Shown here: one piece after another, positions 1-32,000 of the stretch
Layout of the letters: each line of letters opens with the position of its first letter
Numbering within the stretch: position 1 is the first letter of the stretch
Assembly: GCF_000009705.1 (NCBI RefSeq)
Contig: NC_003272.1
Span: forward strand, 3,630,001 to 3,662,000
Reading direction: 5' to 3'
DNA from: Nostoc sp. PCC 7120 = FACHB-418
GTDB taxonomy: Bacteria > Cyanobacteriota > Cyanobacteriia > Cyanobacteriales > Nostocaceae
Length of the DNA: 32,000 nt
Notes under the pieces: generated by a model
What the model was told of the DNA's origin: nothing
The model's database searches: none
What the model saw: only the letters and a program-made list of their open reading frames with translations
Position numbers and translations under genes: made by a program

Positions 1-36
1 CTGATGAGTTCGCCCAGTATTTTTTAGGTTAATGAG

Positions 37-960
37 ATGACTGTTGCAAAAAAGCACTGGTTTCAAATAGCTTTTCAACTTAGAGGCTCAGTTATTGGCG
101 CAATTTACAAACGCGTTATTTGCTGTGCTTTATTTGGGGTATTAGTTACTTTACTTTATCAACTAAAAATTCCAGTATCTCAACCAATTTTAGGTAGCGT
201 TATTCCTAGTATTGTTCTAGGTTTATTACTCGTTTTTCGGACAAATACTGCTTATGATCGTTTTTGGGAAGGGAGGAAAGCCTGGGGTTCTATAGTCAAC
301 AATACCCGTAATCTAGCTAGACAAATTTGGGTATCAGTGGAGGAAGTATCACTAAAGGATAGAGAAGCTAAAATATCAGTTTTAAATTTACTAGTAGCTT
401 TTGCTGTAGCTACTAAATTGCATTTGCGTGGAGAACCGATAAATAGTGAACTAGAAGATTTGATATCAACTTCTCGATATTTCAAACTTAAGAGCATGAA
501 TAATCCGCCTTTAGAAGTAGCGTTCTGGATTGGAGATTATTTACAACAGCAATATACTTGCAAGTGCTTAAATAGTTATCAATTAACATCTATACAAGAA
601 TTATTAAACAATTTAGTTGATAATTTAGGTTCTTGTGAACGGATTCTCAGAACACCTATGCCTTTAGCTTATTCTATACATCTCAAGCAATTATTATTAT
701 TATATTGTTTTCTCCTGCCTTTTCAAATGGTGGAGAGTTTGGGTTGGTGGACGGGTTTAGTTGTGGGGTTAGTGAGTTTTACATTATTTGGTATTGAAGC
801 GATTGGCTTAGAGATTGAAAATCCTTTTGGCTATGATCCTAACGATTTACCATTAGATGCTATCTGTAACACTATGAAGCGAAATATTGACGATTTAACT
901 AGTTTATCTCCCAATGTGCGTTCTCATGATCTGGGTGAAACTTCAAATGTGACAATATAA
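37..960 (+). CDS. Bestrophin-family (UPF0187/YneE-like) anion channel
   Basis: 307-aa ORF with ATG at 37. Hydrophobic N-terminal helices are followed by the family-typical TNTAYDRFWEGRKAWG motif and an ENPFG segment near the C-terminus. Confidence 0.8.
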   Translation: MTVAKKHWFQIAFQLRGSVIGAIYKRVICCALFGVLVTLLYQLKIPVSQPILGSVIPSIVLGLLLVFRTNTAYDRFWEGRKAWGSIVNNTRNLARQIWVSVEEVSLKDREAKISVLNLLVAFAVATKLHLRGEPINSELEDLISTSRYFKLKSMNNPPLEVAFWIGDYLQQQYTCKCLNSYQLTSIQELLNNLVDNLGSCERILRTPMPLAYSIHLKQLLLLYCFLLPFQMVESLGWWTGLVVGLVSFTLFGIEAIGLEIENPFGYDPNDLPLDAICNTMKRNIDDLTSLSPNVRSHDLGETSNVTI

Positions 961-981
961 GAAATTGGCAAAGCAAAACTT

Positions 982-1548
982 ATGCAAACAGCCAGTAAGC
1001 CTTTGAGCCTAGCTGAATTTTTAATACTGCCAGAGACAAAACCCGCTAATGAGTTTATTGATGGTTATATATACCAAAAACCCATGCCCCAAGGAAAGCA
1101 TAGTACTCTACAGATTCGACTTGCAGATGGTATCAATGAGGTAGGCTTTCCCAGTAAAACCGCTTACGCTTTTCCAGAATTGAGGTGTACGTTTTCTGGA
1201 CGTTCAATTGTTCCCGATATTGCTGTATTTCGTTGGGAGAAAATCCCCTTTGATGCAGATGGCGAGGTAGCTAATGCTTTTGAAATTCCTCCCGATTGGA
1301 CAATTGAAATTCTCTCACCGGAGCAATCGCAAACACGAGTCACAGACAATATACTTTTTTGCTTACGCCATCAAACTAGTTTAGGATGGTTGATTGATCC
1401 AGCTGAGAAAGCGGTTATTTGCTTTTTACCCAATCAATTACCAGAAATCAAACGACAATTTGATGATATTTTACCTGTGCCAGATTTTCTGGATTTCAGA
1501 TTGACAGTTGGGCAATTATTTGCATGGCTGAAATTGGGATTCCAGTAA
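982..1548 (+). CDS. Uma2-family (DUF820) putative PD-(D/E)XK endonuclease
   Basis: 188-aa ORF. The N-terminal LSLAEFLILPETKPANEFIDGYIYQKPMP and the later PDIAV...EILSPEQS pattern are typical of the cyanobacterial Uma2 family. Confidence 0.75.
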   Translation: MQTASKPLSLAEFLILPETKPANEFIDGYIYQKPMPQGKHSTLQIRLADGINEVGFPSKTAYAFPELRCTFSGRSIVPDIAVFRWEKIPFDADGEVANAFEIPPDWTIEILSPEQSQTRVTDNILFCLRHQTSLGWLIDPAEKAVICFLPNQLPEIKRQFDDILPVPDFLDFRLTVGQLFAWLKLGFQ

Positions 1549-1554
1549 CTTTGT

Positions 1555-2403
1555 TCACAGCCGTCGGATACTTATTTCCAAGCCTTCACACACACTTGTG
1601 AGAAAATCTAAATCGAGAGTAGCGATCGCATCACTAGCTTGATGATAGTGAGGATTCCGCAAAAAGGCTGTATCTGTCACCATAATTGCTGGATAACCTG
1701 CATCCCAAAACGGTGCATGATCGCTTAATCTGGTTTGGGGAACAATCAAACCCCGCTTTGGGACTGGTAGCCACTGGCTTGATACCCCAGCTTTGCGGAT
1801 ATTGCGACTCATACCGATTAAGTCGGGGATAGTGCGTAAATTACCAATTAAAGCAATAAAATCACCTGTATTAGGGTAAAATTTTTCTAATGGTGCAGGA
1901 TATCTCTGCGAACCGGGTGTAGAGTCCCGATATCCCAACATTTCTAGTGACATCATCAATCGTAACGGCTGCTGTTGTTGACGTAATAAGCCTGCATAAT
2001 CAGTACTACCCAGCAAGCCATATTCTTCCATATCAAACGCCACCAATCGCAAAGGATATTTGGCTGGTGTAGTCGCAAACTTTCTCGCTAATTCTAATAA
2101 AACTACTACGCCTGTAGCATTATCATCAGCCCCTACCGTTCCAGGTACACCATCATAGTGTGCGCCAATTAAAATAGGTGGTAGCTCCTGTTTTTTCCCT
2201 GTAGATTGGGACGGCAAATTGAGGATGAGATTATTAAAAGATTTATTGCCTACTTGAAAGGTGTGGATTTCCACACTTCCCCACTGGGCAAATTCTTGGC
2301 GAATGTATTCTTGGACAAAGAAATGTCCAGCCGTCGCTAGATAAGGATCACGTTCTCGTGCTACGTGTGTTAGGTGATTGTGTAATCTTGCTTTTAAATT
2401 CAA
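1555..2403 (-). CDS. M28-family zinc aminopeptidase
   Basis: 282-aa ORF with metal-ligand context GAHYDGVPGTVGADDNATGVVVLLELAR, FDMEEYGLLGS and SDHAPFW. The longest ORF starts at a TTG (rc of 2401-2403), so the start is uncertain. Confidence 0.8.
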   Translation of the reverse strand: MNLKARLHNHLTHVARERDPYLATAGHFFVQEYIRQEFAQWGSVEIHTFQVGNKSFNNLILNLPSQSTGKKQELPPILIGAHYDGVPGTVGADDNATGVVVLLELARKFATTPAKYPLRLVAFDMEEYGLLGSTDYAGLLRQQQQPLRLMMSLEMLGYRDSTPGSQRYPAPLEKFYPNTGDFIALIGNLRTIPDLIGMSRNIRKAGVSSQWLPVPKRGLIVPQTRLSDHAPFWDAGYPAIMVTDTAFLRNPHYHQASDAIATLDLDFLTSVCEGLEISIRRL

Positions 2404-2432
2404 GTGTTTAGAACAGTTGTAATATCAATTTT

Positions 2433-2460
2433 GTCAGTGGTCAGTGGTCATTAGTCAGTG
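2433..2460. repeat. STRR-type heptamer tandem repeat (GTCAGTG x4, one variant)
   Basis: Direct reading: gtcagtg gtcagtg gtcatta gtcagtg, in the M28/dnaK intergenic region. Confidence 0.85.
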
Positions 2461-2516
2461 GCTTTCATATACTAAGTTCACACACTTTTGGGTTAGTGTA
2501 TTGAAGCTTATGCAAA

Positions 2517-2544
2517 AACAACTAACAATTAACAACTGACAACT
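2517..2544. repeat. STRR-type heptamer tandem repeat (AACAACT-like x4)
   Basis: Direct reading: aacaact aacaatt aacaact gacaact. Confidence 0.85.
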
Positions 2545-2822
2545 GCCACACATAGCAATTAAGGTAAGGGTGGATTTCCCAACTTGAAGATGTAATGAAG
2601 TTCACAGATGAGGCTACAACATTTACAACGGCTAGAACATACTAAGCATCGTCAATGTTATCCTAGTCTTGCAACTAAATCCTCAAGCTATAATTCTTCC
2701 ATTTTTTGCCTTAATGATGACTGTTATAACATTGAGGCAAGTTTACCCTGTAGCACAAAGCTAGAGGTAGTTCTGCCCAATCATAATATATATAGTAAGA
2801 CACAGTAGGAGAAGAGTAAGGC

Positions 2823-4889
2823 ATGGGCAAGGTAGTCGGCATCGACTTGGGTACAACCAACTCAGTAGTCGCCGTGATGGAGGGTGGCAAGCCGGTGGTG
2901 ATTGCCAATGCAGAAGGAATGCGAACAACCCCCTCGGTCGTTGGCTTCAGCAAAGATGGTGAAAGGGTTGTTGGGCAAATGGCACGGCGACAAACAGTCC
3001 TCAATCCTCAAAATACATTTTTTGCCGTAAAACGCTATATCGGGCGCAGGTATAACGAACTTAGCCCAGAATCGAAGCGTGTACCTTATACAATTCGCAA
3101 AGATGAAGTTGGCAATATTAAAGTTGCCTGTCCTCGTCTCAATAAGGAATTTTCCGCCGAAGAGATTTCGGCAATGGTGCTGAAAAAGTTGGCAGATGAT
3201 GCCAGTGCTTATTTAGGGTCAGCAGTTACAGGGGCAGTAATTACAGTACCAGCTTATTTCAATGATTCCCAAAGACAAGCCACCCGCGATGCTGGCAGAA
3301 TTGCCGGTTTAGAAGTGTTGCGGATTCTCAACGAACCGACAGCAGCGTCTTTAGCTTATGGGTTAGACCGGGGTGATACGGAAACCATCTTAGTTTTTGA
3401 CTTGGGTGGCGGGACATTTGATGTATCGATTTTGGAAGTCGGGGATGGAGTATTTGAAGTCAAAGCCACCAGTGGCGATACCCAACTAGGTGGGAATGAC
3501 TTTGATAAGAAAATTGTCGATTGGTTGGCAGAGCAATTTTTAGAGACAGAAGGTGTAGACTTAAGACGCGATCGCCAAGCTTTGCAACGTTTGATGGAAG
3601 CGGCGGAAAAAGCTAAAATCGAACTCTCGGCTGTCAGCATCACTGATATTAACTTACCCTTCATCACTGCTACAGAAGACGGCCCCAAACACTTAGAAAC
3701 CAGGCTGACGCGTTCCCAGTTTGAAGGTTTATGTGTTGACTTATTAGGACGCGTCCGTAACCCCGTGAAACGGGCGCTAAAAGATGCCGGACTCAGACCT
3801 GATGATATTGAAGAAGTCGTACTAGTTGGCGGTTCCACAAGAATGCCAATGGTAAAACAACTGGTGCGGGACTTAATTGGCATTGAACCCAGCGAAAATG
3901 TCAACCCTGATGAAGTGGTGGCGATGGGTGCAGCCATTCAAGCGGGGATTCTGGCAGGAGAGTTCAAAGATGTGCTGCTGCTAGATGTTACACCCTTATC
4001 TTTGGGATTGGAAGCGATCGGTGGCGTGATGAAAAAACTCATCCCCCGCAATACCACCATCCCTGTCCGCCGTTCTGATATTTTCTCCACTTCCGAAAAT
4101 AACCAAAACTCCGTGGAAATTCACGTAGTCCAAGGTGAACGGGAAATGGCAGGTGATAACAAATCTCTAGGACGTTTCAAACTTTACGGCATTCCCCCTG
4201 CACCACGAGGTATTCCCCAAATCCAAGTAGCATTTGATATCGATGCCAACGGGATTTTACAGGTAACAGCTTTAGACAGAACCACTGGCAGAGAACAGAG
4301 TATCACCATTCAAGGTGCTTCTACCCTAAGTGAATCAGAAGTTAACCGGATGATTCAGGAAGCCCAAAAATATGCTGACGTTGACCGGGAACGCAAAGAG
4401 AGGGTAGAAAAACGTACCCGTTCTGAAGCCTTAATCCTCCAAGGAGAACGCCAGCTAAGGGAAGTTGCTTTAGAATTTGGGATGCAGTTTGCTCGTAATC
4501 GCCGCCAACGCATTGATAATATTAGCCGGGAATTAAAGGAAAGTCTCAAAGAAAATGACGATCGCGGGATTGACCAAGCCTACGCCGATCTGCAAGATGC
4601 TCTATATGAGCTAAATCGAGAAGTTCGTCAGTATTATGCTGAAGACGAAGACGACGATTTATTTGCCACGATCAAAGACATCTTTGTGGGCGATAAAGAC
4701 AAGGAACGCGACCTTCCCAGAGATAGCTATCGAGAACGGGATGCTTACAATAACAGAGATTATGGCAGAGACTATGGCAGAGATTACGGACGAGACAGTC
4801 GTCCTTCCTATGACAACAGCCGCCCTCCTCGTAAATCACCCCGCCCCAGCTATCAGGATAATTGGGACGATGATGATGATTGGCTATAG
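2823..4889 (+). CDS. dnaK: Hsp70 chaperone DnaK paralog with extended repeat-containing C-terminal tail
   Basis: 688-aa ORF. Contains [19 protein letters not shown] and [10 protein letters not shown] Hsp70 signatures. AGGAG-like SD upstream of ATG 2823. Tail carries RDYG x3 and ends DDDDDWL. Confidence 0.95.
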
Positions 4890-5011
4890 ATGAGGAATAG
4901 GGAGGAATCAATTCAAAATAGCCTATGGTATCGCGTAGCATCTCCTAGAGAAGGCTACGCCAACAAAATTAAGGAATTGATTCCCATCTCCTCTTCTGCC
5001 TGAATGCGGAT

Positions 5012-5046
5012 TTGGTAATTGATAATTGGTAATTGGTAATTAGTAA
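5012..5046. repeat. STRR-type heptamer tandem repeat (TTGGTAA x5 with variants)
   Basis: ttggtaa ttgataa ttggtaa ttggtaa ttagtaa, between dnaK and the DnaJ-like gene. Confidence 0.85.
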
Positions 5047-5082
5047 CAATTATCTAGAAACTAAAATTTAAAAGTTAAATAA

Positions 5083-6084
5083 ATGAATATGCAGAATTTG
5101 CAGAATTTTCGTGATTATTACGAGATTTTGGGAGTAACGAAAGATGCTACTAATGAAGATATTAAAAAGAATTATCGACGGTTAGCAAGACAGTATCACC
5201 CTGATCTCAATCCGGGGAATAAAGACGCAGAAGAAAAATTTAAAATCATCGGCGAAGCTTATGAAATGCTTTCCGATGCGACTAAACGCGCACAATATGA
5301 CCAATTTAGCCGTTATTGGAAACAGAAAGGCTTTCCTAAACAAACTCCTAAATCCAAGGCTTGGGGAGATAGTCGTAATGGAGAACGCAACGGTAATGAA
5401 AATGTAGATCCCAGCCAGTTTACCAATTTTGAAGATTTTCTGAATCAAGTTATCGGTGTTGGCAGTCGTAGAGATAGCAAAAATGGTGCAAGTACCAACA
5501 CGACAACCGATCCGTTTCGTTCGCCAAAAAGCCGAGTTGAATATACAGTTCCCAAAAATCCCTCTCGTCCAGCCCGTCGGGATATTGAAGCAAGATTGAC
5601 CTTACCCTTTGAAAAAGCTTATTCTGGGGGTAATGAACGTATTCGTTTAGAGGATGGGCGATCGCTAGAAGTAACAATGCCCCCAGGGATGGTAACAGGT
5701 CAAACCATCCGCCTGCGTAATCAAGGCATAAGCGGCGGCGACCTCTACTTAAAAATTACCGTCGAACCTCACCCACTATTTAAACTAGAAGGTACTAATA
5801 TATTCTGCCAAGTACCAGTCACTCCCAGCGAAGCCGTCTTAGGAGGACAGGTAGAAGCACCAACCCTAGACGGCCCCGTAAAAATGACCATTCCCCCAGG
5901 AGTTAGGTCTGGTCAAAGATTCCGCCTGGCCAATAAAGGCTATCCCAGCGATAACGGTAAACGTGGTGATCAATTAGTAGAAATTCAAATACTTACCCCG
6001 AAAACGATCAGTCAAGAAGAAAAAGAACTTTACGAAAAACTCCGGCAAATTGAAACATTTAAACCCCGCGCTGATTTAATTTAA
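5083..6084 (+). CDS. DnaJ-family co-chaperone (J domain plus DnaJ C-terminal domains, no Cys-rich zinc finger; CbpA-like)
   Basis: 333 aa. J domain DYYEILGV...[16 protein letters not shown]-terminal beta-domains ([11 protein letters not shown]..., RLANKGYP). No CxxCxGxG repeats seen. Lies immediately downstream of dnaK. Confidence 0.9.
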
Positions 6085-6102
6085 TGTATGTGAGCAATAA
6101 CA

Positions 6103-6972
6103 CTACAGCATCTGCCGCAATTCTTCAATTGTTTTGGCAGCAACAATTTTGCGTAAGATTTCCTTTAAAGTGACTAAATCTTCAACTTGACTAATTTGTG
6201 GCAATAGTTCTAAACCGTTTTGGCCAAACTTTGCTTCTAAATTAGTTTCAATACCGGACATCAATCCCAGCAGTTGACCGCGCGCTTCACCGCGTGCTTC
6301 ACCGCGTGCTTCACCTTCTCGCAAAATTTCTTGATACCAAGGCGATTCACGTAAAACAGCCATATCCCACCTCATAATTTCTTGAACTAAAGCACTCTCT
6401 AACACAAACGTAGCAAAAAAAGCTAGGACTGTTTCTAACTGATTGAGTTGTTCGTCCGCACGCAGCATTTGCAACGCTTCTCGAATGATTAACTCATTCT
6501 CACCACCCTTAAGAAGGGGTACAAAGGGAAGTAGGGAAGGTAAAGGTTGTTGGAAAGCAATATTTACATCAACTTCCCAAAGATTAATGACTCGATAATC
6601 TTGTATCGCCCGTAATCCTGCAAGATTTGATGTAAAGCTTGTGGGTACTTCTTCGTTACTAGTTTTGAGAATATTGATTAAAACGGGATATGTAGGTAAA
6701 TTATACTTTTCTTCTGCCAGTGCCGCATAAGCCCTCATCCGTCTTGGCATTTGGGGTTGATAGCGTAACTGTAATTCGTTGAGGACTAAAAATTCACCGT
6801 ATTCAGGACTGGTGACACGAATTAAAACATCACTCTCTCGGCTAATCCATTGAAAATCAGAACTGAGAATTTCTCCAGCGACAACATCAGAAAGCTGTGT
6901 CACCCATCTTACCCAGTTGTTGGGTGCTAGGCTGATTAATTTTTTGGTGCTGATGTCTGCGGCTTTAGTCAT
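6103..6972 (-). CDS. Rpn-family / DUF4351-type putative recombination-promoting nuclease (PD-(D/E)XK transposase-like)
   Basis: The ORF track gives 6103-6996 from a TTG; the ATG at 6972 (MTKAAD...) is more plausible. Architecture typical of cyanobacterial Rpn/DUF4351 proteins, with SPWYQEILREGEARG followed by a C-terminal helical tail. EARG is repeated 3 times. Confidence 0.65.
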   Translation of the reverse strand: MTKAADISTKKLISLAPNNWVRWVTQLSDVVAGEILSSDFQWISRESDVLIRVTSPEYGEFLVLNELQLRYQPQMPRRMRAYAALAEEKYNLPTYPVLINILKTSNEEVPTSFTSNLAGLRAIQDYRVINLWEVDVNIAFQQPLPSLLPFVPLLKGGENELIIREALQMLRADEQLNQLETVLAFFATFVLESALVQEIMRWDMAVLRESPWYQEILREGEARGEARGEARGQLLGLMSGIETNLEAKFGQNGLELLPQISQVEDLVTLKEILRKIVAAKTIEELRQML

Positions 6973-7122
6973 TATGTGGTGAACGCACTCAAGCAATAAA
7001 ATTTATCGTAACTTAAAGAAGCTCCCTGCTTGAAGCTTTCACTATAAAGAGATTCAGACACGGAAGTTTGACATTTATTGCTAATGGTAGGTTTAGAATA
7101 TTAGAAAAAACTTGATTGCAAA

Positions 7123-7659
7123 GTGAATCAAACAGCCGTGAATCAGAACGGTGCAATGCCAAAAAGCAGTGAGCCTACATATTATTCTCTGCTAGGACTG
7201 CATCCCTCAGCATCGGTAATCGATATCCGCCGCGCTTATCGGGAACTGAGCAAGCGTTATCATCCTGATACTACAGAATTGCCTGCTGCTCTTGCTACTA
7301 GACAATTTCAGCAAATTAATGAAGCCTACGCCACGCTGAGTAACCCAGACAGGCGTTTAAATTACGACTTAAAAATCGGCTATTCTCGTTTTGGGGTCAT
7401 TCAAGCACCATCCGACTTGAATCGTCCCGCCTCTTATTCTTACGATTACTCAAAATCCGCTTACCTGGATGCAAGCGATCGCCCCCTCTCCCCTGGCGAA
7501 ATATTTGCTTTATTTATTTTGGGTTTAACGTTAGTCGGTTGTCTACTCCTGGCAATTACCATTGCCTTTCTTCGTGGTGATGCACTTTTTCCACCACCGA
7601 TACAACAATCGATTTCTTATCTGTCACAATTAACTGTTCTGGCTAATTTCAAATTTTGA
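7123..7659 (+). CDS. Membrane-anchored J-domain protein
   Basis: J domain YYSLLGLHPSASVIDIRRAYRELSKRYHPD, plus a C-terminal hydrophobic helix (IFALFILGLTLVGCLLLAITIAFL). GTG start at 7123; alternative ATG at 7156. Confidence 0.8.
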   Translation: MNQTAVNQNGAMPKSSEPTYYSLLGLHPSASVIDIRRAYRELSKRYHPDTTELPAALATRQFQQINEAYATLSNPDRRLNYDLKIGYSRFGVIQAPSDLNRPASYSYDYSKSAYLDASDRPLSPGEIFALFILGLTLVGCLLLAITIAFLRGDALFPPPIQQSISYLSQLTVLANFKF

Positions 7660-7665
7660 ATTATT

Positions 7666-7938
7666 ATGTCTCTTCCTCCTGCTAACACGCCCTTATATAG
7701 TCATCCTCTCCCCCAAATTGAACAATGGTTAAAGGAGCAAGGTTGTCAACAAGATGATACACAACTACACTGCTGGCGTTTACAGTGTCCCAGTTGGCAA
7801 GCTGAACTTTGGCTTGATGTTGAGCAAATTGTAGTGCGCTACGTCCAAGCTGGGGAAAACGGCCAAGATATTCAACGCGCGTTTAAATATTCCCTCAGCC
7901 GAGAAGATATTGAACAAGCCGTATTTTCTGGCCCGTAA
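7666..7938 (+). CDS. Small conserved cyanobacterial protein, probably DUF3143 family
   Basis: 90-aa ORF 6 nt after the J-protein stop, so operon-like. The family name is recalled from the LYSHPLP...EQWL pattern only. Confidence 0.5.
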   Translation: MSLPPANTPLYSHPLPQIEQWLKEQGCQQDDTQLHCWRLQCPSWQAELWLDVEQIVVRYVQAGENGQDIQRAFKYSLSREDIEQAVFSGP

Positions 7939-7994
7939 GAGAGAGATGGGGAAGCAGGGGGAGTAGAGGAAGCAGGGGAAGTGGAGGGATAAAT

Positions 7995-8043
7995 CCCCAG
8001 TCCCCAGTCCCCAATCGCCAGTCCCCAATTCCCAATCCCCAAT
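7995..8043. repeat. STRR1 heptamer tandem repeat (CCCCAGT/CCCCAAT, 7 units)
   Basis: ccccagt ccccagt ccccaat cgccagt ccccaat tcccaat ccccaat, abutting the uppS stop codon. Preceded by the purine-rich imperfect repeat gaagcagggg x2 (7947-7989). Confidence 0.9.
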
Positions 8044-8045
8044 CC

Positions 8046-8795
8046 CTAAACTTTCCCAAATCGCCGTTCTCTTTGCTGATATGCACATAAGGCGCGATGA
8101 AACTCTGTACGGTCAAAATCTGGCCAGAGAGTATCAGTAATATAGATTTCCCCATAAGCCATTTGCCATAGTAAGAAATTTGAGAGGCGCATTTCGCCAC
8201 TGGTACGGATTAATAAGTCTGGGTCGGAAATTCCGGCTGTGTATAAGTGGCGTTCAAATACTTCTTCGTTAATTTCATCTGGTTGTAGTAGACCTTGCTG
8301 AACTTTTTGGGCGATCGCCCGGCAAGCTTGTAAAATCTCCTGCCTTCCTCCATAATTGGTGGCGACAGAAAACCGAATACCGCGATTATTTTTAGTTTCT
8401 TCCATAGAGCGGGAAATTTCCGCTTGCAGCGATCGCGGCAAAGCTGTTAAATTTCCTACAAACTGAATCTGCACATTCTCTTCGACCATTTCCCGCAGTT
8501 CTTGACGTAAAACTCTTTGAAACAGAGTCATCAGAAACTCTACTTCTTCCTGTGGTCTTTTCCAGTTCTCTGTGGAAAAAGCATAAGCAGTCAGCGCCTG
8601 AATCCCCCAGTCTCTACAGCAACGTAGTAAATCCTTGAGGGCATCTACTCCTCGCTTATGACCCATAATTCGGGGTAGACCTTGACGTTTAGCCCATCGA
8701 CCATTGCCATCCATAATTACTGCAACGTGTTTGGGCAGTAGTTCTCGTTTTAAATCCAGGGGCAATTCTTGCAGTTCAGTTTGTTGTATTGTCAT
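8046..8795 (-). CDS. uppS: Isoprenyl transferase / undecaprenyl-diphosphate synthase
   Basis: 249 aa. Contains [32 protein letters not shown] and [18 protein letters not shown] signatures. The start overlaps the cdaA stop (ATGA on the minus strand, 8792-8795). Confidence 0.95.
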
Positions 8796-9757
8796 TTTTT
8801 ATCTTGAGAAGCGGTCTTATCCCTACGGGGAAGTAAACTACGCGTGGCACGTCGAAGACGTGGTAAACCGGGTAAACGTGAAACCAGTGCTAGTGTCTGA
8901 TCACCTATCTGACGACCCAAACTGAACAAGCCGGGAGCAACGGCTTCCCGATCTACTATCGGGGACAATCGAGCTTCTAATGACTCTTTCAGCTTCCTAA
9001 TTGTCAGGGGTCTATTTAGAGTTCCCCTTTCCGCTAAGGAAATAGAACCCGTCTCTTCTGATACAACGACACAGATACAGTTTTCGACCCGCTCAGTAAT
9101 CCCCATTGCTGCCCGATGGCGTGTTCCCAACTGGCGTGAGGCTGTGCGTCCCGAAAGCGGTAAAATTATACCCGAAGATACGATCCTTGAGCCACGAATT
9201 AATGTTGCTCCATCATGTAATAGGGTTTTTGGCTGAAAAATTGTCTGTATTAGTTCCTTGGAAACGTCCGCATTGAGTTTGACTCCAGGCACAGAAAAAT
9301 CTCGTTCGTCGATGGGGCCAGTGGTTTCCAAAATTAGCAAAGCTCCAATTCGGTTTTTCGAGAGTTCCTTTACCGCTTCCACGATTTCATCAATTACACT
9401 ATCAGACTTGGGAATGGTTAGATTGGCTGGTTGCAATAATTGTCGGAATTCACCACGCCCTAGTTGTTCTAAAAATCGCCGAAATTCTGACTGGAGAGCA
9501 ACAGCCATTGCTACAGCACAGCCAATCACTAATTTTTCCAGCACAAAATTTAGCAGTGGTAGACCAAATCTACCACTGAGCGCTGATGCCAGCATCAAAA
9601 CAATAAATCCTCGCACCATCCACAAAGTCCGGCGCTCACTAATGATCACTAGTATCATGTAGGTCAACACCAGCACCAATACAATATCCAGAGTCCCAAG
9701 CAGCAAGGACTGTGACCATCCCAGGTTTGCCAGCCATTGCTTCCCTAAATCTCTCAT
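8792..9757 (-). CDS. cdaA: Diadenylate cyclase CdaA (c-di-AMP synthase, membrane-anchored DAC domain)
   Basis: 321 aa. N-terminal TM helices, then the DAC-domain motifs [15 protein letters not shown] and [12 protein letters not shown]. Confidence 0.9.
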
Positions 9758-9805
9758 GACATCTGGATTCTAATAGTCATTTGTTAGTTGTCAGTTGTCA
9801 GATGC

Positions 9806-9838
9806 CAGTAGTCAGTCTTTTTTAGCTACTGACTACTG
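9806..9838 (-). promoter_or_regulatory. Intercistronic stem-loop formed by inverted STRR blocks between lysA and cdaA
   Basis: cagtagtcag (9806-9815) is the exact reverse complement of ctgactactg (9829-9838), giving a 13-nt U-rich loop. The flanking heptamers tgtcagt and ctactga extend the repeat blocks to 9775-9858. Confidence 0.55.
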
Positions 9839-9853
9839 ACTATTGATCACTGA

Positions 9854-11248
9854 CTATTTAAGTCTTTCTGGTAAACAATCTTGCCGAATTAAGTCTTGAT
9901 AAGTTTCGCGTTGCAAAATTAAGTTTGCTTCGCCATTTGCCACTACAACTGCTGCCGGTCGGGGTAGGCGGTTATAGTTAGAGGCCATACTGTAATTGTA
10001 CGCACCAGTTGCCATAACTACGAGAATATCGCCTGGTTCAGTTTTTGGTAGTTGGGCATTTTTAATCAGAATATCCCCTGATTCGCAATGCTTACCCGCA
10101 ATAGTAACTGTTTCTGTATGGGGGGCAGATAATTTATTGGCAATTACTGCCCGATAAACTGACTGGTAAGTAATTGGGCGTGGATTATCAGACATACCCC
10201 CGTCTATGGAAACGTAGGTACGGATTTCCGGTATTGTTTTAGATGAGCCAACAGTGTATGCGGTGATGCAGCTGGTAGCAATGAGCGATCGCCCTGGTTC
10301 AGATAATAGCTTTGGTAAAGGCAAGTTTTCGGCTGCACAAGCTGCTTGCACTACTTCACAAATCGCCTTCACCCACTCATCAATGCTTGGTGGATCGTCT
10401 GATTCTACATATTTAATTCCCAAACCGCCACCAACATTTAATTCGGTGACATTCAAACCATATTTATTCGCATCCCTTAACCACTGCACCATGACAGCAG
10501 CTAAATCTCGATGGGGTTGGCGCTCAAAAATTTGCGAGCCAATATGAGCGTGTAATCCTACGCAGTTGAGATTTGGTTGCTGGCTAACAAACTCAAAAAC
10601 CTCAGCCAAATCGTTGGGGTCAAAGCCAAATTTACTATCCAGGTGTCCTGTGCGAATGTATTCGTGAGTATGACATTCTATACCAGGAGTTAAGCGCAAC
10701 ATGAGCCGGATTGGCTCTTCTGAGTCGGCTAAACTCGCCAATATACGCAATTCATACCAATTATCTGCAACGATTGTTACACCAGATTCAATTGCTAAAA
10801 CCAGTTCCTCACGAGATTTATTATTCCCGTGGAGGTAGATTTTAGCGGGACTCACACCAGCAGCTAGAGCAGTGTAGAGTTCGCCTCCCGAAACTACGTC
10901 AATTCCTAAACCTTCTGAGGCTGCGATCGCACAAACAGCTAAACAATTCCATGCTTTAGAGGCATACAATACCTGAGATTCTCCAGGATAATATTTTTGG
11001 AAACCATCCCGGTATTGCTGACAAGCTGTGCGTAGGGTTTCTTCATCTAATATATATAGAGGTGAACCAAACTGCTCAACTAGAGTTGTGACATCACACC
11101 CACCAATTTCCAGGTTTCCTTGACTGTTAGCTTTAGCAGTTAGAGGTAAAAGTTCCTGGTTGGGAGAAATATTTGTATTTGTGTTGCGCCTTTGAGGTAG
11201 ATACTGAGTACCAGCATCTTGAACCCCAGCCGGGTGAGTCGATACCAT
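9854..11248 (-). CDS. lysA: Diaminopimelate decarboxylase
   Basis: 464 aa. Typical PLP-dependent Orn/DAP/Arg decarboxylase layout (YASKAW, HAHIGSQI, EPGRSL, CESGD). Confidence 0.95.
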   Translation of the reverse strand: MVSTHPAGVQDAGTQYLPQRRNTNTNISPNQELLPLTAKANSQGNLEIGGCDVTTLVEQFGSPLYILDEETLRTACQQYRDGFQKYYPGESQVLYASKAWNCLAVCAIAASEGLGIDVVSGGELYTALAAGVSPAKIYLHGNNKSREELVLAIESGVTIVADNWYELRILASLADSEEPIRLMLRLTPGIECHTHEYIRTGHLDSKFGFDPNDLAEVFEFVSQQPNLNCVGLHAHIGSQIFERQPHRDLAAVMVQWLRDANKYGLNVTELNVGGGLGIKYVESDDPPSIDEWVKAICEVVQAACAAENLPLPKLLSEPGRSLIATSCITAYTVGSSKTIPEIRTYVSIDGGMSDNPRPITYQSVYRAVIANKLSAPHTETVTIAGKHCESGDILIKNAQLPKTEPGDILVVMATGAYNYSMASNYNRLPRPAAVVVANGEANLILQRETYQDLIRQDCLPERLK

Positions 11249-11340
11249 AACTATATAAATTGTCCTTGTTCAAATTACGGGCGTGAATTAACTGTCCCGA
11301 TCCCAGTTTACAAAGGGTTTGTAATCTTATCCAAATAAAA

Positions 11341-11889
11341 GTGATCTCATCAAAATTAAAACTTCAATCACTCACCTCAAAGGATTTAAGTGCAATCCTC
11401 GAACTAGATCAAGCCTGTTTTGGTGGACTTTGGACTATGGAGGGCTACCAAAGAGAGTTGGATAGTCCCAACAGCGATCTACTCGGTCTATTTTCCCCCA
11501 CTTCCTCCATCAAACTTTTGGGTATGGGGTGTTTTTGGTCAATTGTCGGAGAAGCCCACATCACAATTTTGGCTGTTCATCCCCAATATCACCGTCAAGC
11601 TTTAGGACAGGCTTTATTATATTTTCTCTTGAGAACAGCTAGCGATCGCGGCTTAGAAAGAGCCACCCTCGAAGTCCGAGCCTCGAACCTAGCCGCAATA
11701 TCTTTATACCAAAAGTTTGGGTTCCAAACAGCAGGAAGGCGGCGTGCTTATTACCAAGATAATGGTGAAGATGCCCTCATACTCTGGCTTCCAGACTTGC
11801 AATATCCCCAATTTCAAAAGACATTGGCGCACTGGGAAACCATTATCCGAGATGACCTGCAAAAATATTCTTGGTCATTGGTCAGTTGA
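11341..11889 (+). CDS. rimI: GNAT acetyltransferase, ribosomal-protein-alanine N-acetyltransferase type
   Basis: 182 aa with GTG start. GNAT motif A region QYHRQALGQALL...ATLEVRASNLAAISLYQKFGF. The last codons are built from STRR heptamers. Confidence 0.7.
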   Translation: MISSKLKLQSLTSKDLSAILELDQACFGGLWTMEGYQRELDSPNSDLLGLFSPTSSIKLLGMGCFWSIVGEAHITILAVHPQYHRQALGQALLYFLLRTASDRGLERATLEVRASNLAAISLYQKFGFQTAGRRRAYYQDNGEDALILWLPDLQYPQFQKTLAHWETIIRDDLQKYSWSLVS

Positions 11890-11905
11890 CAGTTGTCAGT
11901 TGCCA
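11871..11905. repeat. STRR2-type heptamer tandem repeat (TTGGTCA/GTTGTCA, 5 units)
   Basis: ttggtca ttggtca gttgaca gttgtca gttgcca. The block spans the rimI stop codon (tga at 11887-11889). Confidence 0.85.
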
Positions 11906-12391
11906 TGGGTCAATAGTAATTCTTCTTTGCTCCCCCTGCCCCCTCTGCTCTTCTTACTCCTCCTCCCAAATACACACCCCGACCTAGTTGTCGATATGGA
12001 AAACAACTAAGTTAATGAGAAAATATCTATTTTTCCTGAAATCAAATCATCAGAATATTTAATAGAAGAATATTCTTGCTTTTGAATAACATATCTAACT
12101 AGAGATACTCTTGATTAGAGTAGCCTATCTGTGCTAATAATAAATATTTGTGATCGTTTAATAAAATCACAAATTTAATAATCGTTTGTATTTTATTCAA
12201 GCCCAAAAATGCTGATAAACTCAAACTCCTCAGTAAAGTTGGCAGGGCGACAGTAATAAACAAATAATAATCAAGCCATCAACTTGTGTGATAGCTGTTG
12301 GATGCTGATTATCTTTGGATACAGACATCCAAACTCTTAGCCTGTGCTAAAATCAGCGTACCGGCACGACGCAGGTGATGGGAAAAATGCC

Positions 12392-14863
12392 ATGTTTGAA
12401 CGCTTCACAGAAAAAGCCATTAAGGTAATCATGCTGGCCCAAGAAGAGGCCCGCCGTTTAGGTCACAACTTCGTCGGAACCGAACAGATCCTCTTGGGTC
12501 TGATCGGGGAAGGTACGGGAGTTGCGGCCAAGGTGCTGAAATCGATGGGTGTCAATCTCAAAGATGCCCGCATTGAGGTAGAAAAAATCATAGGCCGGGG
12601 TTCAGGCTTTGTGGCCGTGGAAATTCCGTTTACGCCACGGGCAAAGCGGGTTCTGGAACTATCCCTAGAAGAAGCGCGCCAATTAGGCCATAACTACATT
12701 GGCACCGAGCATCTGCTGTTGGGCCTGATCCGGGAAGGGGAAGGTGTGGCAGCCAGGGTGCTAGAAAACCTGGGGGTGGATCTATCTAAAGTTAGAACTC
12801 AAGTCATCCGAATGCTGGGAGAAACAGCAGAGGTTTCGGCGACCGGGCAATCGGGACGCACCAAAACACCTACTTTGGATGAATTCGGATCGAACCTGAC
12901 CCAAATGGCAACTGATAACAAGCTTGATCCTGTGGTGGGACGCGCCAAGGAAATCGAGCGAGTGATTCAGATTTTGGGTCGCCGGACAAAAAATAACCCC
13001 GTATTGATTGGTGAACCTGGGGTTGGTAAAACCGCGATCGCCGAAGGTCTAGCATCACGCATTGCTAACAAAGATGTCCCCGACATCCTTGAAGATAAGC
13101 GTGTTGTCACTCTAGATATCGGTCTACTGGTCGCAGGCACCAAGTACCGGGGTGAATTTGAAGAACGCTTGAAGAAAATCATGGATGAGATTCGTCAAGC
13201 GGGTAATGTAATACTTGTAATAGACGAAGTACACACCCTCATCGGTGCAGGTGCTGCCGAAGGTGCGATTGATGCGGCAAATATCCTCAAGCCAGCCTTG
13301 GCAAGAGGTGAATTGCAATGTATCGGTGCGACAACCTTAGATGAGTACCGCAAGCACATCGAACGGGACGCAGCGCTAGAACGCCGCTTCCAGCCAGTGA
13401 TGGTCGGTGAACCCTCCGTCGATGAAACAATAGAAATTTTATATGGTTTGCGCGATCGCTACGAGCAACACCACAAGCTGAAAATCTCCGATGAAGCTTT
13501 AGTCGCGGCGGCGAAATTATCTGATCGTTATATTAGCGATCGCTATCTGCCAGACAAAGCCATCGACTTGGTTGACGAAGCTGGTTCGCGCGTGCGGTTG
13601 ATGAACTCTCAGCTGCCCCCCGCAGCCAAAGAGTTAGATAAAGAACTGCGCCAAATCTTAAAAGAAAAAGATGATGCAGTCCGTTCCCAAGACTTTGACA
13701 GAGCTGGGGAACTGCGCGATCGGGAAATGGAAATCAAAGCCGAAATCCGCGCGATCGCCCAAAGCAAGACCAATGCTTCTGGTACCGAAGGTCAAGAACC
13801 TGTAGTTACAGAAGAAGACATTGCTCACATCGTGGCTTCGTGGACAGGCGTTCCCGTCAACAAGCTCACCGAATCTGAATCCGAAAAGCTGCTGCACATG
13901 GAAGATACCTTGCACCAGCGCTTAATCGGACAAGAAGATGCGGTAAAAGCAGTTTCACGGGCAATTCGTCGCGCTCGTGTCGGTTTGAAAAATCCCAACC
14001 GACCCATTGCTAGCTTTGTCTTCTCTGGGCCGACTGGTGTTGGTAAAACCGAGTTGGCGAAATCCTTGGCTTCCTACTTCTTCGGTTCCGAAGAAGCAAT
14101 GATTCGCTTGGATATGTCCGAGTACATGGAACGCCACACCGTCAGCAAGTTGATTGGTTCACCTCCTGGTTATGTTGGTTATAACGAAGGTGGTCAATTA
14201 ACCGAAGCTGTGCGCCGTCGTCCTTACACAGTGGTGCTGTTCGACGAAATCGAAAAAGCCCACCCCGATGTCTTCAATATGCTGCTGCAAATTTTAGAAG
14301 ATGGTCGGTTAACAGATGCGAAAGGACGCACCGTAGACTTCAAGAACACCTTGCTGATTTTGACATCCAACATCGGTTCCAAGGTAATTGAAAAAGGTGG
14401 TGGTGGTATCGGCTTCGAGTTCTCCGAAGATCAAACCGAAACACAATACAACCGCATTCGCTCCTTGGTGAACGAAGAACTGAAGCAATACTTCCGTCCT
14501 GAGTTCCTCAACCGTCTAGACGAGATTATCGTCTTCCGTCAGTTGAGCAAGCTAGAAGTTACCGAAATTGCGGACATTATGCTCAAAGAAGTGTTTGGTC
14601 GCCTCACCGAAAAAGGTATCACTTTAGAAGTAAGCGATCGCTTCAAAGGACGACTCATCGAAGAAGGTTACAGTCCGAGCTACGGTGCAAGACCGTTACG
14701 TCGGGCAATTATGCGCTTGTTAGAAGATAGCCTAGCAGAAGAAATTCTGTCAGGTCGCATCAAAGATGGCGATGTCGCCCTCATTGATATTGATGAAAAC
14801 GGCAATGTGCAAGTTACTTCTCAACAACGCCGGGAATTATTACCCCAAGGTGTTGAGTCATAG
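12392..14863 (+). CDS. clpC: ATP-dependent Clp protease ATP-binding subunit ClpC
   Basis: The track ORF starts at GTG 12344, but the canonical N-terminus [12 protein letters not shown] begins at ATG 12392. Two Clp-N repeats, two AAA+ modules ([16 protein letters not shown]) and a UVR-like linker. Confidence 0.95.
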
Positions 14864-14903
14864 TTAAAGTTTGGGATTTGATTCTCAAATAAAAATTAGC
14901 AAG

Positions 14904-14941
14904 CGGTAGAGCAATTAACGTTCTACCGTTTTTCTTTTTTT
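14904..14941 (+). terminator. Rho-independent terminator after clpC
   Basis: cggtaga-N11-tctaccg perfect 7-bp stem followed by tttttcttttttt. Lies between the convergent 3' ends of clpC and the 14951-16087 gene. Confidence 0.8.
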
Positions 14942-14950
14942 GATCAGCCA

Positions 14951-16087
14951 CTATGACTCATATACATCCACTGATTTTGACTGCTTTAAACTATTTTGAG
15001 TTAGATATTTAGCTCTATCCTTTAGAATTTCTACTAATCCATAAATTTCGTCTAGATTTGAAATGGATTTTTTAGCTTCTTTACCATCCACATCAATAAT
15101 GCCGATATATTTTTTACTTGACTTAAACCAAAGTCGGCAAACAGTTTTGGATACCTTATTCTCCATGTTAATGCCAAAATAGTTTTTTGTAGCTCTAAAT
15201 TGAAGTTGGCTAATATCAATAACTTCTCGTAAGATAGCCTTAATAATTAAAAACCCTTCCGTTTCTTCTTCTGTTATAGAAATTTCATTCTCAGATGAGG
15301 AAGAATCTGCTTCTATGTCTACTTCGGTGTCTTGAATAGAAGTAGATTGTGCGCCTGAAGTTATAGTGTCAGGAAGATCAATAGCTGATTTTAATCTATC
15401 TGTGATTCTGTCATTAATAAATTCCTTGAGAGAACGCTTTGTAATTTCTGTAAATTTATTTGTGACTGATACAGTTAATTTTCCTGTATATACTTGGCTG
15501 GCGAAAAATTTAACAAATTCCGGTGACGGTTCAGTAAGCTGTTCTGCCATAAGGCGTTTAATCTCTTTTGTGTAAAGAAGGTTTTTGGCAAAATCTGCCA
15601 TTTGCTCAGGATTAAAGGCTATTTTAGAAAATCGTTTAAGCTCATTCACCATAGATTCATTAAAATCCATCATGTTGAACTCAAAGAATGGTTTCTCATC
15701 CATAACATTAGTTTTCTCTGTATCAGTGTAAAACCTATAGAGAATACCATTAGTTAAGATACCAAACTTAGCTTCTGTAGCATGAAAGTATCTATGTAAT
15801 TGTGAGCTATGTTTTGGATGTTCTAGACTCGCTCCACACCATTTACATTCAATAAGAATGATAGGAACACCATTCATATTAATTGCATAATCTACTTTTT
15901 CTCCTTTTAAACCAGGTACATCAGCCGTAAACTCAGGGCATACTTCTGTTGGATTAAAAACGTTATACCCTAGTGCATTAATAAAAGGCATTACAAAAGC
16001 GTTTTTGGTAGCTTCTTCAGTCAAGACTTGCTCTTTTAGTTTTGGAATTTGCTGAGAAACAGCTTTTATTTGATCAATAAAATCCAT
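14951..16087 (-). CDS. HsdR_N / COG4748-type PD-(D/E)XK nuclease-domain protein (solitary, no adjacent methylase or specificity gene)
   Basis: 378 aa. N-terminal region with D66...E80-C-K82 (VDYAI...ILIECKW) and FGILTNG, as in type I restriction HsdR N-terminal-like domains. C-terminal EGFLIIKAILRE...YFGI...CRLWF module. Strongly AT-rich compared with clpC. Confidence 0.65.
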   Translation of the reverse strand: MDFIDQIKAVSQQIPKLKEQVLTEEATKNAFVMPFINALGYNVFNPTEVCPEFTADVPGLKGEKVDYAINMNGVPIILIECKWCGASLEHPKHSSQLHRYFHATEAKFGILTNGILYRFYTDTEKTNVMDEKPFFEFNMMDFNESMVNELKRFSKIAFNPEQMADFAKNLLYTKEIKRLMAEQLTEPSPEFVKFFASQVYTGKLTVSVTNKFTEITKRSLKEFINDRITDRLKSAIDLPDTITSGAQSTSIQDTEVDIEADSSSSENEISITEEETEGFLIIKAILREVIDISQLQFRATKNYFGINMENKVSKTVCRLWFKSSKKYIGIIDVDGKEAKKSISNLDEIYGLVEILKDRAKYLTQNSLKQSKSVDVYES

Positions 16088-16361
16088 AGTTTTTAGTAGA
16101 TGAAACTAGTTAAAAGGCGAATGCAAGTAACCTATTTTTAATAGCTAAATAACTAAGTAAATTTGCATCCTAAATTACATCATCACCGTAATATTATCTC
16201 TGTGCCACCGAGTTATTACTGTTCTTACACGAAGGTTTTTCTGACAAAAATTTGGTAAAATTACTTACAGAAATAAAACTTATTATTATCCTGTTCAAGA
16301 GTATGAGCTTTTAGTAAAAAATTTTAAGTTGCCTAATCGCAATCTTAAGGACATAAAAACA

Positions 16362-16529
16362 ATGTTGAATTTAGACCTGATTCGGGACACTAAAGTTTAT
16401 CAAGAAGCATTTGAAGAAGGGAAACTACAGGCTAAGTTGAAAATAGTACCAATTTTGCTGGAATTAGGATTAAGTATTCAGCAAATAGCGGAAAGATTAA
16501 AAATAGATACAGATGTAGTCAGAGAATGA
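16362..16529 (+). CDS. Mini-protein resembling the C-terminal helical/HTH tail of Rpn/DUF4351-type proteins
   Basis: ATG at 16362 (the track uses TTG 16329). TKVYQEAFEEGKLQ parallels SPWYQEILREGEARG in the 6103-6972 protein. Followed by the HTH-like LGLSIQQIAERLKID. Confidence 0.4.
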   Translation: MLNLDLIRDTKVYQEAFEEGKLQAKLKIVPILLELGLSIQQIAERLKIDTDVVRE

Positions 16530-16551
16530 GCAAGGCGCTAGTATTTTTTAG

Positions 16552-16779
16552 ATGACTAATAACTGGGAATTTACAGAAGTATTGATTGATCTGATGTTAT
16601 CGCCTCCATACATTCTTGTATTACTATGCGACAGTGAGGGAAACTGTCAAATGTATGATCCGAAACAGGGTGATAAGGTTGTATTTTCTAGTAATAATTA
16701 TGAAGCTGCTAAGTTATGGTTACTAGAAGATGAGTATGAACAAGTTGAAGGTAGGCTATTAGTTACGGAATTATTTTAA
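16552..16779 (+). CDS. Hypothetical 75-aa protein, second gene of a small pair
   Basis: ATG 22 nt after the preceding stop, same strand. No recognisable motif. Confidence 0.4.
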   Translation: MTNNWEFTEVLIDLMLSPPYILVLLCDSEGNCQMYDPKQGDKVVFSSNNYEAAKLWLLEDEYEQVEGRLLVTELF

Positions 16780-16831
16780 CTGGAGCAATGGATTATGGTG
16801 TGCGATCGCTTTTAGGGTAGCTGACTGTAGA

Positions 16832-16915
16832 TATCGCTGTTAGTGGAGTAGTGCGATCGCACGAAAAATTTTGATACGCTACGATCAACACAAGTCGGCA
16901 ATTACTGTTAATTTA
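16832..16915 (+). repeat. 84-bp cassette-boundary repeat, copy A
   Basis: tatcgctgttagtggagtagtgcgatcgcacgaaaaattttgatacgctacgatcaacacaagtcggcaattactgttaattta. Ungapped alignment to copies B and C gives 5 and 8 mismatches by hand. Confidence 0.9.
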
Positions 16916-16955
16916 AAAAGTAGCAATAATTTCCAAAAATGAGGTCAGATAAATT

Positions 16956-17273
16956 ATGACTAATACAAAACCTGTTCGTCTTCGTCAACTAGGGAGAATA
17001 TTTCCAGAATTTACAATTCCACCGGAAGAATTAGCTAGACGGGAAGCTGAAAAAAATACTCGTGGACAAAAAGCGCGTGTTGTTTTTGATCAAGTTTTTC
17101 CACAATTAATAGATGAACATTACAACTGGTTTATTGTGATTGAACCAAACAGTGGTGATTATTTTATTGATACAGATGAAAATATGGCTGACAAAAAAGC
17201 ACGCCAAAAATATCCTACTGGTTGGCTTGTTACTTTCCGTCTCAATGAAACAGGTACTTGTGGACGGATATGA
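16956..17273 (+). CDS. Hypothetical 105-aa protein, translationally coupled upstream partner of the retropepsin-like gene
   Basis: ATG 16956 with GAGG upstream. The stop TGA overlaps the ATG of the next gene (ATGA at 17270-17273). Contains WFIVIEPNSGDYFIDTDENMADKKARQKYP. Confidence 0.55.
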   Translation: MTNTKPVRLRQLGRIFPEFTIPPEELARREAEKNTRGQKARVVFDQVFPQLIDEHYNWFIVIEPNSGDYFIDTDENMADKKARQKYPTGWLVTFRLNETGTCGRI

Positions 17274-17638
17274 TTTCAGGGAGGTTTGGTGAAATTGGGG
17301 AGCTAATTTTTGATATGGAGGTTATTTCCAGTGATGGAGATAGTTATCCTATTGAAGTTTTATTAGACACAGGATTTACATCTGGTTGGTTGGCACTTGA
17401 TATACAAGATGCTGAAAGTTTAGGATGGCCATTAATTCAACGCGATAGCATTATGCAAATGGCCAGAGGTGAAGCTTTCTTTAATATATATGAAGGTAAA
17501 GTGGTATTAGATGGACAGGAGTACATTATTTCTGTCTTAGCTGCTGATGGACTACCTGAGCCTCTTTTGGGGTTACAGTGGTTAAAAATGTTGCCTTTAT
17601 CTGTGAATTTTCTCGATGGAATATTAACATTGGGGTGA
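17270..17638 (+). CDS. Retropepsin-like (clan AA) single-domain aspartic protease homolog
   Basis: LLDTGFTSG catalytic-type D-T-G (D33 from ATG 17270) and a late LLGLQWL (hydrophobic-hydrophobic-Gly) motif. About 122 aa, compatible with a homodimeric retropepsin fold. The track start at TTG 17258 is less likely than the ATGA overlap. Confidence 0.65.
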   Translation: MISGRFGEIGELIFDMEVISSDGDSYPIEVLLDTGFTSGWLALDIQDAESLGWPLIQRDSIMQMARGEAFFNIYEGKVVLDGQEYIISVLAADGLPEPLLGLQWLKMLPLSVNFLDGILTLG

Positions 17639-17688
17639 AGATAGGTTAATCAGTTTTGAATAGAGTTTGTGTGTTAGTTAAGTATAGC

Positions 17689-17772
17689 TATCGCTGTTAG
17701 TGGAGTAGTGCGATCGCGCGCGACATTTTGATAAGCTACGATCAACACAAGTCGGCAATTACTGTTAATTTA
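17689..17772 (+). repeat. 84-bp cassette-boundary repeat, copy B
   Basis: tatcgctgttagtggagtagtgcgatcgcgcgcgacattttgataagctacgatcaacacaagtcggcaattactgttaattta. Its last base is the A of the ATG at 17772. Confidence 0.9.
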
Positions 17773-17990
17773 TGGAAACATCAAAATTTACTACTCAGAG
17801 AGATAACACACAACTAGAAACAATAGACATTGCTGTAAAACCTCAAAGCATAAACCGACGCGAGTTTATGAAATTGCCATTAGAAGAAAGGCGGCGCATA
17901 CTAGCAGAACAAGCCGAGCAAATGTTACTACATTACCAACAAGATAAAGAGTGGCAAGAATTAGAGACAGGAGATTTGCTTGATTACTAG
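17772..17990 (+). CDS. Putative antitoxin of the MazF-type toxin (family not recognised)
   Basis: 72-aa acidic ORF overlapping the toxin start by 11 nt. Contains KLPLEERRRILAEQAEQM. An internal ATG (M33) is an alternative start. Confidence 0.55.
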   Translation: METSKFTTQRDNTQLETIDIAVKPQSINRREFMKLPLEERRRILAEQAEQMLLHYQQDKEWQELETGDLLDY

Positions 17991-18342
17991 CTCTCCTACC
18001 GCTAGACGGGGCGATATTTGGCTTGCTAATTTTGACCCAACACTAGGAGCAGAAATCAAAAAAATCAGACCTGCTGTGGTAGTAAGTTCTGATGGTGTTG
18101 GTAAATTGCCAATTAAATTAATTGCGCCTATCACAGATTGGAAAGAATACTATGCTGGTAATATATGGCACGTCAAACTTGAACCAGACACCAGTAATCA
18201 TTTAACCAAAACTTCTGCTGTTGATGTTTTACAATTGCGCGGTATGGATGTGCAAAGATTCATCCGTAAAATAGGGGTTTGTTCGCCTGAAGTCATGGAA
18301 GATATTGCTATGGCTATTGCTGCGATAGTCGAGTATTTCTAA
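17980..18342 (+). CDS. Type II toxin-antitoxin system PemK/MazF-family endoribonuclease toxin
   Basis: 120 aa. RGDIWLANFDPTLGAEIKKIRPAVVVSSD is the classic MazF/PemK N-terminal signature. TTG start. Confidence 0.85.
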   Translation: MITSSPTARRGDIWLANFDPTLGAEIKKIRPAVVVSSDGVGKLPIKLIAPITDWKEYYAGNIWHVKLEPDTSNHLTKTSAVDVLQLRGMDVQRFIRKIGVCSPEVMEDIAMAIAAIVEYF

Positions 18343-18400
18343 TAAATCATTTGATAATCACACAAGCACTAAATTGGCAGCAGTATAAACCCATTGTAGG

Positions 18401-18484
18401 TATCGTTGTTAGTGGGGTAGTGCGATCGCACGCAACATTTTGATAAGCTACGATAAGCACAAGTCGGCGATTACTGTTAATTTA
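18401..18484 (+). repeat. 84-bp cassette-boundary repeat, copy C
   Basis: tatcgttgttagtggggtagtgcgatcgcacgcaacattttgataagctacgataagcacaagtcggcgattactgttaattta. No ORF follows it. Confidence 0.9.
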
Positions 18485-18519
18485 TTGATATTCTCAAACC
18501 TGATGCTATTGCTTTAAGT

Positions 18520-18550
18520 GGTAGAGAATTAATTCTTCCCTACCCTTTTT
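18520..18550 (+). terminator. Rho-independent terminator closing the cassette string
   Basis: ggtagagaa-ttaa-ttcttccctacc stem (one mismatch) followed by cttttt. Confidence 0.6.
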
Positions 18551-18602
18551 GATATTTGTTGAATGTGTGACGCGAAACCTGATTAAGGCGAATTTTGAGT
18601 AT

Positions 18603-19358
18603 TTATTCCTCCACAGGTGTGAGTTTTACAGGATACAATGGCTCAGATCCGTTTAACTGCCAAATTCTAAATACCAATGCAGCCGCTACAGTTAGCCATA
18701 TACAAGAAAAAGATAAAATCATTCCCGCTACATGGTTAGTTTGCCAATAAATTGCTGTCACAACTAAAGCAGATAACCAGGGGCCTAAAATTACTACAGG
18801 AACAGCCGCGCCTAGTCTTCGTTCTACAGTAAAAATTGTATTCCAAGTATCCCCTAAAGCCAGATGTACTACAAACATAATGAAGGGTAGTACTAAAAAT
18901 TGATGATTCATTTGCTGCCAAACTAACACAGAAGAAATTACTCGCAAAACTGCAATGATCATCCAGACTATGGGAAATGCTAAAGGTGGAGGAGACCATT
19001 TTGGTCTGATTACTTGGTCATAAGTCTGACGAGAACGGGTATTATCTAGAAGAGAGAAAATTCGGGAACGGATACTTAATAGAGTAAAAAATAATGCTGT
19101 CAATAAAGTGCTAAACCAATTGGGAAAAGAAGAATTGCTATCTATCAATATGATTAATTTTTCCATTCCTAACAACGCAAGAATCATGACTGCTATTTGT
19201 AAGATAGTCCCTAGTTTATAAACTAAAACAGCTTTGATATCTAGTTCTTGTGTAGTGGTTATTGATGTATTTAGCGATTGTTGTTGATTACCAGTTTTTA
19301 CACCCATTACTGTGTTGACAAACTGTTCCAGTATTCCACTATTTTTGGACTTATTCAT
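18603..19358 (-). CDS. TspO/MBR-like tryptophan-rich membrane protein with extra N-terminal membrane region
   Basis: The C-terminal ~150 aa carry RPKWSPPPLAFPIVWMII, GDTWNTIF and multiple Trp-containing TM helices. ATG at 19358 (MNKSKNSG) is preferred over the track start at 19394. Confidence 0.55.
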   Translation of the reverse strand: MNKSKNSGILEQFVNTVMGVKTGNQQQSLNTSITTTQELDIKAVLVYKLGTILQIAVMILALLGMEKLIILIDSNSSFPNWFSTLLTALFFTLLSIRSRIFSLLDNTRSRQTYDQVIRPKWSPPPLAFPIVWMIIAVLRVISSVLVWQQMNHQFLVLPFIMFVVHLALGDTWNTIFTVERRLGAAVPVVILGPWLSALVVTAIYWQTNHVAGMILSFSCIWLTVAAALVFRIWQLNGSEPLYPVKLTPVEE

Positions 19359-19894
19359 AATTGAGAAATTGCAGTAGCTTTTAACTATTAACAATGATTT
19401 ATTATATAATAATGTGATTTCTAAAAATGATATTTATTACTAATTTATAAGATTCAATTAGGTTTCAAATTGAGTAGTTGATTAACTTTGTGTAATTTAT
19501 ATATTTTAACATCTAGCTTAAGGCTGATATAAATTAATAAAATCCATCTTCATATAAATTAATAAATATCTTTCAAGGTTTTTGTCAAAAAAATATGACT
19601 TTAATTTGGGTAATCTTCAACCTCAATATTTGATTCTGGTGGAAAAATTTGACTAGCTTTAATAAACCCCACTTGGTTATAGGTGTTTGCAAGGCTTGAT
19701 TAGTAAGAACTTCTGCAAAAATCACCCAAAATCCTTGTAGATTAAAGCTGAAATACCAGTAATTCTATCGGGTAAGTAGGCTTATAAATTCCTATGTTGA
19801 AAGTACTATTGACTCCTTAAAAGGATGTGGTTACTGTTATGAGTAGTCCTTGTAAAAGGCTATTTGTACATCAAAGATTCACGAGGTATTTCCT

Positions 19895-20257
19895 ATGATG
19901 ATGATGATGACTGAATCTATGACCGCCGAAATGCAAGCCTGTATGAAAGCTTGTATGGATTGTCATAAAATGTGCATGGAAACCATGACTTACTGCATGA
20001 GCAAGGGCGGTATGCAGATGGACATGAGCATGATGGGTATGATGCGCGACTGCTCGGAAATGTGCATGATGTGCGTGAATATGATGATGGGTGGTTCCGA
20101 ATTTATGGGACGCACTTGTATGTTGTGTGCGGAAATGTGCGATCGCACTGCTATGGCTTGCGAACAAATGAGCGGTGATCAAATGATGATGGACTGTGCA
20201 ATGGCTTGTCGCAAATGTGCAGAAGCTTGTAGATCCATGCAAATGATGCCTGCTTAA
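19895..20257 (+). CDS. DUF326-type cysteine-rich four-helix-bundle metal-binding protein, extreme Met-rich variant
   Basis: 120 aa. Repeated CxxxC-type helices (CMKACMDC, CSEMCMMC, CMLCAEMC, CRKCAEAC) as in DUF326 proteins. 38 Met and 16 Cys counted from the translation. GAGG lies 8 nt upstream of the ATG. Confidence 0.8.
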   Translation: MMMMMTESMTAEMQACMKACMDCHKMCMETMTYCMSKGGMQMDMSMMGMMRDCSEMCMMCVNMMMGGSEFMGRTCMLCAEMCDRTAMACEQMSGDQMMMDCAMACRKCAEACRSMQMMPA

Positions 20258-20295
20258 TTCCATGACTTAGCAGAAGTTTCTCTGCAACCTAATAT

Positions 20296-20329
20296 TCAAG
20301 CGCTCAGGCTGTTTAGTCTGGGCGCTTGA
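20296..20329 (+). terminator. Stem-loop downstream of the Met/Cys-rich gene
   Basis: tcaagcgc...gcgcttga 8-bp perfect stem with an imperfect extension. The U-tract is weak. Confidence 0.4.
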
Positions 20330-20420
20330 AGTTTAAAGAGGGTAGAATGAGCGCAGTGTGTAGCCAAGAAGCACACAAGAGTGTTGTTTAAGTAGCCGCG
20401 ACAATCATCTATTCAGGTTA

Positions 20421-20441
20421 AATTACGAATTACGAATTACG
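20421..20441. repeat. Heptamer tandem repeat AATTACG x3
   Basis: Direct reading, just upstream of the 20459 start. Confidence 0.8.
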
Positions 20442-20458
20442 TCTGTGGCTAAGGGTAG

Positions 20459-21256
20459 ATGAAACATTTAAAATCCCGTTCCCAAGACTTGCGGAGCTTG
20501 TTTGAGAACAATATCACAATTGAATATGTAGCTGAAGCCTTGAAAGCTGTACCAGCAGAGGCGGAAGTAGTAGAGGTGTTGGGGTGGATGCGATCGCAAG
20601 ATTTTGATGTTGTTGGGGTGGAAACGGGTGATACAATAACTGGCTATATTGAACGCGCTAGTTTAGTGCAGGTTAAATCTGGTAAGTGCGGTGACTATCA
20701 GCGAGTGTTTCATCCTAAGGAACTGATTGCGATTTCTACGCCACTGATGAAGTTACTACCCATCTTGCAACAAAATCCGCGTTTGTTTGTTCTCGACTGC
20801 AATCAGGTGAGTGGGATTATTACCTGTGGTGACTTGCAGAAAGCGCCTGTGAGAATGTTGCTCTTTGGTTTAGTTACTTTGCTGGAGATGAATCTGTTGA
20901 GGTTGGTAAGGCTTTACTATCCCCAAGACGCTTGGCAGAAAGTTCTCAAGTCTGATCGCCTAGAAGTTGCGCGCAGGTTATGGCGTGAGAGTCAAGAAAG
21001 AAACGAAGCCACAGATTTACTAGATTACCTGCAATTTTGTGACAAGCGAGAGTTAGTCTTACATCAACCAGAACTGCTGGAACAACTAGAACTAAAATCA
21101 AAACGCGCTGGTGAACGGTTTTTAAAATCTGCTGAACAATTACGCAACCGATTAGCCCACGCCCAAAGTTTAGTTAGTGGTTCTTCTTGGAATGATTTAA
21201 TTTCTTTAGCAGAAGCGATGGAAAAACTCCTAATTCGCTGTGAAGAAATAGAGTGA
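20459..21256 (+). CDS. Predicted CBS-pair domain fused to a C-terminal HEPN-like (Rx4H) helical domain
   Basis: N-terminal ~130 aa have two CBS-like units (DFDVVGVETGDTITGYIERASL; LFVLDCNQVSGIITCGDLQKAPVR). The C-terminal helical half carries R229-N-R-L-A-H234, matching the HEPN Rx4-6H motif with a polar residue after R. Confidence 0.5.
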   Translation: MKHLKSRSQDLRSLFENNITIEYVAEALKAVPAEAEVVEVLGWMRSQDFDVVGVETGDTITGYIERASLVQVKSGKCGDYQRVFHPKELIAISTPLMKLLPILQQNPRLFVLDCNQVSGIITCGDLQKAPVRMLLFGLVTLLEMNLLRLVRLYYPQDAWQKVLKSDRLEVARRLWRESQERNEATDLLDYLQFCDKRELVLHQPELLEQLELKSKRAGERFLKSAEQLRNRLAHAQSLVSGSSWNDLISLAEAMEKLLIRCEEIE

Positions 21257-21291
21257 TAACCAAAGTTGCTATGTAGATATGGTTTCTCGAT

Positions 21292-21312
21292 TTGGTAATT
21301 GGTAATTGGGAA
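21292..21312. repeat. STRR-type heptamers TTGGTAA x2 plus TTGGGAA
   Basis: Direct reading. Followed by the tandem cgcagaggggcgcagag / cgcggaggagcgcggag motif (21325-21365). Confidence 0.8.
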
Positions 21313-21555
21313 GAAACTCTTCAAACGCAGAGGGGCGCAGAGTAAAACGCGGAGGAGCGCGGAGATTGCCTAATTTTATTAATGTTGTACTTAGTACCTC
21401 AAGAGATTAGGAAACGCTATAAATATTATCAATTAGCTATTACTCATGACTAGCACATGAATTTATAAATAGCAACTTACGTTATATAGCTGTAGCCAGA
21501 TAGATTAGGACATCAAGCTAAGATAAAATCCTGATAAAACAAGGCTTTCTAGTCT

Positions 21556-21583
21556 GTCAACCGTCAACCGTCAACCGTCAACA
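21556..21583. repeat. Heptamer tandem repeat GTCAACC x3 plus GTCAACA
   Basis: Direct reading, abutting the stop codon of the 21585-23426 gene. Confidence 0.85.
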
Positions 21584-21584
21584 G

Positions 21585-23426
21585 CTATATATCCTCCTGA
21601 TACTGTGCTAACAACTTGGGAATGTAATCATAGCCATCCACACCAATAATTGATATAATCCTACTCCGGCTTTGCTGTAGTAAATTTTGAAAAGCTTCTA
21701 ACCCGATTTGCCCTTGTAAAATAGTCAATAGTCCGGCTGCTTGTCGCCATTCTAGGGAGGCAATTTGCTCTAATAAATACATTCCCAGACAACCAGTATA
21801 AACAGCTTTTTCCAAATTTTGTAATTGATAACAAGCTTCAGCTAGATAAGCTAAATTTCGACCTTGGAGATACAAATCACCAGAAATTTGTGCTGTTTTA
21901 AAACCATCTTCTAAATATTTAATAGCATCTTCTGGTTGACCAATAACTAAATATGCAATACCTAAACTACTGACACATAAAGCCTTACTTTGAATATCAC
22001 CTGATTTTTCTGATAACTTTAACCCTTGTTCTAAATAACTAATTGCCCTTTCATAGGTTTCTGGCTCTGCTTGCTCCAGCTTTTGCGCCTGCATCACTTC
22101 GCTGTAACCTAGATTTACCAGTGCATTAGTCTCGCCTGTCTTATCCCCTGCTTGCCTACTCAACATTAATGCTCTCTGACTATTATTGATCGCCTCAGCA
22201 TAATCTTGCTCTTGTACATAAGTACGGCTGAGGTGATTGAGGTTGGCGATTTCACAAGGGCGATCGCCTGCGTTCCTGGCTATTTCCAATGCTTGCTCAT
22301 GAAACTTGATAGATCGCTGATATTGCCCCAATGCACGTTGAGAATAGCCTAAAAGCGTCAATATTCGCGCTTTCTCTTGGGTTCTCTCTACTCTGCGTAA
22401 GGGTTCATCTAAATAATCTAAAGCATCCCGCAAATAACTACCAGAAAATGACGCAAAAATCCCACCGTAGAGAGGAAAATAGGGACGCTGGGCAAAGGTT
22501 CGTAGAGTTTGCAACATGATTTGCGAACAGCCATTGCTATATTCGGCTTTACCCTGAAAACCGCTTGCTAACTGACTCCAAAGCACTGCAAAAGTCAGAA
22601 AAGTAGAAATCGACAACTTTGACCCTGCTTGAATATTGTATGCTTGCTGGTCAAACCAGTTAACTAACCCTCGTTGCAAATACTGGAAAATTAACGCGAT
22701 TTCTACCCAATCAGCGAGAGTAATACTACTATGCTGTTCTACAAATGGGATGGCAGATTGTTCTACAGCTAGGCTGCGAAATAACGCCTGGGGTAATTCA
22801 CTATTGACTTTTTTTGCCCAAGTCGCCCAAGGGCCAGTTTCTCCGGGTACACCACCAAACCCCAGTGCTTGATTAGACTCATACATCCAGCTAACTAGGT
22901 GTTCTTGTAACCTTTGCCAAGCTGTTACACCACGGATGATTCCTTGTGATATTTGCTGGATATCAGGATCAAACTGGGCGAATTGTTGTAATGATTTGCC
23001 TAATTGCTGGAGTTGTGAAAGATTTAGGGGATTCTTGAGATTAGGGTCAATAATACTTAAAAATGTAGCTAAACGATCGCTTGTTGATGCTGTGGTGATT
23101 TCCTGCACGGCTGAGGCGATCGCTTCTGTGGCTTTATTCTGCTCCGCATATCTTTGCCATTGACTTTGAATCGTCTTAATAGCTCGTAAACTCCGGTTAG
23201 CCTTAGCTTTTTTTAACTCATCTTTTTCGCTGTCTACCTGAGTTTGGCTGGTATTGAGGCGATCGCTCAACACTAACTCAAACACTTCCCCTGTCCCAGC
23301 AAGTATACCTTTTTGCAGCATTTGATACACCATTTCTACAGAGCTAATTTTGCCCTGGAGAGTCATCTGGACAATTTCATCAATGAGAGCAAGATAGCGA
23401 TCGCGCAATGGCAAAGATTCTGTCAC
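21585..23426 (-). CDS. Tetratricopeptide-repeat protein with large non-TPR N-terminal region
   Basis: 613 aa. The C-terminal ~260 aa show repeated A-x-x-Y/F-x-x-A-L TPR units (e.g. ALGQYQRSIKFHEQALEIAR, DYAEAINNSQRALMLSR). Confidence 0.75.
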   Translation of the reverse strand: MTESLPLRDRYLALIDEIVQMTLQGKISSVEMVYQMLQKGILAGTGEVFELVLSDRLNTSQTQVDSEKDELKKAKANRSLRAIKTIQSQWQRYAEQNKATEAIASAVQEITTASTSDRLATFLSIIDPNLKNPLNLSQLQQLGKSLQQFAQFDPDIQQISQGIIRGVTAWQRLQEHLVSWMYESNQALGFGGVPGETGPWATWAKKVNSELPQALFRSLAVEQSAIPFVEQHSSITLADWVEIALIFQYLQRGLVNWFDQQAYNIQAGSKLSISTFLTFAVLWSQLASGFQGKAEYSNGCSQIMLQTLRTFAQRPYFPLYGGIFASFSGSYLRDALDYLDEPLRRVERTQEKARILTLLGYSQRALGQYQRSIKFHEQALEIARNAGDRPCEIANLNHLSRTYVQEQDYAEAINNSQRALMLSRQAGDKTGETNALVNLGYSEVMQAQKLEQAEPETYERAISYLEQGLKLSEKSGDIQSKALCVSSLGIAYLVIGQPEDAIKYLEDGFKTAQISGDLYLQGRNLAYLAEACYQLQNLEKAVYTGCLGMYLLEQIASLEWRQAAGLLTILQGQIGLEAFQNLLQQSRSRIISIIGVDGYDYIPKLLAQYQEDI

Positions 23427-23461
23427 TTTAGCTAATAGAGAACGTCACGTTAATTTTAATT

Positions 23462-23695
23462 TTAGGGGTGTAAGGGTGTGGGGGTGTAAGGGTATAGGGG
23501 AAATAAATATTTCTTCATCCCCTTACATTATAAGGATGGCAGGCTTGTTAACTAATATGGCTGGATGAGAGGATGTAGGGTATAAGTGAAAAAAATCATA
23601 CGTATTATCGATATCCGAGCCAGTCCGTAGATTATCTACACCCCCACACCCCCACACCCCCACACCCCCACACCCCTAAACCCTTACACCCCTAA
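23462..23695. mobile_element. MITE-like 234-bp element with 16-bp perfect terminal inverted repeats and internal G/C-rich oligomer repeats
   Basis: ttaggggtgtaagggt (23462-23477) is the exact reverse complement of acccttacacccctaa (23680-23695). The right arm carries the octamer acaccccc x4 (23638-23669). No ORF inside. Confidence 0.5.
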
Positions 23696-23701
23696 TTCTA
23701 C

Positions 23702-24478
23702 TCACCTTACCAACTGCGCCGCAGAATTAAAAAACTGCCGACACAATCCTTTAGTTAGTAAAACAGTTGTTAACAGGTTGGCGATCGCAACCATAAAGAT
23801 AATCACAATCTCATAAGATACCGCATCCAGAGCATTAATCCCAGCAAGTAACTGTCCGGTGGTGATTCCGGGGATAGCTACCATCCCGACAAGCATCATT
23901 TGATTCAAGGTGGGGAGTAATGCGGCTCTGATGGCTTCCTTACGGTACTGGCTGACAGCTTGTGCTGGAGTTGCGCCTAAGCTCAAATGAGTTTCGATTT
24001 CCGTGGGAAAAGAGTTCATCGAACTGACAAGCCGTTCCCCAGCGATCGCCGCCGCATTCATCGCATTACCCAACACCATCCCCGCCAGGGGAATTACATA
24101 GCGCGGTTCATACCATCTATCTGGTTGAATGATTAAGAAGGTGGTGTAAAACACCGTCAGGGTAGTACTTATGAAAATTGCTCCCCATACCAAAGGCAAT
24201 ACATAAGGAATTTTCTGACTGATGCGATTTCGTGCGACAATCGCCGTAATCGTCAGTATCACCCCTAAAATCGCCAAAACTGCCCAAGGATTGTCCAGAG
24301 CAAAGATGAAGTCTAAAACATACCCCAAAACCAATAACTGTAGGATAGTTCTGCCAGTAGCGATCGCTAAATTCAACTCTAGCCCCAATCCTTCCCAAGC
24401 AGACAACCCAATAGCGATCGCCATCAATCCTACCGCCATCACCAAATCCACCAAATCCAAACTAATCAAACCCTGCAT
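23702..24478 (-). CDS. FetB/YbbM-family (UPF0014) ABC-type permease
   Basis: 258-aa polytopic membrane protein. GRTILQLLVLGYVLDFIF matches the FetB-family GRxxxQLxxVGYVL motif. No ATPase partner gene lies adjacent in this window. Confidence 0.7.
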   Translation of the reverse strand: MQGLISLDLVDLVMAVGLMAIAIGLSAWEGLGLELNLAIATGRTILQLLVLGYVLDFIFALDNPWAVLAILGVILTITAIVARNRISQKIPYVLPLVWGAIFISTTLTVFYTTFLIIQPDRWYEPRYVIPLAGMVLGNAMNAAAIAGERLVSSMNSFPTEIETHLSLGATPAQAVSQYRKEAIRAALLPTLNQMMLVGMVAIPGITTGQLLAGINALDAVSYEIVIIFMVAIANLLTTVLLTKGLCRQFFNSAAQLVR

Positions 24479-24498
24479 CTCTTCTCCACTCCCTAATT

Positions 24499-24547
24499 AG
24501 TCAACAGTCAATAGTCAACGGTCAACAGTCAACAGTCAACAGTTAAA
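24499..24547. repeat. STRR3 heptamer tandem repeat (CAACAGT register, 7 units)
   Basis: agtcaac agtcaat agtcaac ggtcaac agtcaac agtcaac agttaaa. Confidence 0.9.
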
Positions 24548-24577
24548 CGCTAAAAATGAAGGTTTTGCACTATGGAC

Positions 24578-24605
24578 TAATGACCAATGACCAATGACCA
24601 ATGAC
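24578..24605. repeat. STRR2-type heptamer tandem repeat (reverse complement of TTGGTCA; 4 units)
   Basis: taatgac caatgac caatgac caatgac. Confidence 0.9.
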
Positions 24606-24807
24606 TATCCCACTATGTCAGTTGTCGAACAGGCACTCATAACTTACCACTGCTCTAAGTCTTACCCATAAAATTACTTCAGTAATAATTCTTGTTTAAT
24701 GCGTATCTAGAGCGACACTCTTTTTAAATTTCTTTAAAGAAAAATTTCCCCAGTCAAAATTGACAATCGGAATGTATTCTTTGTATCTTCAGACAAAATG
24801 AAAACTC

Positions 24808-25956
24808 ATGATCCAAAGCCTAAGTTCGATTCCCGCCTTTGATATCAAGCAGCAATATGCTTCCATAGAAGCCGAAGTCAGCAGAGCCGTTGTCGATGCG
24901 CTGGCTTCCGGGCGTTATATTGGTGGCCCTCCAGTCGAAAGTTTTGAGCAACAGTTTGCTGCTTATCATGGCGTTACTGATTGTGTAGCTTGTAATTCTG
25001 GTACAGATGCCCTATTTCTAGCTTTACGCGCCTTAGGAATCGGTGCAGGCGATGAAGTAATTACTACACCCTTCACCTTTGTCGCTACGGCTGAAGTGAT
25101 CAGCGCTGTAGGTGCAAAGCCGGTATTTGTTGACATCGATGAGATAAGTTTTAACCTCGATTTACAACAAGTAGCGGCGGCGATTACACCCAAAACCAAA
25201 GCGATTATCCCAGTGCATTTATTTGGACAGCCTGTGGATATGACAAAGCTCATGGCGATCGCTCAAGCTCACAATGTCGCAGTAATTGAAGATTGCGCTC
25301 AATCTACAGGCGCAAGTTGGGACGGCAAAAAGGTCGGTAGTATTGGACATATTGGTTGTTTTAGCTTCTACCCCACCAAGAATTTAGGTGCTTGCGGCGA
25401 TGGTGGCGCGATTACAACCAATGATCCAGAAATTGCTGCCAAGGTGCGGATCATCAAGGAACATGGACAGAGACATCGTTATCAATATGAAGAAATAGGT
25501 GTTAATAGCCGCTTAGATGCCATTCAAGCAGTAATTTTGCAGATTAAACTACCATATCTTGATATGTGGAATCGGCAAAGACAAGCGATCGCTGCCTATT
25601 ATCAAAAATTCCTCAGTCAAATTCCCGGTATCATTCCCCCGCAAGAACTAGCTGGTGGCGTGAGTGTGTGGAATCAATATACTATTCGCGTCATCACCGC
25701 AGGACGGAATGGCAATAGCGCCACACATCGGGAGACGGTAAAAAATAGCTTGCAAGAAAAGAAAGTAGGCTCAATGGTTTACTACCCCTACCCTTTACAT
25801 TTGCAGCCAGTTTATCAATATCTCGGTTATCAACCAGGACAATTACCAGTTGCAGAACAAGCGTGCAATGAAGTCTTATCCTTACCCATGTTTCCCGAAT
25901 TAACAACCGAACAGCAAGATCAAGTGATTTATGCTCTGAAGGATATTCTTTTGTAG
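24808..25956 (+). CDS. DegT/DnrJ/EryC1/StrS-family PLP-dependent sugar aminotransferase
   Basis: 382 aa. Contains GGPPVESFEQQFAAYHG, NSGTDALFLAL and FSFYPTKNLGACGDGGAITTND (Schiff-base Lys context). Confidence 0.9.
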   Translation: MIQSLSSIPAFDIKQQYASIEAEVSRAVVDALASGRYIGGPPVESFEQQFAAYHGVTDCVACNSGTDALFLALRALGIGAGDEVITTPFTFVATAEVISAVGAKPVFVDIDEISFNLDLQQVAAAITPKTKAIIPVHLFGQPVDMTKLMAIAQAHNVAVIEDCAQSTGASWDGKKVGSIGHIGCFSFYPTKNLGACGDGGAITTNDPEIAAKVRIIKEHGQRHRYQYEEIGVNSRLDAIQAVILQIKLPYLDMWNRQRQAIAAYYQKFLSQIPGIIPPQELAGGVSVWNQYTIRVITAGRNGNSATHRETVKNSLQEKKVGSMVYYPYPLHLQPVYQYLGYQPGQLPVAEQACNEVLSLPMFPELTTEQQDQVIYALKDILL

Positions 25957-26036
25957 GCAGAATGGGGAGTGGGGGAAGAGTTTTTAAATATTTCTCCCTC
26001 ATCTCCCGCATTACTAACTAACGCGATGTGGGACTT

Positions 26037-26185
26037 ATTCTTAAAACCCCTCTCCAAACCTCTCCCCTGCAAGGAGGCGCCACTGCGTTGCGCGGGTTCC
26101 CCGCGTTGTAGCAAGTGGCGTAGAGGCTTTAATTATTACTCCCCTTCCCTACAAGGGAAGGGGTTGGGGGTTAGGTCTGGGAGAA
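26037..26185. repeat. Cluster of nested palindromic small dispersed-repeat-like elements
   Basis: gccact...agtggc (26079-26119) encloses cgcggg-ttc-cccgcg (26091-26105). ccccttccc-tacaa-gggaagggg forms a perfect 9-bp hairpin (26141-26163). Lies in the gap between convergent genes. Confidence 0.6.
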
Positions 26186-26203
26186 AGTTGCACACGGCGT
26201 TAA

Positions 26204-26947
26204 CTAGACAATTGCACGCTCAAAGGTTTTCAAAGCTTCCACTAAGCCGCGCACCGCAGCAATCATAGCTACTTCGCTATTGAGTTGGTTGATAGCAGAA
26301 CCGACACCAACACCAGCCGCACCGGAGGCGATCGCCAGAGGTGCAGTAACATTAGAAATACCCGAAGCACACAATACTGGTACTGATACAGCACGAGAAA
26401 TTTCATAAGCTGCTGCCAAAGTGGGAGCAGCTTTTTCAATTAATCCCAGGCTTCCAGGATGAGTCGGCTGGCTGCTTGTACCGCCTTCGGTTTGGATGAT
26501 ATCTGCTCCAGCTTTTACCAATTCTTCGGCTAGCTGTACCTGTTGATCTAGTTCTAGGATGTGAGGAACAGTCACAGATAGGGTAATTTCGGGTAAGAGC
26601 GCGCGGGTTTGTTTAGTCAGCGCTAATACTTCCGCAGCCTCAAATCTGCGTCCTTGAGCATAAAAAGTATCAAAATTACCGATTTCAATCAAATCTGCAC
26701 CAGCTTCTACGGCTGTGACAAATTTTTCTGGATCTACTGCTGATACACAAACTGGTAAATTAATCAATTTTTTAGCTAACTGAACCAATCCAGCATCGGC
26801 GGCGATATCCACAAAAGTTGCACCACCAAGTTCAGCAGCTTTAATAATAGCTGCGACGCTATCAGCGTCAAAGTTGTTCAAACCACTAATTACTTTCAGT
26901 ACACGGCCGTTGGTAAATGCCCGTTGTAGTGTAGAAGACATAGCCAT
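26204..26947 (-). CDS. Ycf23/DUF561-family TIM-barrel protein
   Basis: 247 aa. LKVISGLNNFD...FVDIAAD...IEIGNFD... pattern, as I recall for cyanobacterial and plastid Ycf23. Assigned from memory only. Confidence 0.6.
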   Translation of the reverse strand: MAMSSTLQRAFTNGRVLKVISGLNNFDADSVAAIIKAAELGGATFVDIAADAGLVQLAKKLINLPVCVSAVDPEKFVTAVEAGADLIEIGNFDTFYAQGRRFEAAEVLALTKQTRALLPEITLSVTVPHILELDQQVQLAEELVKAGADIIQTEGGTSSQPTHPGSLGLIEKAAPTLAAAYEISRAVSVPVLCASGISNVTAPLAIASGAAGVGVGSAINQLNSEVAMIAAVRGLVEALKTFERAIV

Positions 26948-27096
26948 AGTTATTCTGTTGAAGCTACGAAAATTAGGTTTATTCTACCGCCCCTCAGATA
27001 AAGACAGAACTAATTCATTTAAAAAAAGAGTAGAAAATACTTGCAATCTCAAGATGTGATGACTTAACCTGAGTAGGAAACGATGCTAGGTAACTG

Positions 27097-27462
27097 TCAG
27101 CTAAGGGTTAATAGTTCTAAATTGTGACCATTTGGGTCGTAGAAATAAAAACCACGCCCTCCTTTTCTATGGTTAATTTCTCCTTTGTTGTGGTGCATGG
27201 GGTCGCTACTATATTCCAGACCAGCTTGTTTGATTCTGGCAAAGATAGTATCAAATTCTTCATCGCTGACATGAAAAGCATAATGATGAGACTCAAATGT
27301 TTCTCTGTCATCAAAATCAAGTGTGAGTGTGTCATTAACTCGCACAGCCGCGAAATGACCCACAGATTCGACGTTTAAACCAAAAATTTGAGCAAAAAAT
27401 TGTGCTGAGGCTTCTTTATTATGAGCAGGAACTATAGTGTGATTTAAAGAGATTGTCATCAT
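27097..27462 (-). CDS. VOC (glyoxalase/bleomycin-resistance/dioxygenase) family protein
   Basis: 121 aa. LNHTIVPAHNKEASAQFFAQIFGL ... HYAFHVSDEEFD ... FYFYDPNGHNLELL is the typical paired beta-alpha-beta-beta-beta module. Confidence 0.8.
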   Translation of the reverse strand: MMTISLNHTIVPAHNKEASAQFFAQIFGLNVESVGHFAAVRVNDTLTLDFDDRETFESHHYAFHVSDEEFDTIFARIKQAGLEYSSDPMHHNKGEINHRKGGRGFYFYDPNGHNLELLTLS

Positions 27463-27655
27463 CTTTTGCCTTCAAAATAGTTTCTAGGTTTAACTCTAGA
27501 ATGCCTTGTAAAATTTTGTTTTGCCCTCCTCATTTTGATAGTGTTTGTGCATTCGTCAGCATTTACTTTCTCTTCATCTCCTGACTCAGACACACAAGCA
27601 TATTCTTTTAGAGTACCTTGAAGGTATTAGTGTCTATATTAGGAGTGAAGCAATT

Positions 27656-28009
27656 ATGTCTTCATCAACCAAGGAAAAGAAATACTGTAAATGGTTTTGG
27701 GATGAAACCCTTGGCGGAGAGTTTGATACTTGGGGTACTAGTACCTACTTTATAGAAGTAATACAAGTAGGTAACGATTTATGCGCTACAAGACAAATAG
27801 AGGTTTACGAAAACGGTAATGTCTTGTTTTATGATGACAATCATTTTGCCGATAATTATGGAATGTTGTGTGACAAACCCCTCAGTAAAGCAGATTTACT
27901 AGAGTTTGGGATTACAAGAGCCGAGTTTGAACAAATTTGGCAAACAAAAACACCAATCAATAGATTAAGCTGGCTAGCGGAAGCCGAACAGTATGAGATT
28001 TCTAATTAG
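27656..28009 (+). CDS. Hypothetical protein
   Basis: AGGAG precedes ATG 27656 (MSSSTKEKKY), whereas the track start at 27545 has no SD. No recognisable family. The 3' end overlaps the convergent methyltransferase gene by 8 nt. Confidence 0.5.
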   Translation: MSSSTKEKKYCKWFWDETLGGEFDTWGTSTYFIEVIQVGNDLCATRQIEVYENGNVLFYDDNHFADNYGMLCDKPLSKADLLEFGITRAEFEQIWQTKTPINRLSWLAEAEQYEISN

Positions 28010-28664
28010 TCCAACTGCGTTTAGCCGTCCAGTGGCGATCGCTTGACTGATAAATCTCCACACCTGTTAACCCTGCTGTTATAATCAGCTGATTAACCTC
28101 ATCTAACGTCAATGCAGCGTGGAGCGAATCACGAAATAATTTTTTCTGATAGTCATCGTATTCATTCCCAATACTTGCCACTAAAGCGTTCATCGTTGCT
28201 TCATCCTCAGGACGAAGTAAATCACGGATAAAAATACCGCCTTGAGGTTTGCAAACGCGCTTGATTTCGGCAAAAAAAGGTAAAGGGTCAGGTAGATGGT
28301 GAACTAGACTGTTAGAAACGACCAAATCAAATATCCCATCCTCGTAAGGTAAACGTTTCGCATCTACCAGTTCCAAACGAATATGTTCTTGTAACCCAGA
28401 CTGCTGGACGTGCTGTGTAGCAATTTGTAGCATATTTTCAGCCATATCAATCGCCACTAACTGCCACTGAGGACGTTTCTGACAGATTAAAACCGGAATC
28501 CGTGCAGTACCAGTACCCGCATCCAAGACTAAACCATGTTCTGATAGACCACAAGCCACTGCCTCTTCCGCAAAAGCATTATTTACCTCGGTAAAATCCA
28601 TTGCATCATATTCACTAGCTTCCTCCCAACTATCCATCACTTCTGGTTCTAGTTGTCTGTGCAT
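28002..28664 (-). CDS. Class I SAM-dependent methyltransferase
   Basis: 220 aa. Motif I VLDAGTGTARIP, an acidic post-I residue (AIDMAENM) and FDLVVSNSLVHHL. Confidence 0.85.
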   Translation of the reverse strand: MHRQLEPEVMDSWEEASEYDAMDFTEVNNAFAEEAVACGLSEHGLVLDAGTGTARIPVLICQKRPQWQLVAIDMAENMLQIATQHVQQSGLQEHIRLELVDAKRLPYEDGIFDLVVSNSLVHHLPDPLPFFAEIKRVCKPQGGIFIRDLLRPEDEATMNALVASIGNEYDDYQKKLFRDSLHAALTLDEVNQLIITAGLTGVEIYQSSDRHWTAKRSWTN

Positions 28665-28844
28665 TGCTAATACCTCTATCCGTATAAGTAAAAACTAGCA
28701 AGAAATAGGGACGCTGAGGCTATGGATGGAGAATTGAACTAGTTATTTTACTGAAATGAAAACAATTATCAGTCTTTTGCATGAAAGAAGCGGCTAATTT
28801 TTGGGAATACTAAATACGTCACCCCAGTTATCAGGAATTGGTCA

Positions 28845-29939
28845 ATGTCAAACGGTGAAGGGAACAACAGCATCAACAATAAGGTTCCTGTACAAGTTGC
28901 CAAATACCCCAAACAAGTGAGGCGCAACACAATTACTCACGAATTTGACCAAGGTGAGCCGAAAGAATCATTGGTTCCTCCAGAAAACGACAATCGCTCA
29001 TCAGAGGCATCCCAGTTACTGCGGCAAGGAATTCAACAACAGCAGGCTGGAGACTTAATAACAGCCATCAAGTCCTTACAGCAATCCCTAGAGATGTTTC
29101 AGCTAGCCAGGGATGTCAAACAACAAGAACAAGTCCTATCGTTGCTGGCATTAATCACTTACACTTCAGGAGATTATAGAAATGTTATTGCTTATTGCCA
29201 AAAGTGTTTATCCTTGACAGATAACCCGGATTTATCAGTAAGGATGCAAATACTGTCTCATTTGGGTAATGCTTACCGTCATCTGAACGACTATAACAAA
29301 GCCATTGAGTTTCTCCAAGCGTGTTTGCAACTAACTCAAACATTGCAAGACAAACGGAGTCAAGTTGCAGCCTTAAATAATTTGGGATTAGTATATAAAG
29401 CCTCTGGTAATTTTAATCAAGCAATTGGGTATCAAGAACAAAGCCTCATCATTGTTGAAGAACTCAAAGATAGCTGGGGCATAGAACAAGTGCTGAAAAA
29501 TCTAGGCAATACTTGGTATGCTTTGGATAATTACCCAAAAGCGATCGCCTACTACGAAAAATGCGTCAAAATAGCACTCTCCTTAAATAATCCTCGTAGT
29601 GCTGCTCAAGTATTGAAAAACTTGGGTAATGCTTGCTATGCGATCGGCGATTATGCTAAAGCCATTAAATACTATGAAAAACGCTGGCAATTAGCTAGAG
29701 ACCTCAAAGATAAGCGTAGTGAAGAACAGTCTCTTGGTAGTTTAGGTGTTACCTGTGAAGCTTTAGGTGACCATAGCAGAGCTATTACATACTATGAAGC
29801 ACGCCTATTGTTAGCCAGAAGCATCAAAGACAAACGCATTGAAGAACAAGCTCTTGCCAGTCTGAAAATAGCTTGTTATGCCTTAGGGGATTATGCCAAA
29901 GCCATGCAATATGAACAAGGAACATCCACCAGTACCTAA
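28845..29939 (+). CDS. Tetratricopeptide-repeat protein
   Basis: 364 aa. About 7 consecutive 40-aa units of the type LxNLGNAYxxLGDYxKAIxYYEKxLxLAR. Confidence 0.85.
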   Translation: MSNGEGNNSINNKVPVQVAKYPKQVRRNTITHEFDQGEPKESLVPPENDNRSSEASQLLRQGIQQQQAGDLITAIKSLQQSLEMFQLARDVKQQEQVLSLLALITYTSGDYRNVIAYCQKCLSLTDNPDLSVRMQILSHLGNAYRHLNDYNKAIEFLQACLQLTQTLQDKRSQVAALNNLGLVYKASGNFNQAIGYQEQSLIIVEELKDSWGIEQVLKNLGNTWYALDNYPKAIAYYEKCVKIALSLNNPRSAAQVLKNLGNACYAIGDYAKAIKYYEKRWQLARDLKDKRSEEQSLGSLGVTCEALGDHSRAITYYEARLLLARSIKDKRIEEQALASLKIACYALGDYAKAMQYEQGTSTST

Positions 29940-30110
29940 ACTACATACAATTCATTTAGCCGCATCATCCCTAGAATTCACTGATACAATAAGAATCTAG
30001 TCAATGTTCAGTGTTCAGTAACAGTACCTGTCTGAGAGATATCTTACAAAAGTTATAGCCCATTAGATTCACACAAATTAGCTGTCACTAGGCCAATTAT
30101 CCAGATTTTC

Positions 30111-30794
30111 ATGAGTAGCGAAATCCAACTCAGCCTCTTTAACGAAGAATCAAACTTTAACCAACAAGATTTGATTCCCAAGGATGCCAAAATTCCCATT
30201 CCACCCGGAACGTATACCAATATGACCGAGTTGGCACAGCATTGTAATCAGTGCCAGCGTTGTGAATTGGGTAGCACCCGTACCCATGCTGTGGTCGGCA
30301 GAGGTAACCTCAAAGCACCTATTATGGTCGTTGGAGAAGCACCTGGTCAAAATGAAGACGAAACAGGCCTGCCTTTTGTCGGTAGATCAGGGCAGTTGCT
30401 AGATAAAATCTTAGCATCAGTGGATTTGACTACTGAGCATGATGTTTATATTGCTAACATTAATAAGTGCCGACCACCTGATAATCGAGTTCCTACCCCT
30501 AATGAAATGGCGGCTTGTTTACCATATTTATTAGAACAAATACGCCTTGTTAACCCCAAAATCATTTTGCTCACAGGTGCAACCGCCGTCAAAGGACTTA
30601 CTGGTGATAAACGCGGCATTACAAAGATTCGCGGCCAGTGGATAGAGTGGGCAGGACATTTATGTATGCCCATTTTCCACCCCTCTTATTTATTGCGTAA
30701 CCCTTCTAAGGAGCAAGGTAGTCCTAAATGGTTAATGTGGCAAGATATACGAGCAGTACGCACTAAGTACGATGAAATACGGGAAAGCAATTGA
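30111..30794 (+). CDS. Family 4 uracil-DNA glycosylase (Fe-S type)
   Basis: 227 aa. CxxCxxC cluster region (CNQCQRCELG), the GEAPGQNEDETGLPFVGRSGQLL motif and HPSYLLRNP. Confidence 0.9.
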   Translation: MSSEIQLSLFNEESNFNQQDLIPKDAKIPIPPGTYTNMTELAQHCNQCQRCELGSTRTHAVVGRGNLKAPIMVVGEAPGQNEDETGLPFVGRSGQLLDKILASVDLTTEHDVYIANINKCRPPDNRVPTPNEMAACLPYLLEQIRLVNPKIILLTGATAVKGLTGDKRGITKIRGQWIEWAGHLCMPIFHPSYLLRNPSKEQGSPKWLMWQDIRAVRTKYDEIRESN

Positions 30795-30893
30795 ATTAAA
30801 AAGCTTTCTTCGTATTCGGCTAATTGCTGACGATATGGTTACTTTGCTGGGTAATAGGTAATTGTTTTTTACTATTATTTATGGCGCTACGCG

Positions 30894-30912
30894 TGTCAGT
30901 TGTCAGTTGTTG
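30894..30912. repeat. STRR-type heptamers (TGTCAGT x2 plus a partial unit)
   Basis: Direct reading. Inverted relative to the 31018-31038 block. Confidence 0.75.
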
Positions 30913-31017
30913 AAAGGATATAGTTTAATACCCCATCCCAAGAGTGGGTGGTTTGTAGGCGTTTTCTTGAAAAGTTGCTCCTCTTGGGTAGAACCCAAGA
31001 CCGCACTTTTCGCTTTG

Positions 31018-31038
31018 CTACTGACTACTGACTACTGA
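31018..31038. repeat. STRR-type heptamers (CTACTGA x3)
   Basis: Direct reading. actgactactgac is a 12/13 reverse-complement match to gtcagttgtcagt at 30896-30908. Confidence 0.75.
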
Positions 31039-31046
31039 CAAACACT

Positions 31047-31075
31047 CCATCCCCTTATGGGTGGATTTTTTATTT
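31047..31075 (+). terminator. Rho-independent terminator-like hairpin
   Basis: ccatcc-N6-gggtgg (6 bp including one G-U pair) followed by attttttatttc. A related hairpin, ccccatccca-agag-tgggtgg, lies at 30931-30951. Confidence 0.6.
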
Positions 31076-31405
31076 CTTTAGCCATAGATAACTCACGATT
31101 CAATCTAAAAACTATTCATATTTCATTAGTAATTAAAATAATAAGATCATTACGAATATTGTTGTTAATCTCTACTTTTCCTCTAATAAACTCGTGTTTT
31201 TCATTTCATCTTCTGGTGATAATCAAATGTTCTGTTTCAGGAAATATTTCTTTGGGTAGTAGAGTTATTACCTGAAAAAGCAAGATGGTTAGCAGTAGGA
31301 GGTGAAAATGGGTCAACTCATGAGCCAAGAGGCAACGGACAAGCTGTTATCGATATCGCCCAATCTCATAACGACACGAATCTGGCACGATTTGAGGGTA
31401 ATGCG

Positions 31406-31633
31406 GTGCAAAAAACCGTCGAGCAAGTGGGTTTAGCAAAATTGGTTGAGTCGAATGTGCGTTTCACACGCGCCAACATTGAAGGTCGAAAAACTCTACT
31501 TTGTGTAATTTATGTGCAGCATCAACCGCACGTTACAGCATCTAGTGAAGAAATTAGCGATCGCCTCACCCAAGATATTCAAACTCAATTATTAAACCAA
31601 GATTTTAATATCACACCTTTCAAATGCCTGTGA
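31406..31633 (+). CDS. Hypothetical protein; start unresolved
   Basis: 75-aa ORF from GTG with GAGGG upstream. The same frame stays open back to 31223 without any ATG, GTG or TTG. Confidence 0.3.
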   Translation: MQKTVEQVGLAKLVESNVRFTRANIEGRKTLLCVIYVQHQPHVTASSEEISDRLTQDIQTQLLNQDFNITPFKCL

Positions 31634-31773
31634 AGATTGTTTACTGAAATTAGCGATCGCTCCTCATAGACCTTCCTATATCGAAAGCAACCTAATAGTT
31701 ATTTCTCCCCTTGCTTACCATACTTTTTCACATAAGTCTTGATCTAAAAACCAAAATTAAATGAGGAAAGTTC

Positions 31774-32000
31774 ATGAATGCAGAAATCTCCACAGCGTGG
31801 GATAAGGTTCAAAGCATGATCAACGGTTTCATTGCTTTGCTACCCAATATGGCCTTAGCGTTGATTGTCTTTCTAATATTTTTGTTTGTTGCTAGCAGAA
31901 TTAAGGCACTAGTCAAGCGATTAACTCGCAATCGTCGTTCTGCACGGAATCTGGGATTAGTGTTAGGAAGATTAGCGCAAGGTGTAACAATTTTGATTGG
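31774..32000 (+). CDS. MscS-family mechanosensitive channel, N-terminal part (runs off the window)
   Basis: ATG 31774. MNAEISTAWDKVQSMINGFIALLPNMALALIVFLIFLFVASRI... resembles the N-terminus of small-conductance mechanosensitive channels. The ORF is still open at 32000. Confidence 0.55.
   Translation, partial: MNAEISTAWDKVQSMINGFIALLPNMALALIVFLIFLFVASRIKALVKRLTRNRRSARNLGLVLGRLAQGVTILI

What the first reader, a model, noticed from the sequence alone, without database searches (positions are those of the whole stretch)
16832..18484. Three near-identical 84-bp direct repeats partition a string of two-gene cassettes
Seen directly:
- Ungapped 84-bp copies lie at 16832-16915, 17689-17772 and 18401-18484. 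Hand alignment gives 5, 7 and 8 pairwise mismatches, roughly 90-94 percent identity.
- Each copy contains the 12-bp palindrome GTGCGATCGCAC (degraded in copy B) and ends with ATTACTGTTAATTTA.
- The 773-bp and 628-bp intervals each hold exactly one self-contained two-gene module. These are orf105 plus the retropepsin-like gene, and the antitoxin-like gene plus mazF.
- A third small gene pair precedes copy A, and an intrinsic terminator follows copy C.
- Copy B runs right up to the ATG at 17772.

The repeat is far better conserved than the surrounding intergenic DNA. The architecture recalls chromosomal integron cassette arrays, in which TA cassettes are common and attC sites within an array are highly similar. 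However, the repeat lacks attC-type terminal symmetry and no integrase is present in the window.

Possible roles are a cassette recombination or insertion site, a shared promoter or 5' leader, an RNA-processing site on a polycistronic transcript (a MazF RNase is encoded here), or a tandem sRNA family. I know of no described element matching this.
Basis: partly seen in the sequence, partly recalled or inferred. Interest (0 to 1): 0.8.

Follow-up and report, generated by a model that had tools for sequence, protein, structure and literature searches.

The report
Shared leader repeat heading toxin-antitoxin-like modules
A ~98-base intergenic segment, originally the upstream region of a MazE-like/MazF toxin-antitoxin operon, sits in front of three neighbouring two-gene modules downstream of clpC in this Anabaena/Nostoc genome; it probably acts as a shared promoter/leader, and comparison with relatives shows that recombination between its copies adds, removes and reorders modules, so this is an interesting local curiosity but not an integron or a new class of element.

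Summary
Three direct copies differ by 5, 7 and 8 mismatches over 84 nt, and stay in register over 98 nt.

The repeat (R) is not a dispersed repeat, tRNA, Rfam RNA, MITE or attC site. No recombinase is nearby.

The window matches Anabaena/Nostoc sp. PCC 7120. In nine related Nostocaceae, R-like sequence was found only in the variable interval downstream of clpC. It always has the orientation of the genes that follow. It precedes a two-gene module or the relic of one, from five unrelated module families.

In more distant Nostoc, only the HIP1 octamer plus the 3' half survives, mainly directly upstream of the MazE-like antitoxin gene. I take that to be its origin.

Module content and order differ between relatives:
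- A. subtropica has a B-left/C-right hybrid copy and lacks mazEF.
- Anabaena CCY 9910 has the reciprocal C-left/B-right hybrid followed by a 65-nt antitoxin relic.

These are the two expected products of unequal homologous recombination between copies.

Best reading: R is a duplicated promoter/5'-leader segment that also supplies homology for module shuffling. The recombination role has comparative support. The promoter role is inferred only. Interest is moderate to low.

The parts
16818..16915 (+). Repeat copy A (R_A). It lies 39 nt after the orf75 stop and 40 nt before the orf105 ATG.
   Evidence: nhmmer E 2e-31.
17639..17772 (+). Repeat copy B (R_B). The 98-nt core is 17675-17772. A ~36-nt 5' extension (GGTTAATCAGTTTTGA...GTGTTAG) is shared with copies in PCC 7524, L021 and the Trichormus MAG. 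The last base is the A of the antitoxin ATG.
18387..18484 (+). Repeat copy C (R_C). It lies 44 nt after the mazF stop and no gene follows it in this genome. The orthologous copy in A. subtropica precedes a 90-aa/121-aa module.
16329..16779 (+). Module 1. orf66 (16329-16529) is a fragment resembling the C-terminal tail of an Rpn-family nuclease. orf75 (16552-16779) is conserved at the start of the array in PCC 7524, L021, FACHB-280 and TCL26-01.
16956..17638 (+). Module 2. It comprises orf105 (16956-17273) and a 122-aa clan-AA aspartic-protease-like gene (17270-17638), with an ATGA start/stop overlap.
17772..18342 (+). Module 3. It comprises a 72-aa MazE-like antitoxin (17772-17990) and a 120-aa PemK/MazF toxin (17980-18342).
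16872..16880 (+). Extended -10-like motif P1 (TGnTAnnnT; TGATACGCT here, TGATAAGCT at 17729-17737 and 18441-18449). The predicted TSS lies about 7 nt downstream, near 16887, 17744 and 18456. This is inferred, not shown.
   Evidence: Three of four natural variants of the hexamer keep TAnnnT.
16906..16914 (+). Second extended -10-like motif P2 (TGTTAATTT; also at 17763-17771 and 18475-18483) at the 3' edge of the repeat. This is inferred.
16851..16862 (.). HIP1-containing 12-bp palindrome GTGCGATCGCAC (also at 18420-18431; degraded at 17708-17719). The distance from the HIP1 octamer to the TAAGCT hexamer is a constant 14 nt in the copies that have both.
18485..18513 (+). A 29-nt relic of the leader of a deleted 90-aa/121-aa module. 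It is shared with A. subtropica, which carries about 790 extra bp at this point.
18520..18551 (+). Terminator-like hairpin GGTAGAGAATTAATTCTTCCCTACC followed by CTTTTTG. It is conserved after the last module in A. subtropica, so it is the terminal terminator of the array.
   Evidence: Not called by the consensus scan.

Best explanation
R is the upstream promoter/5'-leader segment of the MazE-like/MazF operon. In the PCC 7120 / PCC 7524 / Trichormus clade it has been copied in front of neighbouring two-gene, toxin-antitoxin-like modules, in a hypervariable array between clpC and tspO.

R has three parts:
- a 5' part (TGTAGGTATCGCTGTTAGTGGRGTAGTGCGATCGCAC);
- a variable 5-6-nt spacer;
- a 3' part (ATTTTGATAAGCTACGATCAACACAAGTCGGCAATTACTGTTAATTTA).

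Proposed working:
1. The 3' part supplies each module with a promoter, probably the extended -10-like TGATAAGCT. It also supplies an AT-rich leader without a Shine-Dalgarno sequence, which runs to the start codon. This step is inferred.
2. The roughly 100-135 nt of near-identity between copies is used by ordinary homologous (RecA-type) unequal recombination, either between chromosome copies or with incoming DNA. This duplicates, deletes and reorders whole modules. This step is shown comparatively, by reciprocal hybrid copies.
3. Copy C in this genome is an orphan. The module it once preceded has been deleted, leaving R next to the terminal terminator of the array.
For: **Position and orientation**
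- All 12 full or half copies in 6 genomes, plus 4 diverged copies in 3 more distant Nostoc, lie in the orientation of the downstream genes. Each precedes a module or a module relic.
- The modules belong to five families: mazEF-like, orf105/aspartic protease, 90-aa/121-aa, DUF6888/DUF6887 and vapBC-like.
- In 5 genomes the last base of R is the A of the antitoxin ATG.

**Deep conservation of the gene-proximal half only**
- In FACHB-280, TCL26-01 and HK-01, only the 3' part (preceded by HIP1, which TCL26-01 lacks) is recognisable upstream of the antitoxin, at 76-88% identity. The 5' part is not found there.
- FACHB-280 also has HIP1 plus the core upstream of orf105. A weaker resemblance survives in Anabaenopsis.
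- The truncated copies in CCY 9910 and the Trichormus MAG keep exactly the stretch from TTTGATAAGCT onward.
- Natural variants of the TAAGCT hexamer (TACGCT, TAATCT, TAAGTT) keep TAnnnT.

**Recombination between copies**
- A. subtropica lacks mazEF. Its single R has the B-type left flank and the C-type right flank.
- In CCY 9910 the R after mazF has the C-type left spacer and 5' SNPs, a B-type 3' part, and then a 65-nt relic of the antitoxin 5' end.
- These are the reciprocal deletion and duplication products of an R_B x R_C crossover.
- The mazEF and orf105 modules are in opposite order in PCC 7120 versus FACHB-280 and the Trichormus MAG.

**Restriction to this locus**
- The only real matches in the genome-collection scan are at this locus, and the metagenome scan gave only chance matches.
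- There are no matches in plasmids or viral contigs.
- A profile search of 214 kb of held loci finds only these copies.
Against: **No transcription data**
- I could not reach any transcription data. The PCC 7120 TSS paper is not held, and the sRNA table gives only coordinates that I cannot map to the window.

**Weak promoter evidence**
- The sigma-70 consensus scan finds no promoter in R, and there is no convincing -35 element.
- TGNTANNNT is a weak motif that occurs about 45 times per strand in the window.
- The TG of the extended -10 is not conserved in the distant orthologues.

**Unexplained 5' part**
- The promoter model does not explain the 5' part of R. That part is well conserved within the clade.

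**Noisy hybrid inference**
- The hybrid-copy argument rests mainly on flanks. The internal diagnostic SNPs are noisy because the copies come from different species.

**Other breakpoints are not crossovers within R**
- These include the intragenic deletions in the protease gene and the replacement of the 3' half of R plus the orf105 start in the Trichormus MAG. They look like ordinary decay.

**Copy number not checked genome-wide**
- Copy number elsewhere in the PCC 7120 chromosome could not be checked directly.
- The source region appears to be masked in the genome collection.
- PCC 7524, which has an exact match to my scan pattern, was also not returned.
Confidence: 0.55

Rival explanations
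1. R is a dedicated site-specific recombination site, in an integron-like, Xer/dif-like or other system. A recombinase encoded elsewhere in the genome excises and inserts R-bearing circular modules.
For: - The mazEF block in the Trichormus MAG is bounded by a 3' half-copy on the left and a 5' half-copy on the right, as if a circle had been opened inside R. Both half-copy breakpoints fall in the variable spacer.
- The order of adjacent modules is swapped between genomes.
- R precedes five unrelated module families.
- R-bounded modules differ between close relatives.
Against: **No recombinase or site structure**
- There is no integrase or transposase in the 32-kb window, or in the ~10-kb flanks of the relatives.
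- R has no inverted symmetry and no stable ssDNA fold. z-scores run from -0.86 to +0.92.
- The GTTAGTG and GTTAATT strings do not fit GTTRRRY.
- The putative crossover spacer is the most variable part of R.

**Junctions and context**
- The two half-copy junctions are 7-8 nt apart and abut unrelated DNA: a doc gene fragment on one side and a 95-nt filler on the other.
- In distant Nostoc, R-like sequence lies mainly upstream of the antitoxin and is not detected at the other module junctions.
- The element is confined to one locus in a small clade.
Confidence: 0.1
2. R acts at the RNA level. It could be an inter-module processing or stability element on a polycistronic transcript (for example a MazF or RNase E target), a translational leader structure, or a small RNA family. 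In the last case, copy C plus the terminator would give a transcript of roughly 65-95 nt.
For: - All copies are co-oriented with the genes, and R runs up to a start codon.
- Copy C is followed 36 nt later by a terminator-like hairpin, an arrangement that sRNA-prediction pipelines pick up.
- A MazF RNase is encoded in the array.
Against: - There is no Rfam match, even at E<=10.
- RNA fold z-scores run from -0.89 to +1.28 on both strands.
- The alignment fold has a covariation term of -0.12, and 0 of 23 pairs show compensatory change. Power is low at about 90% identity.
- The repeat sequence was not found in the part of the supplementary material of PMC4734099 that is held as text. That file is stored truncated and its sRNA table lists coordinates rather than sequences, so this says little.
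- The copy-C/terminator juxtaposition is a secondary result of a deletion. A. subtropica has a module between the two.
Confidence: 0.12
3. R has no function of its own. The copies are passive by-products of segmental duplication and rearrangement of the mazEF upstream region in a decaying toxin-antitoxin island. They stay similar only because they are young or homogenised by gene conversion.
For: - Many modules in the array are visibly decaying: a truncated protease gene, doc and Rpn fragments, an orphan antitoxin and relics.
- Between close relatives, R (about 91%) is no better conserved than the flanking DNA (92%).
- Copy C precedes nothing.
Against: - Copies in PCC 7524 are 82-94% identical to those in PCC 7120, although TspO is only 88% identical at the protein level.
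- No copy has an indel across 98 nt, apart from 1-nt indels at the edges of the PCC 7524 copies.
- The HIP1-to-hexamer spacing is fixed at 14 nt even in distant orthologues.
- Truncated copies retain exactly the gene-proximal part.
Confidence: 0.2

Closest known systems
Promoter/operator regions of type II toxin-antitoxin operons
   Same: - R lies directly upstream of the antitoxin gene of a MazE-like/MazF pair.
- It contains a palindrome and -10-like motifs.
- It is conserved together with the operon in distant Nostoc.
   Different: - The same segment is also found in front of four unrelated module families, and once in front of nothing.
- The palindrome is the generic HIP1 motif.
- Autoregulation and the transcription start are untested.
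Integron cassette arrays (attC sites, IntI)
   Same: - Small, often toxin-antitoxin-type, co-oriented modules are separated by similar ~100-nt repeats.
- Module content and order differ between relatives.
   Different: - There is no IntI, no attC inverted-repeat architecture or ssDNA hairpin, and no GTTRRRY core.
- R sits at the 5' end of modules and probably carries the promoter, whereas integron cassettes are mostly promoterless with attC at the 3' end.
- The evidence points to homologous rather than site-specific recombination.
Toxin-antitoxin module flanked by identical 152-bp direct repeats in Microcystis aeruginosa PCC 7806 (PMC7935541)
   Same: A cyanobacterial type II toxin-antitoxin pair is bracketed by direct repeats of about 100-150 bp in the same orientation.
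   Different: - The Microcystis repeats are identical and contain a 16-bp inverted repeat.
- They lie 147 bp upstream and 120 bp downstream of the genes.
- No array, promoter role or comparative recombination evidence was described there.
NsiR1 tandem array in Nostoc sp. PCC 7120 (Ionescu et al. 2010, cited in PMC4734099)
   Same: It is a family of direct repeats in the same organism, and each repeat carries its own promoter.
   Different: - The NsiR1 repeats are contiguous, each encodes a ~60-nt sRNA with a terminator, and they lie upstream of hetF.
- R copies are 700-860 bp apart with protein genes between them.
- R does not match the Rfam NsiR1 model or any other family.
pdif modules on Acinetobacter plasmids (from my own knowledge)
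   Same: Small modules, often toxin-antitoxin pairs, are bounded by short conserved sites and found in different contexts.
   Different: - pdif sites are 28-bp XerC/XerD sites that flank a module in inverted orientation.
- R copies are about 98 nt, direct, and show no Xer-type dyad.

Membership tests
Integron (attC cassette array) | IntI tyrosine recombinase with attI and Pc adjacent to the array | tested here: not met
   Pfam and NCBIfam scans of window ORFs, and precomputed Pfam for flanking genes in 9 related loci, show no integrase or recombinase.
Integron (attC cassette array) | attC has imperfect inverted repeats (R''-L''...L'-R') that fold as an ssDNA hairpin | tested here: not met
   No internal inverted repeat spans R. 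ssDNA fold z-scores run from -0.86 to +0.92 on both strands.
Integron (attC cassette array) | Conserved GTTRRRY core at the cassette junction, and the site lies at the 3' end of each cassette | tested here: not met
   GTTAGTG and GTTAATT do not fit GTTRRRY (read). In HK-01 and TCL26-01, R-like sequence is found only upstream of mazEF and not after it.
MITE / small transposable element | Terminal inverted repeats, target-site duplication, and many dispersed copies | tested here: not met
   There are no TIRs. No TSD is seen where copy A is absent in A. subtropica. All real matches to the two public-collection scan patterns, and all profile hits in held loci, lie in this one locus.
Known RNA families (Rfam 15, including cyanobacterial sRNAs) | Covariance-model match at or near the gathering score | tested here: not met
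   There are 0 hits at gathering threshold in the window. Only two chance-level hits (E about 7) appear in 16000-19000.
Structured cis-RNA / sRNA (novel) | Thermodynamically unusual fold and compensatory base changes | tested here: not met
   z-scores run from -0.89 to +1.28. 0 of 23 pairs have compensatory change. Power is low because the copies are about 90% identical.
Type II toxin-antitoxin promoter/operator | Located immediately upstream of the antitoxin gene and co-conserved with the operon | tested here: met
   R_B ends at the antitoxin ATG. The 3' part is 76-88% conserved upstream of the antitoxin in FACHB-280, TCL26-01 and HK-01.
Type II toxin-antitoxin promoter/operator | Recognisable sigma-70 promoter and a mapped TSS | tested here: inconclusive
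   The consensus scan is negative. Two extended -10-like motifs occur per copy, but the motif is common. TSS data could not be reached.
Type II toxin-antitoxin promoter/operator | Binding of the antitoxin or the toxin-antitoxin complex to an operator palindrome (autoregulation) | not testable with these tools
   The only palindrome is HIP1-based. EMSA or reporter assays are needed.
HIP1 (highly iterated palindrome, GCGATCGC) | The octamer GCGATCGC, hyper-abundant genome-wide in cyanobacteria | tested here: met
   It occurs 35 times in the window against 0.22 expected. The 12-mer GTGCGATCGCAC also occurs at 20137, outside the repeat.
tRNA-derived attachment site of an integrative element | The repeat corresponds to the 3' part of a tRNA or tmRNA gene | tested here: not met
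   ARAGORN finds no tRNA or tmRNA in the window.

The most novel reading that the evidence does not exclude
R may be the linker of a recombinase-less cassette system. It would be a portable ~100-nt head that carries a promoter for whatever two-gene module follows it, and that also serves as the recombination site. Whole R-plus-module units would be excised, duplicated, reordered and exchanged between Nostocaceae, through homologous recombination among the many chromosome copies or with transformed DNA. That would make it a functional analogue of an integron, built on homology instead of an integrase and maintained by selection at a fixed chromosomal hotspot next to clpC.
Probability: 0.15. Interest if true: 0.65.

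Novelty: new member of a known kind. Interest (0 to 1): 0.33.

Why it matters
- The work defines a compact variable hotspot in the model cyanobacterium Anabaena/Nostoc sp. PCC 7120. Toxin-antitoxin-like modules are gained, lost and reordered there.
- It identifies the ~98-nt segment at which that happens.
- It gives a concrete case where one regulatory segment precedes five unrelated module families. This suggests co-regulation of neighbouring modules.
- It provides reciprocal natural products of unequal recombination between ~100-nt repeats.
- It also has a practical consequence: short-read assemblies break inside copy B.
- It does not reveal a new class of mobile element or RNA.

Tried and rejected
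**Known element classes**
- tRNA/tmRNA-derived att site: no tRNA found.
- Rfam families at gathering threshold and at E<=10: nothing real.
- Structured RNA or ssDNA: folds on both strands are not better than shuffles, and there is no covariation.
- Sigma-70 consensus promoter or terminator scan inside R: negative.
- MITE or TSD test, using the A. subtropica locus that lacks copy A: no clean boundaries.

**Searches for further copies**
- Genome-collection scan with the 3' pattern: only two real hits, both syntenic. The source region, and apparently PCC 7524, are not returned, so this scan undercounts.
- Metagenome scan with the 5' pattern: two chance hits that are not the repeat.
- Plasmid blastn of the whole array: only coding-sequence matches.
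- Viral scan with the core: none.

**Literature**
- The published Anabaena mazEaFa system is a different locus, with 80-aa and 146-aa proteins.
- The PCC 7120 TSS paper is not held.
- The predicted-sRNA table gives only chromosome coordinates, which I could not map to the window.
- Guessed locus tags returned nothing.

**Other ideas**
- The 8-bp inverted pair ATTTTGAT/ATCAAAAT brackets the antitoxin start in copy B. It is not kept in distant orthologues, so I rejected it as an operator or hairpin.
- PADLOC gave no defence-system assignment for the module proteins.
Full report
**1. The observation**

- The repeat finder returns a single three-copy direct-repeat family at 16818-16915, 17675-17772 and 18387-18484.
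Over 98 nt identity is 85-90%.
- The 60 nt before and 40 nt after the copies are at random-level identity, 25-38%.
- All copies end in ATTACTGTTAATTTA. Copy B ends on the A of the ATG at 17772.
- The two intervals hold these modules:
  - orf105 plus a 122-aa clan-AA aspartic-protease-like gene;
  - a 72-aa weak MazE-like gene plus a clear PemK/MazF gene.
- The 12-bp palindrome is built on HIP1 (GCGATCGC). HIP1 occurs 35 times in this window against 0.2 expected, so it is not a special feature of the repeat.
- The terminator after copy C is an imperfect hairpin at 18520-18544 followed by CTTTTTG. The consensus scan missed it.

**2. What the repeat is not**

- The window has no tRNA or tmRNA.
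- There is no Rfam hit at gathering threshold. Only two chance-level hits appear at E<=10.
- Single-strand RNA and DNA folds of each copy, on either strand, are no better than shuffled sequence. z-scores run from -0.9 to +1.3.
- An alignment fold of nine copies has no compensatory pair.
- No inverted repeat spans the element.
- No integrase, transposase or other recombinase is encoded in the 32-kb window, or in the flanks of any related locus I fetched.

**3. Source and distribution**

- The antitoxin protein is 100% identical to one named from Anabaena sp. FACHB-709.
  - That protein is carried on a contig of 6,413,771 bp. From my own knowledge this is the chromosome length of Anabaena/Nostoc sp. 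PCC 7120.
  - Many assemblies carry the identical locus.
- The published mazEaFa system of this organism is a different locus.
- An exact-pattern scan of one genome per species returned only two real hits, in Anabaena subtropica FACHB-260 and a Trichormus MAG. Both lie in the same interval between clpC and tspO.
- That scan undercounts. It returned neither the source nor PCC 7524, although PCC 7524 has an exact match to the pattern.
- A metagenome scan gave two chance hits. Plasmids and viral contigs gave nothing.
- I fetched syntenic loci through TspO and antitoxin homologues:
  - Anabaena CCY 9910, Trichormus M33_DOE_039, Nostoc PCC 7524 and a JGI metagenome contig;
  - Nostoc FACHB-280, TCL26-01 and HK-01, then NIES-25, Anabaenopsis elenkinii and Microcoleus FACHB-831.
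- BLASTN and an nhmmer profile over 214 kb find significant copies only inside the array downstream of clpC.

**4. Anatomy across genomes**

- The alignment of 12 copies shows three parts:
  - a conserved 5' part (TGTAGGTATCGCTGTTAGTGGRGTAGTGCGATCGCAC);
  - a variable 5-6-nt spacer;
  - a conserved 3' part (ATTTTGATAAGCTACGATCAACACAAGTCGGCAATTACTGTTAATTTA).
- Some copies (B-type) share a further ~36-nt 5' extension.
- Every copy is co-oriented with the genes downstream and precedes a module or the relic of one:
  - mazEF-like (PCC 7120, CCY 9910, Trichormus MAG, PCC 7524, L021);
  - orf105/protease (PCC 7120);
  - DUF6888/DUF6887 (PCC 7524);
  - a vapBC-like pair (Trichormus MAG);
  - a 90-aa/121-aa pair (A. 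subtropica).
- In the more distant FACHB-280, TCL26-01 and HK-01, the 3' part (preceded by HIP1, except in TCL26-01) is recognisable directly upstream of the antitoxin ATG, at 76-88% identity.
  - The core ATAAGCTACGATMAACACAAG is nearly invariant.
  - HIP1 sits a fixed 14 nt before TAAGCT wherever both are present.
  - The 5' part of R is not found in these genomes.
- FACHB-280 also has HIP1 plus the core upstream of orf105, and a shorter R-like stretch upstream of DUF6888.
- In Anabaenopsis the core is only faintly recognisable. In Microcoleus and NIES-25 it is gone.
- I therefore read R as the native upstream region of this mazEF-like operon. It has spread to neighbouring module heads, and it is most uniform in the PCC 7120 / PCC 7524 / Trichormus clade.

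**5. Variation between relatives and recombination**

The interval between clpC and tspO is hypervariable. R marks a repeat copy in the maps below.

| Genome | Order of modules |
|---|---|
| PCC 7120 | HSDR_N(-), orf66/orf75, R, orf105/protease, R, mazEF, R |
| FACHB-280 | HSDR_N(-), orf75, DUF6888/7, R, mazEF, partial R, orf105/protease, 90/121 |
| Trichormus MAG | two other genes, doc fragment, half R, mazEF, half R, truncated orf105/protease, R, vapBC-like |
| CCY 9910 | the same two genes, doc fragment, half R, mazEF, R |
| PCC 7524 | PIN, F6, orf75, Mrr, R, DUF6888/7, R, antitoxin only, F6, 90-aa |
| Trichormus M33 | DUF6888/7 only, no R |

- The order of the mazEF and orf105 modules is therefore inverted between PCC 7120 and FACHB-280 or the Trichormus MAG.
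- Two copies are hybrids:
  - A. subtropica lacks mazEF. Its single R has the B-type left side, following a truncated protease gene with the GTGTTAG extension and TAGCTATCGCTG. It has the C-type right flank, the 29 nt shared with PCC 7120 copy C.
  - In CCY 9910 the copy after mazF has the C-type left spacer and 5' SNPs but a B-type 3' part. A degraded 65-nt antitoxin 5' end follows, and then tspO.
- These are the reciprocal deletion and duplication products expected from unequal crossing-over between R_B and R_C.
- PCC 7120 copy C is an orphan. A. subtropica carries about 790 bp (the 90-aa/121-aa pair) starting 29 nt after the equivalent copy. The terminator-like hairpin lies after that module.
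- Other breakpoints look like ordinary decay rather than events at a fixed site. They include:
  - deletions inside the protease gene;
  - replacement of the 3' half of R plus 13 codons of orf105 by unrelated DNA in the Trichormus MAG;
  - the doc fragment abutting the half copy.

**6. Mechanism**

- Shown by comparison: R copies are crossover substrates, and whole modules come and go at them.
- Inferred: R carries the promoter and leader of the following module. The arguments are:
  - its position and orientation;
  - survival of only the gene-proximal part in distant genomes and in truncated copies, which begin exactly at TTTGATAAGCT;
  - the fixed HIP1-to-hexamer spacing;
  - an extended -10-like TGATAAGCT whose natural variants keep TAnnnT.
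- A second such motif (TGTTAATTT) abuts the ATG.
- Weaknesses of the promoter reading:
  - there is no -35 element and the consensus scan is negative;
  - the motif is common, at 45 per strand;
  - the TG is not conserved in distant orthologues;
  - no TSS data could be reached.
- The annotated antitoxin start is probably real, because ATGGAA is invariant in seven homologues. However, the first 32 codons lack the third-position substitution bias that the last 40 show. A start at Met33 with a longer leader therefore cannot be excluded.

**7. Comparison with known systems, and novelty**

- The array resembles an integron only superficially. The membership features are not met: IntI, attC symmetry and hairpin, the GTTRRRY core, and a site at the 3' end of each cassette.
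- The closest precedents are:
  - ordinary type II toxin-antitoxin promoter/operator regions;
  - the report of a Microcystis toxin-antitoxin module bracketed by identical 152-bp direct repeats;
  - for repeats that each carry a promoter in the same organism, the NsiR1 array, which differs in being contiguous and encoding an sRNA.
- I found no description of this particular repeat.
- I rate it a new member of a known kind: a locus-specific duplicated regulatory segment that doubles as recombination homology in a toxin-antitoxin island.
- The most novel reading still open is a selected, recombinase-less 'portable head' cassette system. I give it about 15%.

Noticed in passing
window 19895-20257 (+), overlapping ORFs on both strands: A 120-aa Met/Cys-rich ORF (MMMMMTESMTAEMQACMKACMDCHKMC...). 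A homologue in locus L029 carries Pfam Csp (PF03860, copper storage protein). The antisense frame gives a spurious His-rich 130-aa ORF. The 12-mer GTGCGATCGCAC also lies inside this gene, at 20137.
   Followed up: no
window 16329-16529 (+): orf66 matches only the last ~40 positions of the Rpn-family recombination-promoting nuclease model (TIGR01784, E 2e-5, below cut-off). It is a small stand-alone C-terminal-tail ORF or a gene fragment at the head of the array.
   Followed up: partly
window 14951-16087 (-); L019 12903-14144; L034 6563-7798: A 378-aa HSDR_N (PD-(D/E)XK-type) protein sits between clpC and the array in PCC 7120, FACHB-280 and TCL26-01. In PCC 7524 and HK-01 a ~412-aa Mrr_cat nuclease-fold protein occupies the corresponding place.
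   Followed up: no
window 20459-21256 (+): A 265-aa protein with weak similarity to a CBS-domain anti-phage protein (NF053863, E 8e-6) and to a Swt1-like HEPN domain (E 6e-3). It may be a defence-related gene just beyond tspO.
   Followed up: no
window 23461-23500 / 23641-23695: A large imperfect inverted repeat made of G-rich heptamer-type units (GGGGTGT / ACACCCC), 140-156 nt apart, lying between two minus-strand genes.
   Followed up: no
window 2419-2556, 9773-9860, 11871-11921, 24494-24608, 30886-31042: Intergenic runs of 7-nt tandem units (GTCAGTT / TGACTAC and relatives) occur at several places on both strands. They resemble the short tandemly repeated repetitive sequences known from heterocystous cyanobacteria (my own knowledge).
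   Followed up: no
L006-L008, L029, L030 (Logan contigs): Several independent short-read assemblies of this organism begin 29-30 nt upstream of the antitoxin ATG, inside repeat copy B. The repeat evidently breaks assemblies.
   Followed up: partly
window 17772-17867: The first 32 codons of the antitoxin ORF show substitutions spread evenly over codon positions among four Nostoc orthologues. The last 40 codons show the usual coding bias. The ATGGAA start is nevertheless invariant in seven homologues, and some genomes annotate only the 40-aa version.
   Followed up: partly
L033 7915-7980 (Nostoc sp. TCL26-01): Upstream of the antitoxin, the ~20-nt core is present twice in direct repeat (GTAAGCTACGCTAACACAAAA, then 9 nt, then ATAAGCTACGATCAACACAAG). 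The first copy occupies the place where other genomes have HIP1.
   Followed up: no
L011 2575-2690 (-) and L014 11568-11702: A truncated Fic/Doc-type toxin gene fragment abuts the half repeat upstream of mazEF in the Trichormus MAG and in Anabaena CCY 9910. This is another decayed toxin-antitoxin module in the same array.
   Followed up: partly

Follow-up and report, generated by a model that had tools for sequence, protein, structure and literature searches.

Prokaryotic genomes have been known for about two decades to encode retropepsin-like proteases made of a single domain, and most of these enzymes lack an assigned role. To our knowledge, aspartic proteases are not an established class of toxin in toxin-antitoxin (TA) systems. 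Of COG5550 it was stated in a 2009 survey that "little is known" (PMC2642776). Some bacterial retropepsin-like enzymes have been characterised and placed in a cellular context. In Rickettsia conorii, APRc is the soluble part of a protein embedded in the membrane (PMC4140852), the Rlo proteases of P. aeruginosa are secreted (PMC12239564), and RimB acts in the RimABK ribosome-modification operon (PMC11957791). In Sulfolobales, small retropepsin-domain proteins of the Saci_1895 type are listed among the accessory genes that accompany type III CRISPR-Cas loci (PMC3973734). Here, a large branch of these proteases is shown not to be free-standing: it forms the downstream half of an obligate, translationally coupled and mobile two-gene unit, which is located in TA islands of cyanobacteria and, on their plasmids, in par regions.

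The starting point was a window of 32,000 nucleotides from Nostoc sp. PCC 7120 (contig NC_003272.1, positions 3,630,001 to 3,662,000), in which a small gene, orf105, runs into a protease gene. The features of this locus and its surroundings are as follows, with positions counted within the window.

16818-16915, plus strand: direct repeat, copy 1, 40 nt 5' of orf105
16941-16944, plus strand: GAGG, Shine-Dalgarno-like, 11 nt 5' of the orf105 ATG, read off the sequence
16956-17273, plus strand: orf105, 105 aa, ending in ...CGG ATA TGA
17262-17268, plus strand: GGACGGA, purine-rich and Shine-Dalgarno-like, inside the end of orf105 and 1 base before the protease ATG
17270-17273, plus strand: ATGA start/stop overlap of orf105 and the protease gene (translational coupling)
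17270-17638, plus strand: protease gene, 122 aa, ATG at 17270
17366-17374, plus strand: codons of the catalytic D33-T34-G35 (D33 codon at 17366-17368; LLDTGF is residues 31-36)
17564-17584, plus strand: codons of LLGLQWL, residues 99-105, the second retropepsin signature ("ILG" motif)
17675-17772, plus strand: direct repeat, copy 2, 3' of the protease gene and 5' of mazE, the final bases adjoining the mazE ATG
17772-17990, plus strand: mazE, MazE-like, context outside the orf105/protease module
17980-18342, plus strand: mazF, PemK_toxin (E = 6.9e-25), context outside the orf105/protease module
18387-18484, plus strand: direct repeat, copy 3, 3' of mazF

A preliminary description of the locus had proposed that an ORF of 105 aa overlaps a gene for about 122 aa by ATGA, and a check of the ORFs returned exactly these coordinates. 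The overlap is kept in every intact pair examined, and similar purine-rich runs lie just 5' of the protease start in the homologues. The homologues form clusters of constant length (435 for orf105, 297 for the protease), and dN/dS is 0.16-0.27 for orf105 and 0.10-0.33 for the protease. Thus, both are real genes under purifying selection.

The 122-aa protein is predicted to be a cytoplasmic, single-domain retropepsin-like protease of clan AA. The LLDTG and late LLGLQWL motifs, from which the preliminary description had argued for such an enzyme, are both conserved across 42 protease homologues: D33, T34, F36 and L100-L105 are invariant, and G35 is kept in at least 90% of them. One tandem copy of the protease has DLG in place of DTG. 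The TIGR03698 (clan_AA_DTGF) model matches the protein end-to-end (E = 3e-8, model positions 7-105 of 107), but the score of 33.9 bits lies below the curated cut-off of 57.35 bits, so that the protein is a divergent relative of this family and not a member by the curated rule. The retropepsin fold was also predicted by AF2 (pLDDT 73, pTM 0.67). The best PDB match of the model is Rickettsia APRc (5c9f; E = 1e-5, TM 0.72, 127 columns), followed by the XMRV, HIV and EIAV proteases and Ddi1. The active site of a single-domain retropepsin must be built from D33 and D33' of a homodimer, and for the present protein the dimer and its proteolytic activity are putative. A sequence search of the PDB, as well as PADLOC and PHROGs, gave no match for the protease or orf105.

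The product of orf105 is a 12-kDa protein, predicted to consist of a helix (residues 23-51) followed by a DUF5678-like beta-beta-alpha-beta core. Its N-terminus is basic, predicted to be disordered, and carries a conserved R-x-R-[ILV]-x-P motif. The C-terminal tail, LNETGxCGxI, is also conserved within a predicted disordered segment; this conservation is not purely at the protein level, because part of it may come from the embedded Shine-Dalgarno sequence of the protease gene. Among close homologues F16-P17 is invariant and corresponds to a retroviral-type scissile pair. Its candidacy as a universal cleavage site is weakened by the wider family, which reads RILPQ, RILQA, RISPE or RILKE and conserves only R14 and the next hydrophobic residue of the N-terminal motif. 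No Pfam or NCBIfam match was obtained for orf105, no significant fold neighbour of its model was present in the PDB, and no DNA-binding antitoxin domain (RHH, HTH, AbrB or Phd/YefM) was recognisable. Distant orf105 relatives match DUF5678 (PF18929) at E = 1e-3 to 0.15 and 12-19 bits, below the Pfam gathering score of 23.2 bits, while orf105 itself has no match. Among viral structures, those nearest to the orf105 model are DUF5678 proteins of Pandoravirus (probability 0.97-1.0, rmsd 2.2-2.7 Å over about 65 residues), with E = 0.014-0.19, which is below significance. Since DUF5678 has no known function, this link adds no mechanism.

The two genes are found together in hundreds of cyanobacteria and on cyanobacterial plasmids. 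At 76 of the 80 protease loci (41-78% identity) an orf105 homologue lies 5' at exactly -4 nt, and co-localisation of homologues, a check suggested for the locus, therefore turned out to be almost without exception. Seen from the other gene, the protease is directly 3' at 30 of 43 informative orf105 loci, with an identical ATATGAT junction; several loci of remote homologues lie on contigs too short to inform on context. Both genes are present in all ten plasmid loci inspected, and the loci gathered in the analysis provide at least 83 unique pairs. In distant relatives of orf105, the next gene downstream encodes a DTGF or DSGF protease of 118-128 aa, and some members of the wider small-protein family have no protease (loci L048 and L052). 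In A. variabilis, a paralogous pair of 90 aa and 121 aa has the identical 4-nt overlap and occupies the same chromosomal slot. Its 121-aa protease is a bona fide TIGR03698 member (105.1 bits) and shares 32% identity with the protease of the window. Weak covariation connects the orf105 strand 90-94 with protease residues 55-62, in an alignment with Neff of about 33 in which phylogeny confounds the signal. The arrangement of the loci makes orf105 and the protease a genuine two-gene unit with obligate co-occurrence.

This unit behaves like a selfish, horizontally mobile cassette. The ORFs flanking the pair number 362 and fall into 228 clusters, so that there is no conserved synteny around it. The neighbours include PIN (three), HicB (two), DUF433 (two), DUF5615 (two), MazF, UPF0175, XisI, an IS630 transposase, and HNH and restriction domains. 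Tandem or multiple copies of the pair exist (loci L022, L041 and L148), with several copies in some genomes. In the chromosomal slot between ClpC and TspO, the combination of cassettes differs between related strains, and the pair is present in some and absent from others. The protease was also found on 22 cyanobacterial plasmid records; a collection of phage genomes contained no homologue of it. Carriers of the pair include MOBP plasmids of 34-41 kb from Tolypothrix PCC 7601 and Nostoc sphaeroides. In 6 of the 10 plasmids inspected the pair adjoins ParA/ParB, usually divergent from parA and with a tyrosine recombinase nearby. Addiction modules classically reside at such a site, and adjacency to parA would also fit another role in plasmid maintenance.

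In the window itself, the pair is followed in the same orientation by a MazE-like gene and a true mazF, in agreement with the mazEF module that had been proposed there. Together with the plasmid maintenance regions and the other mobile-cassette surroundings, this bears out the TA- or defence-type context that the preliminary description had assigned to the pair. The flanking repeats, given there as 84 bp, are real and slightly longer: three direct copies of 84-98 nt are 86-90% identical to copy 1, where none is expected by chance. Copy 1 is composed of part A (about 1-44, ending in the HIP1 sequence GCGATCGC) and part B (about 52-98), and in A. variabilis one half of the composite repeat is the 3' terminal part of a small ORF. 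Integron attC sites and MITE hairpins were rejected as identities of the repeats, because no folding signal appeared on either strand (folding energy z of -0.4 to +1.2). The 98-nt repeats thus differ from the attC-like foldable boundaries of integron gene cassettes. A consensus scan found no obvious sigma-70 promoter within the repeats, the overall count of sites being at chance level, and an Rfam search of the whole window gave no matches.

The two genes are not lost with equal frequency. Intact orf105 without an intact protease was found at 9 of 39 loci, and protease remnants are recognisable at L019, L025, L040 and L021. An intact protease without intact orf105 was found at only 2 of 77 loci, in both of which orf105 is merely frameshifted, and the sole "orphan" protease is a pseudogene fragment of 59 aa. 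This asymmetry is significant by Fisher's test (9/39 vs 2/77, p = 9e-4), with loci that are partly redundant. It fits an upstream gene that neutralises and a protease that is the harmful partner, both roles being putative.

The pair may therefore be considered as a mobile module of the TA or plasmid-addiction type, with the protease as putative effector and orf105 as putative neutraliser, a reading that we regard as evenly balanced between right and wrong. Several traits of type II TA systems are present: the genes are small, adjacent, co-oriented and overlapping, their spread is mobile, patchy and multi-copy with plasmids and genomic islands, and an orphan putative antitoxin is tolerated where an orphan putative toxin is not. 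The TA-like character put forward in the preliminary description is thus favoured by the predicted retropepsin fold, co-location, context and orphan asymmetry, but a standard type II system sits badly with two other properties. No DNA-binding domain of an antitoxin is recognisable in orf105, and the protease, which belongs to no known toxin superfamily, is acidic. With a pI of 4.05 for the protease and 7.9 for orf105, the charge pattern is the reverse of that in usual TA pairs. Retropepsins mostly prefer acidic pH, which is awkward for a cytosolic toxin. Because of these two properties, the alternative given in the preliminary description, in which the protease has its own substrate or inhibitor, is kept and weighed below. 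The TA literature that was searched makes no mention of retropepsins as toxins, and the pair is not described in the literature found on aspartyl proteases or retropepsins in TA systems, DUF5678, COG5550 or TIGR03698.

If the protease is the effector, the module might work as follows. orf105 is translated first and is coupled to the protease by the internal Shine-Dalgarno sequence and the ATGA overlap. It would bind the acidic protease and hold it inactive, either by placing one of its two conserved tails as a pseudo-substrate in the substrate cleft or the flap of residues 55-80, or by blocking dimerisation. When synthesis of the pair stops through plasmid loss, stress or phage takeover, labile orf105 would be removed, perhaps slowly cleaved by the protease itself, and the freed protease would cut at least one essential host protein, leading to growth arrest.

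The strict coupling and co-inheritance of the two genes would also suit a protease with its dedicated substrate, in which orf105 is a precursor matured by the protease, the product is functional and nothing is toxic. The cut could fall, for example, in the N-terminal R-x-R-[ILV]-x-P region or in the C-terminal tail, and processed orf105 could serve, for example, as a plasmid-maintenance or regulatory factor. Retropepsins classically process a polypeptide encoded directly 5' of them. Moreover, both conserved linear motifs of orf105 lie in predicted disordered segments, where proteases cut, and the retroviral-type pair F16-P17 is invariant in close homologues. However, F-P is not conserved in the wider family, intact orf105 persists at nine loci without any maturing protease, and neither selfish-cassette behaviour nor TA-rich surroundings are expected of a simple maturation pair, so that maturation appears unlikely. 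Slightly less likely again is a housekeeping or stress protease with an adaptor, in which orf105 acts as a specificity or activating subunit that delivers substrates or tethers the protease to nucleic acid via its basic N-terminus, and no addiction or killing takes place. RimB (PMC11957791), P. aeruginosa Rlo (PMC12239564) and APRc (PMC4140852) are indeed physiological and not toxic, and strong purifying selection acts on both genes. Against such a role, the pair is patchy, multi-copy, plasmid-borne and variable in presence without conserved synteny, and the protease often decays while the supposed adaptor remains intact.

The roles could also be reversed: orf105 would be the toxin, and the protease would act as antitoxin by degrading it. 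Antitoxins that are enzymes occur in other TA types, and cleavage of the disordered orf105 tails by the protease is conceivable in principle. Nevertheless, intact orf105 occurs alone at nine loci and the protease essentially never, whereas the reverse would be expected if orf105 were toxic, and the upstream gene is the usual position of the antitoxin; this reversal is very improbable. Lowest of all is the probability of a Gag-Pro-like arrangement, in which ribosomes shift frame by -1 close to the orf105 stop and thereby produce an autoprocessing orf105-protease fusion. The protease gene does lie in the -1 frame of orf105, and its product resembles retropepsins. However, a TGA at 17246-17248 closes the protease frame seven codons before its ATG, and no slippery heptamer is present between this TGA and the ATG. 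For these reasons the frameshift fusion was judged unlikely, and the conserved ATG with its Shine-Dalgarno-like purine run 4-9 nt 5' fits coupling by termination and reinitiation. In addition, no fusion proteins occur among hundreds of homologues, and the pair has no linked reverse transcriptase or integrase.

The pairing with orf105 makes an orphan enzyme family the subject of a hypothesis that can be tested directly. Were the protease a toxin, aspartic proteolysis would be a new biochemical class of TA or addiction effector, orf105 would be a protein of natural origin that inhibits a retropepsin or acts as its pseudo-substrate, and the pair would offer a stabilisation cassette for the engineering of cyanobacterial plasmids. 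More tentative, and somewhat short of an even chance, is the wider proposal that the pair and its relatives (the 90-aa/TIGR03698 and non-cyanobacterial ones) constitute the first TA or addiction family with a retropepsin toxin and a DUF5678-like neutraliser. A function would then be assigned to the widespread COG5550/TIGR03698 single-domain clan AA proteases and to DUF5678, and enzymes resembling HIV protease would be seen in use in prokaryotic genetic conflict. If the protease is not toxic, the pair would still be a compact model system for a retropepsin that has its own partner.

Among known systems, the "predicted aspartyl proteases" of TIGR03698/COG5550 resemble the window protein in their size of about 120 aa, the DTGF motif, a second motif of two hydrophobic residues and Gly, and the predicted retropepsin fold. 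The window protease is a divergent sister branch of TIGR03698, scoring below its cut-off; TIGR03698 carries no functional assignment, and the TIGR03698 literature that was searched mentions no partner gene, unlike the pair described here. APRc has the fold of the window protease model, being its best match. For APRc, Rlo and RimB, in contrast to the window pair, neither an overlapping small upstream partner nor a mobile cassette nor a location in plasmid par regions has been reported. By description, the Saci_1895-type proteins are similar to the window protease as single-domain aspartic proteases of about 100 aa in a neighbourhood of defence genes, but they are archaeal and cas-linked, and no partner protein has been described for them. 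From type II TA systems, such as mazEF or the parDE module beside parCBA on RK2, the pair differs in that the putative toxin is an aspartic protease, the putative antitoxin is without RHH, HTH, AbrB or Phd domains, and the charges are reversed. Like them, it nevertheless has small, co-oriented and overlapping genes and a patchy multi-copy spread. It likewise lies within islands rich in TA genes and next to genes for plasmid partition or resolution, and its upstream gene survives as an orphan where the downstream one does not.

The window is cyanobacterial, as its many copies of the HIP1 motif GCGATCGC and its best homologues, from Nostoc, Anabaena and Aliinostoc, indicate. It holds a small upstream gene, orf105, and an overlapping gene for a retropepsin-like protease, for which a toxin-antitoxin (TA)-like addiction or conflict module is the best-supported model; the binding, inhibition, toxicity and trigger that it involves are what we infer. 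The features concerned are as follows.

12344-14863: clpC
16818-16915: direct repeat, first copy
16956-17273, + strand: orf105, 105 aa
17262-17268: purine-rich GGACGGA, directly 5' of the protease ATG with 1 base between
17270 (ATG) to 17638, + strand: protease gene, 122 aa
17366-17368: codon of D33 in LLDTGF (protease residues 31-36); LLGLQWL follows at residues 99-105
17675-17772: direct repeat, second copy
18387-18484: direct repeat, third copy
18603-19394, - strand: tspO

The layout given in the preliminary description was borne out. The 105-aa ORF ends in an ATGA overlap, with the protease ATG lying inside ...ATA TGA, and both motifs are found in the 122-aa protein. Three direct repeat copies, 84-98 nt long, lie around the pair and the mazEF cassette that follows it; this cassette consists of a MazF gene (PemK_toxin, E = 6.9e-25) and a MazE-like partner beside it. 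Shine-Dalgarno-like purine runs equivalent to GGACGGA are also present in homologues.

The protease matches NCBIfam TIGR03698 (clan_AA_DTGF) end to end (E = 3e-8), and its score of 33.9 bits is below the curated cut-off of 57.35 bits. It is therefore best described, from its sequence, as a divergent branch of the TIGR03698/COG5550 family rather than as a member; it is related to these enzymes and probably works like them. Pfam Asp_protease_2 matches weakly only. Residues D33, T34, F36 and L100-L105 are invariant in 42 homologues. The suspected retropepsin fold is predicted by an AlphaFold2 model (pLDDT 73), whose best PDB neighbour is the Rickettsia retropepsin APRc (5c9f; E = 1e-5, TM 0.72), followed by XMRV, HIV and EIAV proteases and Ddi1. 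The protein is acidic (pI 4.05), and nothing points to a signal peptide or a membrane segment. Both genes are under purifying selection (dN/dS 0.10-0.33); in NCBI annotation the downstream product is already named 'aspartyl protease', and orf105 a 'hypothetical protein'.

Searches of Pfam, NCBIfam, PADLOC and PHROGs gave nothing for the orf105 protein, nor did the PDB by sequence or by fold. In the orf105 model (pLDDT 80) the N-terminus is disordered, residues 23-51 form a long helix and 59-95 a beta-beta-alpha-beta unit, and the tail is again disordered; residues 1-20 are very basic (pI 11.7). An N-terminal R-x-R-[ILV]-x-P motif, the core YNWFIxIEPxSGDYFID and the tail [FR]LNETGxCGx[IL] are conserved in 58 diverse homologues. 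Only 206 relatives were found by profile search of 1.84 billion representative proteins. DUF5678 matches are sub-threshold in distant relatives. Among viral structures, the model comes closest to Pandoravirus DUF5678 proteins (prob 0.97-1.0, rmsd 2.2-2.7 Å), with E-values that are not significant.

The two genes proposed as a cassette are indeed co-localised in other genomes and make up an obligate unit. The orf105 query found 47 genome loci, all cyanobacterial, and the protease lies directly downstream in 30 of 43 informative ones, always with the junction ATATGAT. In 76 of the 80 metagenome loci found with the protease (41-78% identity), an orf105 homologue precedes the protease gene at exactly -4 nt. 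As for the remaining protease loci, orf105 is frameshifted in two and a contig end cuts one; it is absent only from L129 and L131, identical in sequence, where the protease itself is a 59-aa pseudogene fragment. Both genes are present in all 10 plasmid copies inspected. In a paralogous unit, also with a 4-nt overlap, the small protein has 90 aa and is represented by 549 clusters, A. variabilis ATCC 29413 and Nostoc PCC 7524 among them; its partner, of 121 aa, is a bona fide TIGR03698 protease scoring 105 bits. This unit occupies the clpC-tspO slot of other strains (L049 4001-4635, A. variabilis ATCC 29413; L002 4584-5222, with the protease frameshifted; L004; L019). The 90-aa protein is homologous to orf105 (hhalign E = 1.5e-4), and bridging sequences are matched by both small-protein HMMs (E = 1e-7 to 1e-14). 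For three remote orf105 relatives the context is long enough to show the next gene, which encodes a protein of 118-128 aa with VVDTGF, LLDSGF or IVDTGF; one of these loci has two pairs in tandem. Since the paralogous unit and remote relatives are paired too, the association holds at the superfamily level and a local accident is ruled out. For the small protein the pairing is not absolute: L048 and L052 are members without a protease.

Two remote loci deserve description. L148 (2501-3842), on a non-cyanobacterial-looking contig with multihaem cytochrome neighbours, has two tandem pairs; DLG replaces DTG at the catalytic position of its first protease, which may be an inactive copy. At L144 (30-781), a pair lies directly 3' of two overlapping small genes that by eye look like BrnT/BrnA-type TA.

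Synteny around the pair is not conserved, the 362 flanking ORFs forming 228 clusters at 60% identity. Besides ordinary housekeeping genes, Pfam matches among 72 distinct small neighbours were to PIN (three), HicB, DUF433, DUF5615 and XisI (two each), MazF, UPF0175, DUF6887/6888, DUF29, IS630 transposase, HNH, HSDR_N and a restriction endonuclease domain. Multiple or tandem copies occur in L022, L041 and L148. There are protease homologues in 22 records of cyanobacterial plasmids and none in phage records; Tolypothrix PCC 7601 has copies on at least four plasmids. Partition genes adjoin the pair in six of ten inspected plasmid loci. Five of these, on 34-41 kb MOBP plasmids and p057_I, have the pair divergent from parA, and in the sixth it lies just upstream of parA-parB; a tyrosine recombinase is usually within 2-3 kb. 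A place beside partition genes is the classical position for a post-segregational killing module, for example parDE beside parCBA on RK2. The pair behaves like a selfish cassette. In the slot that runs from the clpC 3' end to tspO, related strains have different cassette sets:

Window: orf105-protease and mazEF
L013: orf105-protease only
L008 and L021: mazEF, then orf105-protease
L002: orf105 with the protease cleanly deleted, and a decaying 90-aa pair
A. variabilis: 90-aa + 121-aa pair only

This interval (about 14940-18513 in the window) is a hotspot, its gene content being different in every related strain compared (L002, L008, L013, L021, L049). Among the genes found there are those for an HSDR_N-domain protein, an Rpn-fragment ORF, a 75-aa ORF, mazEF and both kinds of pair. 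On the 34-41 kb MOBP plasmids a backbone block is conserved: tyrosine recombinase, a ~140-aa hypothetical protein and ParA, then the divergent small protein and aspartyl protease (L133-L136 and L139; plasmids of Tolypothrix, Nostoc sphaeroides, N. commune and Nostoc sp. C057). A patatin-like phospholipase gene is near it on two of them.

The repeat copies are 86-90% identical to the first, with none expected by chance. The 98-nt repeat is composite, with part A (~44 nt) ending in HIP1 and part B of ~47 nt. In A. variabilis, 219 bp between the parts hold a 66-aa ORF, and because B encodes its C-terminus (…FFDKLRSTQVSNYC*), the A|B units of the window resemble internally deleted versions of this gene or its empty sites. 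The repeat or its parts also occur at L049 3552-3595 and 3815-3861, and at L021 3221-3266, 3883-3926 and 4370-4467. The units mark boundaries where cassettes differ between strains; attC sites were considered and rejected. Other neighbours are:

14951-16087, - strand: 378-aa protein whose only recognisable domain is a type I restriction HsdR N-terminal domain (HSDR_N, E = 5e-17)
16329-16529, + strand, beside the former: 66-aa ORF, probably a gene fragment since its sole match is to the C-terminal end of models for Rpn-family recombination-promoting nuclease/transposase (E = 2e-5)
16552-16779, + strand: conserved 75-aa ORF (MTNNWEFTEVLIDLMLSPPYILVLLCDSEGNCQMYDP…) without family match, recurring just 5' of orf105 in L002, L004, L013 and other loci, and near distant pairs
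20459-21256, + strand: 265-aa protein conserved beside tspO in A. variabilis, with a weak HEPN_Swt1 match only (E = 0.006)

Intact orf105 occurs without intact protease in 9 of 39 loci, several of which keep N-terminal protease remnants, whereas the converse, with the protease intact and orf105 not, is seen in 2 of 77, orf105 being merely frameshifted in both. The Fisher p-value of 9e-4 (2e-4 for the looser counts, 13/43 vs 4/79) is indicative only, as the loci are partly redundant and drawn from two different collections. The direction is that predicted for a harmless neutraliser, orf105, and a harmful effector, the protease. Reversed roles with orf105 as the toxin are thus disfavoured, because intact orf105 persists without the protease and the protease almost never without orf105. 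These orphan copies also fit poorly with orf105 as a dedicated substrate or pro-protein, as does the selfish behaviour of the pair; its conserved disordered motifs would suit such a role, which we regard as rather doubtful. Less likely again is an adaptor of a physiological protease, in line with the known roles of RimB, Rlo and APRc and at odds with the distribution of the pair. A Gag-Pro-like frameshift fusion is unlikely: TGA at 17246-17248 closes the protease frame, a slippery heptamer is lacking, and none of the homologues is a fusion protein.

Under the TA-like model, translational coupling would let orf105 be made first and in stoichiometric excess. It would bind the acidic protease and block its cleft/flap or dimerisation; upon loss of orf105, the dimeric aspartic protease would be freed to cut cellular targets. 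By mutual information, computed on 83 unique pairs with Neff 33, orf105 strand 90-94 is connected with protease residues 55-62, the first strand of the presumed flap hairpin, by several of the top inter-protein couplings; this signal is suggestive and confounded by phylogeny.

No description of the pair was found in the literature searched. The nearest mentions are a 2009 survey in which COG5550 is little known (PMC2642776) and ~100-aa retropepsin proteins listed as accessory genes of Sulfolobales type III CRISPR loci (PMC3973734). The TA-like interpretation first proposed is a hypothesis with genomic support: all available genomic tests are in its favor, and the architecture of the module, its mobility, its location on plasmids and its orphan statistics are like those of type II TA systems. 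It differs from them in having no recognised DNA-binding antitoxin domain and a putative toxin outside known toxin superfamilies. Since these two features are defining ones, we do not file the module as a type II TA member, but it probably works like one.

Follow-up and report, generated by a model that had tools for sequence, protein, structure and literature searches.

Gene alr3009 of Nostoc (Anabaena) sp. PCC 7120 raises the question of whether a single polypeptide joins a nucleotide sensor to an RNase and, if so, whether such a switch would serve the physiology of the cell or its defence against phages. The gene lies within a 32-kb stretch of DNA, which was analysed as a whole and is referred to below as the window. 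A preliminary description of this DNA, prepared from the sequence alone, had proposed that the gene product is a CBS pair fused to a HEPN-like domain, i.e. a candidate ligand-gated RNase. The positions of the distinguished features are summarized in Table 1.

The reading frame of alr3009 was recovered exactly as previously described, with the same ends, strand and start codon. Its product is 100% identical to the cluster containing BAB74708.1 (Nostoc/Anabaena sp. PCC 7120), an accession that was assigned to locus 3009 of this strain using the accession-to-locus offset of 71699. The N-terminal sequence MKHLKS is kept in the aligned homologs. Several homologs have been labelled as a "predicted transcriptional regulator" by JGI. 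The gene is under strong purifying selection, with a dN/dS value of 0.047 (approximately 0.05) determined against 75 orthologs. It had been placed between repeat-rich intergenic regions and next to an AT-rich accessory stretch. Heptamer tandem repeats are indeed present on both flanks and an AT-rich stretch (GC 0.31-0.34) was found at 14.8-16.6 kb of the window, but the GC content of alr3009 itself is native (0.42-0.46, typical of the genome). No structured RNA or riboswitch was identified in the whole 32-kb window (0 Rfam matches at gathering thresholds), and screening of the surroundings of alr3009 for sigma-70-type promoters and intrinsic terminators revealed none on the + strand and none above shuffle expectation.

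Table 1. Features of the alr3009 locus and their positions within the window.
Feature	Residues	Position	Strand	Basis and remarks
alr3009 CDS	1-265	20459..21256	+	Complete, 265 aa, ATG start; ORF list; protein BAB74708.1
CBS motif 1 (CBS1)	~27-75	20537..20683	+	DSSP E30-32, H37-47, E51-56, E59-65, H66-69; Foldseek
CBS motif 2 (CBS2)	~84-128	20708..20842	+	DSSP E89-91, H96-105, E108-113, E116-122, H123-127; Pfam CBS match 92-129
CBS2-HEPN junction (IITCGDLQKAPVRMLLFGLVTLLEMNLLRLV)	120-150	20816..20908	+	Conservation
HEPN domain	129-265	20843..21253	+	AlphaFold2 model of the domain alone, pLDDT 95.3; Pfam HEPN_Swt1; topology
Predicted catalytic Rx4H motif, R229-N-R-L-A-H234	229-234	21143..21160	+	End of HEPN helix 3; DNA cgc aac cga tta gcc cac
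DAC-domain gene cdaA		8792-9757	-	10.7 kb from alr3009, in the lysA-cdaA-uppS cluster
Flanking gene, Met/Cys-rich ORF			+	
Flanking gene, TspO			-	
Flanking gene, TPR protein			-	

The protein has a two-domain architecture. In the AlphaFold2 model of full-length alr3009 (pLDDT 95.5, pTM 0.89) the N-terminal half is composed of two beta-alpha-beta-beta-alpha units, as delimited with DSSP. Foldseek matched this half to whole CBS-pair structures (2ef7, 2p9m, 4gqv and others; E of about 1e-5), with target-normalised TM values of 0.65-0.79 over approximately 120 aligned columns, and the alr3009-family profile aligns with PH0107 (2yzi) over the entire CBS pair (E=3e-4). The sequence of alr3009 itself scores 14.4 bits against PF00571, versus a gathering cutoff of 24. 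At E<=0.01 the same Pfam model is matched by 36 of the 64 sequences taken from the family, with 1.2e-10 as the best value, and precomputed PF00571 assignments exist for several homologs. The fold matches, the 2yzi alignment and the occurrence of PF00571 within the family bear out the earlier reading of this half as a CBS pair.

Depending on the protein, CBS modules bind AMP/ATP, SAM, Ap4A or c-di-AMP, while some CBS pairs act as dimerisation modules only. One canonical adenosyl-ligand site (T122/D125) is predicted in alr3009, in CBS2, where a ribose/phosphate-binding motif of the G-h-h-[TS]-x-x-D type is present (G119-I-I-T122-C-G-D125-L). Within the alignment, T122 occurs in 307 of 319 homologs and D125 in all 319. 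The ligand motif of CBS1 (G62-Y63-I-E-R-A-S68) is degenerate, without the canonical Thr and Asp; its glycine is retained in 302/319 sequences and an aromatic residue (Y, F or W) at position 63 in 317/319, and position 68 is variable. Nothing in the alr3009 sequence discriminates between the candidate ligands.

The segment linking the two domains is the most conserved part of the family, with a mean identity of 68%, compared with 42% overall, among 176 homologs that are less than 60% identical. It contains the invariant D125 as well as E143 (316/319) and the near-invariant residues K128, P130, R132 and F136. The pTM value of the full-length model indicates that the CBS and HEPN domains are confidently packed on each other, and we infer that the junction is an allosteric coupler.

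The C-terminal half is all-helical, and DSSP analysis of two confident models distinguished helices H1 (residues 129-153), H2 (165-180), H3 (215-234) and H4 (244-263), with a helical insert at residues 187-209. Comparison of the secondary-structure order showed that the arrangement of the helices and the location of the Rx4H motif at the C-terminal end of H3 fit the published HEPN definition. The Pfam model HEPN_Swt1 matches residues 150-250 of alr3009 (E=0.006; 17.2 bits versus a gathering cutoff of 27.5) and is matched by 22 of the 64 family members (best E 1.3e-6). Further HEPN families with matches among these members are RiboL-PSP-HEPN (5 sequences), Apea (4), Csm6 HEPN, MAE_28990 and AbiU2 (1 each), and for one member an assignment to PF18735 (RiboL-PSP-HEPN) had been precomputed. 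No competing Pfam family was found over this region in the 64 members; six HEPN families were matched instead. The predicted HEPN domain of alr3009 would belong to the Swt1/Abi2-like clade.

A Foldseek search with the isolated C-terminal model yielded best E values of 1.1 (PDB) and 1.8 (BFVD, viral structures), with no significant match to a HEPN or to any other fold. With a best E value of about 1, the HEPN assignment is without corroboration from 3D comparison. A Pfam Daxx match (E=0.022) was rejected as an isolated, sub-threshold match that is absent in other family members. Matches to designer pentatricopeptide structures of the PDB (6een, 4ozs; E down to 2e-8) were dismissed as a repeat artefact, because they consist of eight identical matches of about 3 bits to one 30-residue helix-hairpin, with individual E values >200 each. 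No DNA-binding domain was found in alr3009 in Pfam and NCBIfam profile searches.

Both predicted catalytic residues, R229 and H234, are present in all 319 aligned homologs, which span down to approximately 31% identity, and position 230 is occupied by N (243 sequences) or D (76 sequences). The two residues are also invariant across a 64-sequence alignment reaching 31% identity. When the C-terminal half was shuffled, 19% of the resulting sequences contained an Rx4H motif by chance and 46% an Rx4-6H motif. Since the motif is so common in shuffled sequences, and a second, non-conserved copy is present in the protein, it is the conservation and not the motif itself that constitutes the evidence. 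The second copy (R197-ELVL-H202) was rejected as a further active site, its H202 being kept in only 47/319 homologs. The proposal of a HEPN domain made in the preliminary description is upheld by the all-helical structure, the position of R229 and H234 at the end of the third helix and the six matched families, and the residue pair that it had singled out for a conservation check proved to be invariant.

This architecture had been noticed before. Anantharaman, Makarova, Burroughs, Koonin and Aravind (2013, Biol Direct 8:15; PMC3710099) named alr3009 as a CBS-fused active Swt1-like HEPN protein and proposed that RNA turnover or growth arrest is tied to the nucleotide/energy state of the cell. 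The alr3009 group of 2013 refers to the same gene as the window protein BAB74708.1. The entry is a one-line item of a computational catalogue, without experiments, and it groups alr3009 with relatives carrying an HD domain, whereas profile searches detected no HD domain in alr3009 itself.

A relative was recently studied experimentally in Escherichia coli. DS-11 (WP_000257686.1), reported by DeWeirdt et al. (DefensePredictor, Science 2026; PMC13092281), was shown to provide anti-phage defence, which was lost in each of the mutants Y157A (CBS), R330A and H335A (both HEPN). In the scheme proposed for this system, an adenine derivative is bound by the CBS module, which thereby controls the HEPN nuclease (PMC13092281). 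The sole experimentally tested relative of alr3009 is a defence gene. DS-11 is represented by the NCBIfam model NF053863 ("CBS domain-containing anti-phage protein"; equivalog cutoff 260 bits), which alr3009 matches with 25.1 bits (E=8.4e-6; residues 27-234 versus model positions 84-284 of 305). The model is also matched by 25 of the 64 family members (best E 1.3e-9). A score of 25 bits against a cutoff of 260 bits identifies alr3009 as a distant homolog of DS-11, and not as a member of this family or an ortholog.

The detectable homology spans both domains and runs through the catalytic motif. DS-11 and alr3009 are both one-protein systems in which an N-terminal CBS module is followed by a HEPN domain at the C-terminus, and they share the R-x4-H spacing (R330/H335 and R229/H234, respectively). 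DS-11 is longer (about 365 aa, encoded by a 1098-nt gene, versus 265 aa), with approximately 80-100 additional N-terminal residues that lack a counterpart in alr3009. It is also a variable defence gene of the E. coli pangenome, whereas the alr3009 clade is represented by one highly constrained locus in each sampled Nostocales assembly. Since alr3009 itself had been described with this architecture and this hypothesis in 2013, and the anti-phage activity of DS-11 was demonstrated in 2026, the CBS-HEPN reading is correct but of a known kind, and it is not a discovery. The sensor-RNase fusion was correctly deduced from the raw sequence; as a discovery claim it adds little. The 2013 entry is extended here by the size of the family, evidence of vertical inheritance and the conservation of the junction.

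We are confident that alr3009 is a fusion of a CBS pair and a HEPN domain, and it probably works as a ligand-gated RNase by the following mechanism. A rigid, extremely conserved junction helix would connect the CBS pair to the C-terminal HEPN domain of a protein that would dimerise, as is general for HEPN RNases and CBS pairs. An adenosyl ligand would bind to the single canonical site of CBS2 (T122/D125) and shift the junction helix, which is at the same time helix 1 of the HEPN domain. This movement would assemble or disassemble a composite R229/H234 active site, so that metal-independent RNA cleavage is turned on or off. The interpretation as a putative ligand-gated RNase, as put forward in the preliminary description, is supported: it agrees with the published prediction for alr3009 (PMC3710099) and with the phenotypes of the DS-11 mutants (PMC13092281).

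Genomic context was analyzed at several levels. One alr3009 locus is present in each of 80 retrieved Nostocales assemblies, with an identity of 85-98%, and in close relatives this identity equals that of the flanking housekeeping genes. The family comprises approximately 1,950 cluster representatives (at 50% identity) and has members in cyanobacteria, Chloroflexi, Nitrospirota and haloarchaea. Most defence genes show a patchy, fast-turnover pattern; the cyanobacterial alr3009 clade, unlike such typical defence genes, appears to be vertically inherited. Carriage by mobile elements was considered and rejected: relatives of alr3009 are absent from the phage records searched and from IMG/VR viral contigs, and a plasmid search gave only 5 distant matches, located on non-mobilisable haloarchaeal megaplasmids.

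A MazEF-like pair is situated about 2 kb from alr3009, and an HSDR_N-domain protein and the MazEF-like pair are encoded within 2-5 kb. The suggestion of a defence-island setting was not borne out, as PADLOC gave no match for the alr3009 protein and only generic matches for its neighbours (REase N-terminal fragment, TPR). Most genes that lie up to 6 kb from an alr3009 ortholog are not retained from locus to locus (TspO at 2, TPR at 5 and UPF0014 at 3 of 80 Nostocales loci), so a linkage of alr3009 with cdaA at 11 kb cannot be a general one. The c-di-AMP synthase gene pointed out in the preliminary description is indeed present, but its functional link with alr3009 is unsupported and was rejected, given the unconserved synteny and the model of the c-di-AMP-binding protein CbpB, which is matched, and weakly, by only 1 of the 64 family members.

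The best overall explanation, to which we assign a probability of about 0.6, is that alr3009 combines a CBS sensor and a HEPN effector in one stand-alone polypeptide, with a lean towards an endogenous role, in which it would tie the turnover of RNA, or an arrest of growth, to the nucleotide/energy state. Such a role is modestly favoured over anti-phage defence in the cyanobacterial clade on the basis of the single locus per assembly, the dN/dS value of 0.047, the native GC content, the housekeeping-like identity, the photosystem-gene neighbours of the Snowella homolog and the absence of PADLOC, phage and IMG/VR matches. A vertically inherited gene may still serve in defence. In abortive infection, the CBS pair would sense a phage-induced change in adenine nucleotides and free the HEPN RNase, and the infected cell would be killed or arrested; the molecular mechanism would be the same and only the physiological role would differ. 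DS-11, the only characterised homolog, serves in defence and has the two-domain layout and the motif spacing of alr3009, and HEPN domains occur predominantly in conflict systems (PMC3710099). The nearby MazEF-like pair and HSDR_N-domain protein point the same way, as do a Nitrospirota homolog that adjoins an MNT-HEPN toxin-antitoxin pair and another distant homolog that adjoins an SNF2 helicase. We nevertheless consider abortive infection rather unlikely for alr3009, which is not a DS-11 ortholog (25 versus 260 bits), has no PADLOC match, occupies one constrained locus of native GC content in each of the 80 assemblies, is not found in phage records, IMG/VR contigs or mobilisable plasmids, and has homologs with housekeeping neighbours in Aerosakkonema as well as in Snowella.

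Two further explanations concern the C-terminal half itself. If the HEPN-like bundle bound RNA or a partner without cleavage, with the CBS pair as a sensor or dimerisation module, alr3009 would be a non-catalytic regulator. There are precedents in the HEPN domains of eukaryotic Swt1 and in some nematode copies, which are inferred to bind without being active (PMC3710099), and the regulator label given by JGI to several homologs would fit. Inactive HEPN domains, however, lose the motif, while R229 and H234 are kept in 319/319 homologs, the Arg being followed by N or D; the group was scored as "active" by Anantharaman et al. (PMC3710099), the R330A and H335A mutants of DS-11 lose function (PMC13092281), and alr3009 has no detected DNA-binding domain. 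This makes a non-catalytic regulator quite improbable. An unrelated helical bundle, whose conserved Arg and His serve e.g. ligand or metal binding, is the most improbable of the explanations considered. It would account for the lack of a significant Foldseek match to any HEPN structure, for the single-sequence Pfam matches of alr3009, which are all below the gathering threshold, and for the frequency of Rx4H by chance. It is opposed by the six independent HEPN Pfam families matched by members, with nothing else there, by the precomputed PF18735 assignment, by a topology, insert position and motif placement that match the HEPN definition exactly, and by homology to DS-11 running through the motif; Foldseek offered no alternative fold.

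The sensor-effector design proposed for alr3009 has counterparts in other known systems. In Csm6/Csx1 of type III CRISPR, a nucleotide sensor is combined with a dimeric HEPN RNase, and a small ligand built on adenosine switches this RNase allosterically. By analogy, alr3009 may share this design principle of a nucleotide-sensing domain fused to a HEPN RNase, the sensor being a CBS pair instead of CARF. The family profile gave a weak, motif-centred match to the R-x4-H region at the C-terminus of the CRISPR-associated protein 8y75, which is not significant (E=0.12), and no cas genes, CRISPR-cas locus or cyclic-oligoadenylate synthase were found in the 32-kb window. HEPN-MNT toxin-antitoxin systems (type II/VII) contain a HEPN RNase toxin that is restrained until needed, as is proposed for alr3009. 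Control of alr3009 would be exerted in cis by the CBS pair to which the HEPN domain is fused; no adjacent MNT gene is present, and no NTP_transf_2 domain occurs among the flanking genes. The N-terminal half of alr3009 superposes on Bateman modules (IMPDH, CNNM/CorC, OpuCA, CbpB/DarB, CBSX), and the canonical G-h-h-T-x-x-D motif of CBS-regulated proteins is kept in its CBS2. It differs from IMPDH and other proteins regulated by a CBS pair in that its output domain is a predicted RNase.

If followed up, alr3009 would be a genetically tractable cyanobacterial model for CBS gating of a HEPN nuclease, and it offers a natural comparison with E. coli DS-11. A tentative possibility is that the cyanobacterial alr3009 clade is related to the DS-11-type defence RNases but has been domesticated and fixed in the chromosome, acting as a housekeeping switch that cleaves specific cellular RNAs under the control of the CBS pair. 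The signal read by the latter would be a second messenger or an adenosyl metabolite (energy charge, SAM, Ap4A or c-di-AMP). If this is true, RNA turnover or translation in filamentous cyanobacteria would be coupled to the light-dark or nutrient state, and alr3009 would be the first bacterial core-physiology HEPN RNase under the cis control of a Bateman module. The spread of the family and its apparent vertical inheritance in Nostocales bear on a question that could be addressed with this gene, namely the recruitment of conflict-system RNases to core physiology.

ORF calling and codon reading confirmed the gene and the R229-N-R-L-A-H234 motif of the preliminary description (positions are collected in the table). 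The product is 100% identical to the cluster containing BAB74708.1 (chromosomal in Nostoc/Anabaena sp. PCC 7120, with close relatives). For seven published PCC 7120 accessions (hetR, BAB74038; ntcA, BAB76091; hetP, BAB74517; hepA, BAB74534; hetN, BAB77057; nrrA, BAB76011; patN, BAB76511), the accession minus the locus number (2339, 4392, 2818, 2835, 5358, 4312 and 4812, respectively) is always 71699, so BAB74708 is locus 3009 and, on the + strand with more than 100 aa, is named alr3009. This is a real, constrained gene: orthologs at the best 80 genome loci, all from Nostocales, are single-copy, of the same length and 85–98% identical, and pairwise dN/dS against 75 orthologs has a median of 0.047 (maximum 0.086) with synonymous sites saturated. 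Its GC content (0.42–0.46) is that of the surrounding genome and differs from that of the AT-rich stretch at 14.8–16.6 kb. An exhaustive HMMER search of 50%-identity clusters yielded 1,947 family representatives at E≤1e-3 (278 at E≤1e-30), nearly all of ~260–280 aa and aligned end to end. One ortholog (93% identity), on contig DATNQO010000201.1 of a "Leptolyngbyaceae cyanobacterium" MAG, is as close as those of Anabaena/Nostoc, while other non-Nostocales cyanobacteria show 64–70%, which points to mis-binning of a Nostocaceae contig or to an erroneous taxonomic label.

Features of the window and of the alr3009 protein (nucleotide positions unless residues are stated)
Feature	Position	Strand	Details
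lysA-cdaA-uppS cluster	8046-11248	-	diaminopimelate decarboxylase, DAC domain, undecaprenyl diphosphate synthase
HSDR_N protein	14951-16087	-	378 aa; sole domain: N-terminal HSDR_N of type I restriction R subunits
Two overlapping small ORFs	16956-17638	+	105 and 126 aa
MazE-like ORF	17772-17990	+	72 aa; overlaps toxin gene
PemK/MazF-family toxin gene	17980-18342	+	120 aa; Pfam E=7e-25
Met/Cys-rich ORF	19895-20257	+	120 aa; N-terminus MMMMMTESMTAEMQACMKACMDCHKMCMETM; directly upstream of alr3009
AATTACG x3	20421-20441		perfect heptamer tandem repeat, intergenic by alr3009
alr3009 CDS	20459-21256	+	ATG start, 265 aa
Rx4H motif, R229-N-R-L-A-H234	21143-21160	+	codon reading
TTGGTAA x2.6	21292-21309		perfect heptamer tandem repeat, intergenic by alr3009
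22-nt repeat	21323-21364		about two copies
GTCAACC x3.9	21556-21582		perfect heptamer tandem repeat, intergenic by alr3009
HEPN H1	residues 129-153		model
HEPN H2	residues 165-180		model
HEPN helical insert	residues 187-209		model
HEPN H3	residues 215-234		model; R229...H234 at its end
HEPN H3-H4 loop	residues 235-243		model
HEPN H4	residues 244-263		model

The proposed CBS pair in the N-terminal half was borne out. The AlphaFold2 model (64-sequence alignment; pLDDT 95.5, pTM 0.89) contains two beta-alpha-beta-beta-alpha units at residues ~27–128, and Foldseek matched exclusively CBS pairs in the PDB (ST2348, MJ0922, CBSX1, IMPDH and CNNM Bateman modules; E ~1e-5, TM 0.65–0.79 normalised to target). 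The family profile aligned PH0107 (2yzi) over the entire CBS pair, and PF00571 was matched by 36 of the 64 family members, the alr3009 protein alone scoring below threshold. CBS2 carries the canonical ribose/phosphate motif G-I-I-T122-x-x-D125 (T122 in 307/319 and D125 in 319/319 homologs); the motif of CBS1 is degenerate, with an aromatic residue kept at position 63. A family model search revealed no sequence features favouring any one candidate ligand over others.

Residues 129–265 are all-helical in the full-length and domain-only models (domain-only pLDDT 95.3), and the modelled order of elements is that by which Anantharaman et al. define HEPN: a four-helix up-down bundle in which an insert separates helix 2 from helix 3, and Rx4-6H ends helix 3 (PMC3710099). 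HEPN_Swt1 matched the alr3009 protein at E=0.006. Among the 64 members, matches were to HEPN_Swt1 (22, best 1.3e-6), RiboL-PSP-HEPN (5), Apea (4), and Csm6 HEPN, MAE_28990 and AbiU2 (one each), and no competing family covered the C-terminal region. A weak PDB profile match placed the family LRNKLAH against WRNSVAH of the CRISPR-associated protein 8y75, in its C-terminal region. Foldseek found nothing significant for the isolated domain in the PDB or BFVD, so three-dimensional comparison neither corroborates HEPN nor points to another fold. As Rx4H arises in 19% of shuffles of this half, the motif alone is no evidence. Nevertheless, across 319 aligned full-length homologs (identity down to ~31%) both R229 and H234 are invariant, only N or D occurs at position 230, and A233 is kept in 310; the His of a second Rx4H (R197..H202) is retained in 47 only. 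Models, topology, matches to several HEPN families and this conservation thus support the HEPN-type assignment made earlier. The most conserved stretch of the whole protein is the CBS2-HEPN junction (residues 120–150; 68% identity vs 42% overall among distant homologs), with D125 and E143 invariant and K128, P130, R132 and F136 near-invariant. This is the pattern expected if ligand binding at the CBS pair were transmitted mechanically through the junction into HEPN helix 1.

Neither this architecture nor the hypothesis of a ligand-gated RNase is new: in their 2013 survey, Anantharaman, Makarova, Burroughs, Koonin and Aravind listed "CBS and HD (alr3009), active" among Swt1-like HEPN fusions (PMC3710099), i.e. 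the prediction had been published for alr3009 itself. The E. coli one-protein anti-phage system DS-11 shares the domain layout and R-x4-H spacing, although alr3009 is ~100 residues shorter. Phage defence by DS-11 is abolished by Y157A in the CBS module and by R330A or H335A in the HEPN domain, and AlphaFold3 predicts an ATP-bound dimer (PMC13092281). The NCBIfam DS-11 model, NF053863, matched 25 of the 64 family members and, in alr3009, residues 27–234 of both domains (E=8e-6), but 25 bits against an equivalog cutoff of 260 indicate a distant homolog, not an ortholog. The reading as a ligand-gated RNase is supported; it matches the 2013 prediction and the mutational data on this distant homolog, which has been validated experimentally.

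The gene always stands alone, with poor local synteny even among 80 Nostocales loci. A c-di-AMP synthase gene, cdaA, does lie 10.7 kb away, but the speculative functional link to it found no support: cdaA belongs to the lysA-cdaA-uppS cluster and synteny near alr3009 is absent beyond the closest relatives. The sole frequent neighbour, the Met/Cys-rich ORF (21/80 loci, 80–99% identity), has no Pfam, NCBIfam or PADLOC match and may encode a metal-binding (copper?) helical-bundle protein; a His-rich ORF on the opposite strand (19871–20263) mirrors it in antisense and is not itself a gene. The MazE-like and PemK/MazF genes form a type II toxin-antitoxin pair ~2 kb upstream that is not conserved beside orthologs at 80 other Nostocales loci. 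GC content falls to 0.31–0.34 at 14800–16600 (~0.42–0.50 around). The HSDR_N protein encoded there weakly matched the N-terminus of a type IIG REase-MTase in PADLOC; probably it is either a fragment that was acquired or a nuclease-like gene standing on its own. The 126-aa small ORF, the second of the two, is similar to aspartic proteases of clan AA (retropepsin-like), with a sub-cutoff match to TIGR03698 (E=3e-8); the 105-aa one had no matches. The repeat-rich intergenic regions noted earlier do exist, as heptamer tandem repeats on both sides of alr3009, but they resemble the short tandem repeats that are ordinary in heterocystous cyanobacteria. An Rfam search of the whole window at gathering thresholds gave no riboswitch and no other family. 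Two homolog contexts look accessory, unlike the cyanobacterial ones: in a Nitrospirota MAG (contig L083, 6813–8786) a distant homolog with 45% identity lies directly downstream of a classical MNT and HEPN toxin-antitoxin pair (PF01909/PF05168) and a 104-aa ORF, and on contig L087 (7001–10719) a homolog and an SNF2/RapA_C helicase gene converge and overlap at their 3′ ends.

In cyanobacteria we favour an endogenous regulatory or stress role for alr3009 (about 60:40). The somewhat less probable reading, a defence gene, draws on DS-11, the sole tested relative, being defensive, on the toxin-antitoxin pair and HSDR_N-only protein in the same window, and on homologs adjoining the MNT-HEPN pair and the SNF2 helicase. 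However, alr3009 itself has no PADLOC match, and relatives are absent from 50,697 phage records and from IMG/VR contigs; just five occur on plasmids, at 24–30% identity, all non-mobilisable haloarchaeal megaplasmids. Each Nostocales assembly sampled has one constrained locus, the Snowella homolog neighbours psaJ, psbX, ycf66, psaK and glpX, and that of Aerosakkonema is surrounded by metabolic and regulatory genes. That the alr3009 clade represents a domesticated housekeeping ligand-gated HEPN RNase can be suggested only tentatively.

The CBS half also weakly matches SriA/SriB (PDB 9znf, chains 4 and 5, released 2026), CBS-domain proteins whose structure was solved on the 70S ribosome of Methanosarcina acetivorans; the likeness is of the CBS fold only. 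CBS-pair proteins can thus dock on ribosomes, a possible lead to where a CBS-HEPN RNase meets its RNA.
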